Origin: Dehalococcoidia bacterium
GTDB lineage: Bacteria > Chloroflexota > Dehalococcoidia > Dehalococcoidales > RBG-16-60-22
Reading direction: 5' to 3'
NCBI GenBank assembly: GCA_041489355.1
Contig: JBGPRB010000001.1
Span: 1 to 54,952, forward strand
Length of the DNA stretch: 54,952 nt
Below, one piece after another: positions 1-54,952 of the stretch. The notes beneath the pieces were generated by a model. It worked only from the letters and a program-made list of their open reading frames with translations, did not search any database and was not told where the DNA came from. The translations under genes were made by a program, and so were the position numbers. Every line of letters begins with the position of its first letter. The stretch's first letter is position 1.

Positions 1-35
1 AAATCTCAAGTGATTTTTGAAATGGAGTCACTGAA

Positions 36-968
36 ATGAAAATATTAGTTACCGGAGCGGCAGGCTATATCGGTTCCGTAATGGTGCCGATATTACTGAA
101 GGAAGGCTATAAAATCGTCGCTGTGGACAATTTCTTGTACAGTCAAAGCTCTTTGCTGGACTGCTGCCATGACAAGAAGCTGACTATTATCCGTGGAGAC
201 GCCCGCCAGAAAGAATTGATATCCGGGTGTCTCAAAGACGTTGACGCCGTTTTCCCTTTAGCCTGCATTACCGGTGCCCCGGCCTGCAACAATGACCCGG
301 CGACAGCCACCGCCACTAATTTTGACGCTATTAAAATGATGCTGGAACTGCGGAGTAAAAAACAGTTAATTATCTTCCCGACCACCAACAGCGGCTACGG
401 GGTCGGCCAGGAAGGGATATATTGCACGGAAAAGACGCCGCTTAATCCAATCTCCCTTTACGGACGGCTTAAGGTGGATGCAGAAAAGATTTTGCTGGAT
501 GCCGGTAACTGCATCACCCTGCGCCTGGCCACGGTATTCGGGGTCAGTCCCCGCATGCGGTTGGACTTGCTGGTAAACGACTTCACCTACCGTGCCGTTA
601 CCGACCGCTTTCTGGTGCTGTTCGAGGCTCATTTTAAGAGGAATTACATCCATATCCGGGACGTTGCCAAGGCTTTTCTTCACTGTTTAAATAACTTCAG
701 CGCTATGAAAGACGAACCTTACAACGTGGGCCTTAGCGAGGCTAACCTGAGTAAACTGGAATTATGCCGGGAGATTCAAAAACAGGTGCCGGACTTTTAT
801 TTCGTGGAAGCTAACATCGGGAGAGACCCCGACCAGAGAAACTACATCGTCAGTAATGAAAAGATAGAAAAAACCGGGTTCAAGCCGGACGTTTCCCTCC
901 AGGAGGGAATTGCCGAATTAATAAAAGGGTATCAGATAATAAGGAAAAATCAGTTCAGCAACGCCTGA
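36..968 (+). CDS. NAD-dependent NDP-sugar epimerase/dehydratase/reductase (extended SDR)
   Basis: 310-aa ORF. Rossmann motif VTGAAGYIGS and SLYGRLK (YxxxK). First gene of the co-directional glycan locus. Confidence 0.8.
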   Translation: MKILVTGAAGYIGSVMVPILLKEGYKIVAVDNFLYSQSSLLDCCHDKKLTIIRGDARQKELISGCLKDVDAVFPLACITGAPACNNDPATATATNFDAIKMMLELRSKKQLIIFPTTNSGYGVGQEGIYCTEKTPLNPISLYGRLKVDAEKILLDAGNCITLRLATVFGVSPRMRLDLLVNDFTYRAVTDRFLVLFEAHFKRNYIHIRDVAKAFLHCLNNFSAMKDEPYNVGLSEANLSKLELCREIQKQVPDFYFVEANIGRDPDQRNYIVSNEKIEKTGFKPDVSLQEGIAELIKGYQIIRKNQFSNA

Positions 969-1008
969 AACAGGGAAAAACCCGCTTCTAAGAATAAAAG
1001 GACTTATA

Positions 1009-2163
1009 ATGAAAATTGCATTTGTTAATCACGACTTCATTATAGGTGACGGCACGGGAACCGTCTTCTGGAATCTGGCCAGGCGCCTGGCTAAAGACCA
1101 CGAGGTCACCATCTTTACCTTCAATTCAAACTATAACGGGAGCTACGGCGTCCGGATTGCCGAGATTCCGGTTCCTTTCAGGAAAAATAAGTTCGTCAAC
1201 CCCGGCCTCGTTCCTTTATTCCTTAACAAATGTATGGAATTGAGGAAACAACTGAAATCGTATGAAATAATATACACGCAGCTTTACCCGGCCAGCTTCA
1301 TTCCGTTATTTCCGTCGAAAATAAAGGGGCCGTTGCAATTTTACACCGAGTGGACGACGCAGAAGACACCGGGGTTTCCCATCTACACAAAGATATTCGG
1401 CAGCTTTGTCGACTGGGTAGACAGCTATGTGGTCAGGCACGTGGACAAAGTGATAGCGCCATCCCTGTACGCGGAAAGGTGGTTAAAAGATAAATTCGGC
1501 ATCAGGGCAAACCTGCTCTATCTTGACGGGATAGACTTCACCACCCTCGATAAGAATGCCGTCACCACGAAAGATATTTATAGCAAATATCCGGCTCTCG
1601 AAGGCTCGCCGACGATACTATACGTGGGAGTATTATCACCGCATAAGAACCTGGAAACGCTTATCCGGAGCGTCGGGATTGTCAAAAAGGAAATCACGAA
1701 TATCAGACTGGTTATCGTCGGGCGGACCAGCCGGTATCCCAGGTATTATCAAGCTCTGGTCGAAATGGCAAAGCAGGAGGGAATGGCCGATTCGGTTATT
1801 TTCACCGGTGCAGCCTCCTGGGAAGACCTGACCGCGCTTTATGTAGTCTGCGACGTATATGCCACCTGCTCGGTGTGGGAGGGTTTCCTGAGAGCTGAAG
1901 CGTTTGCCATGGAGAAGCCGATAGTGGCCTTTGACGCCACCTCCAATTCCGAGACGATAAAGCACGGAGAAACCGGGTTACTGGTGCGTGAGCAAACCCC
2001 GGGAGCGTTCGCCTCGGCGCTGGTTTCACTACTGGGCGACGATAAATCAAGGAGGGAAATGGGCCGAAACGGCTACCGATGGGCAAAAGAGAACCTCGAC
2101 TTCGATGTGATTGCGCAAAAACTGGCCGGCTTTTTTCAACAGTCGCTGGCTGACAGGGGTTAG
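1009..2163 (+). CDS. Glycosyltransferase, GT4-like (GT-B fold)
   Basis: 384 aa. C-terminal VWEGFLRAEAFAMEKPIVAFD...ETGLLV resembles the EX7E motif of retaining GT4 enzymes. Confidence 0.8.
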   Translation: MKIAFVNHDFIIGDGTGTVFWNLARRLAKDHEVTIFTFNSNYNGSYGVRIAEIPVPFRKNKFVNPGLVPLFLNKCMELRKQLKSYEIIYTQLYPASFIPLFPSKIKGPLQFYTEWTTQKTPGFPIYTKIFGSFVDWVDSYVVRHVDKVIAPSLYAERWLKDKFGIRANLLYLDGIDFTTLDKNAVTTKDIYSKYPALEGSPTILYVGVLSPHKNLETLIRSVGIVKKEITNIRLVIVGRTSRYPRYYQALVEMAKQEGMADSVIFTGAASWEDLTALYVVCDVYATCSVWEGFLRAEAFAMEKPIVAFDATSNSETIKHGETGLLVREQTPGAFASALVSLLGDDKSRREMGRNGYRWAKENLDFDVIAQKLAGFFQQSLADRG

Positions 2164-2186
2164 CCGGAAAGAGTTAGGGGCGAAGA

Positions 2187-2762
2187 TTGATGGATAAAAG
2201 CATATTTATCAGGCCGTTCCAAATCACCGATATATGTACCGTGAGCAGAATGTACCTGTCGCTCCCGGAAAAAGACAGGCGGGTTTTCCACCCCTGCCCG
2301 TTTCACTGGTGGCTGGTAGTCCCCATAGTTACCATACTCTCTATCGAACCGCTTCTTCATAAATTTATACGGTTAGTCTTTCCCCGAGCCTCCTTTTTCC
2401 CCCTGATTGCCCGGGAAGCTGCTAGCGGTCGGTGCGCCGGTTTTACCTACCTCCAGATGAGAAGGAAAAATACCGACGGCAGCTATCTGGCCACGCTGGG
2501 TATTCTGGTAGGAAATGATTATCGGACGAAAGGGGTCGGGTCGCAGCTAATGGCTAGGCTCATCGAAAATGCCAAGAAAAATAACGTTAGTAAAATATGG
2601 TTAACCGTCTCCGCGGATAACGAGTCCGCCATCAACCTTTACCGGAGACACGGCTTCATTATCACCAACACGAAAGACAAAGGCGACGTCTGGGATGGTA
2701 AATTTTACACCGTCCATGAAATGGAACTCGTTCTGGACAAAAAGAGAGAAGCTGAGAAATGA
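2187..2762 (+). CDS. GNAT-family N-acetyltransferase
   Basis: 191 aa. Acetyl-CoA motif-A-like YRTKGVGSQLMARLIENAK and LYRRHGF near the C-terminus. Confidence 0.65.
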   Translation: MMDKSIFIRPFQITDICTVSRMYLSLPEKDRRVFHPCPFHWWLVVPIVTILSIEPLLHKFIRLVFPRASFFPLIAREAASGRCAGFTYLQMRRKNTDGSYLATLGILVGNDYRTKGVGSQLMARLIENAKKNNVSKIWLTVSADNESAINLYRRHGFIITNTKDKGDVWDGKFYTVHEMELVLDKKREAEK

Positions 2763-3979
2763 AAATATGCCTCATCAATAACCTGTTTTTCCCCGGCCAT
2801 TACACGGAAACAATCGCCCTTGGCCTGGCCAAGGAAAACGATGTTATCGTTATAGCCAACAAGCCGTTCTCCGGCTTAAGTTCGCTCAAGCCCTCGATTG
2901 AGTATATTAACGGCATCAAAGTCTACAGGTTCTATCCCCTTAATGTCTACCGCCATTACCCGGTCAAAAACCGCCCCCTCTGGATAAGGCTAATCTGGCA
3001 CCTCATTGAAATCTGGAATCCTCACCCGTATTTCGTCATCAAGAGCATACTCAGGAAGGAGAGACCGGACCTGATCCACTCATTTAATCTTATCGGCGAA
3101 TCGACTTCGGTATACACGGCGATTAAAGACACCGGCCGTCCCCATGTCCATTCCATCTGCGATGGGAATTTGCTCAGTCCGTGGGCCAGCCTGTACCGCA
3201 ACGGCAAAATGATTGAATTCAATTTCTTGGACCGGCAGTTCATGAAGGTAAAACGGTTCATGTCCAAATCGGTAGATGCGATGATTGTCGAATCACCTTT
3301 CATGAGGGATATCCATCTCCAGAACGGGTACTTTACCAGCGTGCCGTTCCATATCATCGGGTTCCCGTACCGGATGCAGGCCGGCGGCCCGAAAAACAAA
3401 GATTATTCACAGATAAAAATTCTTTATATCGGCAATATCGCCGAAGAGAAGGGGATATTCGCCCTCCTCGATGCCTTCAAGCAGCTCAACCGCAGCAGTG
3501 CCGTTCTTCACTTCGCCGGCCGGGGTCCTGACCTGGAGGAATTGAAGAGAAGGGCGGAGGGGATAGAGAATGTGCACCTTCACGGCTTCGTGACTGATAA
3601 GCAGCTCGCCGACCTGTATCGCCAGGCAAATATTACTGCCGTCCCTTCGCTGTGCTGTGAAGCCGGCCCGGCCAGCGCCTTCATCGAAAGTCTGCCCTTT
3701 GGAACGCCGGTGGTTGGTGCCATAGCCGGCGGCAGCCACCAGGGAATCATTGACGGCGTCAATGGCAGGATTTACGAGCCTCATGATGTCCCTGCCCTGA
3801 CGGCGATACTGCAGGATTTTATCGATAATAAAGAAAAACTCAAGAAAATGGAGGATGAAACGCTGAAAACGGCGGAGGAACACCGCCCGGAAAAATACAT
3901 CGCAAGTCTGCTGGGAGTATACAGGAGTTTAATCGATGGCCTTTCGCATAAGAAAGCTTCTGGAGCCGATAGACCTTGA
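2759..3979 (+). CDS. Glycosyltransferase, GT-B fold (GT4/GT1-like)
   Basis: 406 aa. ATGA overlap with the upstream gene. C-terminal CCEAGPASAFIESLPFGTPVVG...GVNGRIYEP is typical of the GT-B nucleotide-sugar binding half. Confidence 0.75.
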   Translation: MKICLINNLFFPGHYTETIALGLAKENDVIVIANKPFSGLSSLKPSIEYINGIKVYRFYPLNVYRHYPVKNRPLWIRLIWHLIEIWNPHPYFVIKSILRKERPDLIHSFNLIGESTSVYTAIKDTGRPHVHSICDGNLLSPWASLYRNGKMIEFNFLDRQFMKVKRFMSKSVDAMIVESPFMRDIHLQNGYFTSVPFHIIGFPYRMQAGGPKNKDYSQIKILYIGNIAEEKGIFALLDAFKQLNRSSAVLHFAGRGPDLEELKRRAEGIENVHLHGFVTDKQLADLYRQANITAVPSLCCEAGPASAFIESLPFGTPVVGAIAGGSHQGIIDGVNGRIYEPHDVPALTAILQDFIDNKEKLKKMEDETLKTAEEHRPEKYIASLLGVYRSLIDGLSHKKASGADRP

Positions 3980-5891
3980 TAAAAGGCTAGCTATTGCTTT
4001 GCTCGGACTGGGATTAGTAATACTGGTCCTGGCCGTGGCGATTAATCAGCTGTTGATAATTCAGGCCTCGGCGACAGTGGTTCTGGCCTCGGGCATCCAT
4101 CTCATATTGCGTAGATGGCACGGAGCAAAGCTAACCGATGAGGATACCGCCGGGATAGCCGACACTTCATCCTCTTATTCACGCATTATTAAGCTACTCG
4201 ACATCGCTTTCTGGGGATTGTTCATCGCCAGCCTGATTTTAATTTCGCAGCAGGTCTATGTCCGACCTCTCAGCTTTGTTATCATCGTTTCCATTATGGC
4301 AGCCATCCTGGGTGTACAGATATTTACCGGCAAGAAAATAAGCTACTGCCTGGTAAAAATCCTGGTTATAGGCATACTTCTCAGAGCCAGTGTATGGTAC
4401 CAGTTCCCCGGCCCCATCGGGCGCGACCCCATATTAGAACTGGATTACATACGACGATTGGTGGATGCAGGGCATATTGGCGATTTTATGGGGGGTTATA
4501 CCTATTATCCTCTGGCTCATGTCCTAGTGGCTTCAACGCATTTCATCACCGGTCTGCCCCTCAAGGATTCCTTCTTTGTGTTAGGAGCTATCGAGGTAAT
4601 CAGCCTGGTGTTTTTATTCCTATTAGTAAAAGACCTGTTCAATGAAAAAATCGGCTTACTTTCAGCCCTGATAATGGCCGTATGCAACTGGCACATTCTC
4701 TGGGGATTCTGGATGAAAGGCATGACCTTAGCGGTGGCCTGGCTGCCCTTCCTGCTTTTCCTGCTTTTAACACGGCGGCGAGGTAACCGATTATTCGTTT
4801 TCAGCGTATTAAGCATTATTATTGTATTTCTGAGTGTCATTACACATACCGTATCCTCGGTAGCCATCGTAGCCATCGTAGGCTTGTTCTGGTGCGCGTA
4901 CCTGATATCTAAAATCCTGCCGGGCAGAGAGAATGTCGAACAGCCGATAACGCTCGTTATATCGCTGCTCTCTTTAGTAATCCTCATAGGCTACTGGCTG
5001 TATGTCCCCAAACAAATTTCCTTCGTTGAAAACCTGTTCGTGAGCAGCTTCAATGTAGCCAATACAACTGAACTGGCCGCTATACCTTATATAGCATACA
5101 GAAGTTCTCTGGTGCTAACCCTGCAAAAATTGCCCGTATTGATTCTCGTATTCGGGGCTATTCTGGGTTCTCTGAGCATACTCAACATCCGAAAATTCGA
5201 TAGAAAGGCTCTTCCTCAGATATGGTTTATGCTGGTCAGTGGCGGAATGGTAATCCTGACTTTCCTTCTTTATTTTATCCCGCAACTCGCTTCCTTTTTC
5301 CCCGTGAGGTGGTTTGTTTACATGAGTCTAATTATATCCGTACCGGCAGCAGTCGGTCTGCTGAGCATTCTGAGGAGGGGTAAATGGCTTAACCTGACAA
5401 TATCATTCCTTTCGATATTTCTATTAGCCGGCATCATGACCACTTCATACGAAGCAAATATTACACAGGTGGTCCCCTGGGTGCAGCGCTCCCGGGATGC
5501 TTTCTTAACATCGGAGATGGCTGCCGTCGAAAAAGTCAGCGAAATGGCTTCCCTCGCTCCCGGGCAGACTCCTCAGGGAGATACCGATATCTATACGGAT
5601 TACCTTTACGGAATGCTATTACTAAAGGAATTTCACGTGCCTGAGGATAAAATAATCGACGCTTCCCAGATGCTCATAGAAAAATCGACGGAATATAACG
5701 GGATTTTGATGCTGCGGTCAGCCGTCACTGATACAGTATTAATGAGTTATGATGTCGGACACCTTTATTCCACAATCGACCAGTCTCAGTATCAGTCTCT
5801 CTTAGATGACTCGAAAGCGCATTTGATATATGATAATGGTATGGTCAAGGCATTGAAAAAAACCAACGCAGACTTACCTGAGATGAAGTAG
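3936..5891 (+). CDS. Polytopic membrane protein with C-terminal soluble domain; possible GT-C-type glycosyltransferase or polymerase
   Basis: 651 aa. At least 12 hydrophobic segments followed by a ~150-aa hydrophilic tail. No WWDxG or other diagnostic motif seen. The call rests on context only. Confidence 0.45.
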   Translation: MAFRIRKLLEPIDLDKRLAIALLGLGLVILVLAVAINQLLIIQASATVVLASGIHLILRRWHGAKLTDEDTAGIADTSSSYSRIIKLLDIAFWGLFIASLILISQQVYVRPLSFVIIVSIMAAILGVQIFTGKKISYCLVKILVIGILLRASVWYQFPGPIGRDPILELDYIRRLVDAGHIGDFMGGYTYYPLAHVLVASTHFITGLPLKDSFFVLGAIEVISLVFLFLLVKDLFNEKIGLLSALIMAVCNWHILWGFWMKGMTLAVAWLPFLLFLLLTRRRGNRLFVFSVLSIIIVFLSVITHTVSSVAIVAIVGLFWCAYLISKILPGRENVEQPITLVISLLSLVILIGYWLYVPKQISFVENLFVSSFNVANTTELAAIPYIAYRSSLVLTLQKLPVLILVFGAILGSLSILNIRKFDRKALPQIWFMLVSGGMVILTFLLYFIPQLASFFPVRWFVYMSLIISVPAAVGLLSILRRGKWLNLTISFLSIFLLAGIMTTSYEANITQVVPWVQRSRDAFLTSEMAAVEKVSEMASLAPGQTPQGDTDIYTDYLYGMLLLKEFHVPEDKIIDASQMLIEKSTEYNGILMLRSAVTDTVLMSYDVGHLYSTIDQSQYQSLLDDSKAHLIYDNGMVKALKKTNADLPEMK

Positions 5892-5901
5892 GTAAAACGC
5901 A

Positions 5902-6900
5902 ATGAGTATGAACTGGACCACCAAGAAGCTATTAATAACCGGCGCCGGGGGTTTTATCGGAAGTCATCTCGTAGAACGTCTGGTTGGGCTTGGAGCGACA
6001 ACCAGGGCTTTTGTCAGGTACAACTCGAGAAATAACTGGGGCTTGCTTGAGCTTTTACCCGGAGACAAACTCAAAGAAATTGAGATAATAGCGGGTGACC
6101 TGAGAGACAGCCAGGCGGTCCGCGACGCCGCCAGGGACGCGGACATGATTTTCCACCTGGGCTCTTTAATTGCCATCCCGTACTCATACGTCCATCCCCG
6201 GGAAGCCATCGAGACGAATATCATGGGGACACTGAATATTTTAATGGCGGCGCGGGAGAACGGGATTGAAAAGGTAATTCACACGTCCACTTCCGAGGTT
6301 TACGGAACGGCTCAATATGTCCCCATAGATGAAAAGCATCCCCTGCAAGGGCAATCGCCGTATTCAGCCAGCAAAACGGGGGCTGATATGATTGCGGAGA
6401 GTTTCTACCGTTCTTTCGATGTTCCGGTAGCCACCATAAGGCCGTTTAATACCTATGGACCACGGCAGTCCGCCCGGGCGGTGATACCAACAATAATTTC
6501 ACAGGCGTTAACCGGAGAACAGGTGCGCCTGGGTTCGCTGCATCCCACACGGGACTATACCTATGTTGACGACGTCGTCGAGGCTTTCATCAAGGTGGCG
6601 GAGTCCCCGAAATCAATAGGAAAAGTCATAAACATCGGGTCGAATTTTGAGATGTCGATAGGCGACATCGCCAAAAAGATATTGTCCATAATGGAAAAAG
6701 ATAATATAGCTATCGTGACCGACGAGAGGCGTATCAGGCCCGAGAAGAGCGAAGTGGAGAGATTGTGGTGCGATAACACCCTGGCAAAGAAAGTACTGGG
6801 ATGGGAGCCCGGGACCAGTTTCGACGCAGGCCTGGGAAAAACCATAAAGTGGATGTCCGATAATATCAACCTGTACAAACCGGAACGCTATAACCTATGA
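5902..6900 (+). CDS. NDP-sugar 4,6-dehydratase-like extended SDR
   Basis: 332 aa. ITGAGGFIGSHL Rossmann motif, TSTSEVYG, SPYSASKTGAD (YxxxK) and RPFNTYGPRQ, typical of the dTDP-glucose/GDP-sugar 4,6-dehydratase family. Confidence 0.8.
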   Translation: MSMNWTTKKLLITGAGGFIGSHLVERLVGLGATTRAFVRYNSRNNWGLLELLPGDKLKEIEIIAGDLRDSQAVRDAARDADMIFHLGSLIAIPYSYVHPREAIETNIMGTLNILMAARENGIEKVIHTSTSEVYGTAQYVPIDEKHPLQGQSPYSASKTGADMIAESFYRSFDVPVATIRPFNTYGPRQSARAVIPTIISQALTGEQVRLGSLHPTRDYTYVDDVVEAFIKVAESPKSIGKVINIGSNFEMSIGDIAKKILSIMEKDNIAIVTDERRIRPEKSEVERLWCDNTLAKKVLGWEPGTSFDAGLGKTIKWMSDNINLYKPERYNL

Positions 6901-6910
6901 AGAGGACAAA

Positions 6911-7669
6911 ATGAAAGCTATTATCCTTGTCGGCGGGAAAGGTGCCAGACTAAAGCCTTTTACGGAGGCCTTGCCCAAGGTAATGCTGCCTATCGGGACC
7001 AAGCCCTTTCTGGAAATACAGATAAGCCACCTGAAAAAGTTTGGCTTTGACGAAGTGATTTTAGCCATCAGCTATTTGAAGGGGAACATCATACACTATT
7101 TCGGGGACGGTAAGGGGCTGGGCATCAAAATCAGCTACTCTGAGGAGAAAACTCCTTTAGGCACGGCGGGCGCTATTAAAAAAGCAGGCCATGACCTGAA
7201 AGAAACTTTCGTGGTTCTGGTGGGTGATGGCCTCGCCGATATCGATTTTCACGACCTGGTATCGTTCCATAAAAAAGCCGGAGCCGCCGGCACGATGGTC
7301 GTTTATGACCAGGCGCTTAAAATGCCTTACGGGCTCGTTAATCTGGATGTAGACCACAATAATACCATCCTGGGCCTGGAGGAAAAGCCCAACGTAAGGT
7401 TCACGGTTAATACCGGTATTACCGTGCTCGAGCCTAAAAGTTTGAATTACATGGAGGAAGATGAGTTTGTACGCCTGCCCGACCTGTTCCTGAGATTAAA
7501 AGCTGCCGGTGAAAAGATTGTTGCTTACCGCCATACCGGTACCTGGGTTGATATCGGGCAAAACTTCGAACAATATTTACAGACAAACCAGCAGATTATG
7601 AGCAGAGAAATTACCTTCTCCCCATCTCTGTCCGAGATAATTTTTGAAGATAGCGAGGACAAGGAATAG
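6911..7669 (+). CDS. Sugar-1-phosphate nucleotidyltransferase
   Basis: 252 aa. N-terminal MKAIILVGGKGARLKPFTEALPKVMLPI matches the GxGxRL NTP-transferase signature. Confidence 0.8.
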   Translation: MKAIILVGGKGARLKPFTEALPKVMLPIGTKPFLEIQISHLKKFGFDEVILAISYLKGNIIHYFGDGKGLGIKISYSEEKTPLGTAGAIKKAGHDLKETFVVLVGDGLADIDFHDLVSFHKKAGAAGTMVVYDQALKMPYGLVNLDVDHNNTILGLEEKPNVRFTVNTGITVLEPKSLNYMEEDEFVRLPDLFLRLKAAGEKIVAYRHTGTWVDIGQNFEQYLQTNQQIMSREITFSPSLSEIIFEDSEDKE

Positions 7670-8647
7670 GTGGTAAAGACGGGCATCCCCGTAGCTACCC
7701 TGCGGGAAATGTATGTGACGATGCTGAGGATACGCCGATGCGAGAACACGCTTGTTGAACTTTTACGTATCAATGAGATAAGATGTCCAACCCACCTATA
7801 TACCGGGCAGGAAGCCATAGCCGCCGGCATCTGCGCCAACCTGCGGAAAGATGATTATGTCTTCAGCACTCACCGCAGCCACGGCCATTATATCGCCAAG
7901 GGTGGCGATTTAAAGGCGATGATGGCCGAGTTGTATGGAAAAAGAACCGGATGTTCCAGGGGAAGGGGGGGGTCAATGCACCTCGTGGACCCGGAAGTTG
8001 GCCTTATGGGAAGCGCTGCTATCGTCGGCAGCACCATCCCCCTGGCTGTCGGAACCGCGCTGGCCTCCGCAATACAGGGGAACAATCGTGTTGCCGTCGC
8101 TTTCTTCGGGGACGGGGCTACCGATGAAGGGGTATTCGACGAATCTCTTAATTTTGCCTCCCTCAGAAAGCTACCCGTAGTATTTATCTGCGAAAATAAT
8201 CTGTTTTCCACGCATTTACCTTTATATTTAAGACAGCCTGCAGATAATATATCTGAGAGGGCTCAAACCCATATCATGCCCGGTATTAAGATAGACGGGA
8301 ATAACGTGCTGGAGGTTTATGAAGCCTCGCAGGAAGCTATCGATAATGCCCGGGGTGGCAGGGGGCCTTCCCTGATAGAATGCCGTACTTACCGATGGCG
8401 CGCTCATGTAGGCTGGCCGCAGGACTATGATGTAGGCTTCAGGACTAAAGAAGAAGTGAAGAAATGGGAAAAAAGGTGCCCGATTAAGGCATTTGAAAAA
8501 TTCCTGGCTGGCCAGGGCGTCCTGTCCGAATCGGAAAAGAGTCAAATATCCGAACAAATCGACAGGGAAATCGAGGAGGCTCTGACCTTTGCCCGGGAAA
8601 GCCCTTTCCCTGACGAAAGCGAACTTCTAGAAGGCGTCTACAGATAA
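7670..8647 (+). CDS. ThDP-dependent 2-oxoacid dehydrogenase E1 component, alpha subunit-like
   Basis: 325 aa, GTG start. ThDP-binding motif FFGDGATDEGVFDESLNFASLRKLPVVFICENN (GDG-x25-NN). Confidence 0.8.
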   Translation: MVKTGIPVATLREMYVTMLRIRRCENTLVELLRINEIRCPTHLYTGQEAIAAGICANLRKDDYVFSTHRSHGHYIAKGGDLKAMMAELYGKRTGCSRGRGGSMHLVDPEVGLMGSAAIVGSTIPLAVGTALASAIQGNNRVAVAFFGDGATDEGVFDESLNFASLRKLPVVFICENNLFSTHLPLYLRQPADNISERAQTHIMPGIKIDGNNVLEVYEASQEAIDNARGGRGPSLIECRTYRWRAHVGWPQDYDVGFRTKEEVKKWEKRCPIKAFEKFLAGQGVLSESEKSQISEQIDREIEEALTFARESPFPDESELLEGVYR

Positions 8648-9633
8648 TGTCAAGAAAGCTCACCTACGTCCAGGCCATTAATGAAGCGGTAACCCAGATG
8701 ATGGATAAGGATAGTAGCGTCTTCATCATGGGCATAGGGGTCAATAGCCCCTGGTACGTAGGGCAGAGCTGCGCCGGACTCTACGAGAGGTTTGGCGACA
8801 AACGGGTAATCGATACGCCCGTCGCCGAGAACGGCATGACTGGGGTAGCCGTTGGTGCTGCCATGGCCGGGATGCGCCCGATTATCGTGCATCCCAGAAT
8901 GGACTTCATGTATTACGCCATGGACCAGATAATCAACCAGGCGGCAAACTGGCACTATATGTTTGGTGGCAGAGTCAATGTCCCCGTGACCATTCGGGGG
9001 ATTGTCAACCGGGGTGGGGAACAGGCGGCACAGCATTCGCAGAGCCTGCAGGCGATGTTCATGCACGTACCCGGCCTTAAAGTCGTTATGCCCAGCACGC
9101 CCTACGATGCCAAAGGACTCCTCGTTGCCAGCATCAGAGACGATAATCCCGTCATCTATATTGACGACCGCTGGCTCTACGAACAGTCAGGGGAAGTGCC
9201 GGAAGAGCTGTACGAGGTGCCGATTGGTAAGGGAGTAATAAGAAGAGAAGGCAAGGACATCACCGTGGTGGCAACCTCCTACCTGGTTTGCGAGGCCAAT
9301 AAAGCCGCCGAAAACCTGGAAAAAGAAGGTATAGATACAGAGATTGTTGATTTACGCTCGCTTAAACCACTCGATAACAACCTGGTAATTGAATCGGTAA
9401 AAAAGACGGGCAGACTGGTTATTGCCGACGGAGGTTGGAAAACAGGCGGCGCGGGGGCGGAAATCTCCGCCCTGGTAGTCGGCAGCGCTTTCAAATATCT
9501 AAAGGCGCCGATTATGCGCGTCTCATTGCCGGATGCCCCGGCTCCCGCCAGTTCGGCACTGGAGAAAGCCTATTACCCCACCGCCGAAACTATCGTTTCA
9601 GCGGTAAAAAAAGTCCTGGAGGAGTCATTATGA
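8647..9633 (+). CDS. ThDP-dependent 2-oxoacid dehydrogenase E1 component, beta subunit-like
   Basis: 328 aa. Transketolase-like pyrimidine-binding region (DTPVAENGMTGVAVGAAMAGMRPI) and a C-terminal transketolase domain. TAATG overlap with the alpha gene. Confidence 0.85.
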   Translation: MSRKLTYVQAINEAVTQMMDKDSSVFIMGIGVNSPWYVGQSCAGLYERFGDKRVIDTPVAENGMTGVAVGAAMAGMRPIIVHPRMDFMYYAMDQIINQAANWHYMFGGRVNVPVTIRGIVNRGGEQAAQHSQSLQAMFMHVPGLKVVMPSTPYDAKGLLVASIRDDNPVIYIDDRWLYEQSGEVPEELYEVPIGKGVIRREGKDITVVATSYLVCEANKAAENLEKEGIDTEIVDLRSLKPLDNNLVIESVKKTGRLVIADGGWKTGGAGAEISALVVGSAFKYLKAPIMRVSLPDAPAPASSALEKAYYPTAETIVSAVKKVLEESL

Positions 9634-10745
9634 CCTATAAAGTACCTTTTGTAGACTACCCCCTGCAGTACCAGCGCCTGGAGGGTGAACTCATGGCGAT
9701 GTTCAAAGACGTCCTCTTTACCAGGGCGGACTTTATACTCAGGGGTGACTTGGAGCGTTTTGAGCACAATATAGCCTCCTTTGTAGGGGTAAAACATGCA
9801 ATAGGCGTCGCCAGTGGTACCGATGCCTTAAACCTGTCTTTGCTGGCAGCGGGATTGCATCCCGGCGATGAGGTCATCACCGTCGCCCATACTTTTGTGG
9901 CTACCGTGGCCGCCATCATACATTGCGATGCGACTCCGATTCTGGTAGATGTCGGCGATGACCACAATATGAATATAGACCTGGTTGAAAAAGCTATCTC
10001 CCCCCGCACCCGCGCTATCATACCGGTCCACCTTAATGGGCGTATCTGCGATATGGGAAGATTAATGAGCATCGCTTCCCGCCACAACCTGCTGGTAATC
10101 GAGGATGCCGCCCAGGCCCTGGGGGCTACTTTTGACGGACAACAGGCCGGTTCCTTCGGTTTGACCGGCTGCTTCAGCTTTTTCCCCGCGAAAATCCTGG
10201 GGACAGCCGGTGACGGGGGACTTATCACCACTAACGATGATGAGGTCGCGGATAAGGTGCGCCTGCTCAGGGACAACGGGCAGCGGCGTTCGACGGGAGA
10301 CATTCTCTACTACGGTTTTAACAGCCGGCTGGACAATCTCCAGGCCGCTATCCTCGATTTGAAGCTGAAATACCTGCCGCAATGGATTGAGCGCCGACGG
10401 GAACTGGCCGGAATATATCATCAGGGATTATCAGATATCCCCGCTTTAAAGCTACCGCCGGCACCGCAGACAAATGGACACTACTTTGACGTGTTTCAAA
10501 ACTATGTAATACAGACACGGGATAGAGACAGACTTGTCCGGCACCTGAAGGATAGCGGCATCGAGGTGCTGATTTCCTGGCCCAAGCCCATGCACTATCA
10601 CAAAGCACTGGGGCTGACACATTTCCGGCTGCCAGAAACCGAGCAAATCTCACGAGAAGTTATCTCTCTGCCCATGAATACGGAGTTAAATAACGAGCAG
10701 GCTGAATACATAATAGAGTCAGTCCGCAAATTCTTCAAGAAATGA
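9630..10745 (+). CDS. DegT/DnrJ/EryC1/StrS-family PLP-dependent sugar aminotransferase
   Basis: I start at ATG 9630 (MTYKVPFVDYP, ATGA overlap with the E1 beta stop), not at the track start 9435. That start would add 65 aa overlapping E1 beta. Family hallmarks: GTDALNLSL, VIEDAAQALGA, FSFFPAKILG. Confidence 0.85.
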   Translation: MTYKVPFVDYPLQYQRLEGELMAMFKDVLFTRADFILRGDLERFEHNIASFVGVKHAIGVASGTDALNLSLLAAGLHPGDEVITVAHTFVATVAAIIHCDATPILVDVGDDHNMNIDLVEKAISPRTRAIIPVHLNGRICDMGRLMSIASRHNLLVIEDAAQALGATFDGQQAGSFGLTGCFSFFPAKILGTAGDGGLITTNDDEVADKVRLLRDNGQRRSTGDILYYGFNSRLDNLQAAILDLKLKYLPQWIERRRELAGIYHQGLSDIPALKLPPAPQTNGHYFDVFQNYVIQTRDRDRLVRHLKDSGIEVLISWPKPMHYHKALGLTHFRLPETEQISREVISLPMNTELNNEQAEYIIESVRKFFKK

Positions 10746-11533
10746 CGGGGAACATGAATGCAGGAAGAGACATGCCCGGCATCAGGCTGAACCAGAAGGA
10801 GCTGCAAACGATTTGCTGTCGCTACTATACGGCCGGCCGATTCGCCGCGGGAAAGAAAGTCCTGGAAGTAGGCTGCGGGGCCGGGCTGGGGCTGGGTTAT
10901 CTCTCTAAAAAAGCACAGTCGGTGATAGGAGGGGATATTTCCGAAGATGCTCTGAAAGAGGCCCGGGGTCACTACCAGAAACGTGTCGAACTCGTCCGCC
11001 TGGATGCCCATAAACTCCCCTTCCGTGACGCCTGCTTTGATACGGTCGTAGCCATGGAAATTCTTTATTATTTGCCCCACCCGGACGAGTTCCTCGATGA
11101 GTGCCGCCGAGTCCTGGCGGATAGCGGTACTCTTGTCCTCTGCATCGGCAACAAAGACTATCCTGCTCCGCCATCGCGGAGCTATAACCTCTCCACCCCG
11201 GAATTATCCGCCCTCCTCAAGCGCCATTTCAATGCCGAAATTTTCGGGGCTTTTCCCGGAGAAGAAAACCCGGATAAAATAAAGTCCAAGGCTGAAACAC
11301 GCAAAATCGCCGGGAGAATCCTGGGCATTTTCCCGGGGGGAAAAGGACTTGTCAGCCGTCTCGGAAACTTAACCAATAATAGGAACCTGCGACTGCCGGC
11401 GGAACTCGAGGAAAAAGACATGACGGCAGAGAATTTTAAGCTCACCCCTATCGCCACCGATTACCCTGACACCAGGCACAGGTTTCTCTATGCTATAGCC
11501 CATACTCGCAAAATATCGCTTAATAACAGGTAA
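10742..11533 (+). CDS. Class I SAM-dependent methyltransferase
   Basis: 263 aa. SAM motif I VLEVGCGAGLGLGY. ATGA overlap with the upstream gene. Confidence 0.7.
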   Translation: MTGNMNAGRDMPGIRLNQKELQTICCRYYTAGRFAAGKKVLEVGCGAGLGLGYLSKKAQSVIGGDISEDALKEARGHYQKRVELVRLDAHKLPFRDACFDTVVAMEILYYLPHPDEFLDECRRVLADSGTLVLCIGNKDYPAPPSRSYNLSTPELSALLKRHFNAEIFGAFPGEENPDKIKSKAETRKIAGRILGIFPGGKGLVSRLGNLTNNRNLRLPAELEEKDMTAENFKLTPIATDYPDTRHRFLYAIAHTRKISLNNR

Positions 11534-11549
11534 AAGGAAGGACCAGTAA

Positions 11550-12446
11550 TTGAAGAAAATATTATTTGCGATTTTTCAAAAAGCCTGCAAGCTTGTCGAC
11601 GGCACGGGGATAAGCCGAATCCCAGGTATCCTGGGACTCTATAATTTCCTGTTCCGGCGCCTGTGGATTCATAAAAGCATTATAGAGATACAGGGCAGCA
11701 AGATGTACGTCAACACCGAGGGGTTACCCAGGCGTTATGAGCAGGCTTTCCAGGGCTATATCACCCTCAACTGGGAAAAAATCACTACGGAGATGTTTAA
11801 AGAAGCCGTCAAAGAAGGGGATGTTGTCGTCGATATCGGAGCCAACATGGGATATTTTACGCTCCTCGCCTCCAGACTGGTAGGCAAGACCGGCAAAGTG
11901 TACGCCTTCGAGCCTGAACCGACCAATTACAGCCTGTTGCTTAAGAATATCGAACTCAACGGCTACGATAACGTAGTGCCCGTCCAGAAAGCGGTTTCCA
12001 ATAAGTCCGGCAAGGTCAAACTGTTCGTCTCCGAGGAAGACGCCGGTAACAGCACCATCTTCCAGTACGGCGATGGCCGTAAATTCATCGAGGTAGAAGC
12101 CGTGACCCTGGACGACTTTTTCGCTGATAAAAAGCACCCCATCAATGTAATTAAGATGGACGCCGAGGGGGCCGAGATGGCTGTCCTCCTCGGGATGGAT
12201 AGAATTATCCGGGATAACCAGGATATCAAGATATTTTCCGAGCTGTACCCGGAATTGATGACGACCATGGGATACTCTCCAGAGGACTATATTCACAGAC
12301 TGATGGATGAATACCACTTCTCCGTCCTGCCTATAGACCGCTTACCGGAGGGTATAAAAAACCGGCCACACCTCAATAACACTGCCGAACTCCAACGCCT
12401 GTTTGAAAAAGTAAATGTGATAAATCTGTTCATCAAGAGGATGTAA
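11550..12446 (+). CDS. FkbM-family methyltransferase
   Basis: 298 aa. VVDIGANMGYFTL...VYAFEPEPTNY...IKMDAEGAE pattern typical of FkbM-type methyltransferases. Confidence 0.75.
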   Translation: MKKILFAIFQKACKLVDGTGISRIPGILGLYNFLFRRLWIHKSIIEIQGSKMYVNTEGLPRRYEQAFQGYITLNWEKITTEMFKEAVKEGDVVVDIGANMGYFTLLASRLVGKTGKVYAFEPEPTNYSLLLKNIELNGYDNVVPVQKAVSNKSGKVKLFVSEEDAGNSTIFQYGDGRKFIEVEAVTLDDFFADKKHPINVIKMDAEGAEMAVLLGMDRIIRDNQDIKIFSELYPELMTTMGYSPEDYIHRLMDEYHFSVLPIDRLPEGIKNRPHLNNTAELQRLFEKVNVINLFIKRM

Positions 12447-12461
12447 ACTGATAGCAGGAAA

Positions 12462-14471
12462 ATGAGCTTCAAATCATTGGTAATCATCGAAGAACCAAGC
12501 CAGATAGATGCGCTTATATCCCTGGCCAAAGCCGGGCGGGAGGAAAATGCGGAGCCGGTGCTTGTTGCCTTGAACAGTAGTGTCAAGTGTGAACTGGGCA
12601 AGAGGGGATTGAGCTTCAAAACGTATGAGGACTACGGGTTTTTAGAGGAATCGACGGAGTATGTAGATATAGATGGCAAAGGGTTCGACTGGTTGCGGTC
12701 AACGATTAATATCAAAATAGACCGCAACAAGAACCTTAAGGAAGCACTGACTTACGATGGTGCCTCAATCTGGTGGCTGGTTGAAGAGCAAATTTACAGC
12801 AGTCGTTTTGCCTTCCATAGCCTGGGGGAAATTATCAAAAGGGTCTTTTTACTCGATTGTATTATTAAAACCGAAGCCCCGTCCACGGTCTGTTATGCCG
12901 ATAATGGCACATCGGCCTCTATCGTTACGGGATTTATATGTAAAAAAAGAAATATCGCCACTGCAACCATCTGCCGTTCCTCCGCCATCCGGCGGTACTT
13001 GTCTCATCAGCTAAAGGCTTTCCTTTTTATCTACGGCCAATGGCTGAGAATACTGGCACGAAAGAAATACTGGGCTCTTCTAGGCAAAAGCGCCATATCT
13101 AGAAACCTGCCGATAAAAAGAAAAATCCTGATATTTTCGGGGCCAAGCTGGATAACCGAGTATAGTCTACTAACCAAGAAACTAAGGAAAAGTGACGTAT
13201 TTTTTGGTTCAACCATTGATTTATTAAAAAACGATAGCGAAATAGTCTTTGTTGATATCCCCATAGGCAACTGGGGCCTGACCACGCTGAAGGAGAAAAA
13301 CCAGCAGCGGGACATTATCCGCCGACCCTTTGAATACTATCTCAACATGAAAATTGTCTTAAAGGCGCTGAAGGAATCGAATAAACTCCACCGTGATTAC
13401 CGACTGTTGAGTCGGTCAGCAGGTTTCAGAGACTCGTTGAACTATAACGGACTTCCTCTTCAGGAATTAATCGGTCGGAATCTGTCCATCTTCTTTTCAT
13501 GGCCATACCTGGCAATAATCATCGCCTTCATCGAGATGGCTAACCGGATGCTGGCGATAGAGAATCCGGAAATAGTTTTGCTCGGCGGTGAGTCATACAC
13601 CGAGGGGAGGGCATTAATTAACCGGGCAAAATTGAGAGACATACCAACACTGCTCCTTCAGCACGGCCTGTATTACCGCTACGTCATGTATTACAATCAT
13701 ATAGACGGGGATATCGGCCCGAATAAAGAAGCCACGGCCCCGTACTGCCCGATTCCCGATAAGTTCGCCATGCAGGATAAATACACTAAAGACATCATGG
13801 TAAGGTACGGGAAAATATCGGTAGAAGACGTGATTATTACGGGCGTGCCGAGATACGATATATTTACCAGAGCCAATGAGATTCTCAATAGAGAGGAAAT
13901 TTTCCGCAAATTGCAGCTGGACCCGGACAAGAAATTAGTTACCTGGATGACACAGCCCAGCGCCACGGATGAACGCAATATTAGCGCCGTGTACAACGCC
14001 ATGAAGTCACTTAAGGATGCCCAGCTTGTGGTAAAATTACACCCTTCACAGGAAGTGGAAGGGTCGGTATACCTCAAAGACAGGTCCTATATACCGCTGG
14101 TTATCAGTGGCGAGGGTGCCATCACCTTAGAGTTATTATATGCCTCCGACATCATAATAGCCTGGCAAAGCACTGTGGCTATAGAAGCGTTAATACTGGA
14201 CAAGCCATTAATCGTGATAAATTTTATCGGTAAACCGGTGCCGCCACCATATGTAGACGCTGGTGCCGCCATATATGTCGATAAAGAGGATAAGCTCAAG
14301 CCGGCAATCGAAAGCATATTGTATGACCGCGAGGCCCAGCAGAGACTTTCAGCAGCGAGACACCGTTTCCTCTCCGATAACGGCTACCGGTTGGACGGTC
14401 AGGCATCAAAGAGAGTGGCCGATTTAGTGGTGAGTATGATTGAGGAATCAAAAAACAAAAAGCGGCGGTAA
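12462..14471 (+). CDS. Large uncharacterised protein; C-terminal half resembles a GT-B (TagF/capsule-synthesis-like) transferase
   Basis: 669 aa and visibly more AT-rich than its neighbours. C-terminal pattern LVTWMTQPSA...VVKLHPSQ...LLYASDIIIAWQSTVAIEALILDKPLIVINF recalls TagF-like/capsule polymerases. No firm family assignment is possible by eye. Confidence 0.4.
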   Translation: MSFKSLVIIEEPSQIDALISLAKAGREENAEPVLVALNSSVKCELGKRGLSFKTYEDYGFLEESTEYVDIDGKGFDWLRSTINIKIDRNKNLKEALTYDGASIWWLVEEQIYSSRFAFHSLGEIIKRVFLLDCIIKTEAPSTVCYADNGTSASIVTGFICKKRNIATATICRSSAIRRYLSHQLKAFLFIYGQWLRILARKKYWALLGKSAISRNLPIKRKILIFSGPSWITEYSLLTKKLRKSDVFFGSTIDLLKNDSEIVFVDIPIGNWGLTTLKEKNQQRDIIRRPFEYYLNMKIVLKALKESNKLHRDYRLLSRSAGFRDSLNYNGLPLQELIGRNLSIFFSWPYLAIIIAFIEMANRMLAIENPEIVLLGGESYTEGRALINRAKLRDIPTLLLQHGLYYRYVMYYNHIDGDIGPNKEATAPYCPIPDKFAMQDKYTKDIMVRYGKISVEDVIITGVPRYDIFTRANEILNREEIFRKLQLDPDKKLVTWMTQPSATDERNISAVYNAMKSLKDAQLVVKLHPSQEVEGSVYLKDRSYIPLVISGEGAITLELLYASDIIIAWQSTVAIEALILDKPLIVINFIGKPVPPPYVDAGAAIYVDKEDKLKPAIESILYDREAQQRLSAARHRFLSDNGYRLDGQASKRVADLVVSMIEESKNKKRR

Positions 14472-14474
14472 ATA

Positions 14475-15473
14475 ATGGGGGATAACTTAAAATTTTTAAT
14501 CGCGGGTTTTGGCTCCATCGGGAAAAGACACTTCGATAATTTAGAAAAGTGCGGGAACATTGAGATAAGTGTCCTGACCAGGAGGGGGTTAAAAATCCCT
14601 AATACCAGAGTCTATGGTTCGCTGGAAGAGGTCGGGCAGAAAAACTTCGACGCCGTTTTTATTGCCAACGAAACATCCTTTCATATACCGACGGCACTAT
14701 TTTTTGCCGAAAGGGGATGTAATCTCTTCATAGAGAAGCCACTATCAAACAACCTTGAAAATATCGATAAGTTAAAGGCTGCGGTAAATAGCCATCACCT
14801 GAAAGTTATGATAGGCTGCAACATGAGGTTTCACCCCGTGTTACAATTATTAAAAGACCTTGTCCGGAAGGGAGAAATTGGCCGCGTGGTGTCGGCAAGA
14901 ATTGAAGCCGGGCAGTACCTGCCCGACTGGCATCCAGAGCGCGACTACAGGGATTCCTACAGCGCCCGCGAGGAAAAGGGGGGAGGAGTTATTCTGGACT
15001 TGATACATGAACTCGATGGCGCCTACTGGCTTTTCGGGGAAGCCAGAAAAGTTACCTGCTTTAGCGGCAAGCAGAGCGGCCTGGAAATAGACACCGAGGA
15101 CCTGGCGGAAATTCTGATGGAATTCAAAGATAATGTATTATGTTCAGTGCATCTGGATTACATTCAACGATACCCGAGCCGCACCATTAAGCTGGTCGGT
15201 ACGGAAGGCACTATTTTGGCCGACCTGATTGCCAACAAGATTGAAATTTTCAAAGCGACCGGGAGTGAATGGGAGACTATCGATTTGGACAGAGGTTTCG
15301 AGAGAAATACAATGTATTTAGATGAAGTAAAAAGCTTTATCGATTACATTCGCGGTATAATTAAAGAGTCGCCGATAAGTTTACAGGATGGGATAAAAGT
15401 CCTTCAGTTAGCTATCGCGGCTAAACAATCATCGCTTTCCGGGAAGGCGATTGAAATCAAGGACATAGCGTAG
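14475..15473 (+). CDS. Gfo/Idh/MocA-family NAD(P)-dependent oxidoreductase
   Basis: 332 aa. N-terminal Rossmann segment FLIAGFGSIGKRH and EKPL motif (LFIEKPLS). Confidence 0.8.
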   Translation: MGDNLKFLIAGFGSIGKRHFDNLEKCGNIEISVLTRRGLKIPNTRVYGSLEEVGQKNFDAVFIANETSFHIPTALFFAERGCNLFIEKPLSNNLENIDKLKAAVNSHHLKVMIGCNMRFHPVLQLLKDLVRKGEIGRVVSARIEAGQYLPDWHPERDYRDSYSAREEKGGGVILDLIHELDGAYWLFGEARKVTCFSGKQSGLEIDTEDLAEILMEFKDNVLCSVHLDYIQRYPSRTIKLVGTEGTILADLIANKIEIFKATGSEWETIDLDRGFERNTMYLDEVKSFIDYIRGIIKESPISLQDGIKVLQLAIAAKQSSLSGKAIEIKDIA

Positions 15474-15480
15474 GTTTACC

Positions 15481-16170
15481 ATGAATATCGTAGCGACTAT
15501 CTGTGCAAGGGGCGGTTCCAAGGGAGTGCCGCGGAAGAATATACGCCCGCTCTGCGGCAAACCCCTGATAGTTCACACTATTGAAATTGCCCAAAAGTGC
15601 CGGCTGATTAACAGGATAATCGTATCTACCGATGACCGGGAGATTGCGGAAACAGCCAGAAAAGCCGGCGCCGAAGTCCCCTTCATGAGGCCTAAGGAAC
15701 TGGCGCAGGACGACACGGCTAAACTGCCCGTGATTAAACATGCAATTCAATTCCTGGAATCCCAGGGATACTCTCCTGACATCGTGGTTGACCTGGACCC
15801 TACTTCTCCCCTCAGGACGGAAAAGGATATAGAAGCCTGTATCCGCATGGTCATGGCTGGCGAAGCCGATAATGTTTTCAGCGTCACCAGAGCCAGCAAG
15901 AGTCCGTATTTCAATATGGTTGAAATCATCGACGGCAAGGTACGACTGGTGAAGCAGCTTGACCGCCCGGCGAAGAGAAGGCAGGACGCTCCCGAAGTAT
16001 ATGATATGAATGCCTCCATCTATGTATGGAAAAGAGACGCCTTGATGAACAATGAGACCATCTACCTGGAAAACACCAGAATTTATCTCATGCCGAAATG
16101 GGCGATTGATATTGACGATGAAACGGATTTTGAATTTGTCGAGTATATGCTGAGCAGGAGAATCAAATAA
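15481..16170 (+). CDS. neuA: Acylneuraminate (NulO) cytidylyltransferase, NeuA/LegF-like
   Basis: 229 aa. IVATICARGGSKGVPRKNIRPLCGKPLI is the CMP-NulO synthetase (CTP_transf_3) signature. Confidence 0.85.
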   Translation: MNIVATICARGGSKGVPRKNIRPLCGKPLIVHTIEIAQKCRLINRIIVSTDDREIAETARKAGAEVPFMRPKELAQDDTAKLPVIKHAIQFLESQGYSPDIVVDLDPTSPLRTEKDIEACIRMVMAGEADNVFSVTRASKSPYFNMVEIIDGKVRLVKQLDRPAKRRQDAPEVYDMNASIYVWKRDALMNNETIYLENTRIYLMPKWAIDIDDETDFEFVEYMLSRRIK

Positions 16171-16970
16171 TGCTGGAGTGTTTTGAAATTAAGAATAAAG
16201 TAATTCTCATCACCGGGGCGCTGGGCATTCTGGGGAGTACCTACACCGATGGCTTCTCCAGGCAGGGCGCTAATGTCGTCATTGTCGATCTGGACGGCGG
16301 ACTCTGTGAACAAAAGGCTAAGGAAATCGCTAAAAAGCATGGCACCAAATCACTAGGCATCGGCTGTGACATAACCGATAAAAAGGCGGTTGCCGGTATG
16401 GTCCAAAAGGTCATTTCTAAATACGACCGTATCGACGTATTGATTAACAATGCCGCCACACAAACGGAGCATTTCTTCGAGTCGTTTGAGGAATACCGCC
16501 CGGAAGATTGGAATAAAGTGATGGACGTAAACATCACCGGAATGTTCTTATGCTGCCAGGCGGTTGCCGGGGAGATGGAAAAGAAAAAGAGCGGCAGCAT
16601 TATCAATATCGCTTCAATCTACGGCGTTACAGCCCCGGACCAGAGGCTTTATGAGGGGGCGGTTTACCGGGGAAAACAGATTAATACGCCCGCTGTCTAC
16701 TCGGCGAGCAAGGGGGCCGTTATCAGCCTTACCCGCTATTTGTCTACCTATCTGGCTCCATATGGCATCAGGGTCAATGCGATAACACCCGGAGGGGTCT
16801 TTAGTGGACAGAATGAAGCCTTCATTAAAAAATATAGCGAGAGGTGCCCTCTGGGCAGGATGGCTAAGCCTGAAGAAATATTTAATGCCGTTTATTTCCT
16901 GGCCAGCGATGCCTCAAGCTATATTACCGGGCATAATCTCATCGTGGATGGCGGCTGGACGGTATGGTAA
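16170..16970 (+). CDS. Short-chain dehydrogenase/reductase (classical SDR)
   Basis: 266 aa. ITGALGILGS, NNAA, and SASKGAV (YxxxK: YSASK). Confidence 0.85.
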   Translation: MLECFEIKNKVILITGALGILGSTYTDGFSRQGANVVIVDLDGGLCEQKAKEIAKKHGTKSLGIGCDITDKKAVAGMVQKVISKYDRIDVLINNAATQTEHFFESFEEYRPEDWNKVMDVNITGMFLCCQAVAGEMEKKKSGSIINIASIYGVTAPDQRLYEGAVYRGKQINTPAVYSASKGAVISLTRYLSTYLAPYGIRVNAITPGGVFSGQNEAFIKKYSERCPLGRMAKPEEIFNAVYFLASDASSYITGHNLIVDGGWTVW

Positions 16971-17019
16971 GGAAAAATCAATTAAGTGCTCTTAACCTGA
17001 TAATATTGCCGTAAAAAAT

Positions 17020-17892
17020 ATGCCAAATATAAGAGTTATCCCGCGATTGGACATCAAAGGGCCTAACCTGGTAAAGGGAATCCACCTGGAAGGGCTCCGT
17101 GTACTGGGGAAACCGTGGGACTTCGCCTATAAATACTACCAGGATGGTGCCGATGAGCTGATATACATCGACGCCGTCGCCAGTCTTTACGGGAGAAACA
17201 ACCTGCTGGACATCGTCAGGAAGACAGCCGCGGAAATTTTCGTACCGCTGACGGTTGGAGGTGGTGTCAGGTCGCTGGAAGACATCAGGCAGTTGCTCAG
17301 GGCAGGGGCCGATAAGGTAGCCATCAACACCGCCGCTATCCACCACCCGGAGCTCATCCGTGAAAGCGCCAGGGAATTCGGGTCCCAGTGTATCGTTGTC
17401 TCAATTCAGGCCAAGCGTATCGAAAAGGACTATCTGGCGTTTACCGATAATGCCAGGGAAAACTCAGGAAAAGACGTGTACGATTGGACGAAGAAGGTGG
17501 TTGAGCTTGGGGCGGGTGAGATTCTGTTAACCTCAATTGACCGGGAAGGAACCGGACAGGGATACGACCTTGAACTCATCCAGAAAGTAGCCGAAGCCGT
17601 ACCGGTTCCTGTTATCGCGCACGGAGGTTGTGGTAAGCCGGAACACCTGAAAGAAGTCATTCAAAAGGGTAAAGCCGATGCGATATGCGCTGCGTCGGTT
17701 TTTCACTATCATTACCTTGAGCATGAAATCGACCCCAGCCAGTATAGCGATGAAGGTAATATCGAGTTCATGAGAAAAAGAAGGGGGAGCCTTACCTTCA
17801 TGACCGACCGAATCGTTCCCATGGGGATTAAAGATATAAAAAAAATCTTACTGGAATCCGGAATAGAATGTAGAGACGATGGGGTGAGTTGA
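17020..17892 (+). CDS. HisF-like cyclase subunit, glycosyl-amidation associated (WbuZ-like)
   Basis: 290 aa. IPRLDIKGPNLVKG...GADELIYIDA...GGGVRS...GADKVAINTAA is the imidazole-glycerol-phosphate synthase cyclase fold. It sits in a glycan locus beside a sugar amidotransferase. Confidence 0.85.
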   Translation: MPNIRVIPRLDIKGPNLVKGIHLEGLRVLGKPWDFAYKYYQDGADELIYIDAVASLYGRNNLLDIVRKTAAEIFVPLTVGGGVRSLEDIRQLLRAGADKVAINTAAIHHPELIRESAREFGSQCIVVSIQAKRIEKDYLAFTDNARENSGKDVYDWTKKVVELGAGEILLTSIDREGTGQGYDLELIQKVAEAVPVPVIAHGGCGKPEHLKEVIQKGKADAICAASVFHYHYLEHEIDPSQYSDEGNIEFMRKRRGSLTFMTDRIVPMGIKDIKKILLESGIECRDDGVS

Positions 17893-17893
17893 T

Positions 17894-18571
17894 TTGAAAG
17901 CTCAACCAAACGCCACCATTATCGATTACGGAAGAGGCAACCTGTTCAGCATTGAAAGAGCCGTCAGACATGCTGGCGGTAAAGCTGAAATAACGGATGA
18001 CCCTGCCAGAATAGCTTCTGCCGATAGACTGATTCTGCCCGGCGTCGGTGCCTTCGGAGAAGGAATATCCAAACTCAAGGAGAAAGGCATTGACGAAGCA
18101 ATATATCAATTTGTGCAAACAGCGAGACCCTTCTTTGGAATCTGCCTGGGGATGCAGCTTATCTTTAACGAAAGTCATGAATTCGGACTTCATCAAGGGC
18201 TCGGTTTAATCAAAGGGAAGGTGATACGGTTTCAAGACCCTAGAAAAGAAGGGCCACATTTCAAGATACCGCACATCGAATGGAGCAAAATAGAATTTCC
18301 GGAATCAATAAAAGCTTCGAATATCGCCGATAGCAGTCCCTGGCAGGGTACTATTTTACAGGGACTGAATTCGGGTAGTTACTTCTATTTTGTACATTCG
18401 TTCATCTGCGTCCCTGACGATATCGAAAGTGCACTGGCCGAATCCACGTATGGTGAAGACCGTTTCTGTTCTGTGGTACATAAGGATAATATATGGGGAT
18501 GCCAATTTCATCCCGAAAGGAGCGGGAGTAACGGCTTTAGTATCTACCAAAACTTTCTTTTTAACCTGTAA
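17894..18571 (+). CDS. HisH-like class I glutamine amidotransferase subunit (WbuY-like)
   Basis: 225 aa, TTG start. IIDYGRGNLFS, catalytic Cys in GICLGMQL, and His/Glu in CQFHPERS. Confidence 0.85.
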   Translation: MKAQPNATIIDYGRGNLFSIERAVRHAGGKAEITDDPARIASADRLILPGVGAFGEGISKLKEKGIDEAIYQFVQTARPFFGICLGMQLIFNESHEFGLHQGLGLIKGKVIRFQDPRKEGPHFKIPHIEWSKIEFPESIKASNIADSSPWQGTILQGLNSGSYFYFVHSFICVPDDIESALAESTYGEDRFCSVVHKDNIWGCQFHPERSGSNGFSIYQNFLFNL

Positions 18572-18649
18572 GCCCGGCTATCCAATATTCAATCAGTACA
18601 CAGTTGCTATTCAATTTTCAACCGTTTATACTGGGCGGAGAAGAAAATT

Positions 18650-19861
18650 ATGTTATTCGGAAAAACTCTTGACAGACAGTTAGAAAAAAGACCGCAGGAA
18701 ATAATATTCTGCAAAAAATGCGTTGTCTCAAATCAAAGACCCAGAATTATACTTGATGAAAACGGGGTGTGCAGCGCCTGTAATTATGCCTATGAAAAAC
18801 ATCATGTGATTGATTGGGATGAAAGAGAAAAAATGCTTCTTGAGCTGTTGGCCAGGCACCGCTCCAAAGACGGCAACTATGACTGTATCGTCCCCGGTAG
18901 CGGCGGCAAGGACAGCGGTTACGTTTCCCACCAGCTAAAATACAAATACGGCATGCATCCGCTCACCATCACCTGGGCCCCCTTTGAATACACCGACATC
19001 GGGTGGCAAAATTACCTGAGCTGGAAAGACTCGGGTTTTGATAACCTGCTCTGCTTCCCCAACGGAATCCTCCATCGTAAACTTTCCCGATTGGCTTTCG
19101 AACTCCTGGGGGATGCCTGGGAACCTTTTGCCTATGGTCAGAAGGCTTACGCTTTCCAGATTGCCGCCAGGTTTAAAATCCCGCTGCTGTTTTATGGCGA
19201 GAGCGGCGAAATTGAATACGGGGGTTCCATAAAAAATAAGGAGAGGCCGTTCGAAAACCCGGATGACTGGAAAGAACTCTACTATAAAGGGTCGGGAATC
19301 GACGATTTAATTCAACACGGACTGGAAGCAGGGGTTTTCACCAAAGACGAGATTAAAAATAACCCGTTACAGCTATACCGTCCCCCCGATTCCGAGGAAC
19401 TGGTCAAAATCGGCGCGGAGATGCACTGGTTTTCATTTTACAAAAAATTTGTACCGCAGGAAAATTATTATTACTGCGTTGAAAATACCGGATTTCAAGC
19501 CAATCCCGAGCACTCCGAGGGTACTTATTCCAAATACGCCAGCCTGGATGACAAACAGGATGGCTTTCATTTTTATCTGGCTTATATCAAATTCGGCATA
19601 GCCAGGGCTACTTCCGATGCCGCCCACGAAATAAGAGACGGACATCTTACCCGGGACGAGGGTATCGCCCTGGTCCGCCGTTATGACGGAGCCTTTCCCA
19701 ACAGACACTTTAAGTGGTTTTTGAACTATCTGAATATAACGGAAGAAGAGTTCTGGGAAGTTATCAATCTTTACCGGACCATTTCGCCCCATGTCTGGAG
19801 GAATGTTGGCGGAGAGTGGAAGCTGAGACACAACGTATGGGGCGGAGGGGTTGACGACTAA
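18650..19861 (+). CDS. N-acetyl sugar amidotransferase (PP-loop ATPase; WbuX/WbpG/PseA-like)
   Basis: 403 aa. N-terminal Cys pairs (CKKC...CSAC) and PP-loop VPGSGGKDS. Directly follows the HisF/HisH-like pair. Confidence 0.75.
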   Translation: MLFGKTLDRQLEKRPQEIIFCKKCVVSNQRPRIILDENGVCSACNYAYEKHHVIDWDEREKMLLELLARHRSKDGNYDCIVPGSGGKDSGYVSHQLKYKYGMHPLTITWAPFEYTDIGWQNYLSWKDSGFDNLLCFPNGILHRKLSRLAFELLGDAWEPFAYGQKAYAFQIAARFKIPLLFYGESGEIEYGGSIKNKERPFENPDDWKELYYKGSGIDDLIQHGLEAGVFTKDEIKNNPLQLYRPPDSEELVKIGAEMHWFSFYKKFVPQENYYYCVENTGFQANPEHSEGTYSKYASLDDKQDGFHFYLAYIKFGIARATSDAAHEIRDGHLTRDEGIALVRRYDGAFPNRHFKWFLNYLNITEEEFWEVINLYRTISPHVWRNVGGEWKLRHNVWGGGVDD

Positions 19862-19908
19862 ACAGAAGAGCCACATTAAAAGGCCCGGACAATTTTACAT
19901 CACCTCCA

Positions 19909-20931
19909 TTGGAGGGTACAGAGTTGAAAGATAGAACAGATGCCGCTTCCGGGAACCGATACCGTATGTACGCGGGCACGAACCATATGGACTTCAGGGT
20001 GGCTATTATTACCGGAGTATGTCGCTCGGGCAAGACACTGGTGGGACAACTATTGGGGTCGATGCGGAATGTCGAACATATAGACGAGCCCTGGCTCCCC
20101 ATGATGCTTCCGGTGATGCAGGGAAAGGCATTAATCGACCGTGAGGTCGCCAGGACATTATTGCGGTCTTTCACAGAAGAGCTGTTCCATGATATGATTC
20201 TGTTGCGTAACGCGAATTTCAGGCCGCAAGACCTTAGTTCCATCTGGGTACGCAAGGGTGCCCCGGAAATCTTCTCCCGTTTGGTGAATCTGCATTCCAG
20301 AGATGATGTGCAACGATACGTTCGCGAGAACAACTCTGTCCTGTTGTACAACCTGGCGGAAGTCATGCCTTATCTTTCCTTCCTCATTGAGGTATTTCCA
20401 CACTGTAAAATTATTCACGTCGTCCGTAATGGGCTGGACGTAGCCCTGTCAATAACGGACAAACAATGGTTCTCGGATGCACAGCTAAAAAATCCCCGTA
20501 ATAACCTGTTATTCCGAGAATACCGGAGCGCTGATGGGGCAAAACGATATTATCTTCCCTGGTGGCTTCAAGAAGAAGACTCGGAATCTTTCCTGAACAT
20601 GGGAAATTTTGGCCGGGGTCTGTGCTACTGGCGCAGTTTGCTGGAGCAGAGCCGGGAACAGATTAAGCAATTGAAGGCGAAAAAGCCTCAAATATACTGT
20701 GAGGTCAAATACGAAGAGCTAGTCCGGGACCCGGCACATGTACTGGATGACCTCGCTGATTTTTTAGACATAGTTCCATCCGAACAAACAGCGTCGGTAC
20801 GGGCTATGCTTGAAAACCAAAAAACAGTTAGCCAGCCGACTTATCCCATCGAACAGGTCCCCGAAAGTGAAAAAAAACGTGTTATTAAAATAATGGATAT
20901 GTTTGATTACCCGACATCAGGACTCAAGTAG
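19909..20931 (+). CDS. PAPS-dependent sulfotransferase-family protein
   Basis: 340 aa. 5-prime PSB-like loop ITGVCRSGKTLVGQLL and 3-prime PB-like HVVRNGLDVALS. Start uncertain: TTG at 19909, or ATG at MYAGTN. Confidence 0.6.
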   Translation: MEGTELKDRTDAASGNRYRMYAGTNHMDFRVAIITGVCRSGKTLVGQLLGSMRNVEHIDEPWLPMMLPVMQGKALIDREVARTLLRSFTEELFHDMILLRNANFRPQDLSSIWVRKGAPEIFSRLVNLHSRDDVQRYVRENNSVLLYNLAEVMPYLSFLIEVFPHCKIIHVVRNGLDVALSITDKQWFSDAQLKNPRNNLLFREYRSADGAKRYYLPWWLQEEDSESFLNMGNFGRGLCYWRSLLEQSREQIKQLKAKKPQIYCEVKYEELVRDPAHVLDDLADFLDIVPSEQTASVRAMLENQKTVSQPTYPIEQVPESEKKRVIKIMDMFDYPTSGLK

Positions 20932-20947
20932 TCAGAGATAAGCTCAT

Positions 20948-21940
20948 ATGGACGATAAAACGGTAAAAAGGTATTTTGAAGAGAATGCCAGACAATGGCT
21001 GAGGGACGCGTATGATAAGAACGACTATACGTATCCGGTCGGCCAGCATCGGCTAAGAATTGTCATGAATATTCTGATGGAACGGTTTGGCTCACGGAAT
21101 TTGAACCTGTTGGATATCGGTTGCGGCGGCGGGGACTTGTGTTTCCTCGAGGCAGAAGCCGGGCACCAGGCAACGGGCATTGACCAATCCGAAGCGATGA
21201 TTAAAAATGCCGATGAGCGCCGGCATGCCTTGCCCGCTGAAGTTCGGTCCCGGTTAAAATTCGCTCGTGGTGATTTGCGAACACTGGGTGATAAACTCAC
21301 CCGGGGAACCTATGATGCGGCGACCGCCATGGGCGTTATTTACTATCTTCCCGAGGATGATGCCTTATTTACATGCGCACGGGACCTGTTAAAACCCGGC
21401 GGTCTTTTCGTGGTCTCCTTTCGGAACCGTCTGTTCAACATGGTCAGTATCAGTGACCACACGGTCAAAGAAATCGAAAGTGGTGCCGCACCGGAGCTCA
21501 TCTCGGAGATTGAGGAACTCTATCACCCGATTCCGCAAGAGAGTATCACCCTCTTCATTGAGAACCTCAAACAGGCTGTTCGACAGATTCCCGGCGATGC
21601 ACGACAATCAGTCGATGAATCTAAATCGCCCGCAACCCAGGATATCGGGGAGACAGCGTCGGATTATTCATTCAATATTGAAGGACGGCAGCACACCCCG
21701 CGTCAGTTGACGGCGGAAGCCGCCAGGTTTGGCTTTATCAACACAGGATACTACGGAGTTCACCCACACCTGCTGGTTCCAAAGTTGAATAAAAGGCTCC
21801 CTCCCCAGGTATTTAACCAGCTCTCCGATTGTCTCTGTGCCTTCGAGAGTTTACCCATCAGTCTCATCTGGAGTTCACAGTTCATCGGCGTCTTTGAAAA
21901 GGGGCACGCGAAAAAGCAAGGTAAGAGAAGCAAGGGGTAA
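20948..21940 (+). CDS. Class I SAM-dependent methyltransferase
   Basis: 330 aa. SAM motif I LLDIGCGGGDL and post-I acidic residue (TGIDQS). Confidence 0.7.
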   Translation: MDDKTVKRYFEENARQWLRDAYDKNDYTYPVGQHRLRIVMNILMERFGSRNLNLLDIGCGGGDLCFLEAEAGHQATGIDQSEAMIKNADERRHALPAEVRSRLKFARGDLRTLGDKLTRGTYDAATAMGVIYYLPEDDALFTCARDLLKPGGLFVVSFRNRLFNMVSISDHTVKEIESGAAPELISEIEELYHPIPQESITLFIENLKQAVRQIPGDARQSVDESKSPATQDIGETASDYSFNIEGRQHTPRQLTAEAARFGFINTGYYGVHPHLLVPKLNKRLPPQVFNQLSDCLCAFESLPISLIWSSQFIGVFEKGHAKKQGKRSKG

Positions 21941-21951
21941 AAACGAAGACG

Positions 21952-22992
21952 ATAAATATTGCTGATAGATTAATAGGCGGGAACGAACCCTGCTTCATTA
22001 TTGCCGAGGCGGGGGTCAACCACAACGGGGACATTAGCCTGGCCAGGAAGCTGGTAGATGCCGCCAAAAAAGCCGGGGCGGACGCCGTGAAGTTTCAGAC
22101 TTTCGATACGGAGCGCCTGGTTGTTCAAGGTGCCGAAAAAGCGGAATACCAAAAGAAGTCATCGGGCGCCGTGGAATCCCAGTTTGAGATGCTCAAGAAG
22201 CTGGAGCTTTCTGAGAGGGATTTCACCGAACTGTTCGCTTATGCACGGGGAGAAGGGGTAACTTTCCTTTCCACGCCGTTTGATATCGCCAGTGTCAATT
22301 TACTGGATGAACTCGGTGTCGCCGCTTTTAAAGTCGGCTCAGGCGATATCACCAATTTCCCTCTCCTCAGGCATATCGCCAGCAAGAAAAAACCGGTTAT
22401 TTTATCGACAGGTATGGCTACGTTAGAGGAGGTTGGTGAAGCGTTGCAGGTTCTGAAAAAAGCCGGAGCCAGAGGTATCGTTTTACTGCACTGCGTTTCA
22501 AGCTACCCGTCAAAAGCCAGGGACATGAACCTGAAGGTAATGGAGACATTAAGAAGCACCTTTAAGCTACCTGTGGGCCTGTCCGACCACTCCCCCGGCA
22601 TTACCATACCAATAGCTGCCGCAGCCCTGGGGGCCTGTGTCATTGAGAAGCATTTCACTCTGGACAAAAACCTCCTCGGCCCCGACCACAAAGCGTCGCT
22701 GGAGCCGGATGAACTGAGGCAAATGGTAAGGGCCATCAGAGACGTGGAAAAAGCTATGGGTGATGGCGTGAAGAGACTAACCGCAGAAGAGGAAAAAACC
22801 AGGCGGCTGGTGCGCCGGAGTATCGTTGCCAGGGTGGATATCCCCGAAGGAGTCACTATTAACGAGGATATGCTGGATATCAAGCGACCCGGTAACGGAG
22901 TTGAGCCAAAATACATTGATTCGATTATAGGTAAAACAGCTAAAAAAAATATCAGACGGGAAGAAAAAATAACCCTTTCTAAAGTGGTGTAA
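21952..22992 (+). CDS. neuB: Nonulosonic acid synthase (NeuB/LegI-like) with C-terminal SAF domain; start codon unresolved
   Basis: The track ORF starts at GTG 22087, but the same frame is open from 21925. There it encodes the conserved N-terminus IADRLIGGNEPCFIIAEAGVNHNGDISLARKLVDAAKKAGADAVKFQTF. No ATG/GTG/TTG exists in that stretch, so ATA 21952 is used as a placeholder start (346 aa, typical NeuB length). Confidence 0.85.
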   Translation: MNIADRLIGGNEPCFIIAEAGVNHNGDISLARKLVDAAKKAGADAVKFQTFDTERLVVQGAEKAEYQKKSSGAVESQFEMLKKLELSERDFTELFAYARGEGVTFLSTPFDIASVNLLDELGVAAFKVGSGDITNFPLLRHIASKKKPVILSTGMATLEEVGEALQVLKKAGARGIVLLHCVSSYPSKARDMNLKVMETLRSTFKLPVGLSDHSPGITIPIAAAALGACVIEKHFTLDKNLLGPDHKASLEPDELRQMVRAIRDVEKAMGDGVKRLTAEEEKTRRLVRRSIVARVDIPEGVTINEDMLDIKRPGNGVEPKYIDSIIGKTAKKNIRREEKITLSKVV

Positions 22993-22995
22993 ACT

Positions 22996-24141
22996 ATGAA
23001 AAAAATTGCCGTAGTCACCGGAACCAGAGCCGAATATGGCATCCTTTTCCCCGTATTGAAGGCTATCGCGGCTCGACCAGAGCTAAAGTTATCTCTGCTA
23101 GTTACCGGGATGCACTTATCGCACGAGTTTGGCTATACTGTCCAGGAAATAGAGAAGGACGGCTTTAAAATAGATGCCAGGGTGGACATGTTGTTGAGCA
23201 GCGACACGGTAGGGGCCATGGCAAAATCGATAGGCGTGGGCATTCTGGGCATGGCGCAGGCCTGGGAGCAATTAAAACCGGATATCATCCTGGTACTGGG
23301 CGACCGTATAGAGCCGCTGGCCGCTGTCATTGCCGGAGCCTATATGAATATACCGATAGCCCACATCCATGGCGGCGATGCCTGCGGTAATATCGATAAT
23401 CCTGCCAGACATGCCATCACCAAGTTTGCCCATATTCACTTCCCGGCTACAGGGAAGAGCGCGGAGAGAATCATTAAAATGGGCGAAGACGAGTGGCGGG
23501 TTCATATGGTAGGTTCGCCCACACTGGATGTTCTTTTAAAAGAGACCCTCCTATCGACTAAGGTCTTATCGAAGCGGCTCGGGCTCGATTTGTCCCGGCC
23601 ACTAATCCTGGTGGTTCAACACCCGGTTACCACTCAGGCGGATGAAGCACCCGAGCAGATGAAAGTAACCCTGGAAGCAGTCCTGGAAACAGGCTACCCG
23701 GTGGTGCTGGCCTATCCTAACTCGGACGCCGGCGGCCGGAGGATGATAGAAGTTATTAAGAATTATGAGAATCGTCCTTCCATCAAGACTTTTAAAAGCA
23801 TACCCCGCCAGGAATATCTCAGCTTGATGAAGTTAGCTGGCGTCATGGTGGGCAATTCCAGCAGCGGGATTATCGAGGCACCCTCTTTCGGCCTGCCTGC
23901 CGTGAATATCGGCAGCCGCCAGGAAGGCCGGGAGCGCGGCAAAAACGTTATTGACGTGGGTCATAACAAGCAGGAAATACTGCGGGCTATCAAAAAAGCC
24001 CTCACCAGCCGAGCTTTCTTAAAAGAAGTAAAAAAATGCGAGAGCCCCTATGGTGATGGCAAAGCCAGCCAGAGGATAGCCGAAATCCTGAGCCAGATTG
24101 AAATTACACCCCGATTACTTCAGAAGCGGATGACCTACTAG
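22996..24141 (+). CDS. neuC: NDP-sugar 2-epimerase (hydrolysing), NeuC/LegG-like
   Basis: 381 aa. KIAVVTGTRAEYG, VLGDRIEPLAAV and IAHIHGGD are motifs of hydrolysing UDP-GlcNAc 2-epimerases. Confidence 0.85.
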   Translation: MKKIAVVTGTRAEYGILFPVLKAIAARPELKLSLLVTGMHLSHEFGYTVQEIEKDGFKIDARVDMLLSSDTVGAMAKSIGVGILGMAQAWEQLKPDIILVLGDRIEPLAAVIAGAYMNIPIAHIHGGDACGNIDNPARHAITKFAHIHFPATGKSAERIIKMGEDEWRVHMVGSPTLDVLLKETLLSTKVLSKRLGLDLSRPLILVVQHPVTTQADEAPEQMKVTLEAVLETGYPVVLAYPNSDAGGRRMIEVIKNYENRPSIKTFKSIPRQEYLSLMKLAGVMVGNSSSGIIEAPSFGLPAVNIGSRQEGRERGKNVIDVGHNKQEILRAIKKALTSRAFLKEVKKCESPYGDGKASQRIAEILSQIEITPRLLQKRMTY

Positions 24142-24155
24142 CCGAAGAGAGAAAA

Positions 24156-24554
24156 ATGGACAATCGGTTTAAAGATTGGCAATACCCTGAGTTTGATGAG
24201 AGTGGGATGACGAAATGGCAGTGGATGTGCCAGTACCATGAGAACTTAGAATTGGGCAAAAATACGGATATAGGGTCATTCACCTATATCAATGCCAGAT
24301 ACGGGGTTGAAATACAGGAGGATGTTCAAATCGGGTCTCACTGTTCCATCTATTCCTGGTCCACCATCGATGATAAGAAGGGGAAAGTAACTATAAAGAA
24401 AGGCGCTAAAATAGGCAGTCATAGCCTGATAATGCCGGGCGTTACCATCGGGGAGAAGGCGACGATTGGCGCCTTTAGCTTTGTCAATAAGGATATCCCT
24501 GATAATGCTCTGGCCTTTGGTATCCCGGTAAAGGTTATTAACTCCGGGGAGTGA
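24156..24554 (+). CDS. Left-handed beta-helix (hexapeptide-repeat) acetyltransferase
   Basis: 132 aa. Repeated [LIV]-G-x4 hexapeptides (IGSHCSI, IGSHSLI, IGEKATI, IGAFSFV). Confidence 0.7.
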   Translation: MDNRFKDWQYPEFDESGMTKWQWMCQYHENLELGKNTDIGSFTYINARYGVEIQEDVQIGSHCSIYSWSTIDDKKGKVTIKKGAKIGSHSLIMPGVTIGEKATIGAFSFVNKDIPDNALAFGIPVKVINSGE

Positions 24555-24567
24555 AACAGTTAAGAAA

Positions 24568-25710
24568 ATGGACTGGAAAATACCCCTGTTCAAAATATAC
24601 TTCGATGACGAAGATACAACCATGGTCAACGAGGTCATTCGGAGGGGGATGTTCTGGGCCATCGGCCCCAATATCGAAAAATTCGAGGGGATGCTGGCCG
24701 ACTATATCGGGAGAAAATATGCGGTAGTATTTAATTCCGGCACCTCGGCCCTGCACGCGGCGATGATTGCTTACGGCATAGGGCGGGGAGACGAAGTCAT
24801 CGTCCCCTCCTTTACCTTCATCGCCACGGCTAATGCCGCCCTCTTTGTGGGAGCCAGACCTGTCTTCGCCGATATTGAAGAAGAAACCTACGGCCTTGAC
24901 CCCCGGGATGTCAGCCGTAAAATTACCCCTGAGACGAAAGCTGTCATACCCATACACTATGGTGGCTGTCCCTGTAAAATAGACGAGATAAGCCGGATTG
25001 CCCGGGAACACGGACTATTATTAATTGAAGACGCCGCGGAGTCCTTCGGCGCCTCCATAGGGGGCAGGAAAGCCGGTACCTTCGGCGAATGTGCTATACT
25101 AAGCTTTTGCTCCAACAAGATAATCACTACCGGGGAGGGGGGAGCCGCAGTTACCGACTCCGCAGATATATACGAGAAGCTCAAATTGATAAGGTCCCAC
25201 GGCCGGTCAGATACTGCCAATTACTTTTCCTCGACAGAATACATGGACTATGTTGAGCTGGGATATAATTTCCGCATGTCCGATATTACCGCGGCTCTGG
25301 GGATTGCCCAGCTCAAAAAAGTGGAGAAAATCATCGAGATGCGAAGAGGAAATGCCCGGCAGATGTCAGCTAGACTGGCCCGGGTTACCGAAATAGAGTT
25401 ACCTCGTCAGCCCGATAATTACTTTCATCTCTACCAGATGTATACTATTAAAGTAAAAGAGGGCGAGAAGAAAAGGGATGCTTTATCGGCATATCTGGCA
25501 CAAAAAGGAATATTAACGAAAGTGTTTTTTTCTCCGGTTCACTTAACGCAGTATTACCGGGAAAAACTGGGATACAGATGCAAACTACCGGTTACGGAAA
25601 AGCTCTCCGGGCAGGTCCTGACTTTACCCATGTATCCTGCGTTAACCGAAGACGAGATAGATTTTATAGCGGATGAGGTCGCCGCTTTCTTCTCACTGGG
25701 GAAAAAGTGA
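24568..25710 (+). CDS. DegT/DnrJ/EryC1/StrS-family PLP-dependent sugar aminotransferase (PglE/LegC-like)
   Basis: 380 aa. GTSALHAAM, LIEDAAESFGA, SFCSNKIITTGEGG (PLP-Lys region). Confidence 0.85.
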   Translation: MDWKIPLFKIYFDDEDTTMVNEVIRRGMFWAIGPNIEKFEGMLADYIGRKYAVVFNSGTSALHAAMIAYGIGRGDEVIVPSFTFIATANAALFVGARPVFADIEEETYGLDPRDVSRKITPETKAVIPIHYGGCPCKIDEISRIAREHGLLLIEDAAESFGASIGGRKAGTFGECAILSFCSNKIITTGEGGAAVTDSADIYEKLKLIRSHGRSDTANYFSSTEYMDYVELGYNFRMSDITAALGIAQLKKVEKIIEMRRGNARQMSARLARVTEIELPRQPDNYFHLYQMYTIKVKEGEKKRDALSAYLAQKGILTKVFFSPVHLTQYYREKLGYRCKLPVTEKLSGQVLTLPMYPALTEDEIDFIADEVAAFFSLGKK

Positions 25711-25721
25711 GGTAAAAAACA

Positions 25722-26711
25722 ATGAATATACTTACAGGTAAAAATATCCTGGTTACCGGCGGGACCGGCTCCATTGGCAGTGAAATTGTGCGGCAGCTGT
25801 TAAAATATGAACCCGAAGTCGTGAGGGTCTTCAGCAACGATGAGGACAGCCTGTTTAATTTCAGGCAAGAGCTGCAGGGTCGCCGCCACCTGCGATTCCT
25901 GGTAGGAGACGTCCGGGATAAAGAAAGGCTCATGATGGCTGCCGAGGGCGTGCATTTTATATTTCATGCCGCCGCTCTGAAACACGTCCCCCTCTGTGAA
26001 TATAACCCCTTTGAGGCGGTAAAAACCAACGTGCTCGGTATGCAGAATATCATTGATGTGGCAATGGGGGAACAGGTTGAGAAAGTGATAACTATAGGCA
26101 CGGATAAGGCCGTCAACCCGATTAATGTGATGGGTGCCACCAAGTTACTGGCCGAGCGGCTGACAATCTCCGCCAATCAGTATATGAGAAATACGGCTCT
26201 TTCCTGCGTAAGGTTCGGGAATGTGCTGGACTCCCGGGGCTCGGTGGTGCCCCTTTTCCGCGAACAGATAGCAAAAGGCGGCCCGGTTACCATTACCGAC
26301 CCTGCCATGACCAGATTCGTCATGAGTATACCCAAGGCAGTCGAACTCGTCCTGAGAGCCGCTGAAATGGCCCATGGCGGAGAAATTTTTATTTTTAAAA
26401 TGCCGGCTGTCTCTATCGGTGACCTGGCAGAAGTGATGATTCAAGAATTCGCACCCAGATACGGACATGATTCAAAAAAGATAAAGATAGAAATAATCGG
26501 CAAGCGGGCAGGAGAAAAGTTCTTCGAGGAGCTAATGACGGAAGACGAAGCCAATAATGCTTATGAAACCGAGGATATGTTCATCATCTCCGAGGAAGGT
26601 AACAGCTTCGGGGGTAAGAAAGCATCCGCGGTAAGATATTCCTCCAGGGACGTCACATTGCAGACCAGGGAACAGATAAGGGAGCTGATTAAAGATACAA
26701 TTCGCAGTTAA
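25722..26711 (+). CDS. UDP-GlcNAc 4,6-dehydratase, CapD/PglF/WbpM-type soluble form
   Basis: 329 aa. ILVTGGTGSIGSE. GTDKAVNPINVMGATKLLAE has Met where SDRs carry the catalytic Tyr. From memory, this S-M-K variant marks PglF/WbpM/CapD-type dehydratases. Confidence 0.8.
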   Translation: MNILTGKNILVTGGTGSIGSEIVRQLLKYEPEVVRVFSNDEDSLFNFRQELQGRRHLRFLVGDVRDKERLMMAAEGVHFIFHAAALKHVPLCEYNPFEAVKTNVLGMQNIIDVAMGEQVEKVITIGTDKAVNPINVMGATKLLAERLTISANQYMRNTALSCVRFGNVLDSRGSVVPLFREQIAKGGPVTITDPAMTRFVMSIPKAVELVLRAAEMAHGGEIFIFKMPAVSIGDLAEVMIQEFAPRYGHDSKKIKIEIIGKRAGEKFFEELMTEDEANNAYETEDMFIISEEGNSFGGKKASAVRYSSRDVTLQTREQIRELIKDTIRS

Positions 26712-26729
26712 GTTGAGAGGCATGCCGAG

Positions 26730-27305
26730 ATGTCATTTGTTCAAGACTACATAGATGCTTTAAGTGAAAGCCTTAAAGAACTCTTGAAGCAGGATATAGC
26801 GGGGATAGCCGATGTTATCTTTAACGCTTATAAAAAGGGAAACCAGATATTTATCATGGGTAATGGCGGTAGCGCGGCTACCTCCTCGCACTTCGCGGAA
26901 GACCTCAGGCTGGGGAGAGCCGTTGAAGGTAAACCGCATGTCCGAGCCACCAGCCTGACCGATAACACAGCTCTGATTACGGCTCTCGCTAATGATTTAG
27001 ATTACACTTCTATTTTCGCAGAACAGATGGCAGACCAGTTGAATAAGGGGGACGTTGTCATCGGGATAAGCGCCTCGGGGAATTCGCCCAATGTCCTGAA
27101 GGCCATTGAATACGGTAGAAGTCAGGGAGCCATAACTATCGGATTCTGCGGCTTCGGCGGCGGTAAATTGAAGGATATTACTCACAGGAGCATAGTCCTA
27201 TCAAGCTCCCAATACGGACAGGTTGAGGACGCCCATCTGTGCCTGGCTCATATCGTATCCCACCTGGTCAGGCAAAAGATAGCCGAGCGGGAAAGGAGTA
27301 ATTGA
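26730..27305 (+). CDS. SIS-domain sugar-phosphate isomerase (GmhA-like)
   Basis: 191 aa. IMGNGGSAATSSHFAEDL and GISASGNSPNV are typical of phosphoheptose isomerase/SIS proteins. Confidence 0.8.
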   Translation: MSFVQDYIDALSESLKELLKQDIAGIADVIFNAYKKGNQIFIMGNGGSAATSSHFAEDLRLGRAVEGKPHVRATSLTDNTALITALANDLDYTSIFAEQMADQLNKGDVVIGISASGNSPNVLKAIEYGRSQGAITIGFCGFGGGKLKDITHRSIVLSSSQYGQVEDAHLCLAHIVSHLVRQKIAERERSN

Positions 27306-27306
27306 A

Positions 27307-28293
27307 TTGAAGTGCCTGGTCACCGGGGGAGCCGGATTTATTGGCAGTCATCTGGTCGACCGTCTGCTGGAAGACGGCCATCAGGTTATCGTCCTGGATA
27401 ACTTCTCAACCGGACGCCCGGAGAATCTGGCCCACCACGCCAAATCATCTGCTCTATCTGTCCACCAGGTAGACATCGCTGACTTTGAAGCTATACGGCC
27501 ATACTTCTCGGGAGTCGAGCGGGTCTTTCATATTGCCGGGCTGGCGGATATCGTGCCCTCCGTCCAGCGACCACTGGACTACCACCACGCTAATGTTACC
27601 GGCACCGCAAGTGTACTTGAGGCAAGCCGCTTAGCCGGTGTCAAGCGATTTATTTATACCGCCTCTTCATCCTGCTATGGGATTCCTGATGTCGTCCCCA
27701 CGCCGGAGACAGCCGCCATCAAGACCGAATATCCTTATGCGCTGTCCAAATACCTCGGTGAGCAACTTGCACTTCACTGGGGGAAAGTCTACAAACTCGG
27801 CGTAGTGTCCCTCCGCTTATTTAATGTCTACGGGCCCCGCTCCCGGACCACCGGCGCCTATGGTGCCGTCTTCGGTGTATTCCTGGCGCAGAAAATCCAT
27901 AAGAAACCCTTTACCGTGGTCGGTGACGGCACCCAGACGAGAGACTTTGTTTTCGTGACTGATGTGGCAAACGCCTTTAGTCTGGCGGCAGAATCAGATA
28001 TAAGCAATGAAGTCCTGAATGTCGGCAGCGGCGATACCTATAGTGTTAACCGTCTGGTGGAGCTTTTACGCGGCGATGCCATCCATATACCCAAACGCCC
28101 CGGCGAACCAGATTCCACCCGGGCGGATATCTCCAGGATACGCCAGCTTTTAGGCTGGGAGCCAAAGGTTTCTTTCAAGGAAGGCGTTAATATCCTGCTG
28201 CAAAACATCGATTACTGGAAAACGGCTCCGGTCTGGACCCCGGAGTCGATTGGAGAGGCGACCAAAGACTGGTTTCAATTCCTTTCCAGGTAA
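27307..28293 (+). CDS. NAD-dependent NDP-sugar epimerase/dehydratase (extended SDR)
   Basis: 328 aa, TTG start. VTGGAGFIGSHL, YPYALSKYLGE (YxxxK), LRLFNVYGPR. Confidence 0.8.
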   Translation: MKCLVTGGAGFIGSHLVDRLLEDGHQVIVLDNFSTGRPENLAHHAKSSALSVHQVDIADFEAIRPYFSGVERVFHIAGLADIVPSVQRPLDYHHANVTGTASVLEASRLAGVKRFIYTASSSCYGIPDVVPTPETAAIKTEYPYALSKYLGEQLALHWGKVYKLGVVSLRLFNVYGPRSRTTGAYGAVFGVFLAQKIHKKPFTVVGDGTQTRDFVFVTDVANAFSLAAESDISNEVLNVGSGDTYSVNRLVELLRGDAIHIPKRPGEPDSTRADISRIRQLLGWEPKVSFKEGVNILLQNIDYWKTAPVWTPESIGEATKDWFQFLSR

Positions 28294-28317
28294 GAAACTG
28301 TTGATTTGTGACCGATT

Positions 28318-29805
28318 ATGGAGCCTATTAAAGAATACAGCAGATTCACGAGACAGGTATCCTATGTTCTAATCGGTAACATAATACTCGTTTTACTGGG
28401 GTTTCTTCAGCTTCCCATCTTAACCAAGGGACTCGGGGCGAACCTGTACGGCACCTGGGCACTAATCAATGCCACTATTGCATTCATCGCTCCTTTTGCG
28501 GCACTCGGCTTTTATGAAGCTATCATCCGTTTCCTGGCTGCCGAGACAGACAAGAGCAGAATAAGAGATGATTTCACTTCTGCCCTTTTTAGCACGGTAC
28601 TCATCTCGGGAATTGCTTTTTCACTTCTGCTCTTCTTTTTATCTGACTATCTGGCGGCGCATATCTTTAATGATATCCAGTCATCTGGCTATATCAGGCT
28701 TGCCTCTTTCATGATTCCCCTCACCTGTATGTCAGCAATGACCAGTTCCTATCTTACAGCCTTCCGGAAAATGGGCCTGATGGCTACTTTTACCGTGGTT
28801 CAAAGCGCTGTTAATGTCGGCCTGATTTACTTATTTCTTCGCTTTGGCTACAGTCTCAACGGGGTCATTACGGCGACTATAGTGGCCAGCCTGCTATTCC
28901 ATCTTACACTCCTCTTCATTATCCTGAAACAAATTGGGTTTAAGCTCCCCGGATTTTCCCGCCTGAAATTATTTTTGAGTTACGGGCTCCCTCTCACTCC
29001 AACCAGCGCCGTGCTGTGGATAATCAGCAGCAGTAACCGATATCTGATAAGCTACTTTATAGGAGTTACCGCGACCGGTATCTACAGCGCCGCCTACAAC
29101 ATAGGCTGGTATACGGTCTTTCTGATAACCCCAATCACGCGCCTGTTATTTCCCACGATTTCAAAATCTTATGACGAGCAAAATCTGGTCGAAACCAGGA
29201 AATACCTGAAATACTCACTCAAGTATTTCCTGATGATTGCCATCCCTTCTGCCTTCGGCTTATCCATACTGGCCAAACCAATACTCCAGGTATTGACTAC
29301 CTCTGAGTTTGTCACCGGCAACACCATCGTCCCATTTATTGCTTTCAGCGGTGTGTTATCCGGTGTCTATGAGATAAGTGTATTTATCATCCATCTGGTA
29401 AAAAAAACAAGGCTGATGTTCATGTTATTAGCCATATCGGCACTTTTGAATATCGTGCTGAACGTACTTCTCATCCCGCGTATGGGCTTGACAGGAGCAG
29501 CGACGGCCACTCTCGTCGCTTATGGTATCGTATGTATACTTATACTGATAGTAACCCGTAGATACCTGAAATTTGAATTGAGTGTGCCATTCATACTAAA
29601 GAGTGTTTTCTCATCACTCATTATGGCAATCTGTATCTGGCGAATAAATCCAGAATCAATAGCCTGGATTTTAGCGTCAATATTTATCGGTTTTGTGGTC
29701 TATTTTGCCGTGCTGCTTTTAATCAGGGGGCTAAGTAAAGAAGAACGGGCTTTCTTTGTGAATTTCTCGAAGGACAATTTAAGAAAGGTAAGGATAATAA
29801 AATAG
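28318..29805 (+). CDS. wzx: Oligosaccharide/polysaccharide flippase (Wzx, MOP superfamily)
   Basis: 495 aa, about 14 predicted TM segments. The layout is typical of Wzx-type polysaccharide biosynthesis proteins. Confidence 0.7.
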   Translation: MEPIKEYSRFTRQVSYVLIGNIILVLLGFLQLPILTKGLGANLYGTWALINATIAFIAPFAALGFYEAIIRFLAAETDKSRIRDDFTSALFSTVLISGIAFSLLLFFLSDYLAAHIFNDIQSSGYIRLASFMIPLTCMSAMTSSYLTAFRKMGLMATFTVVQSAVNVGLIYLFLRFGYSLNGVITATIVASLLFHLTLLFIILKQIGFKLPGFSRLKLFLSYGLPLTPTSAVLWIISSSNRYLISYFIGVTATGIYSAAYNIGWYTVFLITPITRLLFPTISKSYDEQNLVETRKYLKYSLKYFLMIAIPSAFGLSILAKPILQVLTTSEFVTGNTIVPFIAFSGVLSGVYEISVFIIHLVKKTRLMFMLLAISALLNIVLNVLLIPRMGLTGAATATLVAYGIVCILILIVTRRYLKFELSVPFILKSVFSSLIMAICIWRINPESIAWILASIFIGFVVYFAVLLLIRGLSKEERAFFVNFSKDNLRKVRIIK

Positions 29806-29962
29806 TTATATGGCCAGCAGGAAGGAACGAAAAGGTTACAGACAAATTAAAATGTAATCAGCCATAAAAATGGCAGAGAGATAACCGAATCACTTTTATA
29901 GCCTGTAAATTAATTGTATGTTCTTGTCTAAAGGGTCTGATAAAAAGCATTGAGGTGCAGGA

Positions 29963-30796
29963 TTGAGAATCAAACTGGGCAGCGGACTCTTACCATTAAA
30001 TATAGTTGTTGTCCTGCTGATAGTAATTTCTATTCTGGTCCCCATCAGCTATCTGCGTATCATTATTGGCTTACTCTATGTCCTCTTCTTCCCGGGTTAT
30101 GTCCTCACGCTGACTCTTTTCCCCAGAAATGGGGGCATAAGCGGTATTGAAAGGGTGGCACTCAGCTTCGGGTTGAGCATAGCTGCCGTGCCCGTTATCG
30201 GTCTTATCCTTAGCGCTACCCCGTGGGGGATTACCGTGGAGTCAATCCTGTATTCCACTGCCGCCTTCATATTCGTGGTATCCATCATCGCCCTAGTCAG
30301 GAGAAAGAGATTACAGGAAAAGGATAGATTCAACTGCGAGTTTCAACTGAGTCTGCTGCACCGGGGAGACAGTGCCTGGGATAAGGCGTTATCGGTAGTA
30401 TTACTTGTTGTCGTGCTGGGGGCAATAGGAACGCTGTGTTATGTTATCATAGCACCCAGGTCAGGGGAGAAATTTACCGAGTTCTATGTGCGGGCAACAA
30501 ACGGAGAAGAAACGAATTATCCGCAGGAGTTATATTTAGGGGAAACATACGACGTGACGATAGTTATTATCAACCACGAGCAGCAGGAGATGCCCTATCG
30601 CGTGGAGATACAGTCAGCGGGAACTGTAATCGGAGAACTGGGACCGGTAGTATTGAAGAATGAGCAGGCATGGGAGCAAGAGTTCGGATTCACGCCGTTA
30701 AGCTCAGGGGATAACCAGAAAGTAGAGTTTTTCCTGTATAAACAGGGGCAAACCGAGATTTATCGGACTCTTCACCTGAGGTTTGACGTCAAATAA
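29963..30796 (+). CDS. DUF1616-like membrane protein
   Basis: 277 aa, TTG start. N-terminal TM region with LRIIIGLLYVLFFPGYVLTLTLFP. C-terminal beta-rich domain (EKFTEFYV...NYPQELYLGETYDVTIVIINHEQQEMPYRVEI...QKVEFFLYKQG). Both match my recollection of the mostly archaeal DUF1616 family. Confidence 0.6.
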   Translation: MRIKLGSGLLPLNIVVVLLIVISILVPISYLRIIIGLLYVLFFPGYVLTLTLFPRNGGISGIERVALSFGLSIAAVPVIGLILSATPWGITVESILYSTAAFIFVVSIIALVRRKRLQEKDRFNCEFQLSLLHRGDSAWDKALSVVLLVVVLGAIGTLCYVIIAPRSGEKFTEFYVRATNGEETNYPQELYLGETYDVTIVIINHEQQEMPYRVEIQSAGTVIGELGPVVLKNEQAWEQEFGFTPLSSGDNQKVEFFLYKQGQTEIYRTLHLRFDVK

Positions 30797-30838
30797 CGCT
30801 GGCGCCTTCTTAACCTCCCCCCCAATTTTATAGCTTTT

Positions 30839-33166
30839 TCACCTTTTACTGAACAGCTTCCCCGGTACCCCGAGCCGTAGTAAAAGCACATCGTAGACGC
30901 GGCAACGCGCCTTGAGAATCTCAGCCTCCTCGAAGAGCCCCGGCTTCGCTTCCCGGCGGCCAAACCGGGTCTCCACATAAGCCTTCACGATATTATCCAC
31001 AGCCGTGGCCTCCTGCGGAAACACCGCACCCAAAGCGGCGGCAAATTCCAGGGGCGTCTGGTACGGCCGGGGACCCAGCTTGACCATCGAGGCGAGTTTA
31101 CACATATTGGTATACGTCCTGTATGCCAGTGCTGACCTGTCAACGTGCCACAGCCAGCGGTAAAAGGCTGACCTGAGTGCCAGAAGCGGTACCATTAAAA
31201 ATGCGATAATAATGGCGATGCTGAAAATAATGAGCAGGGTGCGCCCCAGTTCGTCCGCAAAAGGCAGGGGCCCCATCCTGAAATTTTTTTTCGCGGGCGT
31301 ACCAGCTGAAAAATCCACGTCCGGCATATAAAATATCCCGTAAGGCGGGTACGGCAGCCATACATCCCATTGCGGCAGACTTTCAATGGCACTTCCGGAC
31401 ACCCAGGGTGTCTTTATAGCGACCGGACTTTCCGTGCCGCTGGGTGTTGCCTCCAGGTCCACCCAGCCGTAGCCCGAGAAATAGACCTGCGGCCAGGTAT
31501 GATAGTGCTTGTCTCTTAGAATATATTGTCCCGCTTCTTCCCCCGGGTCGCCGGGGAGATAGCCAACGACAATTCTCGAGGGTACGTCAACGGAGCGAAG
31601 CATTACCGCCATGGCCGAGGCATAGTAGAGGCAAAAACCCGACTTCTGGTTAAACAGAAAGTATTTCACGCCGTCAGTCCCCTTGGGTGGAGCTTCAATC
31701 TCTTCTTGATAAGGAATCCGGGAAAGATAGTTATCTATAGCCATTACCTTGTCATAGGGTGTTTTTGCCTTCCCGGTTACATTTTCACTCAACTGCCTGA
31801 TATCCCCAGGAAAATCGGAAGGCAGCTGAAGATAAATAGCCTTAATAGACTCCGGATAATTTTCGCCAGCCCCGGATAAATCGCTCCCCGCTGCCGAAGA
31901 GATGAAGGACTTAACGGAGTAGTGCTCGCCGGGACTGAGGACGCGCGGCACAGTAACGGCCATAACATCATCCCCGCCGCTTACATGTATCAGAGCTGGT
32001 GTATCCGAAGATATAAAGCCACCTCCCGTAAGCAGGACATCCGTCTTCATTTCGGTGGTTACCGTGTACGTTATCATGTCCTGGTCTGAAAGTGCCTTGG
32101 TATCCATCCAGGGTACTTCTTGTCCCAGCAAATACTCATTGGTCGGACTGCTTTCCCACCCTTGAGAAGTATAGATGTCATATACACCTATTCGCCAGTA
32201 AGAGGGACGTTCGGACCTGACGATGAAATCTACCCGATTGCTCTGATGCCATTCCTTATTAAACGGCAGATCACGGCGTGTGCTGGTCGTGCTCAGAGCC
32301 TGCTTCGCCGGTATGGTGCCGAAGAGATTTAGTTTTGATTCCTCAATATCACGTTTCCAGAGCGTCCTGGTAGCTATCATCGTCTGGAGTTGGGGGACTC
32401 GCGCTTCCGGCGTTACCCAGGAAATGGTAACCGACAGTATGACAATGATAAGAAGTGAAGCTGCAAGATAGAGTAAACCCCGCCTGGTAAAACCCGTGCT
32501 GTGTCCCGTTAAATAATGCTGGCTGGCCATGCGTGTCTGGATAATGAGAAATATAGCCGCCAGAAAATAGAGACCGAAAAAGTAATAGTAACTGCCCGGG
32601 AGGTTGCTTAAATTTACCAGGATAACCACCGCGCCCAGAAAAACCGCCACCCAGGCATTACGTTTGCGCAGAATAAACCATGTCGAAATATAACCGATTA
32701 CCCAGGTCAGGAAGGTGATAAATACGGCGAATAATATCTTTTCCTCACCCGGTATTAACGTGACCTCCGGCGTCCACCACGACTGTAAAACATCCAGTAA
32801 ATGACGAAACTTTGATGTCGTTTCCGGCGGAGGCATCAAACTATATACCTGCCATATCGTCACGATAATGCCGGTGACCAGTGCCAGGATATGTTTTACA
32901 ATCCCGGGGAGTCGGCTCCTGATAAGCAACCAGACAATTAAAATCGAGAAAATAAGAACCAGCGTCAACAATGGCTGAGGTGTAATCCACCGGGCTTGCT
33001 CAATAGAAAGCACCGCAATCTCAAGAGCGATAAAGAGTAAAACTACATTTACCCACTCCTGCCACTTACCCAACCAGTAAATTATTCTTACTGGCAATAC
33101 TGACGGTTCTTTTGGCTCTCCTGCGCGGTCAGGCAACTTTTTCTGCTTTTCCATGTTATCAGCCAC
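30839..33166 (-). CDS. Transglutaminase-domain membrane protein (TgpA-like)
   Basis: 775 aa. N-terminal multi-TM region. Transglutaminase core GFCLYYASAMAVMLRSVDVPSRIVVGY (Cys), HYHTWPQVYF (His) and GWVDLEATP (Asp). C-terminal TM plus DUF4129-like tail. Confidence 0.8.
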   Translation of the reverse strand: MADNMEKQKKLPDRAGEPKEPSVLPVRIIYWLGKWQEWVNVVLLFIALEIAVLSIEQARWITPQPLLTLVLIFSILIVWLLIRSRLPGIVKHILALVTGIIVTIWQVYSLMPPPETTSKFRHLLDVLQSWWTPEVTLIPGEEKILFAVFITFLTWVIGYISTWFILRKRNAWVAVFLGAVVILVNLSNLPGSYYYFFGLYFLAAIFLIIQTRMASQHYLTGHSTGFTRRGLLYLAASLLIIVILSVTISWVTPEARVPQLQTMIATRTLWKRDIEESKLNLFGTIPAKQALSTTSTRRDLPFNKEWHQSNRVDFIVRSERPSYWRIGVYDIYTSQGWESSPTNEYLLGQEVPWMDTKALSDQDMITYTVTTEMKTDVLLTGGGFISSDTPALIHVSGGDDVMAVTVPRVLSPGEHYSVKSFISSAAGSDLSGAGENYPESIKAIYLQLPSDFPGDIRQLSENVTGKAKTPYDKVMAIDNYLSRIPYQEEIEAPPKGTDGVKYFLFNQKSGFCLYYASAMAVMLRSVDVPSRIVVGYLPGDPGEEAGQYILRDKHYHTWPQVYFSGYGWVDLEATPSGTESPVAIKTPWVSGSAIESLPQWDVWLPYPPYGIFYMPDVDFSAGTPAKKNFRMGPLPFADELGRTLLIIFSIAIIIAFLMVPLLALRSAFYRWLWHVDRSALAYRTYTNMCKLASMVKLGPRPYQTPLEFAAALGAVFPQEATAVDNIVKAYVETRFGRREAKPGLFEEAEILKARCRVYDVLLLRLGVPGKLFSKR

Positions 33167-33168
33167 TT

Positions 33169-34407
33169 CTATTTTTTATCTCCGGCGTACTGCATTGGCG
33201 AGGATAAAAACCGGCTGTCCAGAGCCCTGGATATCTCTACCCCACGCCTGACGATATAAGCAGTGATGCCGTTGGCAATAAGGCTGCGCGCCGTATCTAC
33301 CGCACCCGTTTTACCACCGAAGCTGATAGCATCGAGCAGGATGACTGTGACTATCGTGCCGCGATTCACGGTACGGCGTAGTGGCGCCACTATACCCCGG
33401 TTATCGGAGGACGTAACTACTACCAAGGCAGAGCCCGCATCAAAACGCTCCGCCTGGGACGCCAGTAAAGCATCAACAGGCAATTTTCCGGTCGCTTTTA
33501 TCATGGCCAGGGCCTGCATAATGTCCTTCAGGTGCTCGTCGCCGGTTTCGGGCAGGACAAGATAAGCCCGGTCGCCCGAGGCTATCAGCCCCACATTTTT
33601 ACCGCTTTCTATATATTTTTTAGCCAGAGAGGCGGCTATCGTGACACTGTATTCCTCGGTTGTCTCGTCGCCGTCCCCGAATTGACAGTCCCGATACATA
33701 TCCAGGACAATCCAGATATCCTTGAAAGTATAATTGTAACGGTCAGGTTCGAACTCCTTGACCATGAGATTACCGGTATGAGCTGTAGAGTGCCAGTGGA
33801 TATGCCGGAGGCTGTCGCCGCTGGCGTACTCACGCACACGAGAGGCGTTGGGGCCAACCTCGCTGGCTAACCAGTGGCGTGGACTCGACCCCGGTTCCTG
33901 GCGAGGCAGCGCCTGGAAAAAAGGCAGGTCCGGCGTCGCCGGGTAAATAGTGATGCCCTGGCTTTTACCAAATTGCCGATTCATAGAAAAGAACCCGAGA
34001 GGGTCGGAAATTTTAGCGGTAAGAGTGCCCAGACCATACCGCCCCCGGCGCTGACAGTAAATCTCGGTGCGCCAGCCATGAGAACCCTGTGGCGCCAGAT
34101 TAAAGGTCGCTACATTCCGGTAGCCGGGCAAATCGGTATCCTCCCGGGCTTCAATTAGAGGTGTGGGTATCCTGCCGTGATTGAAAAACGTAAATTCTTC
34201 TTCAAAACGTTCACCAACCTGGCAGTTTTCAGGCGATTTCTCCACCCGGCCATCAATGTTGCGGATGCTCAGGCGCAGCCACAGATAGCTCAATAAAAGC
34301 AAAATCACCAGGAAAATAAAGAGGTGCCAAAGAAGGGTAAACCCGCCGGCTAAAGCCAGCGCCAGTATGAGAATCAGGATGATAATGGGAAACCTTCGAA
34401 TCTTCAT
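33169..34407 (-). CDS. DUF58 (vWA-like) protein
   Basis: 412 aa. N-terminal TM pair, REYASGDSLRHIHWHSTAHTGNLMVKEFE motif typical of DUF58. Sits between moxR and the transglutaminase gene. Confidence 0.75.
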   Translation of the reverse strand: MKIRRFPIIILILILALALAGGFTLLWHLFIFLVILLLLSYLWLRLSIRNIDGRVEKSPENCQVGERFEEEFTFFNHGRIPTPLIEAREDTDLPGYRNVATFNLAPQGSHGWRTEIYCQRRGRYGLGTLTAKISDPLGFFSMNRQFGKSQGITIYPATPDLPFFQALPRQEPGSSPRHWLASEVGPNASRVREYASGDSLRHIHWHSTAHTGNLMVKEFEPDRYNYTFKDIWIVLDMYRDCQFGDGDETTEEYSVTIAASLAKKYIESGKNVGLIASGDRAYLVLPETGDEHLKDIMQALAMIKATGKLPVDALLASQAERFDAGSALVVVTSSDNRGIVAPLRRTVNRGTIVTVILLDAISFGGKTGAVDTARSLIANGITAYIVRRGVEISRALDSRFLSSPMQYAGDKK

Positions 34408-34455
34408 AAATTCCTGTCCGGAAAAGAGCGTGCCTTACTTATCAGCCCGGCTCTA

Positions 34456-35442
34456 TTAGTCGGGGACTGCCCCGGGCACGGGGACGGTTTCCAGTATCTC
34501 AGCGATAAAAGCACGGCCGTCCTTACCCTGTGACTGGCCCGTAGCCGATAATAACGACCGATGGGCCAGGGCGGGCACGGCCAGGGCTTTAACATCATCC
34601 GGTAAAACGTAGTCGCGCCCCAGCAACATGGCCCGGGCCTGGGCCGTGCGGAAAAGGGCCAGTGAGCCGCGGGGAGAAGCGCCGAGATATATCGACGGAT
34701 GATGGCGTGTCGCCTCCACCAGCGATACGATATACTGCTTCACCAGGTCGTCTATATAGATTTTCTTCACCGTTTCCTGGAGCATTAAAACATCGGAAGC
34801 ATCCACGACATGGCCAATTTGCTCGATGGGATGAATATACTGCTGCCTTTCCATGATGACCTTTTCCTCTGATAGAGATGGATAGCCTATGTTTATCCGC
34901 AATAGAAATCTGTCCAGCTGTGCCTCCGGGAGGGGGAAGGTGCCTTCGTATTCGATGGGATTCTGGGTGGCCAGAATATGGAAAGGCGAGGGCATTTTAT
35001 GAGTAACGCCGTCTACGGTAATTTGCCTCTCCTCCATAGCCTCCAGCAGGGCCGATTGGACCTTGGGCGTGGCCCGGTTGATTTCATCCGCCAGAACCAC
35101 CTGAGCCGCGATAGGCCCGGGGTGGAACTCGAAATCGCCCATTTTCTGATTATATATCGTGACACCGGTAATATCGCCCGGGAGCATATCGGGCGTGAAC
35201 TGGATTCGTTTGAAGCTGCAGTTTATGGACTTCGCCAGGCTGCGGGCGAGCATGGTCTTGCCGACACCCGGGGCATCCTCGATAAGCAGGTGCCCCTGAC
35301 TGATTAAAGCGATTACCGCCAGCCGCACCGCTTCCGTCTTGCCGACCATTACTTTCTCGACATTTTGTATTATCTTTTCAGCTATCTGCTTAGCCTTAGT
35401 GATGTTACTGTCCACTTTTTCCCTTCCCGATCCGGGGCTCAT
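34456..35442 (-). CDS. moxR: MoxR-family AAA+ ATPase
   Basis: 328 aa. Walker [10 protein letters not shown], Walker [46 protein letters not shown]. Confidence 0.9.
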
Positions 35443-35537
35443 AAAAAACTCACTTTATACACTCCCCTTGATTCGAGTATATCACACAGAAAAATCACAT
35501 ACAAAGATTCTGCAAAAACACACCGCACACTAATTAT

Positions 35538-35566
35538 TTGACAAAGTAATAACATAGATATAACAT
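35538..35566 (+). promoter_or_regulatory. Candidate sigma70-type promoter for the flavoprotein-ferredoxin pair
   Basis: TTGACA (35538-35543), 17-nt spacer, TAACAT (35561-35566), in an AT-rich divergent intergenic region. Strong SD GGAGGA lies before ATG 35629. Confidence 0.3.
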
Positions 35567-35628
35567 TCAATTCAGCAATCCCAAACACTCATTCTTAAAG
35601 CGCATTATTAGTAGGAGGAAATACATTT

Positions 35629-37629
35629 ATGAGTACCTGGCATGAATATGTTCAGCGCAATGGCAAGGTCCCCGAATGGCCATACCCTGTAAACTACGGC
35701 AAGGTGAATGAAGTCATTGCCGATGTCCTCATTATCGGCGGCGGCGTCGCCGGTTTACAGGCCGCCATCAATGCCGCCAGAAAAGGCGTGAAGGTCGCCG
35801 TCGCCGAGAGAGGCCACGCCAAGAGAAGCGGCTCCGGCGGGGCCGGCGTCGACCACTGGCACGGCGCCGTCACCAACCCCTGCTCCAAGGTCACCCCGGA
35901 GATGTACACCAATGCCTGTTACGATAGCATGCAGGGCTGGACCGGCGGTCATGTCCGCTACATCATCACCAAGGAAGGCTGGGATACCCTGCTCGAATGC
36001 GAAAAGATGGGCATCCAGATTCGAGATGTAAAAGACGAGTTCAAGGGTGCCCCCTTCCGCGATGAAGCGACCAAGCTGATGTTCGCCTACGACTATGCTA
36101 ACAAGCATATCATCCGCGTCTGGGGTTGGAACATCAAGCCCAAACTATACGAAGAGGCAAAGCGGCTGGGTGTGAATATCTACAACAGGACAATGCCTAC
36201 CTCCTTGCTCACCGCAGGTGGTAAACAGGGGGCAAGAGTCGTCGGTGCCACTGCTGTCAATACCCATACCGGTGAGTTCTATATCTTCCGGGCGAAAGCC
36301 ACTATTATCTGCACCGGTGGCGCCGGCCGTCTCTATGTTTTCGCGCCGGAAATAACCGCTTCGGGCACCATGGCCGATATGAACAGCTCCGGTGTCGGCC
36401 AGGCTCTAGGCTGGAATGCCGGTGCCGAGTTCGTCTGCATGGAAATGACCGGTCCCGGCGGCCTGATTGGCTTCGGCTACGCGCCCTACAGTACGGGTAA
36501 CGCCAGCAACACCTATCACGGCACGCCGATAGTCGATGCCGACGGCAAAGAGCTGCCGTGGGTTGATGTCTTCGGCCGGGAACTGAAAAAGTGGGAAGAC
36601 CGGTTCTATCCGCAGTCTGGCCAGCAATTCCAGCTGGGTATCGGGATAGGAATTTCCCGCACCAATCAGGAATTCCGCTTGAATGATATTCCCCCGGACG
36701 TAGTCGAAAGAATACGCAAGGGCGAGTTCAAGCTGCCTTTATACGCCGATTTTACCCGCTTTTCCGAGGAGGAACGCCGGTGCACCTTCGGGATGATGGT
36801 CGGCAATGAGGGTAAGACCCGTATCCCAATTTACGATACCATGACAAAAGCCGGCTTCGACCCCGATAAAGACCTGTTCCAGGCCCCGGTCATGCCCGTC
36901 GAGGGATATTTCAACGCCTGTTACTGGGCGGGCGGGCCCAACACACCACCGACAGTACGCGGCCTGGGAGGCGGCGGCTTTTTAACGGACTGGGATTTAA
37001 GGTCAAACCTGGAAGGACTCTACGCCGCCGCCGGCGGCACCATCTTCGGCGGGGGCTGCCATGGAGAATCGCACACCACCGGCCGGTACGCCGGCCGGCA
37101 TGCCGCCGACTACGCTAAAACAGCGCCCGAACCGGTAGCCGACCGCAATCAGATCGAAGCGGAGAAAGAACATGCTTACACCGCCACCAGGCAGAGCAAA
37201 GAGGGCAACGGCTGGAAAGAAATCAATGCCGCTATCGCCAGGATTATGCGGGACTATTGCGGCCGATATAAGAACGAGCTAACGCTCAATCTTGGCCTGC
37301 GACTGCTCAACGAACTCAAGACAACGGAACTAGCCGCAGCCTACGCCTCAAATCCGCACGAACTGGGACGCCTGCTGGAATGCCAGGCGCTTATTTCCGT
37401 GGGCGAGATGGTCATCAAGGCTTCACTGGAACGTAAAGCCAGCAACTCCATCCTTGATTTCCACCGGTTGGACTATCCCCAGATGGACCCGCCCGAGTGG
37501 AATAAACTGCTTCCCATCAAACAGGAAAATAATAAAGTCAAGGTCAGGGAGCTGCCGCTGGACTTCCATCTCAAGGCACCCTATGCCTCCAGTTATCAGG
37601 AAAACTATAAGAAACACTCCGGACAATAA
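35629..37629 (+). CDS. FAD-dependent oxidoreductase of the fumarate reductase/APS reductase alpha (AprA-like) superfamily
   Basis: 666 aa. Dinucleotide-binding DVLIIGGGVAGLQAA. Its length and the adjacent 2x[4Fe-4S] partner resemble AprA/AprB. Substrate cannot be assigned by eye. Confidence 0.6.
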   Translation: MSTWHEYVQRNGKVPEWPYPVNYGKVNEVIADVLIIGGGVAGLQAAINAARKGVKVAVAERGHAKRSGSGGAGVDHWHGAVTNPCSKVTPEMYTNACYDSMQGWTGGHVRYIITKEGWDTLLECEKMGIQIRDVKDEFKGAPFRDEATKLMFAYDYANKHIIRVWGWNIKPKLYEEAKRLGVNIYNRTMPTSLLTAGGKQGARVVGATAVNTHTGEFYIFRAKATIICTGGAGRLYVFAPEITASGTMADMNSSGVGQALGWNAGAEFVCMEMTGPGGLIGFGYAPYSTGNASNTYHGTPIVDADGKELPWVDVFGRELKKWEDRFYPQSGQQFQLGIGIGISRTNQEFRLNDIPPDVVERIRKGEFKLPLYADFTRFSEEERRCTFGMMVGNEGKTRIPIYDTMTKAGFDPDKDLFQAPVMPVEGYFNACYWAGGPNTPPTVRGLGGGGFLTDWDLRSNLEGLYAAAGGTIFGGGCHGESHTTGRYAGRHAADYAKTAPEPVADRNQIEAEKEHAYTATRQSKEGNGWKEINAAIARIMRDYCGRYKNELTLNLGLRLLNELKTTELAAAYASNPHELGRLLECQALISVGEMVIKASLERKASNSILDFHRLDYPQMDPPEWNKLLPIKQENNKVKVRELPLDFHLKAPYASSYQENYKKHSGQ

Positions 37630-37672
37630 ACCGGTATTATTAAAGCGAAATACTAAGGGAGATGTAACTAAA

Positions 37673-38020
37673 ATGAGCGATAAAGCGTATATGGTGCCTA
37701 ATCCACCCACGCCCAACAAGGCGGTAGAGTTCAATCCCGATATCTGCATCGGCTGCAACCTCTGCGTCGATGTCTGCCCTACCGATGTCATGATGCCCAA
37801 TCCGGAAAAGAAAAAACAGCCCATCGTCGTTTACCCGGAGGAATGCTGGTATTGCGGCGGCTGCGTTGAAGAGTGCCCCCGGCCGGGCGCTATCAAGATG
37901 CTCCACCCCACCCAGCAGCGCATATCCATGAACTGGAAGCGCAAGGATACCGGGGAATTGTTCCGCCTGGGCATGAAGAATCCGCCGCCACCCAACACCA
38001 GGCCGCCATCGGGGGGATAG
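37673..38020 (+). CDS. 2x[4Fe-4S] ferredoxin-type subunit (AprB-like)
   Basis: I start at ATG 37673 (MSDKAY), preceded by the SD AAGGGAG. The track start 37454 overlaps the flavoprotein gene. Two CxxCxxCxxxCP clusters: CIGCNLCVDVCP and CWYCGGCVEECP. Pro-rich C-terminal tail. Confidence 0.75.
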   Translation: MSDKAYMVPNPPTPNKAVEFNPDICIGCNLCVDVCPTDVMMPNPEKKKQPIVVYPEECWYCGGCVEECPRPGAIKMLHPTQQRISMNWKRKDTGELFRLGMKNPPPPNTRPPSGG

Positions 38021-38117
38021 ATGGGCCGGTCTATAGGTATATTTCGAGGTCGTCCGTGAACAATCGTGTGTATCTAAGTTAAAACTAAGTCACACGATGA
38101 GTTGCCAGTTCTGAGAG

Positions 38118-38160
38118 GGCTGGGAATTAATCATAATAGGATTCCCAGCCCCTTCTTTTC
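38118..38160 (+). terminator. Candidate intrinsic terminator downstream of the ferredoxin gene
   Basis: 10-bp stem ggctgggaat (38118-38127) / attcccagcc (38141-38150), followed by the pyrimidine/T-rich ccttcttttc. The 13-nt loop is large, so the call is tentative. Confidence 0.35.
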
Positions 38161-38163
38161 AGC

Positions 38164-38192
38164 TTTACTTCGTAGCTGAAAAATGCTATAAT
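38164..38192 (+). promoter_or_regulatory. Candidate extended -10 sigma70 promoter for gyrB
   Basis: TTTACT (38164-38169), 17-nt spacer ending in TGc, TATAAT (38187-38192). About 140 nt upstream of the gyrB ATG. Confidence 0.45.
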
Positions 38193-38287
38193 GAAAAAGG
38201 CTAAATGTACGTATTATCTGTTAACTGGCCAGCCTGTCATTTTATAGCCGCGGGCTATATAGGTGAGATTGTTCCCTCGAAGAATAA

Positions 38288-40747
<2,460 letters not shown>

Positions 40748-40753
40748 AAAATC

Positions 40754-41320
40754 TTACTTCCCTTGAATCAAAGAGAAGAACTCGGCGCGGCTGGCCGACT
40801 TGCTTCGGAAGGCTCCTCTGATGGCCGAGGTTATAACGTTGCTCCCCGGTTTTTTAATGCCCCGCATAGTCATGCAGAGGTGCTCCGCCTGTATGACCAC
40901 CGCCACCCCGGCCGGCTTAATCCCTTCGTCAATGGCATCGGCAATTTCTGTTGTCATGCGCTCCTGCACCTGAGGTCGGCGTGCGATTGTCTCCACCACC
41001 CTGGCCAGCTTGCTGATACCGACGATGCGCCCCTCGGCATTGGGAATATAGCCCACGTGGGCCACCCCGAAGAAAGGCAGCAGGTGGTGCTCGCACATGG
41101 AATAAAAAGGTATATCCTTCAGGACTACCATCTCGCGGTGACCCAGCTCAAAGCCAACCTCCAGGTCTTCCTTGGGGTCTTTATGGAGGCCCTGGAAAAG
41201 CTCGGTGTACATTTCCGCCACGCGCTGGGGTGTATCCCTGATGCCTTCACGGGAAGGGTCTTCCCCGATGGCCTTAATAATATCGAGTACCGCTTTTTTT
41301 ATCGTGGCCTCGTCAATCAT
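40754..41320 (-). CDS. folE: GTP cyclohydrolase I
   Basis: Start at ATG 41320, preceded by a perfect AAGGAGG SD (the track TTG 41356 adds 12 aa). Motifs: [33 protein letters not shown]. Confidence 0.9.
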
Positions 41321-41363
41321 GCTCCGCCTCCTTGTTTTACCTGCCGCTATTAACAACCTTTAC

Positions 41364-41451
41364 TGTCATTGCGAGGAACGAAGTGACGTGGCAATCTCAA
41401 TCATCGGCTTAATTCGGTTTCAGGGATTGCCACGCTTCGCTCGCAATGACA
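41364..41451. repeat. Family A palindromic element, copy A1
   Basis: Left arm tgtcattgcgaggaacgaagtgacgtggcaatc (41364-41396). Right arm gattgccacgcttcgctcgcaatgaca (41425-41451) is its imperfect reverse complement. Lies between the thrC stop and the folE start. Confidence 0.9.
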
Positions 41452-41469
41452 AATCGGTCAAACCTTTTA

Positions 41470-42522
41470 TTAGCCCCACCCCAGGGCTTTTTCCACCGCC
41501 TTGATATCTGCCGGTAGCTCCAGAATCTGCGGGGCTTTCTTCAGGGCGGTCTCGGTATCCTTGAGTCCGGTGCCGGTGACCACGCCAACGATAACCTTAC
41601 CCGAAAAGTCCTTCCTCTGATTCGTAAGCTTGATTAAACCGGCCAGCGGCGCCGCCGATGCCGGCTCACCGAAGACCCCGGCCTCGGAAGCCATGATTCT
41701 CTGGGCGGAGAGTATTTCTTCGTCGCTGACCATGTCGATAATGCCGCCGGACTCATCGCGGGCGGCTACCGCTTTCTGCCAGCTGGCCGGGTTGCCGATG
41801 CGTATGGCCGTGGCTACCGTTTCCGGCTTCTCGATGGCATGGCCGCGGACAATCGGTGCCGCACCCTCGGCCTGGAAACCGTACATCTTCGGCTTCTTCG
41901 TTGCCTTGCCCGCTCCGTAATATTCTTTAAAGCCCTTCCAGTAGGCGGTGATATTGCCGGCGTTCCCCACCGGTAGAAAGAGATAGTCCGGGGCGTCGCC
42001 GAGGACGTCGACAATCTCGAAGGCAGCCGTCTTCTGTCCCTCGATGCGGTAAGGATTGAGGGAGTTTACCAGCGTCACCGGGTTCCTCTCGCTGAGACTG
42101 CGGACGATGTCAAGCGCCCGGTCGAAATTACCGTCGATGGCGATAATTTTCGCCCCGTATACAATTGCCTGGGCCAGCTTGCCCATGGCGATTTTGCCCC
42201 CGGGGATAACGATAATGCACTCGAGTCCGCAGTAAGCCGCGAAAGCGGCCGCGGAGGCGCTGGTGTTGCCGGTCGATGCGCAGATTATAGCCCTGGTGCC
42301 CTCTTCCACGGCTTTGGCCACGGCCACCACCATGCCCCTGTCTTTAAAAGAGCCGGTGGGGTGGCAGCCTTCCAGCTTGAAATAAAGCTCGCCGCAGCCG
42401 TATTTCCTGGCCAGCTTATCGCACCTGACCAGCGGCGTATCCCCTTCCCCGATGGTGAACATCGGTGTTCTGGAAGTGACAGGTAAATATTTTTTATATT
42501 GAAACAGAACTCCCTTTTTCAG
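41470..42522 (-). CDS. thrC: Threonine synthase
   Basis: PLP-Lys motif GSFKDRG. The track starts at ATG 42462, but the frame stays open upstream and encodes [19 protein letters not shown]. This matches the conserved ThrC N-terminus (B. subtilis [20 protein letters not shown], from memory). CTG at 42522 sits 6 nt after AAGGAGG. Confidence 0.85.
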
Positions 42523-42524
42523 AG

Positions 42525-43838
42525 TTAGCCTCCTTCTATATCCTCCACCCGGATAAAATTAGCTATCTCCCTGACCACCTCAAGGCACTCCAGTTCACGG
42601 AGCGCCTTCTGCATGGCTTTTTCCCGGGCCGGATGTGTCATAATCACTATTTCTGCCGTTTTTGTTTTAGCGTCGGACTCCGGCTGTATCGCCGAAGAAA
42701 TACTTATCTTATTGTTGCCGAAAACCCTGGCAATCTGCGCCAGGACGCCGGGACGGTCCGCGGCATTTAACCTTACGTAGTACTGCGTTTCGATTTCATC
42801 CATGGACTTGATACTCTTGCCCGAGGCCGCTTTCCAGGTGGATATACTGCCGACACCCAGGACAATCTTCCGCGCCGAGGAAACGACATCGGCAATAACG
42901 GCGCTGCTGGTGGGCCTGGCGCCGGCGCCTTCACCGATGAAAAGCACCTTACCTACCAGATCGCCCTCAACGTGCACTGCATTATATACCCCATCGACCT
43001 TGGCCAGAAAAGAGTCCTGCGGTATGAACACCGGGTGTACTCTGGCCTCGATGGAATCATCGCTCTGCTTGGCTATAGCCAGCAGTTTTATGGCAAAACC
43101 GAGCTCCCGCGCGTAACGAAAGTCATGGCCGGTGAGCCGCGAAATACCTTCACGGTAAATATCCTGAGGTCTTACCTGGGTCTGGAAGGCCAGTGAAGCC
43201 AGGATAGCCAGCTTGTAGTTGGCATCTATCCCTTCGATATCATTCTCCGGATTGGCTTCGGCGTAGCCCAGCTTCTGTGCCTGTTTCAGTGCCGCAGCAA
43301 AGTCCATACCCTCTTTTGCCATCATGGTGAGGATATAATTGGTGGTCCCATTGATGATGGCGAAGATGGCGCTGATATTATTTGCTACCAGGTCGTGCTT
43401 GAACGGGGCAATCAATGGGATGCCGCCGCCGACACTGGCTTCATATTGCAGGCCTACCCCATGCTTTCGGGCCAGTGCCAGCAGTTCCATACCATGCTTG
43501 GCGATGACCTCCTTATTAGAAGTAACAACGTGTTTACCACCCGCAAGGGCCCTTTTCAGGTAGTCCAGTGCCGGTCTCTCGCCACCAATGGCCTCGATAA
43601 CGATATCGATGCTCTGTTCCCCGAAAAATTCGTCATCATCGGTCGTGAAAAGCTGCCGGGGCATCTTTTTTGCCTGAGGACGCGACAAATCCTGCGGCAG
43701 GACCTTGACCTTCCGCAGGACGAGGGGACAACCGACCTTCTCCGCCAGTTCGTCCGCTTTATCCGTCAGGACCCTGGCTACCTGTCCGGCAACCACCCCC
43801 AGACCCATCAGGCCGATACCTATGCTTTTTTTATTCAT
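42525..43838 (-). CDS. hom: Homoserine dehydrogenase with C-terminal ACT domain
   Basis: Start at ATG 43838 ([18 protein letters not shown] Rossmann segment); the track start 43892 overlaps the upstream gene. Motifs: [17 protein letters not shown], and an ACT-like C-terminus ([18 protein letters not shown]). Confidence 0.9.
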
Positions 43839-43843
43839 TGTCG

Positions 43844-45127
43844 CTACCCTTTGACTATTTTTAATTCCTTTAACGCTCGGTCTATAGCCCATGTCTTTAG
43901 TTCAGTCAGTCCAGAGTTATCTATATCAGCGGCAGATGCAAGCCAGAGACCGGACATCCAATCGCTATAGGCTTTATCTATCAGGGTACCCCGGTCCTCG
44001 GTACTTAGCTTTCTATCATTATCCTTATCGACTACTTTCACCAGCCAGGCGCCGCCCTTTGTCCAATAACCGCCTTCACGGATGGGATTACTCCATTTAC
44101 CAAGCTCTGTTTCCGGATTGACAACATAGCCATTAAAGGCATCACTGATATTCTCCGAGACATCCATTATGCCGAGTTCCCCATGCCCTTCCTGAGATGG
44201 GCTGTACTGGGAATATTCATCCGCGATGGGGCCAAGCTCTTCTCCGGCTTCCAGCCTCGCCTTGATGTCCTTTGATTCCACCTCGCTACTCAACATGAGT
44301 GCCGATACATTTGCCGAACCTTCATTCGGTCTGTTGTTCACCCTTAGCAGCCAGTAGCCCAACTGCTTGTACGCATCTTTATCAGGTAAAGGCGGGCTTA
44401 ATGCTCCCTTTTCCGCGTGAAAAGCAAAATCCACAGGTATTGTGGAACCCAGCTGGTTTAAGTATATAGAGGTAGGGTGCCAGCCGTAGTCCCCCTTATT
44501 TTGTTTAGAAGTATAATTTTGCGCATACTCACTGGCAAGCGCCGTAAAGTTATTACTACTTATGAATTTGTCCCGGACCTCAAGAGCCAGACTCTCGCTC
44601 TCCACCAGCATTGTCATCATATATACCTGGTTATCGGACTCCGGCACTTGAGAGGCAAAATACTCACTCTTCAGCCGATTCTGTAATAATTGCGCCCTCA
44701 TAAGACCCATGCTGGCATTATTAACCGGCAGAGACGAACCTGCAATAGCCTTTTTTACCTCATCATCGCTTACAGTTATCCCGAATCTCACCGCCCCCTG
44801 CCTGACCAGTTCGTCCTGTATAATTTCATTTACCACGCTATCGGTCATCGCTTCGATTCTTCCAGCCTCCTGGCCTTTCCCGGCGATTTCCAGCGTGTCA
44901 ATGAAGTATTCTGTATTAATCTTAGTATCATATACCTTGATTACAGTCTTGTGCAGAGGGCGATACTCACCATTAAACCAACCCACCAGGACTATCAAGA
45001 TAATAGCTGCGATAATCGCAATCCCGCTGATAAAAATGATACGTTGCCGCCGCTTTTGCTTCTGAAAATGTGATAGCTGGCGTCGGGTATATTCTCGGGG
45101 TTTTACTGCCTTCTTTTTCTTAGCCAC
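43844..45127 (-). CDS. Membrane-anchored parvulin-type peptidyl-prolyl isomerase (SurA/PrsA-like)
   Basis: 427 aa. Basic N-terminus plus one TM (IIFISGIAIIAAIILIVLVGW). SurA-like chaperone region and a parvulin-like C-terminal part (GELGIMD...). Confidence 0.65.
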   Translation of the reverse strand: MAKKKKAVKPREYTRRQLSHFQKQKRRQRIIFISGIAIIAAIILIVLVGWFNGEYRPLHKTVIKVYDTKINTEYFIDTLEIAGKGQEAGRIEAMTDSVVNEIIQDELVRQGAVRFGITVSDDEVKKAIAGSSLPVNNASMGLMRAQLLQNRLKSEYFASQVPESDNQVYMMTMLVESESLALEVRDKFISSNNFTALASEYAQNYTSKQNKGDYGWHPTSIYLNQLGSTIPVDFAFHAEKGALSPPLPDKDAYKQLGYWLLRVNNRPNEGSANVSALMLSSEVESKDIKARLEAGEELGPIADEYSQYSPSQEGHGELGIMDVSENISDAFNGYVVNPETELGKWSNPIREGGYWTKGGAWLVKVVDKDNDRKLSTEDRGTLIDKAYSDWMSGLWLASAADIDNSGLTELKTWAIDRALKELKIVKG

Positions 45128-45251
45128 AAAATTATCCTTCTATCAATAAAATATGTTGACCGTCCTTATATTTATAATACATTGACCGATTCATTTTCAA
45201 ATACTGCTGCCAGGGAGTCCGATTGAGAGAGTAAATTCGATGGCAGAAAAT

Positions 45252-46793
45252 CTATTTCCTCCATATGATGTGGCACTGCCACTTCGGCGAACTCTGGGGA
45301 AAATCTGACCGGAAATGGGCGCCCCGGCTCTCTTCCCTGATAAATGCCGCTTCCGTCAACAGCCGCCCGGTCAACATCAGGTTGCTCAACTCATAAGAAG
45401 GCTGGTCCGTGGGCCTGGGTGAAGAATGCTGCCAGGCCGCCAGGATACCGGCTGCCTGATTCAGCCCCTCCTTGTCGCGAATGATGCCGACCTTATCCCA
45501 GTGCAACTGCTGCAAGACAGCCAGACTGGGAGGGGGCAACGCCCTGGGAACCGGTCTCTGGCCGAGTGAAGTGTATATGTCTTTGACTTTTTCTTCGGTA
45601 GCAACCTTTTCTTTTGTTTTGCTTTTGGTCCTCTCCACTATTCTCTTGCTGAACACAATCGCTTCCAGGAGGGAGTTCGAAGCGAGGCGGTTGGCCCCGT
45701 GGACTCCGGTGCAGGCCACTTCTCCGGTGGCAAACAATCCGTTAATATTCGTCTCTCCCCAGCTGTTTGTCTTTACACCGCCTATCATATAGTGGGCAGC
45801 CGGCGCCACGGGTATCTGGCTTCTGGTAATATCCAGACCGCGGTCAAGACAAAAGCGATAGATATGCGGGAAACGCGTGGTAATGGTATTGGGCGGCAGA
45901 TGGGTGACATCCAGAAAGACCCTGTCCGAGCGGGTCTTTTTCATCTCGTTGAGTATGCTGCGGGCAACGATGTCCCGGGGTGCCAGGTCGGCCTTCTTGT
46001 GATAGTCCGGCATGAAACGGTAGCCTTCGGCGTTGCGCAGCAAGCCCCCCTCCCCCCTTACAGCCTCCGAAATAAGAAACGGCGGCACGCCGGGCATACG
46101 CAGAGCGGTGGGGTGGAACTGGAAAAACTCCATGTCCGCAATTTCGGCACCGGCATTAAAGGCAAGCGTGATACCGTCACCGGTGGCGACGTTAGAATTC
46201 GTATTGTACTTGAAGAGCTGGCCGGCCCCGCCGGTAGCCATAATCAGGAAGCGGCACTCGAATTCCTCGACGGTACCGGTACGGCAATCGATAGCCCTGA
46301 TGCCGCTAACCTTCCCTTTCTCTACATGAATCTCGGTGGCCAGAAAATTCTCCAGCACCTGAATCTTGGAATCACGCACCTTCTTGCTCAGGGCCAGTTC
46401 AATATACTCGCCGGTGGCGTCACCCCCGGCATGAAGGACACGGGGCACGCTGTGGGCCGCTTCCATGGTCAGGGCAACCTCGCCGTCGAGAGTATCGAAC
46501 GGCACGCGGTAATCAACAAGGTCGGCAATACGCGCCGGTGCTTCTCTAGCCAGGATATTCACGGCTTCTTCGTCAGACAGGCCGCAACCGGCATTTATCG
46601 TATCCTGCACATGAAGCTCCGGTGAGTCATCCTTACCGATAGCCGCCGCAATACCCCCCTGGGCATATTTGGTATTGCAGTCATCAATGCTGCCCTTGGT
46701 GATAACCAGAACGCTGCCCGCTTCCTTGGCCAGCAGCGCTGTATAAAGACCGCCGATACCGCTCCCCACCACGATATAGTCATACTGGTTCAT
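45252..46793 (-). CDS. nadB: L-aspartate oxidase
   Basis: 513 aa. DYIVVGSGIGGL, GGIAA, SEAVRGEGGLL, HYMIGGV, ATGEVACTGVHGANRLASNSLLE. Confidence 0.9.
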   Translation of the reverse strand: MNQYDYIVVGSGIGGLYTALLAKEAGSVLVITKGSIDDCNTKYAQGGIAAAIGKDDSPELHVQDTINAGCGLSDEEAVNILAREAPARIADLVDYRVPFDTLDGEVALTMEAAHSVPRVLHAGGDATGEYIELALSKKVRDSKIQVLENFLATEIHVEKGKVSGIRAIDCRTGTVEEFECRFLIMATGGAGQLFKYNTNSNVATGDGITLAFNAGAEIADMEFFQFHPTALRMPGVPPFLISEAVRGEGGLLRNAEGYRFMPDYHKKADLAPRDIVARSILNEMKKTRSDRVFLDVTHLPPNTITTRFPHIYRFCLDRGLDITRSQIPVAPAAHYMIGGVKTNSWGETNINGLFATGEVACTGVHGANRLASNSLLEAIVFSKRIVERTKSKTKEKVATEEKVKDIYTSLGQRPVPRALPPPSLAVLQQLHWDKVGIIRDKEGLNQAAGILAAWQHSSPRPTDQPSYELSNLMLTGRLLTEAAFIREESRGAHFRSDFPQSSPKWQCHIIWRK

Positions 46794-46950
46794 TTTAATC
46801 CTGTCCTGTCTCCGGTTTCACCGGCTTCTAGCAACGCCTGCCTATGATGACATCAATTAATCTGGCCTGTTCTGCCATTAAAATCCCTGGCTCTTAATAT
46901 ATTATACAAAGAGATAAATATAAATCCAGCCTGGGGAAAATACTCTAAAA

Positions 46951-47038
46951 TGGTGCCGAGGCGGAGATTTGAACTCCGACGAGCTTACGCTCACCACCCC
47001 CTCAAGATGGCGTGTCTACCAGATTCCACCACCTCGGC
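46951..47038 (-). tRNA. tRNA-Leu (anticodon GAG), class II with long variable arm, CCA encoded
   Basis: Reverse complement reads GCCGAGGTGGTGGAATCTGGTAGACACGCCATCTTGAGGGGGTGGTGAGCGTAAGCTCGTCGGAGTTCAAATCTCCGCCTCGGCACCA. Acceptor GCCGAGG/CCTCGGC, anticodon loop TTGAGGG, T-loop TTCAAAT. Confidence 0.9.
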
Positions 47039-47049
47039 GTTTAATAATC

Positions 47050-47125
47050 TGGCAGGAGTGAGAGGGCTCGAACCCCTGACCGGCGGTTTTGGAGACCGCT
47101 GCTCTACCAACTGAGCTACACTCCT
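47050..47125 (-). tRNA. tRNA-Trp (anticodon CCA), CCA encoded
   Basis: Reverse complement reads AGGAGTGTAGCTCAGTTGGTAGAGCAGCGGTCTCCAAAACCGCCGGTCAGGGGTTCGAGCCCTCTCACTCCTGCCA. Acceptor AGGAGTG/CACTCCT, anticodon loop CTCCAAA. Confidence 0.9.
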
Positions 47126-47136
47126 GCGCACAAGAG

Positions 47137-47166
47137 ATTATATTCCATTATAACATGAGGGTGCAA
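47137..47166 (-). promoter_or_regulatory. Candidate promoter for the tRNA-Trp/tRNA-Leu unit
   Basis: On the minus strand: TTGCAC (47166-47161), 18-nt spacer, TATAAT (47142-47137), ending 11 nt before the tRNA-Trp 5-prime end. Confidence 0.4.
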
Positions 47167-47194
47167 GATTATTGCTAAAAAATCGTTAAAATCG

Positions 47195-47223
47195 TTGCAC
47201 CTCCCCCCTTTTTCTGATATAAT
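47195..47223 (+). promoter_or_regulatory. Candidate extended -10 sigma70 promoter of the pyr operon
   Basis: TTGCAC (47195-47200), 17-nt spacer ending TGa, TATAAT (47218-47223). Confidence 0.55.
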
Positions 47224-47253
47224 CTATTCAAACGCAACAAAAGGAGCTAATTT

Positions 47254-47314
47254 AACCTTTAAGCCAGTCCCGCGAGGCTGGCAAGGGGAGCAACCGAACA
47301 CAGGTAATCCTTAA
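47254..47314 (+). promoter_or_regulatory. PyrR-binding leader RNA (anti-antiterminator/antiterminator region)
   Basis: tttaaGCCAGtcccgcgagGCTGGCaagggga resembles the PyrR-binding loop consensus (..UUUAA..CCAG..GAGAGGCUGG..AAGGG..). GGCTGGCAAG (47277-47286) can pair instead with CTTGCCAGCC (47318-47327) in the terminator left arm. Confidence 0.6.
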
Positions 47315-47345
47315 CCTCTTGCCAGCCGGAAGCAAGAGGTTTTTT
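47315..47345 (+). terminator. Attenuator terminator of the pyr leader
   Basis: Stem cctcttgc (47315-47322) / gcaagagg (47332-47339), followed by TTTTTT (47340-47345). The pyrR ATG follows immediately at 47346. Confidence 0.65.
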
Positions 47346-47945
47346 ATGTCCGCAAAAATAGTCATGACCGTAGAAGACATCCGGCGCACCCTCGCACGCA
47401 TTGCCCACGAAATTATCGAGCGCAATAAGGTCACCGATAATCTGGTGCTTGTCGGCCTGCATACCCGCGGCGTTCCATTAGCAAAACGCCTGGCGGAAAA
47501 TATCGAGCGCTACGAGAAATCGAAACTCATCGTCGGGGCTCTCGACTTCAGCCTGTACCGCGATGACCTCGACCCCTCCGAAGCCAACACCTCCGTCCAG
47601 CGTACGGATATTCCATCCGATATCAACGGCAAGTCTGTGGTGCTCGTCGACGATGTTCTCTACACCGGCCGCAGCATCCGCGCTGCCATGGACGCCCTGA
47701 TTGACCTGGGGCGACCGCGCTCCATTCAATTGGCGGTCCTCATCGACCGCGGCCACCGTGAGATGCCGATACGTGCGGACTACGTCGGCAAGAATATCCC
47801 CAGCGCCCGCCATGAAGATATCCAGGTCCGCCTGGTCGAGACCGATGGCGTTGACGAGGTTGCTATCGTCAGCCAGGCCAATAATAAAACCTCTAACAGC
47901 CAGATGGAAGTCCCGATGAAATCGGGAAAGGAGGAGTTACCATGA
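47346..47945 (+). CDS. pyrR: Bifunctional pyr operon regulator / uracil phosphoribosyltransferase PyrR
   Basis: Start at ATG 47346 ([23 protein letters not shown]). The track start 47319 lies inside the terminator hairpin. PRTase motif [17 protein letters not shown]. About 20-aa C-terminal extension. Confidence 0.9.
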
Positions 47946-49342
47946 CACTGGCAAATAGAAGTCTGGTGACTATCGATGACCTCTCTAACGGCGAAATGAT
48001 GGCGCTCTTCTCCCTGGCCGATGAAATGTCGGTCAACATGAAGGAACAGTACGGCCTCTGCCGGGGCAAAATTATGGCCAGCCTGTTCTTCGAACCGAGC
48101 ACTCGTACGAGGCTGTCATTCGAGGCCGCCATGCACCGTCTCGGCGGTAGCGTTATCACTGTTTCCGATGTCGGCGCTACGTCTCTTGCCAAAGGCGAAA
48201 GCATCGCCGACACGGCCAGAGTCGTCGGCAGCTACGCCGATATTATCGCCATTCGCCATCCATGGGAAGGGGCGGCCCGGGTCGTGGCTAACTATGCCGG
48301 TATTCCGGTTATCAACGCCGGTGACGGCGGCCACCAGCACCCGACCCAGACCCTCTGCGACCTCTACACCATCCTCAAGGAAAGACATACCATCAAGGGA
48401 CTGAAAATTGCACTGTGGGGCGACTTGAAATACGGCCGGACCATACACTCCCTGATTTTCGCGCTGGCCAAGTTCGGTGCCGATATCCTGTTTTGCCCGA
48501 GCCCGGGGTTAGAAGTACCCGAACATGTCATCGATAAACTCATCACGGAATACGGCGGTGAAATAGAACGGTACAGCGCTCTGGACCAGGCGAACAAGGA
48601 AAACCTGTTCCCTATGGATGCCATTTATACCACGCCGAGCAGTCCTCACCAGCTGACGATGATGCCGGACATCAGTGTACAGGTCGAGTTGAAGGGAGGC
48701 GTCGATGCCCTCTACGTCACCCGACCGCAAAAGGAGAGATTCTCCGCTGCTGAAGAGCAGGACCTGAAGGAAAAATATCCCGTGGTGGACAAAAAGCTGC
48801 TCCAGGGCAAGGCATTCCGCAAAACACTGGTCATGCACCCCCTCCCCAGGGTTGATGAACTGGCTTACGAAGTCGATGCTGATGAGAGGAGCATGTATTT
48901 CAAACAGGCTGCCCGCGGTGTGCCCATCAGGATGGCGCTCCTGGCGCTCTTGCTCGGCGTCAAAGACATTGTGGTTCCGGAGGTTGATTCCCCGCCCCCG
49001 GCAAAATACCCCGCCTACCAGCATGCCATAAGCCCCGCGTGCCCCAATCCGAAATGCGTATCCATCCAGGCAACCGAAACAAAGTACCTCAAGCCTGAGT
49101 TTAAAATAGTGAAAACCCGGCCTCTCACGCTGCGTTGCGTTTATTGCGAACATGGCTTCGAACCGAAATTCGTGGCAAGCACAGATTGGCATGAACACAA
49201 ACTGGATACTAAGAAATACCACAGCGCGGACAGCCACTGGACTAAAGATATCAGGCCGGAGAACCTCATAGTTTTCAATACGGAGGAGGAAGCTCAGGCC
49301 CACGGCTTCAAGGCGAGTCACTTTACAGGAGGACATCACTAG
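47942..49342 (+). CDS. pyrB: Aspartate carbamoyltransferase catalytic chain fused to a PyrI-type zinc domain plus extra tail
   Basis: 466 aa. [17 protein letters not shown] and RMALL catalytic motifs occupy aa 1-340. Then CPNPKC-x26-CVYC (aa 367-402), like the PyrI C-terminal zinc domain, followed by a 64-aa tail. ATGA overlap with pyrR. Confidence 0.9.
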
Positions 49343-49346
49343 ATAA

Positions 49347-50666
49347 ATGCCAGATGCTTTGCTTATCCGGGGCGGCCGTATCATTGACCCCTCCCGGGAC
49401 ATGGATAAAACAGGCAACCTGCTTATCAAAGAAGGCAAAATCTCCTGGGTGGGAGACAGCACGCCACCTGATACAGATTACGACGTCCTCGACGCCGGTG
49501 GGCTAATCGTTTGCCCGGGCTTTATAGACCTGCATTGCCACCTCCGCCAGCCGGGTAATGAAGAAAAAGAGACCATCGCCACGGGGACGCTGGCCGCGGC
49601 GCGGGGAGGCTTTACCACCGTTTGCTGTATGCCCAATACCAGCCCGCCCCTGGACAACGAGGCAATGATTAACTATGTTAAAACAATTGCCGCCAAAGAG
49701 GGCGTCGTGCGCGTTTTCCCCATCGGCTGCGTCACGGTGGGCCGTAAAGGGGAGGAACTGGTCGATATGGGCGAGCTTGAGATGGCCGGTGCCATTGCTT
49801 ATAGCGATGACGGCGCTCCGGTCAGTAGCCCGGAAATTATGCGCCAGGCCCTCGAGTACAGCCGCGACTTTAACCGGCCGATTATAGACCACTGTGAGAA
49901 CCTGTTTCTCAGTCAGGGCGGCCAGATAAACGAGGGCGTTGTCTCGCTGGAGCTGGGACTTTGCGGTATACCCGCGGCCGCTGAGGAGCTTATCGTCAAG
50001 CGCGACCTCGAGTTTGCCCGCGAGACCGGCGGGCATGTGCACATCGCCCATGTCAGCACCACAGGCTCGGTAGACCTGATTCGCGCCGCCAAGGAGCAGG
50101 GCGTCCGCGTCACAGCGGAAGTCACCCCCCACCACCTCAACCTGACCGAGGAAGACGTTATAAAATATAAGACCCTCGCCAAAGTCAACCCGCCGTTAAG
50201 GAACAGACAGGACACTATCGCCCTGCTCCGCGCCCTGAACGATGGCGTTATCGATATCGTCGCTACCGACCATGCTCCGCATACCGCCGCCGATAAAAAC
50301 TGCGATTTCACTCAGGCCGCCTTCGGCATCAGCGGGCTGGAGACAGCTCTGGGCAGCCTGGCGGGCTTGATTTTCAAAAGTGAACTCAGCCTGAATACCC
50401 TGATTGCGGCGCTGACCATCGGCCCGGCGCGCGTCCTCGGCTACGAAAAGCTGGGCACGCTGGAAATTGACGCGCCGGCGGATATCTGTATCTTCGACCT
50501 GCATAAAGAATGGGTGGTCGATACGGACAAATTCGCCTCCAGAGGCAAAAATACTCCCCTGGCAGGGCAGACACTTAAAGGTAAGGTCATGGCGACCTTT
50601 TACCTGGGGAACCCGGTGTATATGGATGAATGTTTGAAAATAGAAGTGAGAGCACATCATGGCTAA
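49347..50666 (+). CDS. pyrC: Dihydroorotase
   Basis: 439 aa. GFIDLHCHLRQPG (HxH), HIAHVST, ATDHAPH. Confidence 0.9.
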   Translation: MPDALLIRGGRIIDPSRDMDKTGNLLIKEGKISWVGDSTPPDTDYDVLDAGGLIVCPGFIDLHCHLRQPGNEEKETIATGTLAAARGGFTTVCCMPNTSPPLDNEAMINYVKTIAAKEGVVRVFPIGCVTVGRKGEELVDMGELEMAGAIAYSDDGAPVSSPEIMRQALEYSRDFNRPIIDHCENLFLSQGGQINEGVVSLELGLCGIPAAAEELIVKRDLEFARETGGHVHIAHVSTTGSVDLIRAAKEQGVRVTAEVTPHHLNLTEEDVIKYKTLAKVNPPLRNRQDTIALLRALNDGVIDIVATDHAPHTAADKNCDFTQAAFGISGLETALGSLAGLIFKSELSLNTLIAALTIGPARVLGYEKLGTLEIDAPADICIFDLHKEWVVDTDKFASRGKNTPLAGQTLKGKVMATFYLGNPVYMDECLKIEVRAHHG

Positions 50667-51744
50667 AACAGCTATTTTAGTCCTGGCCGACGGCTCGACT
50701 TACGAGGGTTATGCCTTCGGGGCGGAGACGGATGCCATCGGCGAGGCGGTCTTTAACACGAGCATGGCCGGCTACCAGGAGATGCTTACCGACCCCTCCT
50801 ATTCCGGCCAGATTTTGATACCCACCTACCCGCTCATCGGCAACTACGGCACCAACGACGATGACATTGAATCGAGACAAATCCAAGTGAGGGGCTTTGT
50901 CGTCAGAGAGGAGTGCGACCAGCCCAATCACTACCTTAATAACAAGACCGTCCACGATTACCTGCTAGAGGGCAACATCCCGGGCATCTGGGGCGTGGAT
51001 ACCCGCGCCATTACCCGTCGGCTGCGCTCGGCGGGGGTCATGATGGGCATGATAACATCGTCAAAAACGCCCGCCGAAGCTTTAGAAGCTATCAGGAAAG
51101 CGCCCGACTACGGCTCTATCGACTTCGTCAAAGATGTCACCACACATAAACCTTATAAATGGGAGGGAGACGGCAACGCCAGTTACCACGTCGTGGCGCT
51201 GGACTGCGGCCTGAAATACAATATTCTGAGGTTGCTGGCCAAGCACGGCTGCCATACTAGTGTCGTGCCCTGCACAACGTCGGCGGAGGAAATTCTGAGC
51301 TTAAAGCCGGACGGCATCCTGCTTTCGCCCGGCCCCGGCGACCCCGCTCTGCTGGACTATATCGTTGAGAACATTAAAAAGCTCGTCGGCGAAAAGCCTA
51401 TCATGGGCATCTGCCTGGGCAACCAGCTTATCGCCCACGCTTACGGCGGCAAGACCTTCAAGCTCAAGTTCGGCCACCGCGGCGGCAATCACCCGGTGCG
51501 GGACTTATCGAACGGCCGTATCCATATCACCGCCCAGAACCACGGCTACGCCGTCGACCCCGCCACGATAGGGAAAGAGCTTGAGGTGACTCATATCAAC
51601 CTGAACGACGGTACAGTGGAGGGCCTGCGGCACAAGGAGCTTCCCATCTTCGCCATCCAGTACCACTCGGAGGCGTCCCCCGGCCCGCTGGACAACGTGT
51701 ACCTGTTCCAGCAGTTCGTGGATTCGATTAAGGCAAATTTATGA
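50659..51744 (+). CDS. carA: Carbamoyl-phosphate synthase small (glutaminase) subunit
   Basis: 361 aa. GICLGNQL catalytic Cys, FGHRGGNHPV, QYHSEASPGP. 8-nt overlap with pyrC. Confidence 0.9.
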   Translation: MAKTAILVLADGSTYEGYAFGAETDAIGEAVFNTSMAGYQEMLTDPSYSGQILIPTYPLIGNYGTNDDDIESRQIQVRGFVVREECDQPNHYLNNKTVHDYLLEGNIPGIWGVDTRAITRRLRSAGVMMGMITSSKTPAEALEAIRKAPDYGSIDFVKDVTTHKPYKWEGDGNASYHVVALDCGLKYNILRLLAKHGCHTSVVPCTTSAEEILSLKPDGILLSPGPGDPALLDYIVENIKKLVGEKPIMGICLGNQLIAHAYGGKTFKLKFGHRGGNHPVRDLSNGRIHITAQNHGYAVDPATIGKELEVTHINLNDGTVEGLRHKELPIFAIQYHSEASPGPLDNVYLFQQFVDSIKANL

Positions 51745-51763
51745 CTAAAACAATTTTAAAAGG

Positions 51764-51801
51764 AAACGAATCGAGGCTGGGCACGAGTGGATTCGTTTTT
51801 T
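51764..51801 (+). terminator. Candidate intrinsic terminator after carA
   Basis: Stem aaacgaatc (51764-51772) / gattcgttt (51790-51798) running into a T-tract (to 51801). The loop is 17 nt. Confidence 0.5.
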
Positions 51802-51890
51802 GAGTTATGGTAAGTGATTAGGGTTATGGTAAGTGGATTTGAACTGCCACAGGGGGTTAGTGGAGATGATAAAGGAAAGATGACACACCC

Positions 51891-51984
51891 TGTCATTCTG
51901 AGTGAGCGTGGCGACCGAAGAATCTCGGGGAGGCGTGGCAAGAAAAGCCCTGCCCCGAGACCCTTCGCTACGCTCAGGATGACA
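51891..51984. repeat. Family A palindromic element, copy A2
   Basis: Left arm tgtcattctgagtgagcgtggcgaccgaagaatctcgggg (51891-51930). Right arm ccccgagacccttcgctacgctcaggatgaca (51953-51984). The arms are imperfect reverse complements and share the tgtcatt...gcg/cga...aatc core with A1. Confidence 0.9.
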
Positions 51985-52042
51985 ACAAGAAAAGGGGCTC
52001 AGGGTGACAGGGGAGACTTGGATAGTGTGAGGGGATTAATTC

Positions 52043-52384
52043 ATGGATGAGTACTTTGTCTACATGCTGAGCAATAAATCGCGGATGCTTTATGTGGGCA
52101 TTACCAACGACCTTGAACGTCGAATATACGAACATAAAATGAAACTTGTCCCAGGTTTCACATCACGTTATGGTTTGACCAGTCTTGTCTACTATGAATC
52201 CACAGGCGATGTGCGGGCAGCGATAGAACGGGAAAAAGAAATTAAGGGCTGGGTTAGAAGGAAGAAAACGGCTCTTATACATTCATTTAACCCAGAATGG
52301 AAAGACCTGAGTCTGGAATGGTCTGGCGCACCTGTCATTCTGAAGGAGCCCTTCGGTTACCCTCAGGGTAAACTCCGCGACTGA
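52043..52384 (+). CDS. Small GIY-YIG nuclease-domain protein
   Basis: 113 aa. FVYMLSNKSRMLYVGITNDLERRIYEH...EREKEIKGW is the GIY-YIG/URI core. The last ~17 codons (PVILKEPFGYPQGKLRD) are encoded by repeat A3. Confidence 0.8.
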   Translation: MDEYFVYMLSNKSRMLYVGITNDLERRIYEHKMKLVPGFTSRYGLTSLVYYESTGDVRAAIEREKEIKGWVRRKKTALIHSFNPEWKDLSLEWSGAPVILKEPFGYPQGKLRD

Positions 52385-52455
52385 AGAATCTCGGGGAGGG
52401 GTAGTAAGAAAGGCCCTGCCCCACTCCGATATCCTTCGCTACGCTCAGGATGACA
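52333..52455. repeat. Family A palindromic element, copy A3 (expanded left arm)
   Basis: Begins tgtcattctgaagg...ctgaagaatctcgggg and ends ccccactccgatatccttcgctacgctcaggatgaca. The right arm ending ccttcgctacgctcaggatgaca is shared with A2, whose arm reads cccttcgctacgctcaggatgaca. Confidence 0.9.
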
Positions 52456-52462
52456 AAAAACA

Positions 52463-52579
52463 GGGAGTGCCCGAGAGGGGCGTTAGCCCCTCTCCCATAT
52501 CCCTCCCTCCCGACTATGTCGGGAAGAGGGGGTTCACCCTGAAGGTTCTCCCTGAAGGGACAAAGGGGGTGAGGTAGAG
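52463..52579 (+). repeat. Family B structured repeat, copy B1 (117 bp), directly upstream of an ATG
   Basis: The first 45 nt (gggagtgcccgagaggggcgttagcccctctcccatatccctccc) are identical to B2. Hairpin 1: gagaggggc/gcccctctc (52473-52494). Hairpin 2 has a different inner stem tcccgac/gtcggga (52508-52524). It ends ggggtgaggtagag followed by ATG. Confidence 0.9.
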
Positions 52580-53233
52580 ATGAATAAGGGAGGAAATGTA
52601 ATGCCGAATAAAATGACCGAAAAGCCGGTAAAGACATTTTTAGATGAATTAGCCAGTTCCGCACCTGCTCCGGGTGGCGGCAGCGTGGCCGCCCTTTCCG
52701 GGGCTCTCGGCGCAGCTTTAATAAGCATGATCAGCAATTTAACACTCGGCAAGGAGAAATATGCCGCTGTACAGGATGAAATCACCGCATTACTTAAGAA
52801 GTCCGAACGACTGCGGAAAGAACTTACCGACCTGCTTGAAGAAGATGTCAAGGTTTACACACAACTATCGCAGACAATGAAGATGCCCCGCGACACAGAA
52901 GAGCAAAAGAAGACTCGCGCTAAGGCAATGGACAAGGCACTTAAAGCGGCCACCGATGTGCCGATGCGCGTGGCCGAAGCGTGCGTATCGGTCATGGAGC
53001 TGTGTCTTCCTGCCGCAGAGAAAGGCAATATCAACGCAGTAAGTGACGTCGGCGTGGGTATATTGATGGCCGAGGCGGGACTGCGAAGCGCGGCTCTCAA
53101 TGTCCTCATTAATCTCGGCTGGATAAAAGACGAAGCTTTCGTTAAGGAAAGCCAGAAGAAACTCGATAGCTTACTTAAAGGCAAGCCTTCTTTACGCGAT
53201 GATATTTACGAACTCGTGGCGAGTAAGCTATAG
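52580..53233 (+). CDS. Cyclodeaminase/cyclohydrolase-family protein (FTCD C-terminal domain-like)
   Basis: 217 aa. FLDELASSAPAPGGGSVAALSGALGAALISMISNLTLGK is the hallmark of formiminotetrahydrofolate cyclodeaminase-like proteins. An alternative start is ATG 52601. Confidence 0.75.
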   Translation: MNKGGNVMPNKMTEKPVKTFLDELASSAPAPGGGSVAALSGALGAALISMISNLTLGKEKYAAVQDEITALLKKSERLRKELTDLLEEDVKVYTQLSQTMKMPRDTEEQKKTRAKAMDKALKAATDVPMRVAEACVSVMELCLPAAEKGNINAVSDVGVGILMAEAGLRSAALNVLINLGWIKDEAFVKESQKKLDSLLKGKPSLRDDIYELVASKL

Positions 53234-53255
53234 GATATACAGATTAAAAAACATA

Positions 53256-53345
53256 GGGAGTGCCCGAGAGGGGCGTTAGCCCCTCTCCCATATCCCTCCC
53301 CCTCTCCTGGCAGGAGAGGGGGAACGAGGGGTTGAGGTAGAAAAG
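53256..53345 (+). repeat. Family B structured repeat, copy B2 (90 bp), directly upstream of an ATG
   Basis: Hairpin 1: 53266-53287 (9-bp stem, loop gtta). Hairpin 2: ccccctctcc/ggagaggggg at 53298-53322 (loop tggca). Tail aacgaggggttgaggtagaaaag followed by ATG. Confidence 0.9.
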
Positions 53346-53948
53346 ATGAGTGATAAAGAGAAATACATAAGCGAAAATGCAAAACAAGGCGCAATTCAAT
53401 GTTGGCTAGAAGAACATAGGACATTAAGATCTGTAATTGATTCACACCTTATAACCATGCGGTATTTGGTGATATTTAATATTACTTCTCTAGGAACTAT
53501 TGGTGGATTTATTTTAACGGATATGGAAAGAAACATGTGGTTAGCGTTAATCATTCCAATAATGTCGCCTTTTATTGGATTCCTTGTCTACTTTTATAGT
53601 AAACAAATATCTCAACTTGGGCATTACATAAGAGAAATAATTGCACCAAGACTTCAGGAATTGGTGGAAGACGAGAAAGTGATAGGATGGGAAAGTCACA
53701 CCCGTGAAAAAGAAAAGGAAAGAAACAAGTTCCTACAGTGGTTTTCTATATCTGGCATGAGTATACTTACATTTACCTTAACAAGTGTGTTTGTTTTAAT
53801 ATTTACGGCCAAGCGCACTTTTATCGAAGGTACCGGCTGGCAAATTTCTCTCTGGAGCATTGGATTGGTGTTTACGATAATATTGATCTGGGCATATATA
53901 AATGAGCGTAAGTATTGGTTTAGTAATACGAAGGAGCATAAATCTTGA
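53346..53948 (+). CDS. Hypothetical 4-TM membrane protein (AT-rich gene)
   Basis: 200 aa. Four hydrophobic segments (LVIFNITSLGTIGGFIL, LALIIPIMSPFIGFLVYFY, ISGMSILTFTLTSVFVLIF, LWSIGLVFTIILIWAYI). No recognisable motif. Clearly lower GC than the pyr genes. Confidence 0.5.
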   Translation: MSDKEKYISENAKQGAIQCWLEEHRTLRSVIDSHLITMRYLVIFNITSLGTIGGFILTDMERNMWLALIIPIMSPFIGFLVYFYSKQISQLGHYIREIIAPRLQELVEDEKVIGWESHTREKEKERNKFLQWFSISGMSILTFTLTSVFVLIFTAKRTFIEGTGWQISLWSIGLVFTIILIWAYINERKYWFSNTKEHKS

Positions 53949-53974
53949 CCTATAAACCATCTAAAGTCTTGAAA

Positions 53975-54064
53975 GGGAGTGCCCGAGAGGGGCGGTAGCC
54001 CCTCTCCCATATCCCTCCCCCTCTCCGCAGCGGAGAGGGGGAACGAGGGGGTGAGGTAAAGAAG
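53975..54064 (+). repeat. Family B structured repeat, copy B3 (90 bp), directly upstream of an ATG
   Basis: By hand alignment, 81 of 90 positions are identical to B2, and 5 of the 9 differences fall in the loop of hairpin 2 (gcagc vs tggca). Hairpin 1: 53985-54006. Hairpin 2: 54017-54041. Confidence 0.9.
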
Positions 54065-54952
54065 ATGGATGATAACAAAATGAATAAAGAGACAGAAAAT
54101 CAATTACATGTTCAATTAAATGGGGCTCCTGACGTGGTTATCGGTTGTATCACGAATCTTACGAGAAATTATATTTCCGGGAATTATTACAAAATCCTTA
54201 AGGCTAGCGGTAAACCAGATTTTGAAAATGACAGTAACTATCCAGCTTCTTATTCTGTCAAATTAGTACGCGATAATGTTGATATTAATATAGGTAAAAT
54301 CATCCTCCTTAAGTTGCCACGTGAGCGAACATTGTTCCAGTTTGAAAAGCCCAATACACCAGATTCACCTTTGGGACACTTCCTTGATAGTGTTTTAACA
54401 GAGTTCAAGCACTTAGGATTTATTGACGAAGAAAAGGGAAACACCTTGGAGAAACGAGAGCAAAAAGTATTAATAAAAAAATCCACTGAACTCTTTGATT
54501 CAATGCAATTTCATCCTAAAGTAGTTAAGTCTAGCAAAGCTCTGTTTTCTAATGGTCATTACGCTCAAGCTATATTTGAAGCATTTAAAGCAGTTGAAAA
54601 TTTCGTCCAGGAGAAATCTGGCAGCAAACTATATGGAAAGCAACTCATGGCAATAGTGTTTAACGAAGAAAAGCCAATTATTCAAGTGCCAGAAGGTGGC
54701 TATTTTGATAAGGATGTGCAAGAGGGATTTAAATTCCTTTTCATGGGTGCCTCTCAAGGGATAAGAAATCCAAAAGCACACAAAGACATTGTCCAAAATG
54801 ACCCGTATATAACTCTAGAATACCTTGGATTTGCTAGTTTCTTACTTAAGAGAATCGATTATTGGGAAGCAGGTAAAGCAGTTGAAAATTTCGTCCAGGA
54901 GAAATCTGGCAGCAAACTATATGGAAAGCAACTCATGGCAATAGTGTTTAAC
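54065..54952 (+). CDS. Partial (3-prime open) protein with unknown N-terminal domain and a TIGR02391/Ymh-type C-terminal domain
   Basis: Not in the ORF track because no stop is reached. ATG 54065 opens a 296-codon frame to the window end. The C-terminal part (FHPKVVKSSKALFSNGHYAQAIFEAFKAVENFVQEKSG...GKQLMAIVFN...GFKFLFMGASQGIRNPKAHK...YITLEYLGFASFLLKRID) matches my recollection of the Hypoth_Ymh family. AT-rich. Confidence 0.6.
   Translation, partial: MDDNKMNKETENQLHVQLNGAPDVVIGCITNLTRNYISGNYYKILKASGKPDFENDSNYPASYSVKLVRDNVDINIGKIILLKLPRERTLFQFEKPNTPDSPLGHFLDSVLTEFKHLGFIDEEKGNTLEKREQKVLIKKSTELFDSMQFHPKVVKSSKALFSNGHYAQAIFEAFKAVENFVQEKSGSKLYGKQLMAIVFNEEKPIIQVPEGGYFDKDVQEGFKFLFMGASQGIRNPKAHKDIVQNDPYITLEYLGFASFLLKRIDYWEAGKAVENFVQEKSGSKLYGKQLMAIVFN
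54586..54664 (+). repeat. 79-bp exact direct repeat, copy 1
   Basis: taaagcagttgaaaatttcgtccaggagaaatctggcagcaaactatatggaaagcaactcatggcaatagtgtttaac. An identical copy lies 288 bp downstream. Confidence 0.95.
54874..54952 (+). repeat. 79-bp exact direct repeat, copy 2 (runs to the window end)
   Basis: Identical to 54586-54664. The offset of 288 bp (96 codons) keeps the reading frame. Confidence 0.95.

Follow-up and report, generated by a model that had tools for sequence, protein, structure and literature searches.

What kind of element is repeated between genes inside a pyrimidine operon, and what might it do there? In the window (the whole 54,952-nt stretch of DNA analysed here), three consecutive unrelated genes of one orientation each follow a copy of a hairpin-rich repeat, called B below. 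The host operon of these units is the PyrR-attenuated pyrimidine (pyr) operon, and in a near-identical 80-kb contig three repeat-plus-gene units and a GIY-YIG element sit between carA and carB. We give an even chance to the interpretation that B is a structured intercistronic leader, similar to both REP/BIME elements and PeSLs, which supplies a Shine-Dalgarno (SD) sequence and portable homology in a variable gene slot. The features of the window are collected in Table 1; compared contigs carry L numbers.

Table 1. Features of the window around the B copies
Feature	Position	Strand	Description
Operon control region	47195..47348	+	Promoter and PyrR-binding attenuator, upstream of pyrR
carA	50659..51744	+	Left border of the variable slot
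GIY-YIG element	51888..52459	+	Nuclease gene 52043-52384 between two direct ~125-nt palindromic MITE copies (51888-52012 and 52331-52459)
B1	52463..52579	+	Chimeric copy; ATG at 52580
B1, hairpins 1 and 2	52473-52494; ~52501-52530	+	Hairpin 1; replaced hairpin 2
B1, hairpin 3 and SD	~52533-52573; 52568-52576	+	Extra hairpin 3, predicted to pair with the SD; SD GGTGAGGTA
FTCD_C (cyclodeaminase-like) gene	52580..53233	+	Pfam FTCD_C 3.9e-69; 50% GC
B2	53256..53345	+	Canonical copy; covariance model 116 bits; ATG at 53346
B2 parts	53266-53287; 53297-53323; 53331-53341	+	Hairpin 1; hairpin 2; SD-like tail
"4TM" gene	53346..53948	+	200 aa; 35% GC; no Pfam family above curated cut-off
Relic carB start	53932..53970	+	carB ribosome site, TTG and first 8-9 codons (AGGAGCATAAATCTTGACCTATAAACCATCTAAAGTCTT)
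B3	53975..54064	+	Canonical copy; covariance model 113 bits; ATG at 54065
B3 parts	53985-54006; 54016-54042; 54050-54060	+	Hairpin 1; hairpin 2; SD
Hypoth_Ymh/TIGR02391 (HEPN-like) gene	54065..54877	+	3.6e-30; 36% GC
Assembly loop-back artefact	54878..54952	.	Exact copy of 54590-54664

Structure and setting of the three copies

The three direct copies are real and far exceed chance: three matches to the 22-nt core of hairpin 1 (up to 3 mismatches allowed) lie in the window, where shuffles predict 0.01. Beyond B1-B3 the 55-kb window contains no other copy and no similar purine/pyrimidine hairpin, and no Rfam family was found for B. The earlier note on this DNA had described a structured, oriented repeat supplying a predicted SD to unrelated genes, and the folds, the tail with its ATG and the gene families bear this out. 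As it had counted, B2 and B3 are identical at 81 of 90 positions, five of the nine differences lying at the hairpin 2 apex. The 45-nt head, said to be identical in all copies, is so in B1 and B2, while in B3 the loop of hairpin 1 differs by a single base (GTTA to GGTA). Both hairpins (22 nt and 27 nt) fold as proposed, with minimum free energies of -54.6 to -61.4 kcal/mol and z-scores across the copies of -3.4 to -4.9 on the plus strand and -2.9 to -4.7 on the minus strand. B1 keeps the outer stem and has a different inner stem (TCCCGAC/GTCGGGA), again in agreement with the note, and possesses a third hairpin, extra relative to B2 and B3.

Each copy ends in the tail GGTGAGGTA, 3-6 nt upstream of an ATG. 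In the predicted ensembles GAGGU is unpaired with a probability of 0.42-0.56 in B2 and B3 and 0.24 in B1; sequestration of the SD by C-rich tracts, which the note had raised, is not the predicted ground state of B2 or B3, and the SD is paired only in B1, via the extra hairpin. B1 may not supply the real start of the FTCD_C gene, because a second in-frame ATG at 52601 has a strong SD of its own (AAGGGAGGA, 52586-52594).

B1 begins 4 nt past the right end of the GIY-YIG/MITE element. The label 4TM is the earlier reader's, for a putative transmembrane protein, and the stop of that gene overlaps the TTG of the relic carB start. In the sister contig the Ymh gene is full-length (279 aa) and overlaps the start of carB at its 3' end; the true sequence past the artefact at the window end likewise continues into carB.

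The operon has a sigma-70-like promoter (TTGCAC-17-TATAAT, 47195-47223) and a PyrR attenuator (RF00515, 47252-47348, 49.1 bits, E = 1.7e-5, just below the gathering score of 54). A conserved hairpin and U-run 3' of carA (51761-51807) could, by its predicted fold, end the operon transcript before B. Scans found no alternative promoter for the genes past that hairpin, no promoter-like site in or near any B copy and no intrinsic terminator at B, where the hairpins are followed by CCAUAU and the purine-rich tail. We infer that transcription passes through B, that its hairpins act at the RNA level and that the tail serves as SD.

Canonical copies are confined to the carA-carB gap

In exact-pattern scans, canonical B turned up on just five other contigs, one among genome contigs (a collection of 185,579 species genomes) and four among metagenome contigs. 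All five belong to Dehalococcoidales, all matches lie between carA and carB homologues, and each B stands in sense orientation directly 5' of a different gene. More copies appeared in contigs fetched through carA homologues (L031, L036, L037 and the contig end of L030). At a covariance-model score of at least 63 bits there are 12 distinct canonical or orthologous copies plus the 4TM-leader orthologue in L043-L045, all in sense orientation, ending at an ATG wherever the contig continues, with a different gene after each. Canonical copies number one to three per contig. Assemblies tend to break at B (L030, L036).

The search for further copies that the earlier note had advised returned canonical ones in the carA-carB gap only, in sense orientation and directly 5' of a start codon. 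The generic REP/MITE scatter that the note had set against its own reading does not describe canonical B (one locus, sense only); a diverged subfamily is found in both orientations and at some 3' ends.

The content of the gap varies, with different genes in every fetched related contig whose gap is readable. Across contigs these include TIR-like CAP12/PDC-S35, DUF559, SLFN_AlbA_2, HEPN_Cthe2314 and Ymh genes, small membrane proteins, unknown genes and GIY-YIG elements; nuclease genes occur in most versions of the slot. No integrase or recombinase was found within 10 kb either side (precomputed Pfam families of all genes in L022 and L023) or in the gaps of L029-L052.

Conservation, covariation and possible exchange between copies

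In L043-L052 a homologue of the 4TM gene (71-74% amino acid identity) is the only gene in the gap. The homologue of L044 has a diverged B upstream (5905-6003), in which an A-T pair of hairpin 1 is changed to G-C in a compensatory manner and the hairpin-2 stem is identical around a different 13-nt loop. This pairing indicates vertical constraint, with B2 as the ancestral leader of the 4TM gene, and a reading of B2 plus 4TM as a newly captured cassette gives way to that of an old operon resident.

The covariation that had been anticipated was found: 97% of cells are paired, and in 8 of 23 pairs both partners vary, a result reached by 0 of 500 shuffles, and slid controls all score lower than the true B pairing. 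Most of the compensatory changes separate just two subfamilies, and so represent few independent events. Complementarity is kept in all variants of the hairpin-2 apex (TG-G-CA, GC-A-GC, TGC-GCA, TA-G-TA), which is a perfect palindrome with a spacer of 0-1 nt. Such a palindrome would not be maintained by RNA selection and points to a DNA-level process, for instance template-switch correction or a dyad-symmetric binding site.

From contig to contig, B is 90-99% identical, compared with 72-80% for adjacent GIY-YIG DNA and 86-91% for the 5' coding sequence of carB, and the identity ends exactly at the edges of B; B3 and the L026 copy, for example, share 98.9% over 87 nt between flanks that are unrelated on both sides. 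All four combinations of hairpin-1 loop (GTTA/GGTA) and hairpin-2 apex (TGGC/GCAGC) exist, and B1, L031 and L036 are chimeric. The loop and apex combinations, the chimeras and the B-bounded blocks of identity are compatible with recombination between copies.

Relics of carB and the possibility of cassette capture

The relic carB start, cut off 4 nt upstream of B3, marks a former junction of 4TM and carB. Its junction with GAAAGGGAGTGCC recurs at the end of L030 behind an unrelated gene: ..TCTAAAGT(T)CTT joined to GAAAGGGAGTGCC is identical in the window and L030, the relic sequences themselves having diverged. Serial relic carB starts occur in L024, L029, L031 and L037, and GIY-YIG/MITE elements insert after carB codon ~20, bringing a recoded carB start. 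Recombination is the cause that we infer for the stacking of genes in the slot.

These junctions may also be read as the products of an integron-like capture without IntI, for which B would be the recombination or cleavage site. Units would be joined to a core (TCTAAAGTC) in the first carB codons, the hairpins or palindromes would be recognised by a trans-acting recombinase or by the resident GIY-YIG/DUF559 nucleases, and every event would give carB a fresh 5' end. The junction shared by the window and L030 fits this account, as do the B3-Ymh layout, which is that expected of a Campbell-type insertion of a circle with a carB-start segment, the perfect DNA palindrome of hairpin 2, and the nuclease genes and recoded carB starts just described. 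However, most B copies (B1, B2, L024-L028, L031, L037) have no adjoining carB relic, recombinases are absent within 10 kb either side and attC core sites are absent, and the spacers of hairpin 1 (4 nt) and hairpin 2 (0-1 nt) misfit the core sites of tyrosine recombinases; the common junction could also date from one old event, after which the upstream gene was replaced. We regard such capture as quite unlikely. Distinctly improbable, in our judgement, is a dedicated integrase-less capture slot at B and the carB start that expresses largely defence-type genes from the PyrR-attenuated transcript. Its driver would be resident homing-type nucleases (GIY-YIG, DUF559) or a recombinase in trans and, were it true, the HEPN/Ymh, TIR-like and Schlafen-like genes would be induced at low pyrimidine nucleotides, for example during phage infection.

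The wider family and the possibility of a selfish element

The covariance model also picks up the diverged subfamily upstream of carA, as well as inverted members downstream of carA, of a TIR-like gene and of pyrK. An inverted copy of the hairpin-3 segment of B1, 98% identical, lies 3' of pyrK (L022 15577-15625), where a 49-nt relic of the 3' end of pyrK flanks the B' element. Inverted members carry the same tail, not used as SD, so the SD role may be an exaptation. Because the diverged subfamily occurs inverted at gene 3' ends, the wider B family is, to judge from its sequences, a REP/BIME-like mosaic repeat that is not limited to 5' UTRs. In L029, L030, L032 and L037 several slot genes have leaders that consist of the tail alone (..GGGACAAAGGGGGTGAGGTA..ATG) and differ from head-plus-tail leaders by a clean ~66-nt indel with GGGA at both bounds.

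This indel is what would be expected if B were a purely selfish REP/MITE-like mobile hairpin module, of no benefit to the host, whose 66-nt head inserts site-specifically in an existing conserved cassette leader (GGGA^CAAAGGGGGTGAGG); B would then always lie just upstream of an SD and ATG because the head targets that leader. It could equally be a palindrome deletion between GGGA microhomologies. The two orientations and mosaic combinations of the wider family, the pyrK relic beside B' as an insertion signature, and the high identity between strains, which fits recent spread, all agree with a selfish element, but the head lacks terminal inverted repeats, the fetched loci showed neither a transposase nor a RAYT, and canonical copies are very few and at one locus in two very large collections. 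The persistence of the orthologous B-4TM pairing with compensatory changes argues for constraint instead. A purely selfish B is, in our view, unlikely.

The possibility of a regulatory switch or protein-binding leader

With three G-rich and two C-rich segments capable of alternative pairings, B might also be a regulatory RNA switch or protein-binding leader, either a PyrR-like site or an SD-sequestering element. CCGAGA in the head agrees with the hexaloop CNGNGA of PyrR sites (CCAGAGAGG in the L031 variant), but the GUC/GGC stem that flanks this hexaloop is missing from B. If hairpin 1 opened, its 3' arm (CCUCUCCC) would be able to pair with the SD (GGGUGAGG), and a UCACCC tract is predicted to pair with the SD in B1; however, forcing the head open changes the predicted accessibility of the SD little (0.56 to 0.57 in B2, 0.42 to 0.23 in B3), and the mechanism is impossible for inverted family members. 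We hold a switch of either kind to be very improbable. As a PyrR-binding attenuator B was rejected, since the RF00515 covariance model gave no match to it at E <= 5 or, with a 111-nt query, at E <= 10, and did find the true attenuator (47252-47348).

Comparison with known systems

PeSLs (promoter-early stem-loops) are mobile regulatory cassettes of T4-type phages (Arbiol et al. 2010, PMC2839356; Comeau et al. 2014, PMC4122927). They are rich in polyG/polyC, finish with the SD and start codon of the following gene, and mediate shuffling through recombination (PMC2839356). B is likewise a short repeated intergenic module in a hyperplastic region, among unrelated, mostly unknown ORFs of the same orientation. 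It has stable stem-loops with G tracts followed by C tracts, its 3' end is the predicted SD and start codon of the next gene, repeated between variable ORFs, and its copies are candidate exchange points between otherwise unrelated sequences. The PeSL motif, in contrast, contains a strong sigma-70 promoter, which has no counterpart in or next to any B, and a single hairpin rather than two or three, and it belongs to phages, whereas B lies in a bacterial chromosome, inside a biosynthetic operon. Minicircles and terminator activity are known from PeSLs.

REPs are known to protect the mRNA upstream of them and to dampen transcription. Like REP, BIME and REPIN elements (Nunvar et al. 2010, PMC2817692; Di Nocera et al. 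2013, PMC3733652; Bertels and Rainey 2011, PMC3116915), the B family consists of GC-rich extragenic palindromes of 20-40 nt in mosaic combinations and, taken widely, lies within operons and at 3' ends in both orientations. REPs usually exceed 100 copies per genome, whereas canonical B, in the collections scanned, occurs in a few copies at its one locus and has an SD built in. REPs also carry a GTAG or CGTC tag, while the canonical B head has GGGAGTGCCC before the stem; among the variants, L027 and L037 alone contain GTAG, at a distance of 6-8 nt from the stem. The fetched loci showed no RAYT-like gene.

Integron cassette arrays (Bouvier et al. 2009, PMC2727003) share with the slot apparently promoterless, unrelated genes in one orientation, a structured repeat between them, a fixed chromosomal site, gene content that varies between strains and, as in sedentary chromosomal integrons, a repeat that is homogeneous within the lineage. 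The slot differs in having neither IntI nor attI. Reading the conserved alignment columns by eye, we found no R''(RYYYAAC) or R'(GTTRRRY) attC core motif; GTTGAGG of B2 is a private substitution and misfits the Y at the last position of R'. An attC site is one imperfect hairpin with extrahelical bases and stands 3' of every cassette, whereas B comprises two separate perfect hairpins and stands 5' of each gene: the first slot gene has a repeat before it, and Ymh, the last, runs directly into carB without one. Of the cassette array suggested earlier, the variable array of one-orientation genes stands, and the integron type is rejected (no recombinase within 10 kb, no attC cores, no repeat after Ymh). 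A CRISPR array, defined by 23-50-nt repeats and non-coding spacers of similar size, is rejected too, the repeats here being 90-117 nt long and separated by protein-coding genes of 0.6-0.9 kb. The view that B is not a CRISPR, an attC site or a simple terminator was thus upheld on repeat and spacer sizes, core motifs and the lack of a U-tract terminator at B.

At the ssrA-specific genomic islands of Dehalococcoides, tandem accretion regenerates the targeted gene end (McMurdie et al. 2011, PMC3146451), and defence hotspots are flanked by core genes (PMC10250203, PMC10121019). The slot recalls the former in that one gene end has received insertions in series, with a relic copy of this end left behind each time, and the latter in its variable, partly defence-related content between conserved core genes. 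Its insertions, however, target a protein-coding gene at the 5' end, within an operon, and its units are single genes of 0.2-1 kb without an integrase.

Proposed function and significance

In light of these comparisons, B resembles known intergenic hairpin repeats rather than an integron site. As a structured intercistronic leader, our preferred reading, it would be one subfamily of a mosaic, REP/BIME-like family of GC-rich hairpins in a Dehalococcoidales clade, and in sense orientation would form nearly the entire intercistronic spacer before genes of the carA-carB slot. It would be transcribed together with the pyr operon, and two very stable hairpins (9 bp; 12-17 bp) would form in the mRNA and serve the upstream cistron as exonuclease barrier, partial attenuator and context insulator, while the purine-rich tail (GGGGGTGAGGTA), mostly 6-7 nt (range 1-10) before the ATG, would be the SD of the downstream cistron. 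Because B is near-identical between copies and between strains, it may double as portable homology. Slot genes would be swapped, lost and stacked by recombination with B as the left anchor and the 5' end of carB as the right one, an exchange resembling that of PeSL cassettes in T4-type phages, although this two-anchor model is weakened because the carB 5' end is not homogenised as B is.

For annotation, minus-strand ORF calls across the B repeats are spurious and the window end is an assembly artefact. A variable carA-carB slot, partly of defence genes and marked by B, seems undescribed, limited literature searches having found no published account of it. The slot may be of interest in its own right as a variable micro-hotspot of defence-type and nuclease genes that spans many uncultured Dehalococcoidales and preserves a fossil record of serial insertions, each rebuilding the carB start. 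If our preferred reading is true, a small hairpin repeat would be the standard adaptor by which foreign AT-rich genes are slotted into an essential biosynthetic operon, and expressed from it, while the operon stays intact. The same adaptor would also provide the homology through which strains can go on exchanging the slot, and would thus be the chromosomal equivalent of the PeSL system in phages.

Three structured repeats between carA and carB

The earlier note had placed three copies of a structured repeat, B, before unrelated genes, and all three were found at those positions (see table). The genes encode an FTCD_C protein, a protein without a Pfam family above cut-off (read as 4-TM in that note, and called 4TM here) and a Hypoth_Ymh protein. 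The window contains three occurrences of the 22-nt hairpin-1 core, versus 0.01 expected. Our recount agrees that B2 and B3 are equal at 81 of 90 positions, with five of the nine mismatches in the hairpin-2 apex; the 45-nt head, described as identical in all copies, is so in B1 and B2, but B3 has one loop mismatch. Every copy is closed by the purine-rich tail GGTGAGGTA, a few bases 5' of an ATG, and exact window matches to the tail-only motif (GGGA)CAAAGGGGGTGAGGTA are confined to B copies. Both hairpins are predicted on the plus strand (z-scores -3.4 to -4.9), and the opposite strand folds about equally well. GC content is 62-68% in B, 35-36% in 4TM and Ymh, and 55-57% in the pyr genes.

Because a second in-frame ATG in FTCD_C has a strong Shine-Dalgarno sequence (SD) of its own, the ATG at 52580 supplied by B1 may not be the true start of this gene, whose Pfam domain begins at residue 17. 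The codons following the ATG (MSD.., MDD..) are alike in four genes with no further extension; a shared coding leader was considered, and the likeness was judged to be N-terminal composition. Long minus-strand ORFs running across the B repeats could be mistaken for hypothetical proteins in annotation; they look like artefacts of the GC-rich palindromes.

Positions of the features discussed, in the window and on the contigs compared with it
Feature	Sequence	Position	Strand	Remarks
B1	window	52463-52579	+	direct copy; element length 90-117 nt
B2	window	53256-53345	+	direct copy; element length 90-117 nt
B3	window	53975-54064	+	direct copy; element length 90-117 nt
SD AAGGGAGGA and second ATG of FTCD_C	window	52586-52603		ATG at 52601
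Long ORFs across B repeats	window	52335-52664, 53206-53445, 53696-54103	-	e.g. ..PLLPGEGEGYGRGANAPLGHS..
tRNA-Leu(GAG) and tRNA-Trp(CCA) genes	window	46951-47125	-	adjoin pyr promoter on its upstream side
Sigma-70-like promoter TTGCAC-17-TATAAT and PyrR-binding attenuator with terminator	window	47195-47348		upstream of pyrR; RF00515, 49.1 bits
A/U-rich 12-bp hairpin and U-run	window	51761-51807		directly 3' of carA
GIY-YIG gene flanked on each side by a direct copy of a palindromic MITE (~125 nt)	window	51888-52459		TIR CCTGTCATTCTGAG/CTCAGGGTGACAGG
carB relic	window	53932-53970		3' end of 4TM gene; stops 4 nt 5' of B3
Assembly loop-back (last 75 bases)	window	54878-54952		exact copy of 54590-54664
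B' (diverged B-like element)	L022	15492-15783		inverted; 3' of pyrK, downstream of window
GIY-YIG element	L030	5346-5784		between pyrC and carA
Tail-only leader, (GGGA)CAAAGGGGGTGAGGTA + short spacer + ATG	L025	2418-2436, 2745-2763
Tail-only leader, same form	L029	6125-6152
Tail-only leader, same form	L030	7227-7255
Tail-only leader, same form	L032	9599-9620
Tail-only leader, same form	L037	3449-3473

Operon context

With a near-identical sister contig (L022/L023, 80.6 kb), the operon reads pyrR, pyrB/I, pyrC, carA, [GIY-YIG element, B1-FTCD_C, B2-4TM, B3-Ymh], carB, pyrK. There the Ymh protein has 279 aa, ending in ..DYWEAGKTPNAHQTL, its gene overlaps the carB start at its 3' end, and no repeat lies between the two; the end of the window itself is an assembly loop-back. 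The attenuator upstream of pyrR was missed by the default Rfam scan because its score falls just below the gathering score of 54; at gathering thresholds the scan returned two tRNAs only, and at permissive E-values it gave merely chance miRNA-like hairpin matches over B. Two tRNA genes adjoin the pyr promoter. The hairpin and U-run after carA, kept in three other contigs (L028, L029, L037), could act as a terminator or attenuator that leaks, and would then bear on the putative co-transcription of the slot genes with carA.

B belongs to a variable gene slot

A pattern scan of viral contigs with the generic hairpin GAGAGGGGCNNNNGCCCCTCTCCC matched unrelated phage terminators throughout, and was replaced by longer patterns. 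Exact searches with these found one contig in 185,579 species genomes (a Dehalococcoidaceae MAG) and four metagenome contigs. In five of five, B lies between carA and carB homologues, and the ATG that directly follows it opens a different gene each time: a TIR-like CAP12 protein (L024), a 76-aa ORF (L025), a 70-aa membrane protein (L026, where a degraded B copy then stands 5' of a Ymh paralogue), a HEPN_Cthe2314 protein (L027) and a 232-aa unknown (L028). Contigs fetched through carA homologues added copies in L031, L036 and L037 and at the broken end of L030, and in every readable one the gap is filled and variable, its contents including TIR-like, DUF559, SLFN_AlbA_2 and small unknown genes as well as GIY-YIG elements. 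Among the slot proteins, several have PADLOC matches (Aga_HEPN and PD-Lambda-3_B, PDC-S35, PDC-S50), and the tail-only leader precedes many further slot genes. In a limited literature search we found no description of this slot.

A second repeat, D (~130 nt; hairpins TCCCCCTTT/AAAGGGGGA and TCTCCCTTT/AAAGGGAGA), flanks DUF559 (Vsr-like endonuclease) genes on both sides, sometimes in two or three tandem copies, in the carA-carB gaps of L026, L029, L031, L032, L036 and L037. Its right end is often followed by B or a tail-only leader.

Structure and wider family

A covariance model built from nine B copies was searched over 223 kb of sequence. Canonical or orthologous copies (at least 63 bits; 12 distinct plus the 4TM-leader orthologue) are all in sense orientation and end at an ATG in every case where the contig runs on. 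The model also recovered a diverged type-2 subfamily, with hairpin 1 AAGAGGGGC/GCCCCTCTT and hairpin 2 TCCCCTTCCCC/GGGGAAGGGGA, which is sense before carA (L044, L048) and inverted just 3' of carA (L044), and also 3' of a TIR-like gene (L028, L037) and of pyrK (L022). At the last of these positions, B' lies between the 3' end of pyrK and a 49-nt relic copy of that end (78% identical); the third hairpin of B' shares 98% identity with the extra segment found in B1, and on the strand of the convergent gene a T-run comes after it. No family member lies in the window's first 47 kb.

Of the cells in the model-fitted alignment 97% are paired, and both sides have changed in 8 of 23 pairs, a level reached by none of 500 shuffles and lower in slid controls; most of these changes split the two subfamilies and thus represent few events. 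In hairpin 2, every apex variant is a perfect palindrome (spacer 0-1 nt), and this suggests that a DNA-level process is also at work. G-U cells were not used as strand-specific evidence for RNA over DNA, the U-G cells in the outer helix having come from poorly aligned type-2 linkers. The evidence fits an RNA-level function of B as well as a DNA-level one.

Several known classes of element were compared with B. A PyrR site, raised by a CCGAGA motif and the operon context, was ruled out by the covariance-model result and a missing stem. The earlier note had set aside CRISPR, attC and a simple terminator, and rightly so: B is not a CRISPR array, contains no promoter or terminator consensus sites, and differs from an integron attC site in that no IntI was annotated within 10 kb, core sites are absent, the fold consists of two perfect hairpins, and the repeat stands 5' of genes. 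That note had also allowed that the SD might be sequestered; this is the predicted ground state of B1 but not of the other copies, and ensemble calculations, with the head forced open or not, gave small changes only. A regulatory switch is very improbable.

Conservation and age of the copies

Between contigs, B copies are 90-99% identical (B3 and the L026 copy, for example, 98.9% over 87 nt), as compared with 72-80% for neighbouring GIY-YIG DNA and 86-91% for carB 5' coding sequence. Blocks of identity stop at the edges of B, and the DNA on both flanks is unrelated. All four combinations of hairpin-1 loop and hairpin-2 apex variants exist, and in three chimeras (B1, L031, L036) part of a hairpin is swapped for another module; combinations and chimeras indicate exchange between copies, or recent spread. 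We regard as unlikely the rival reading in which B is a selfish insertion module aimed at the conserved leader.

Homologues of 4TM (71-74% identity) are the sole carA-carB gene in L043-L045 and L046-L052. In L044 a diverged B (69 bits) precedes the homologue: hairpin 1 shows a compensatory A-T to G-C change, hairpin 2 keeps its stem around a 13-nt loop, and the tail is the same; in L048 the tail alone is kept, behind another hairpin with C-rich and G-rich arms. B-4TM is thus an ancestral feature of the operon, and the remaining canonical B copies are paralogues set before later arrivals.

carB relics and the GIY-YIG/MITE element

The 4TM gene ends in a copy of the carB ribosome site together with the TTG and first 8-9 codons. 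The same relic|GAAAGGGAGTGCC junction recurs at the end of L030, behind a 182-aa gene; homology of that gene to 4TM would have made the shared junction simple inheritance, and BLASTP (E = 0.16) showed them not to be homologous. The same GIY-YIG/MITE element as in the window, with or without the gene, lies after carB codon ~20 in L024, L029, L031 and L037, and each time brings a fresh, synonymously recoded RBS and carB codons 1-20, a homing-like signature; up to three tandem starts result. Stop codons of slot ORFs often fall within the carB ribosome site or start (TCTTGA overlapping TTG), and this overlap would allow translational coupling. In L030 the spacer that holds a GIY-YIG element is the one between pyrC and carA, not the one between carA and carB, so targeting extends to further pyr-operon spacers.

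Such relics and resident nucleases bear on whether B could be an integron-like recombination or cleavage site linked to the carB 5' core. No integrase or recombinase was annotated among precomputed Pfam families within 10 kb on either side of the locus or in the fetched gaps, and we consider this reading less probable still than selfish insertion.

A proposed leader and portable homology for the slot

We place about even confidence in B as a REP/BIME-like hairpin module which, in sense orientation, forms a complete intercistronic leader and a portable homology for the slot. Its hairpins would shield or insulate the cistron upstream, its tail would provide the SD for the gene that follows, and its near-identity between copies could allow genes to be swapped and stacked between carA and carB. 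There is a close parallel in the stem-loop cassettes of T4-type phages (PeSLs), which likewise terminate in the SD and start codon of the gene that comes after them (PMC2839356), but B has no promoter. B is real, non-random, structured and REP/BIME/PeSL-like, and it is set in a variable, partly defence-type gene slot within the pyrimidine operon of Dehalococcoidales.
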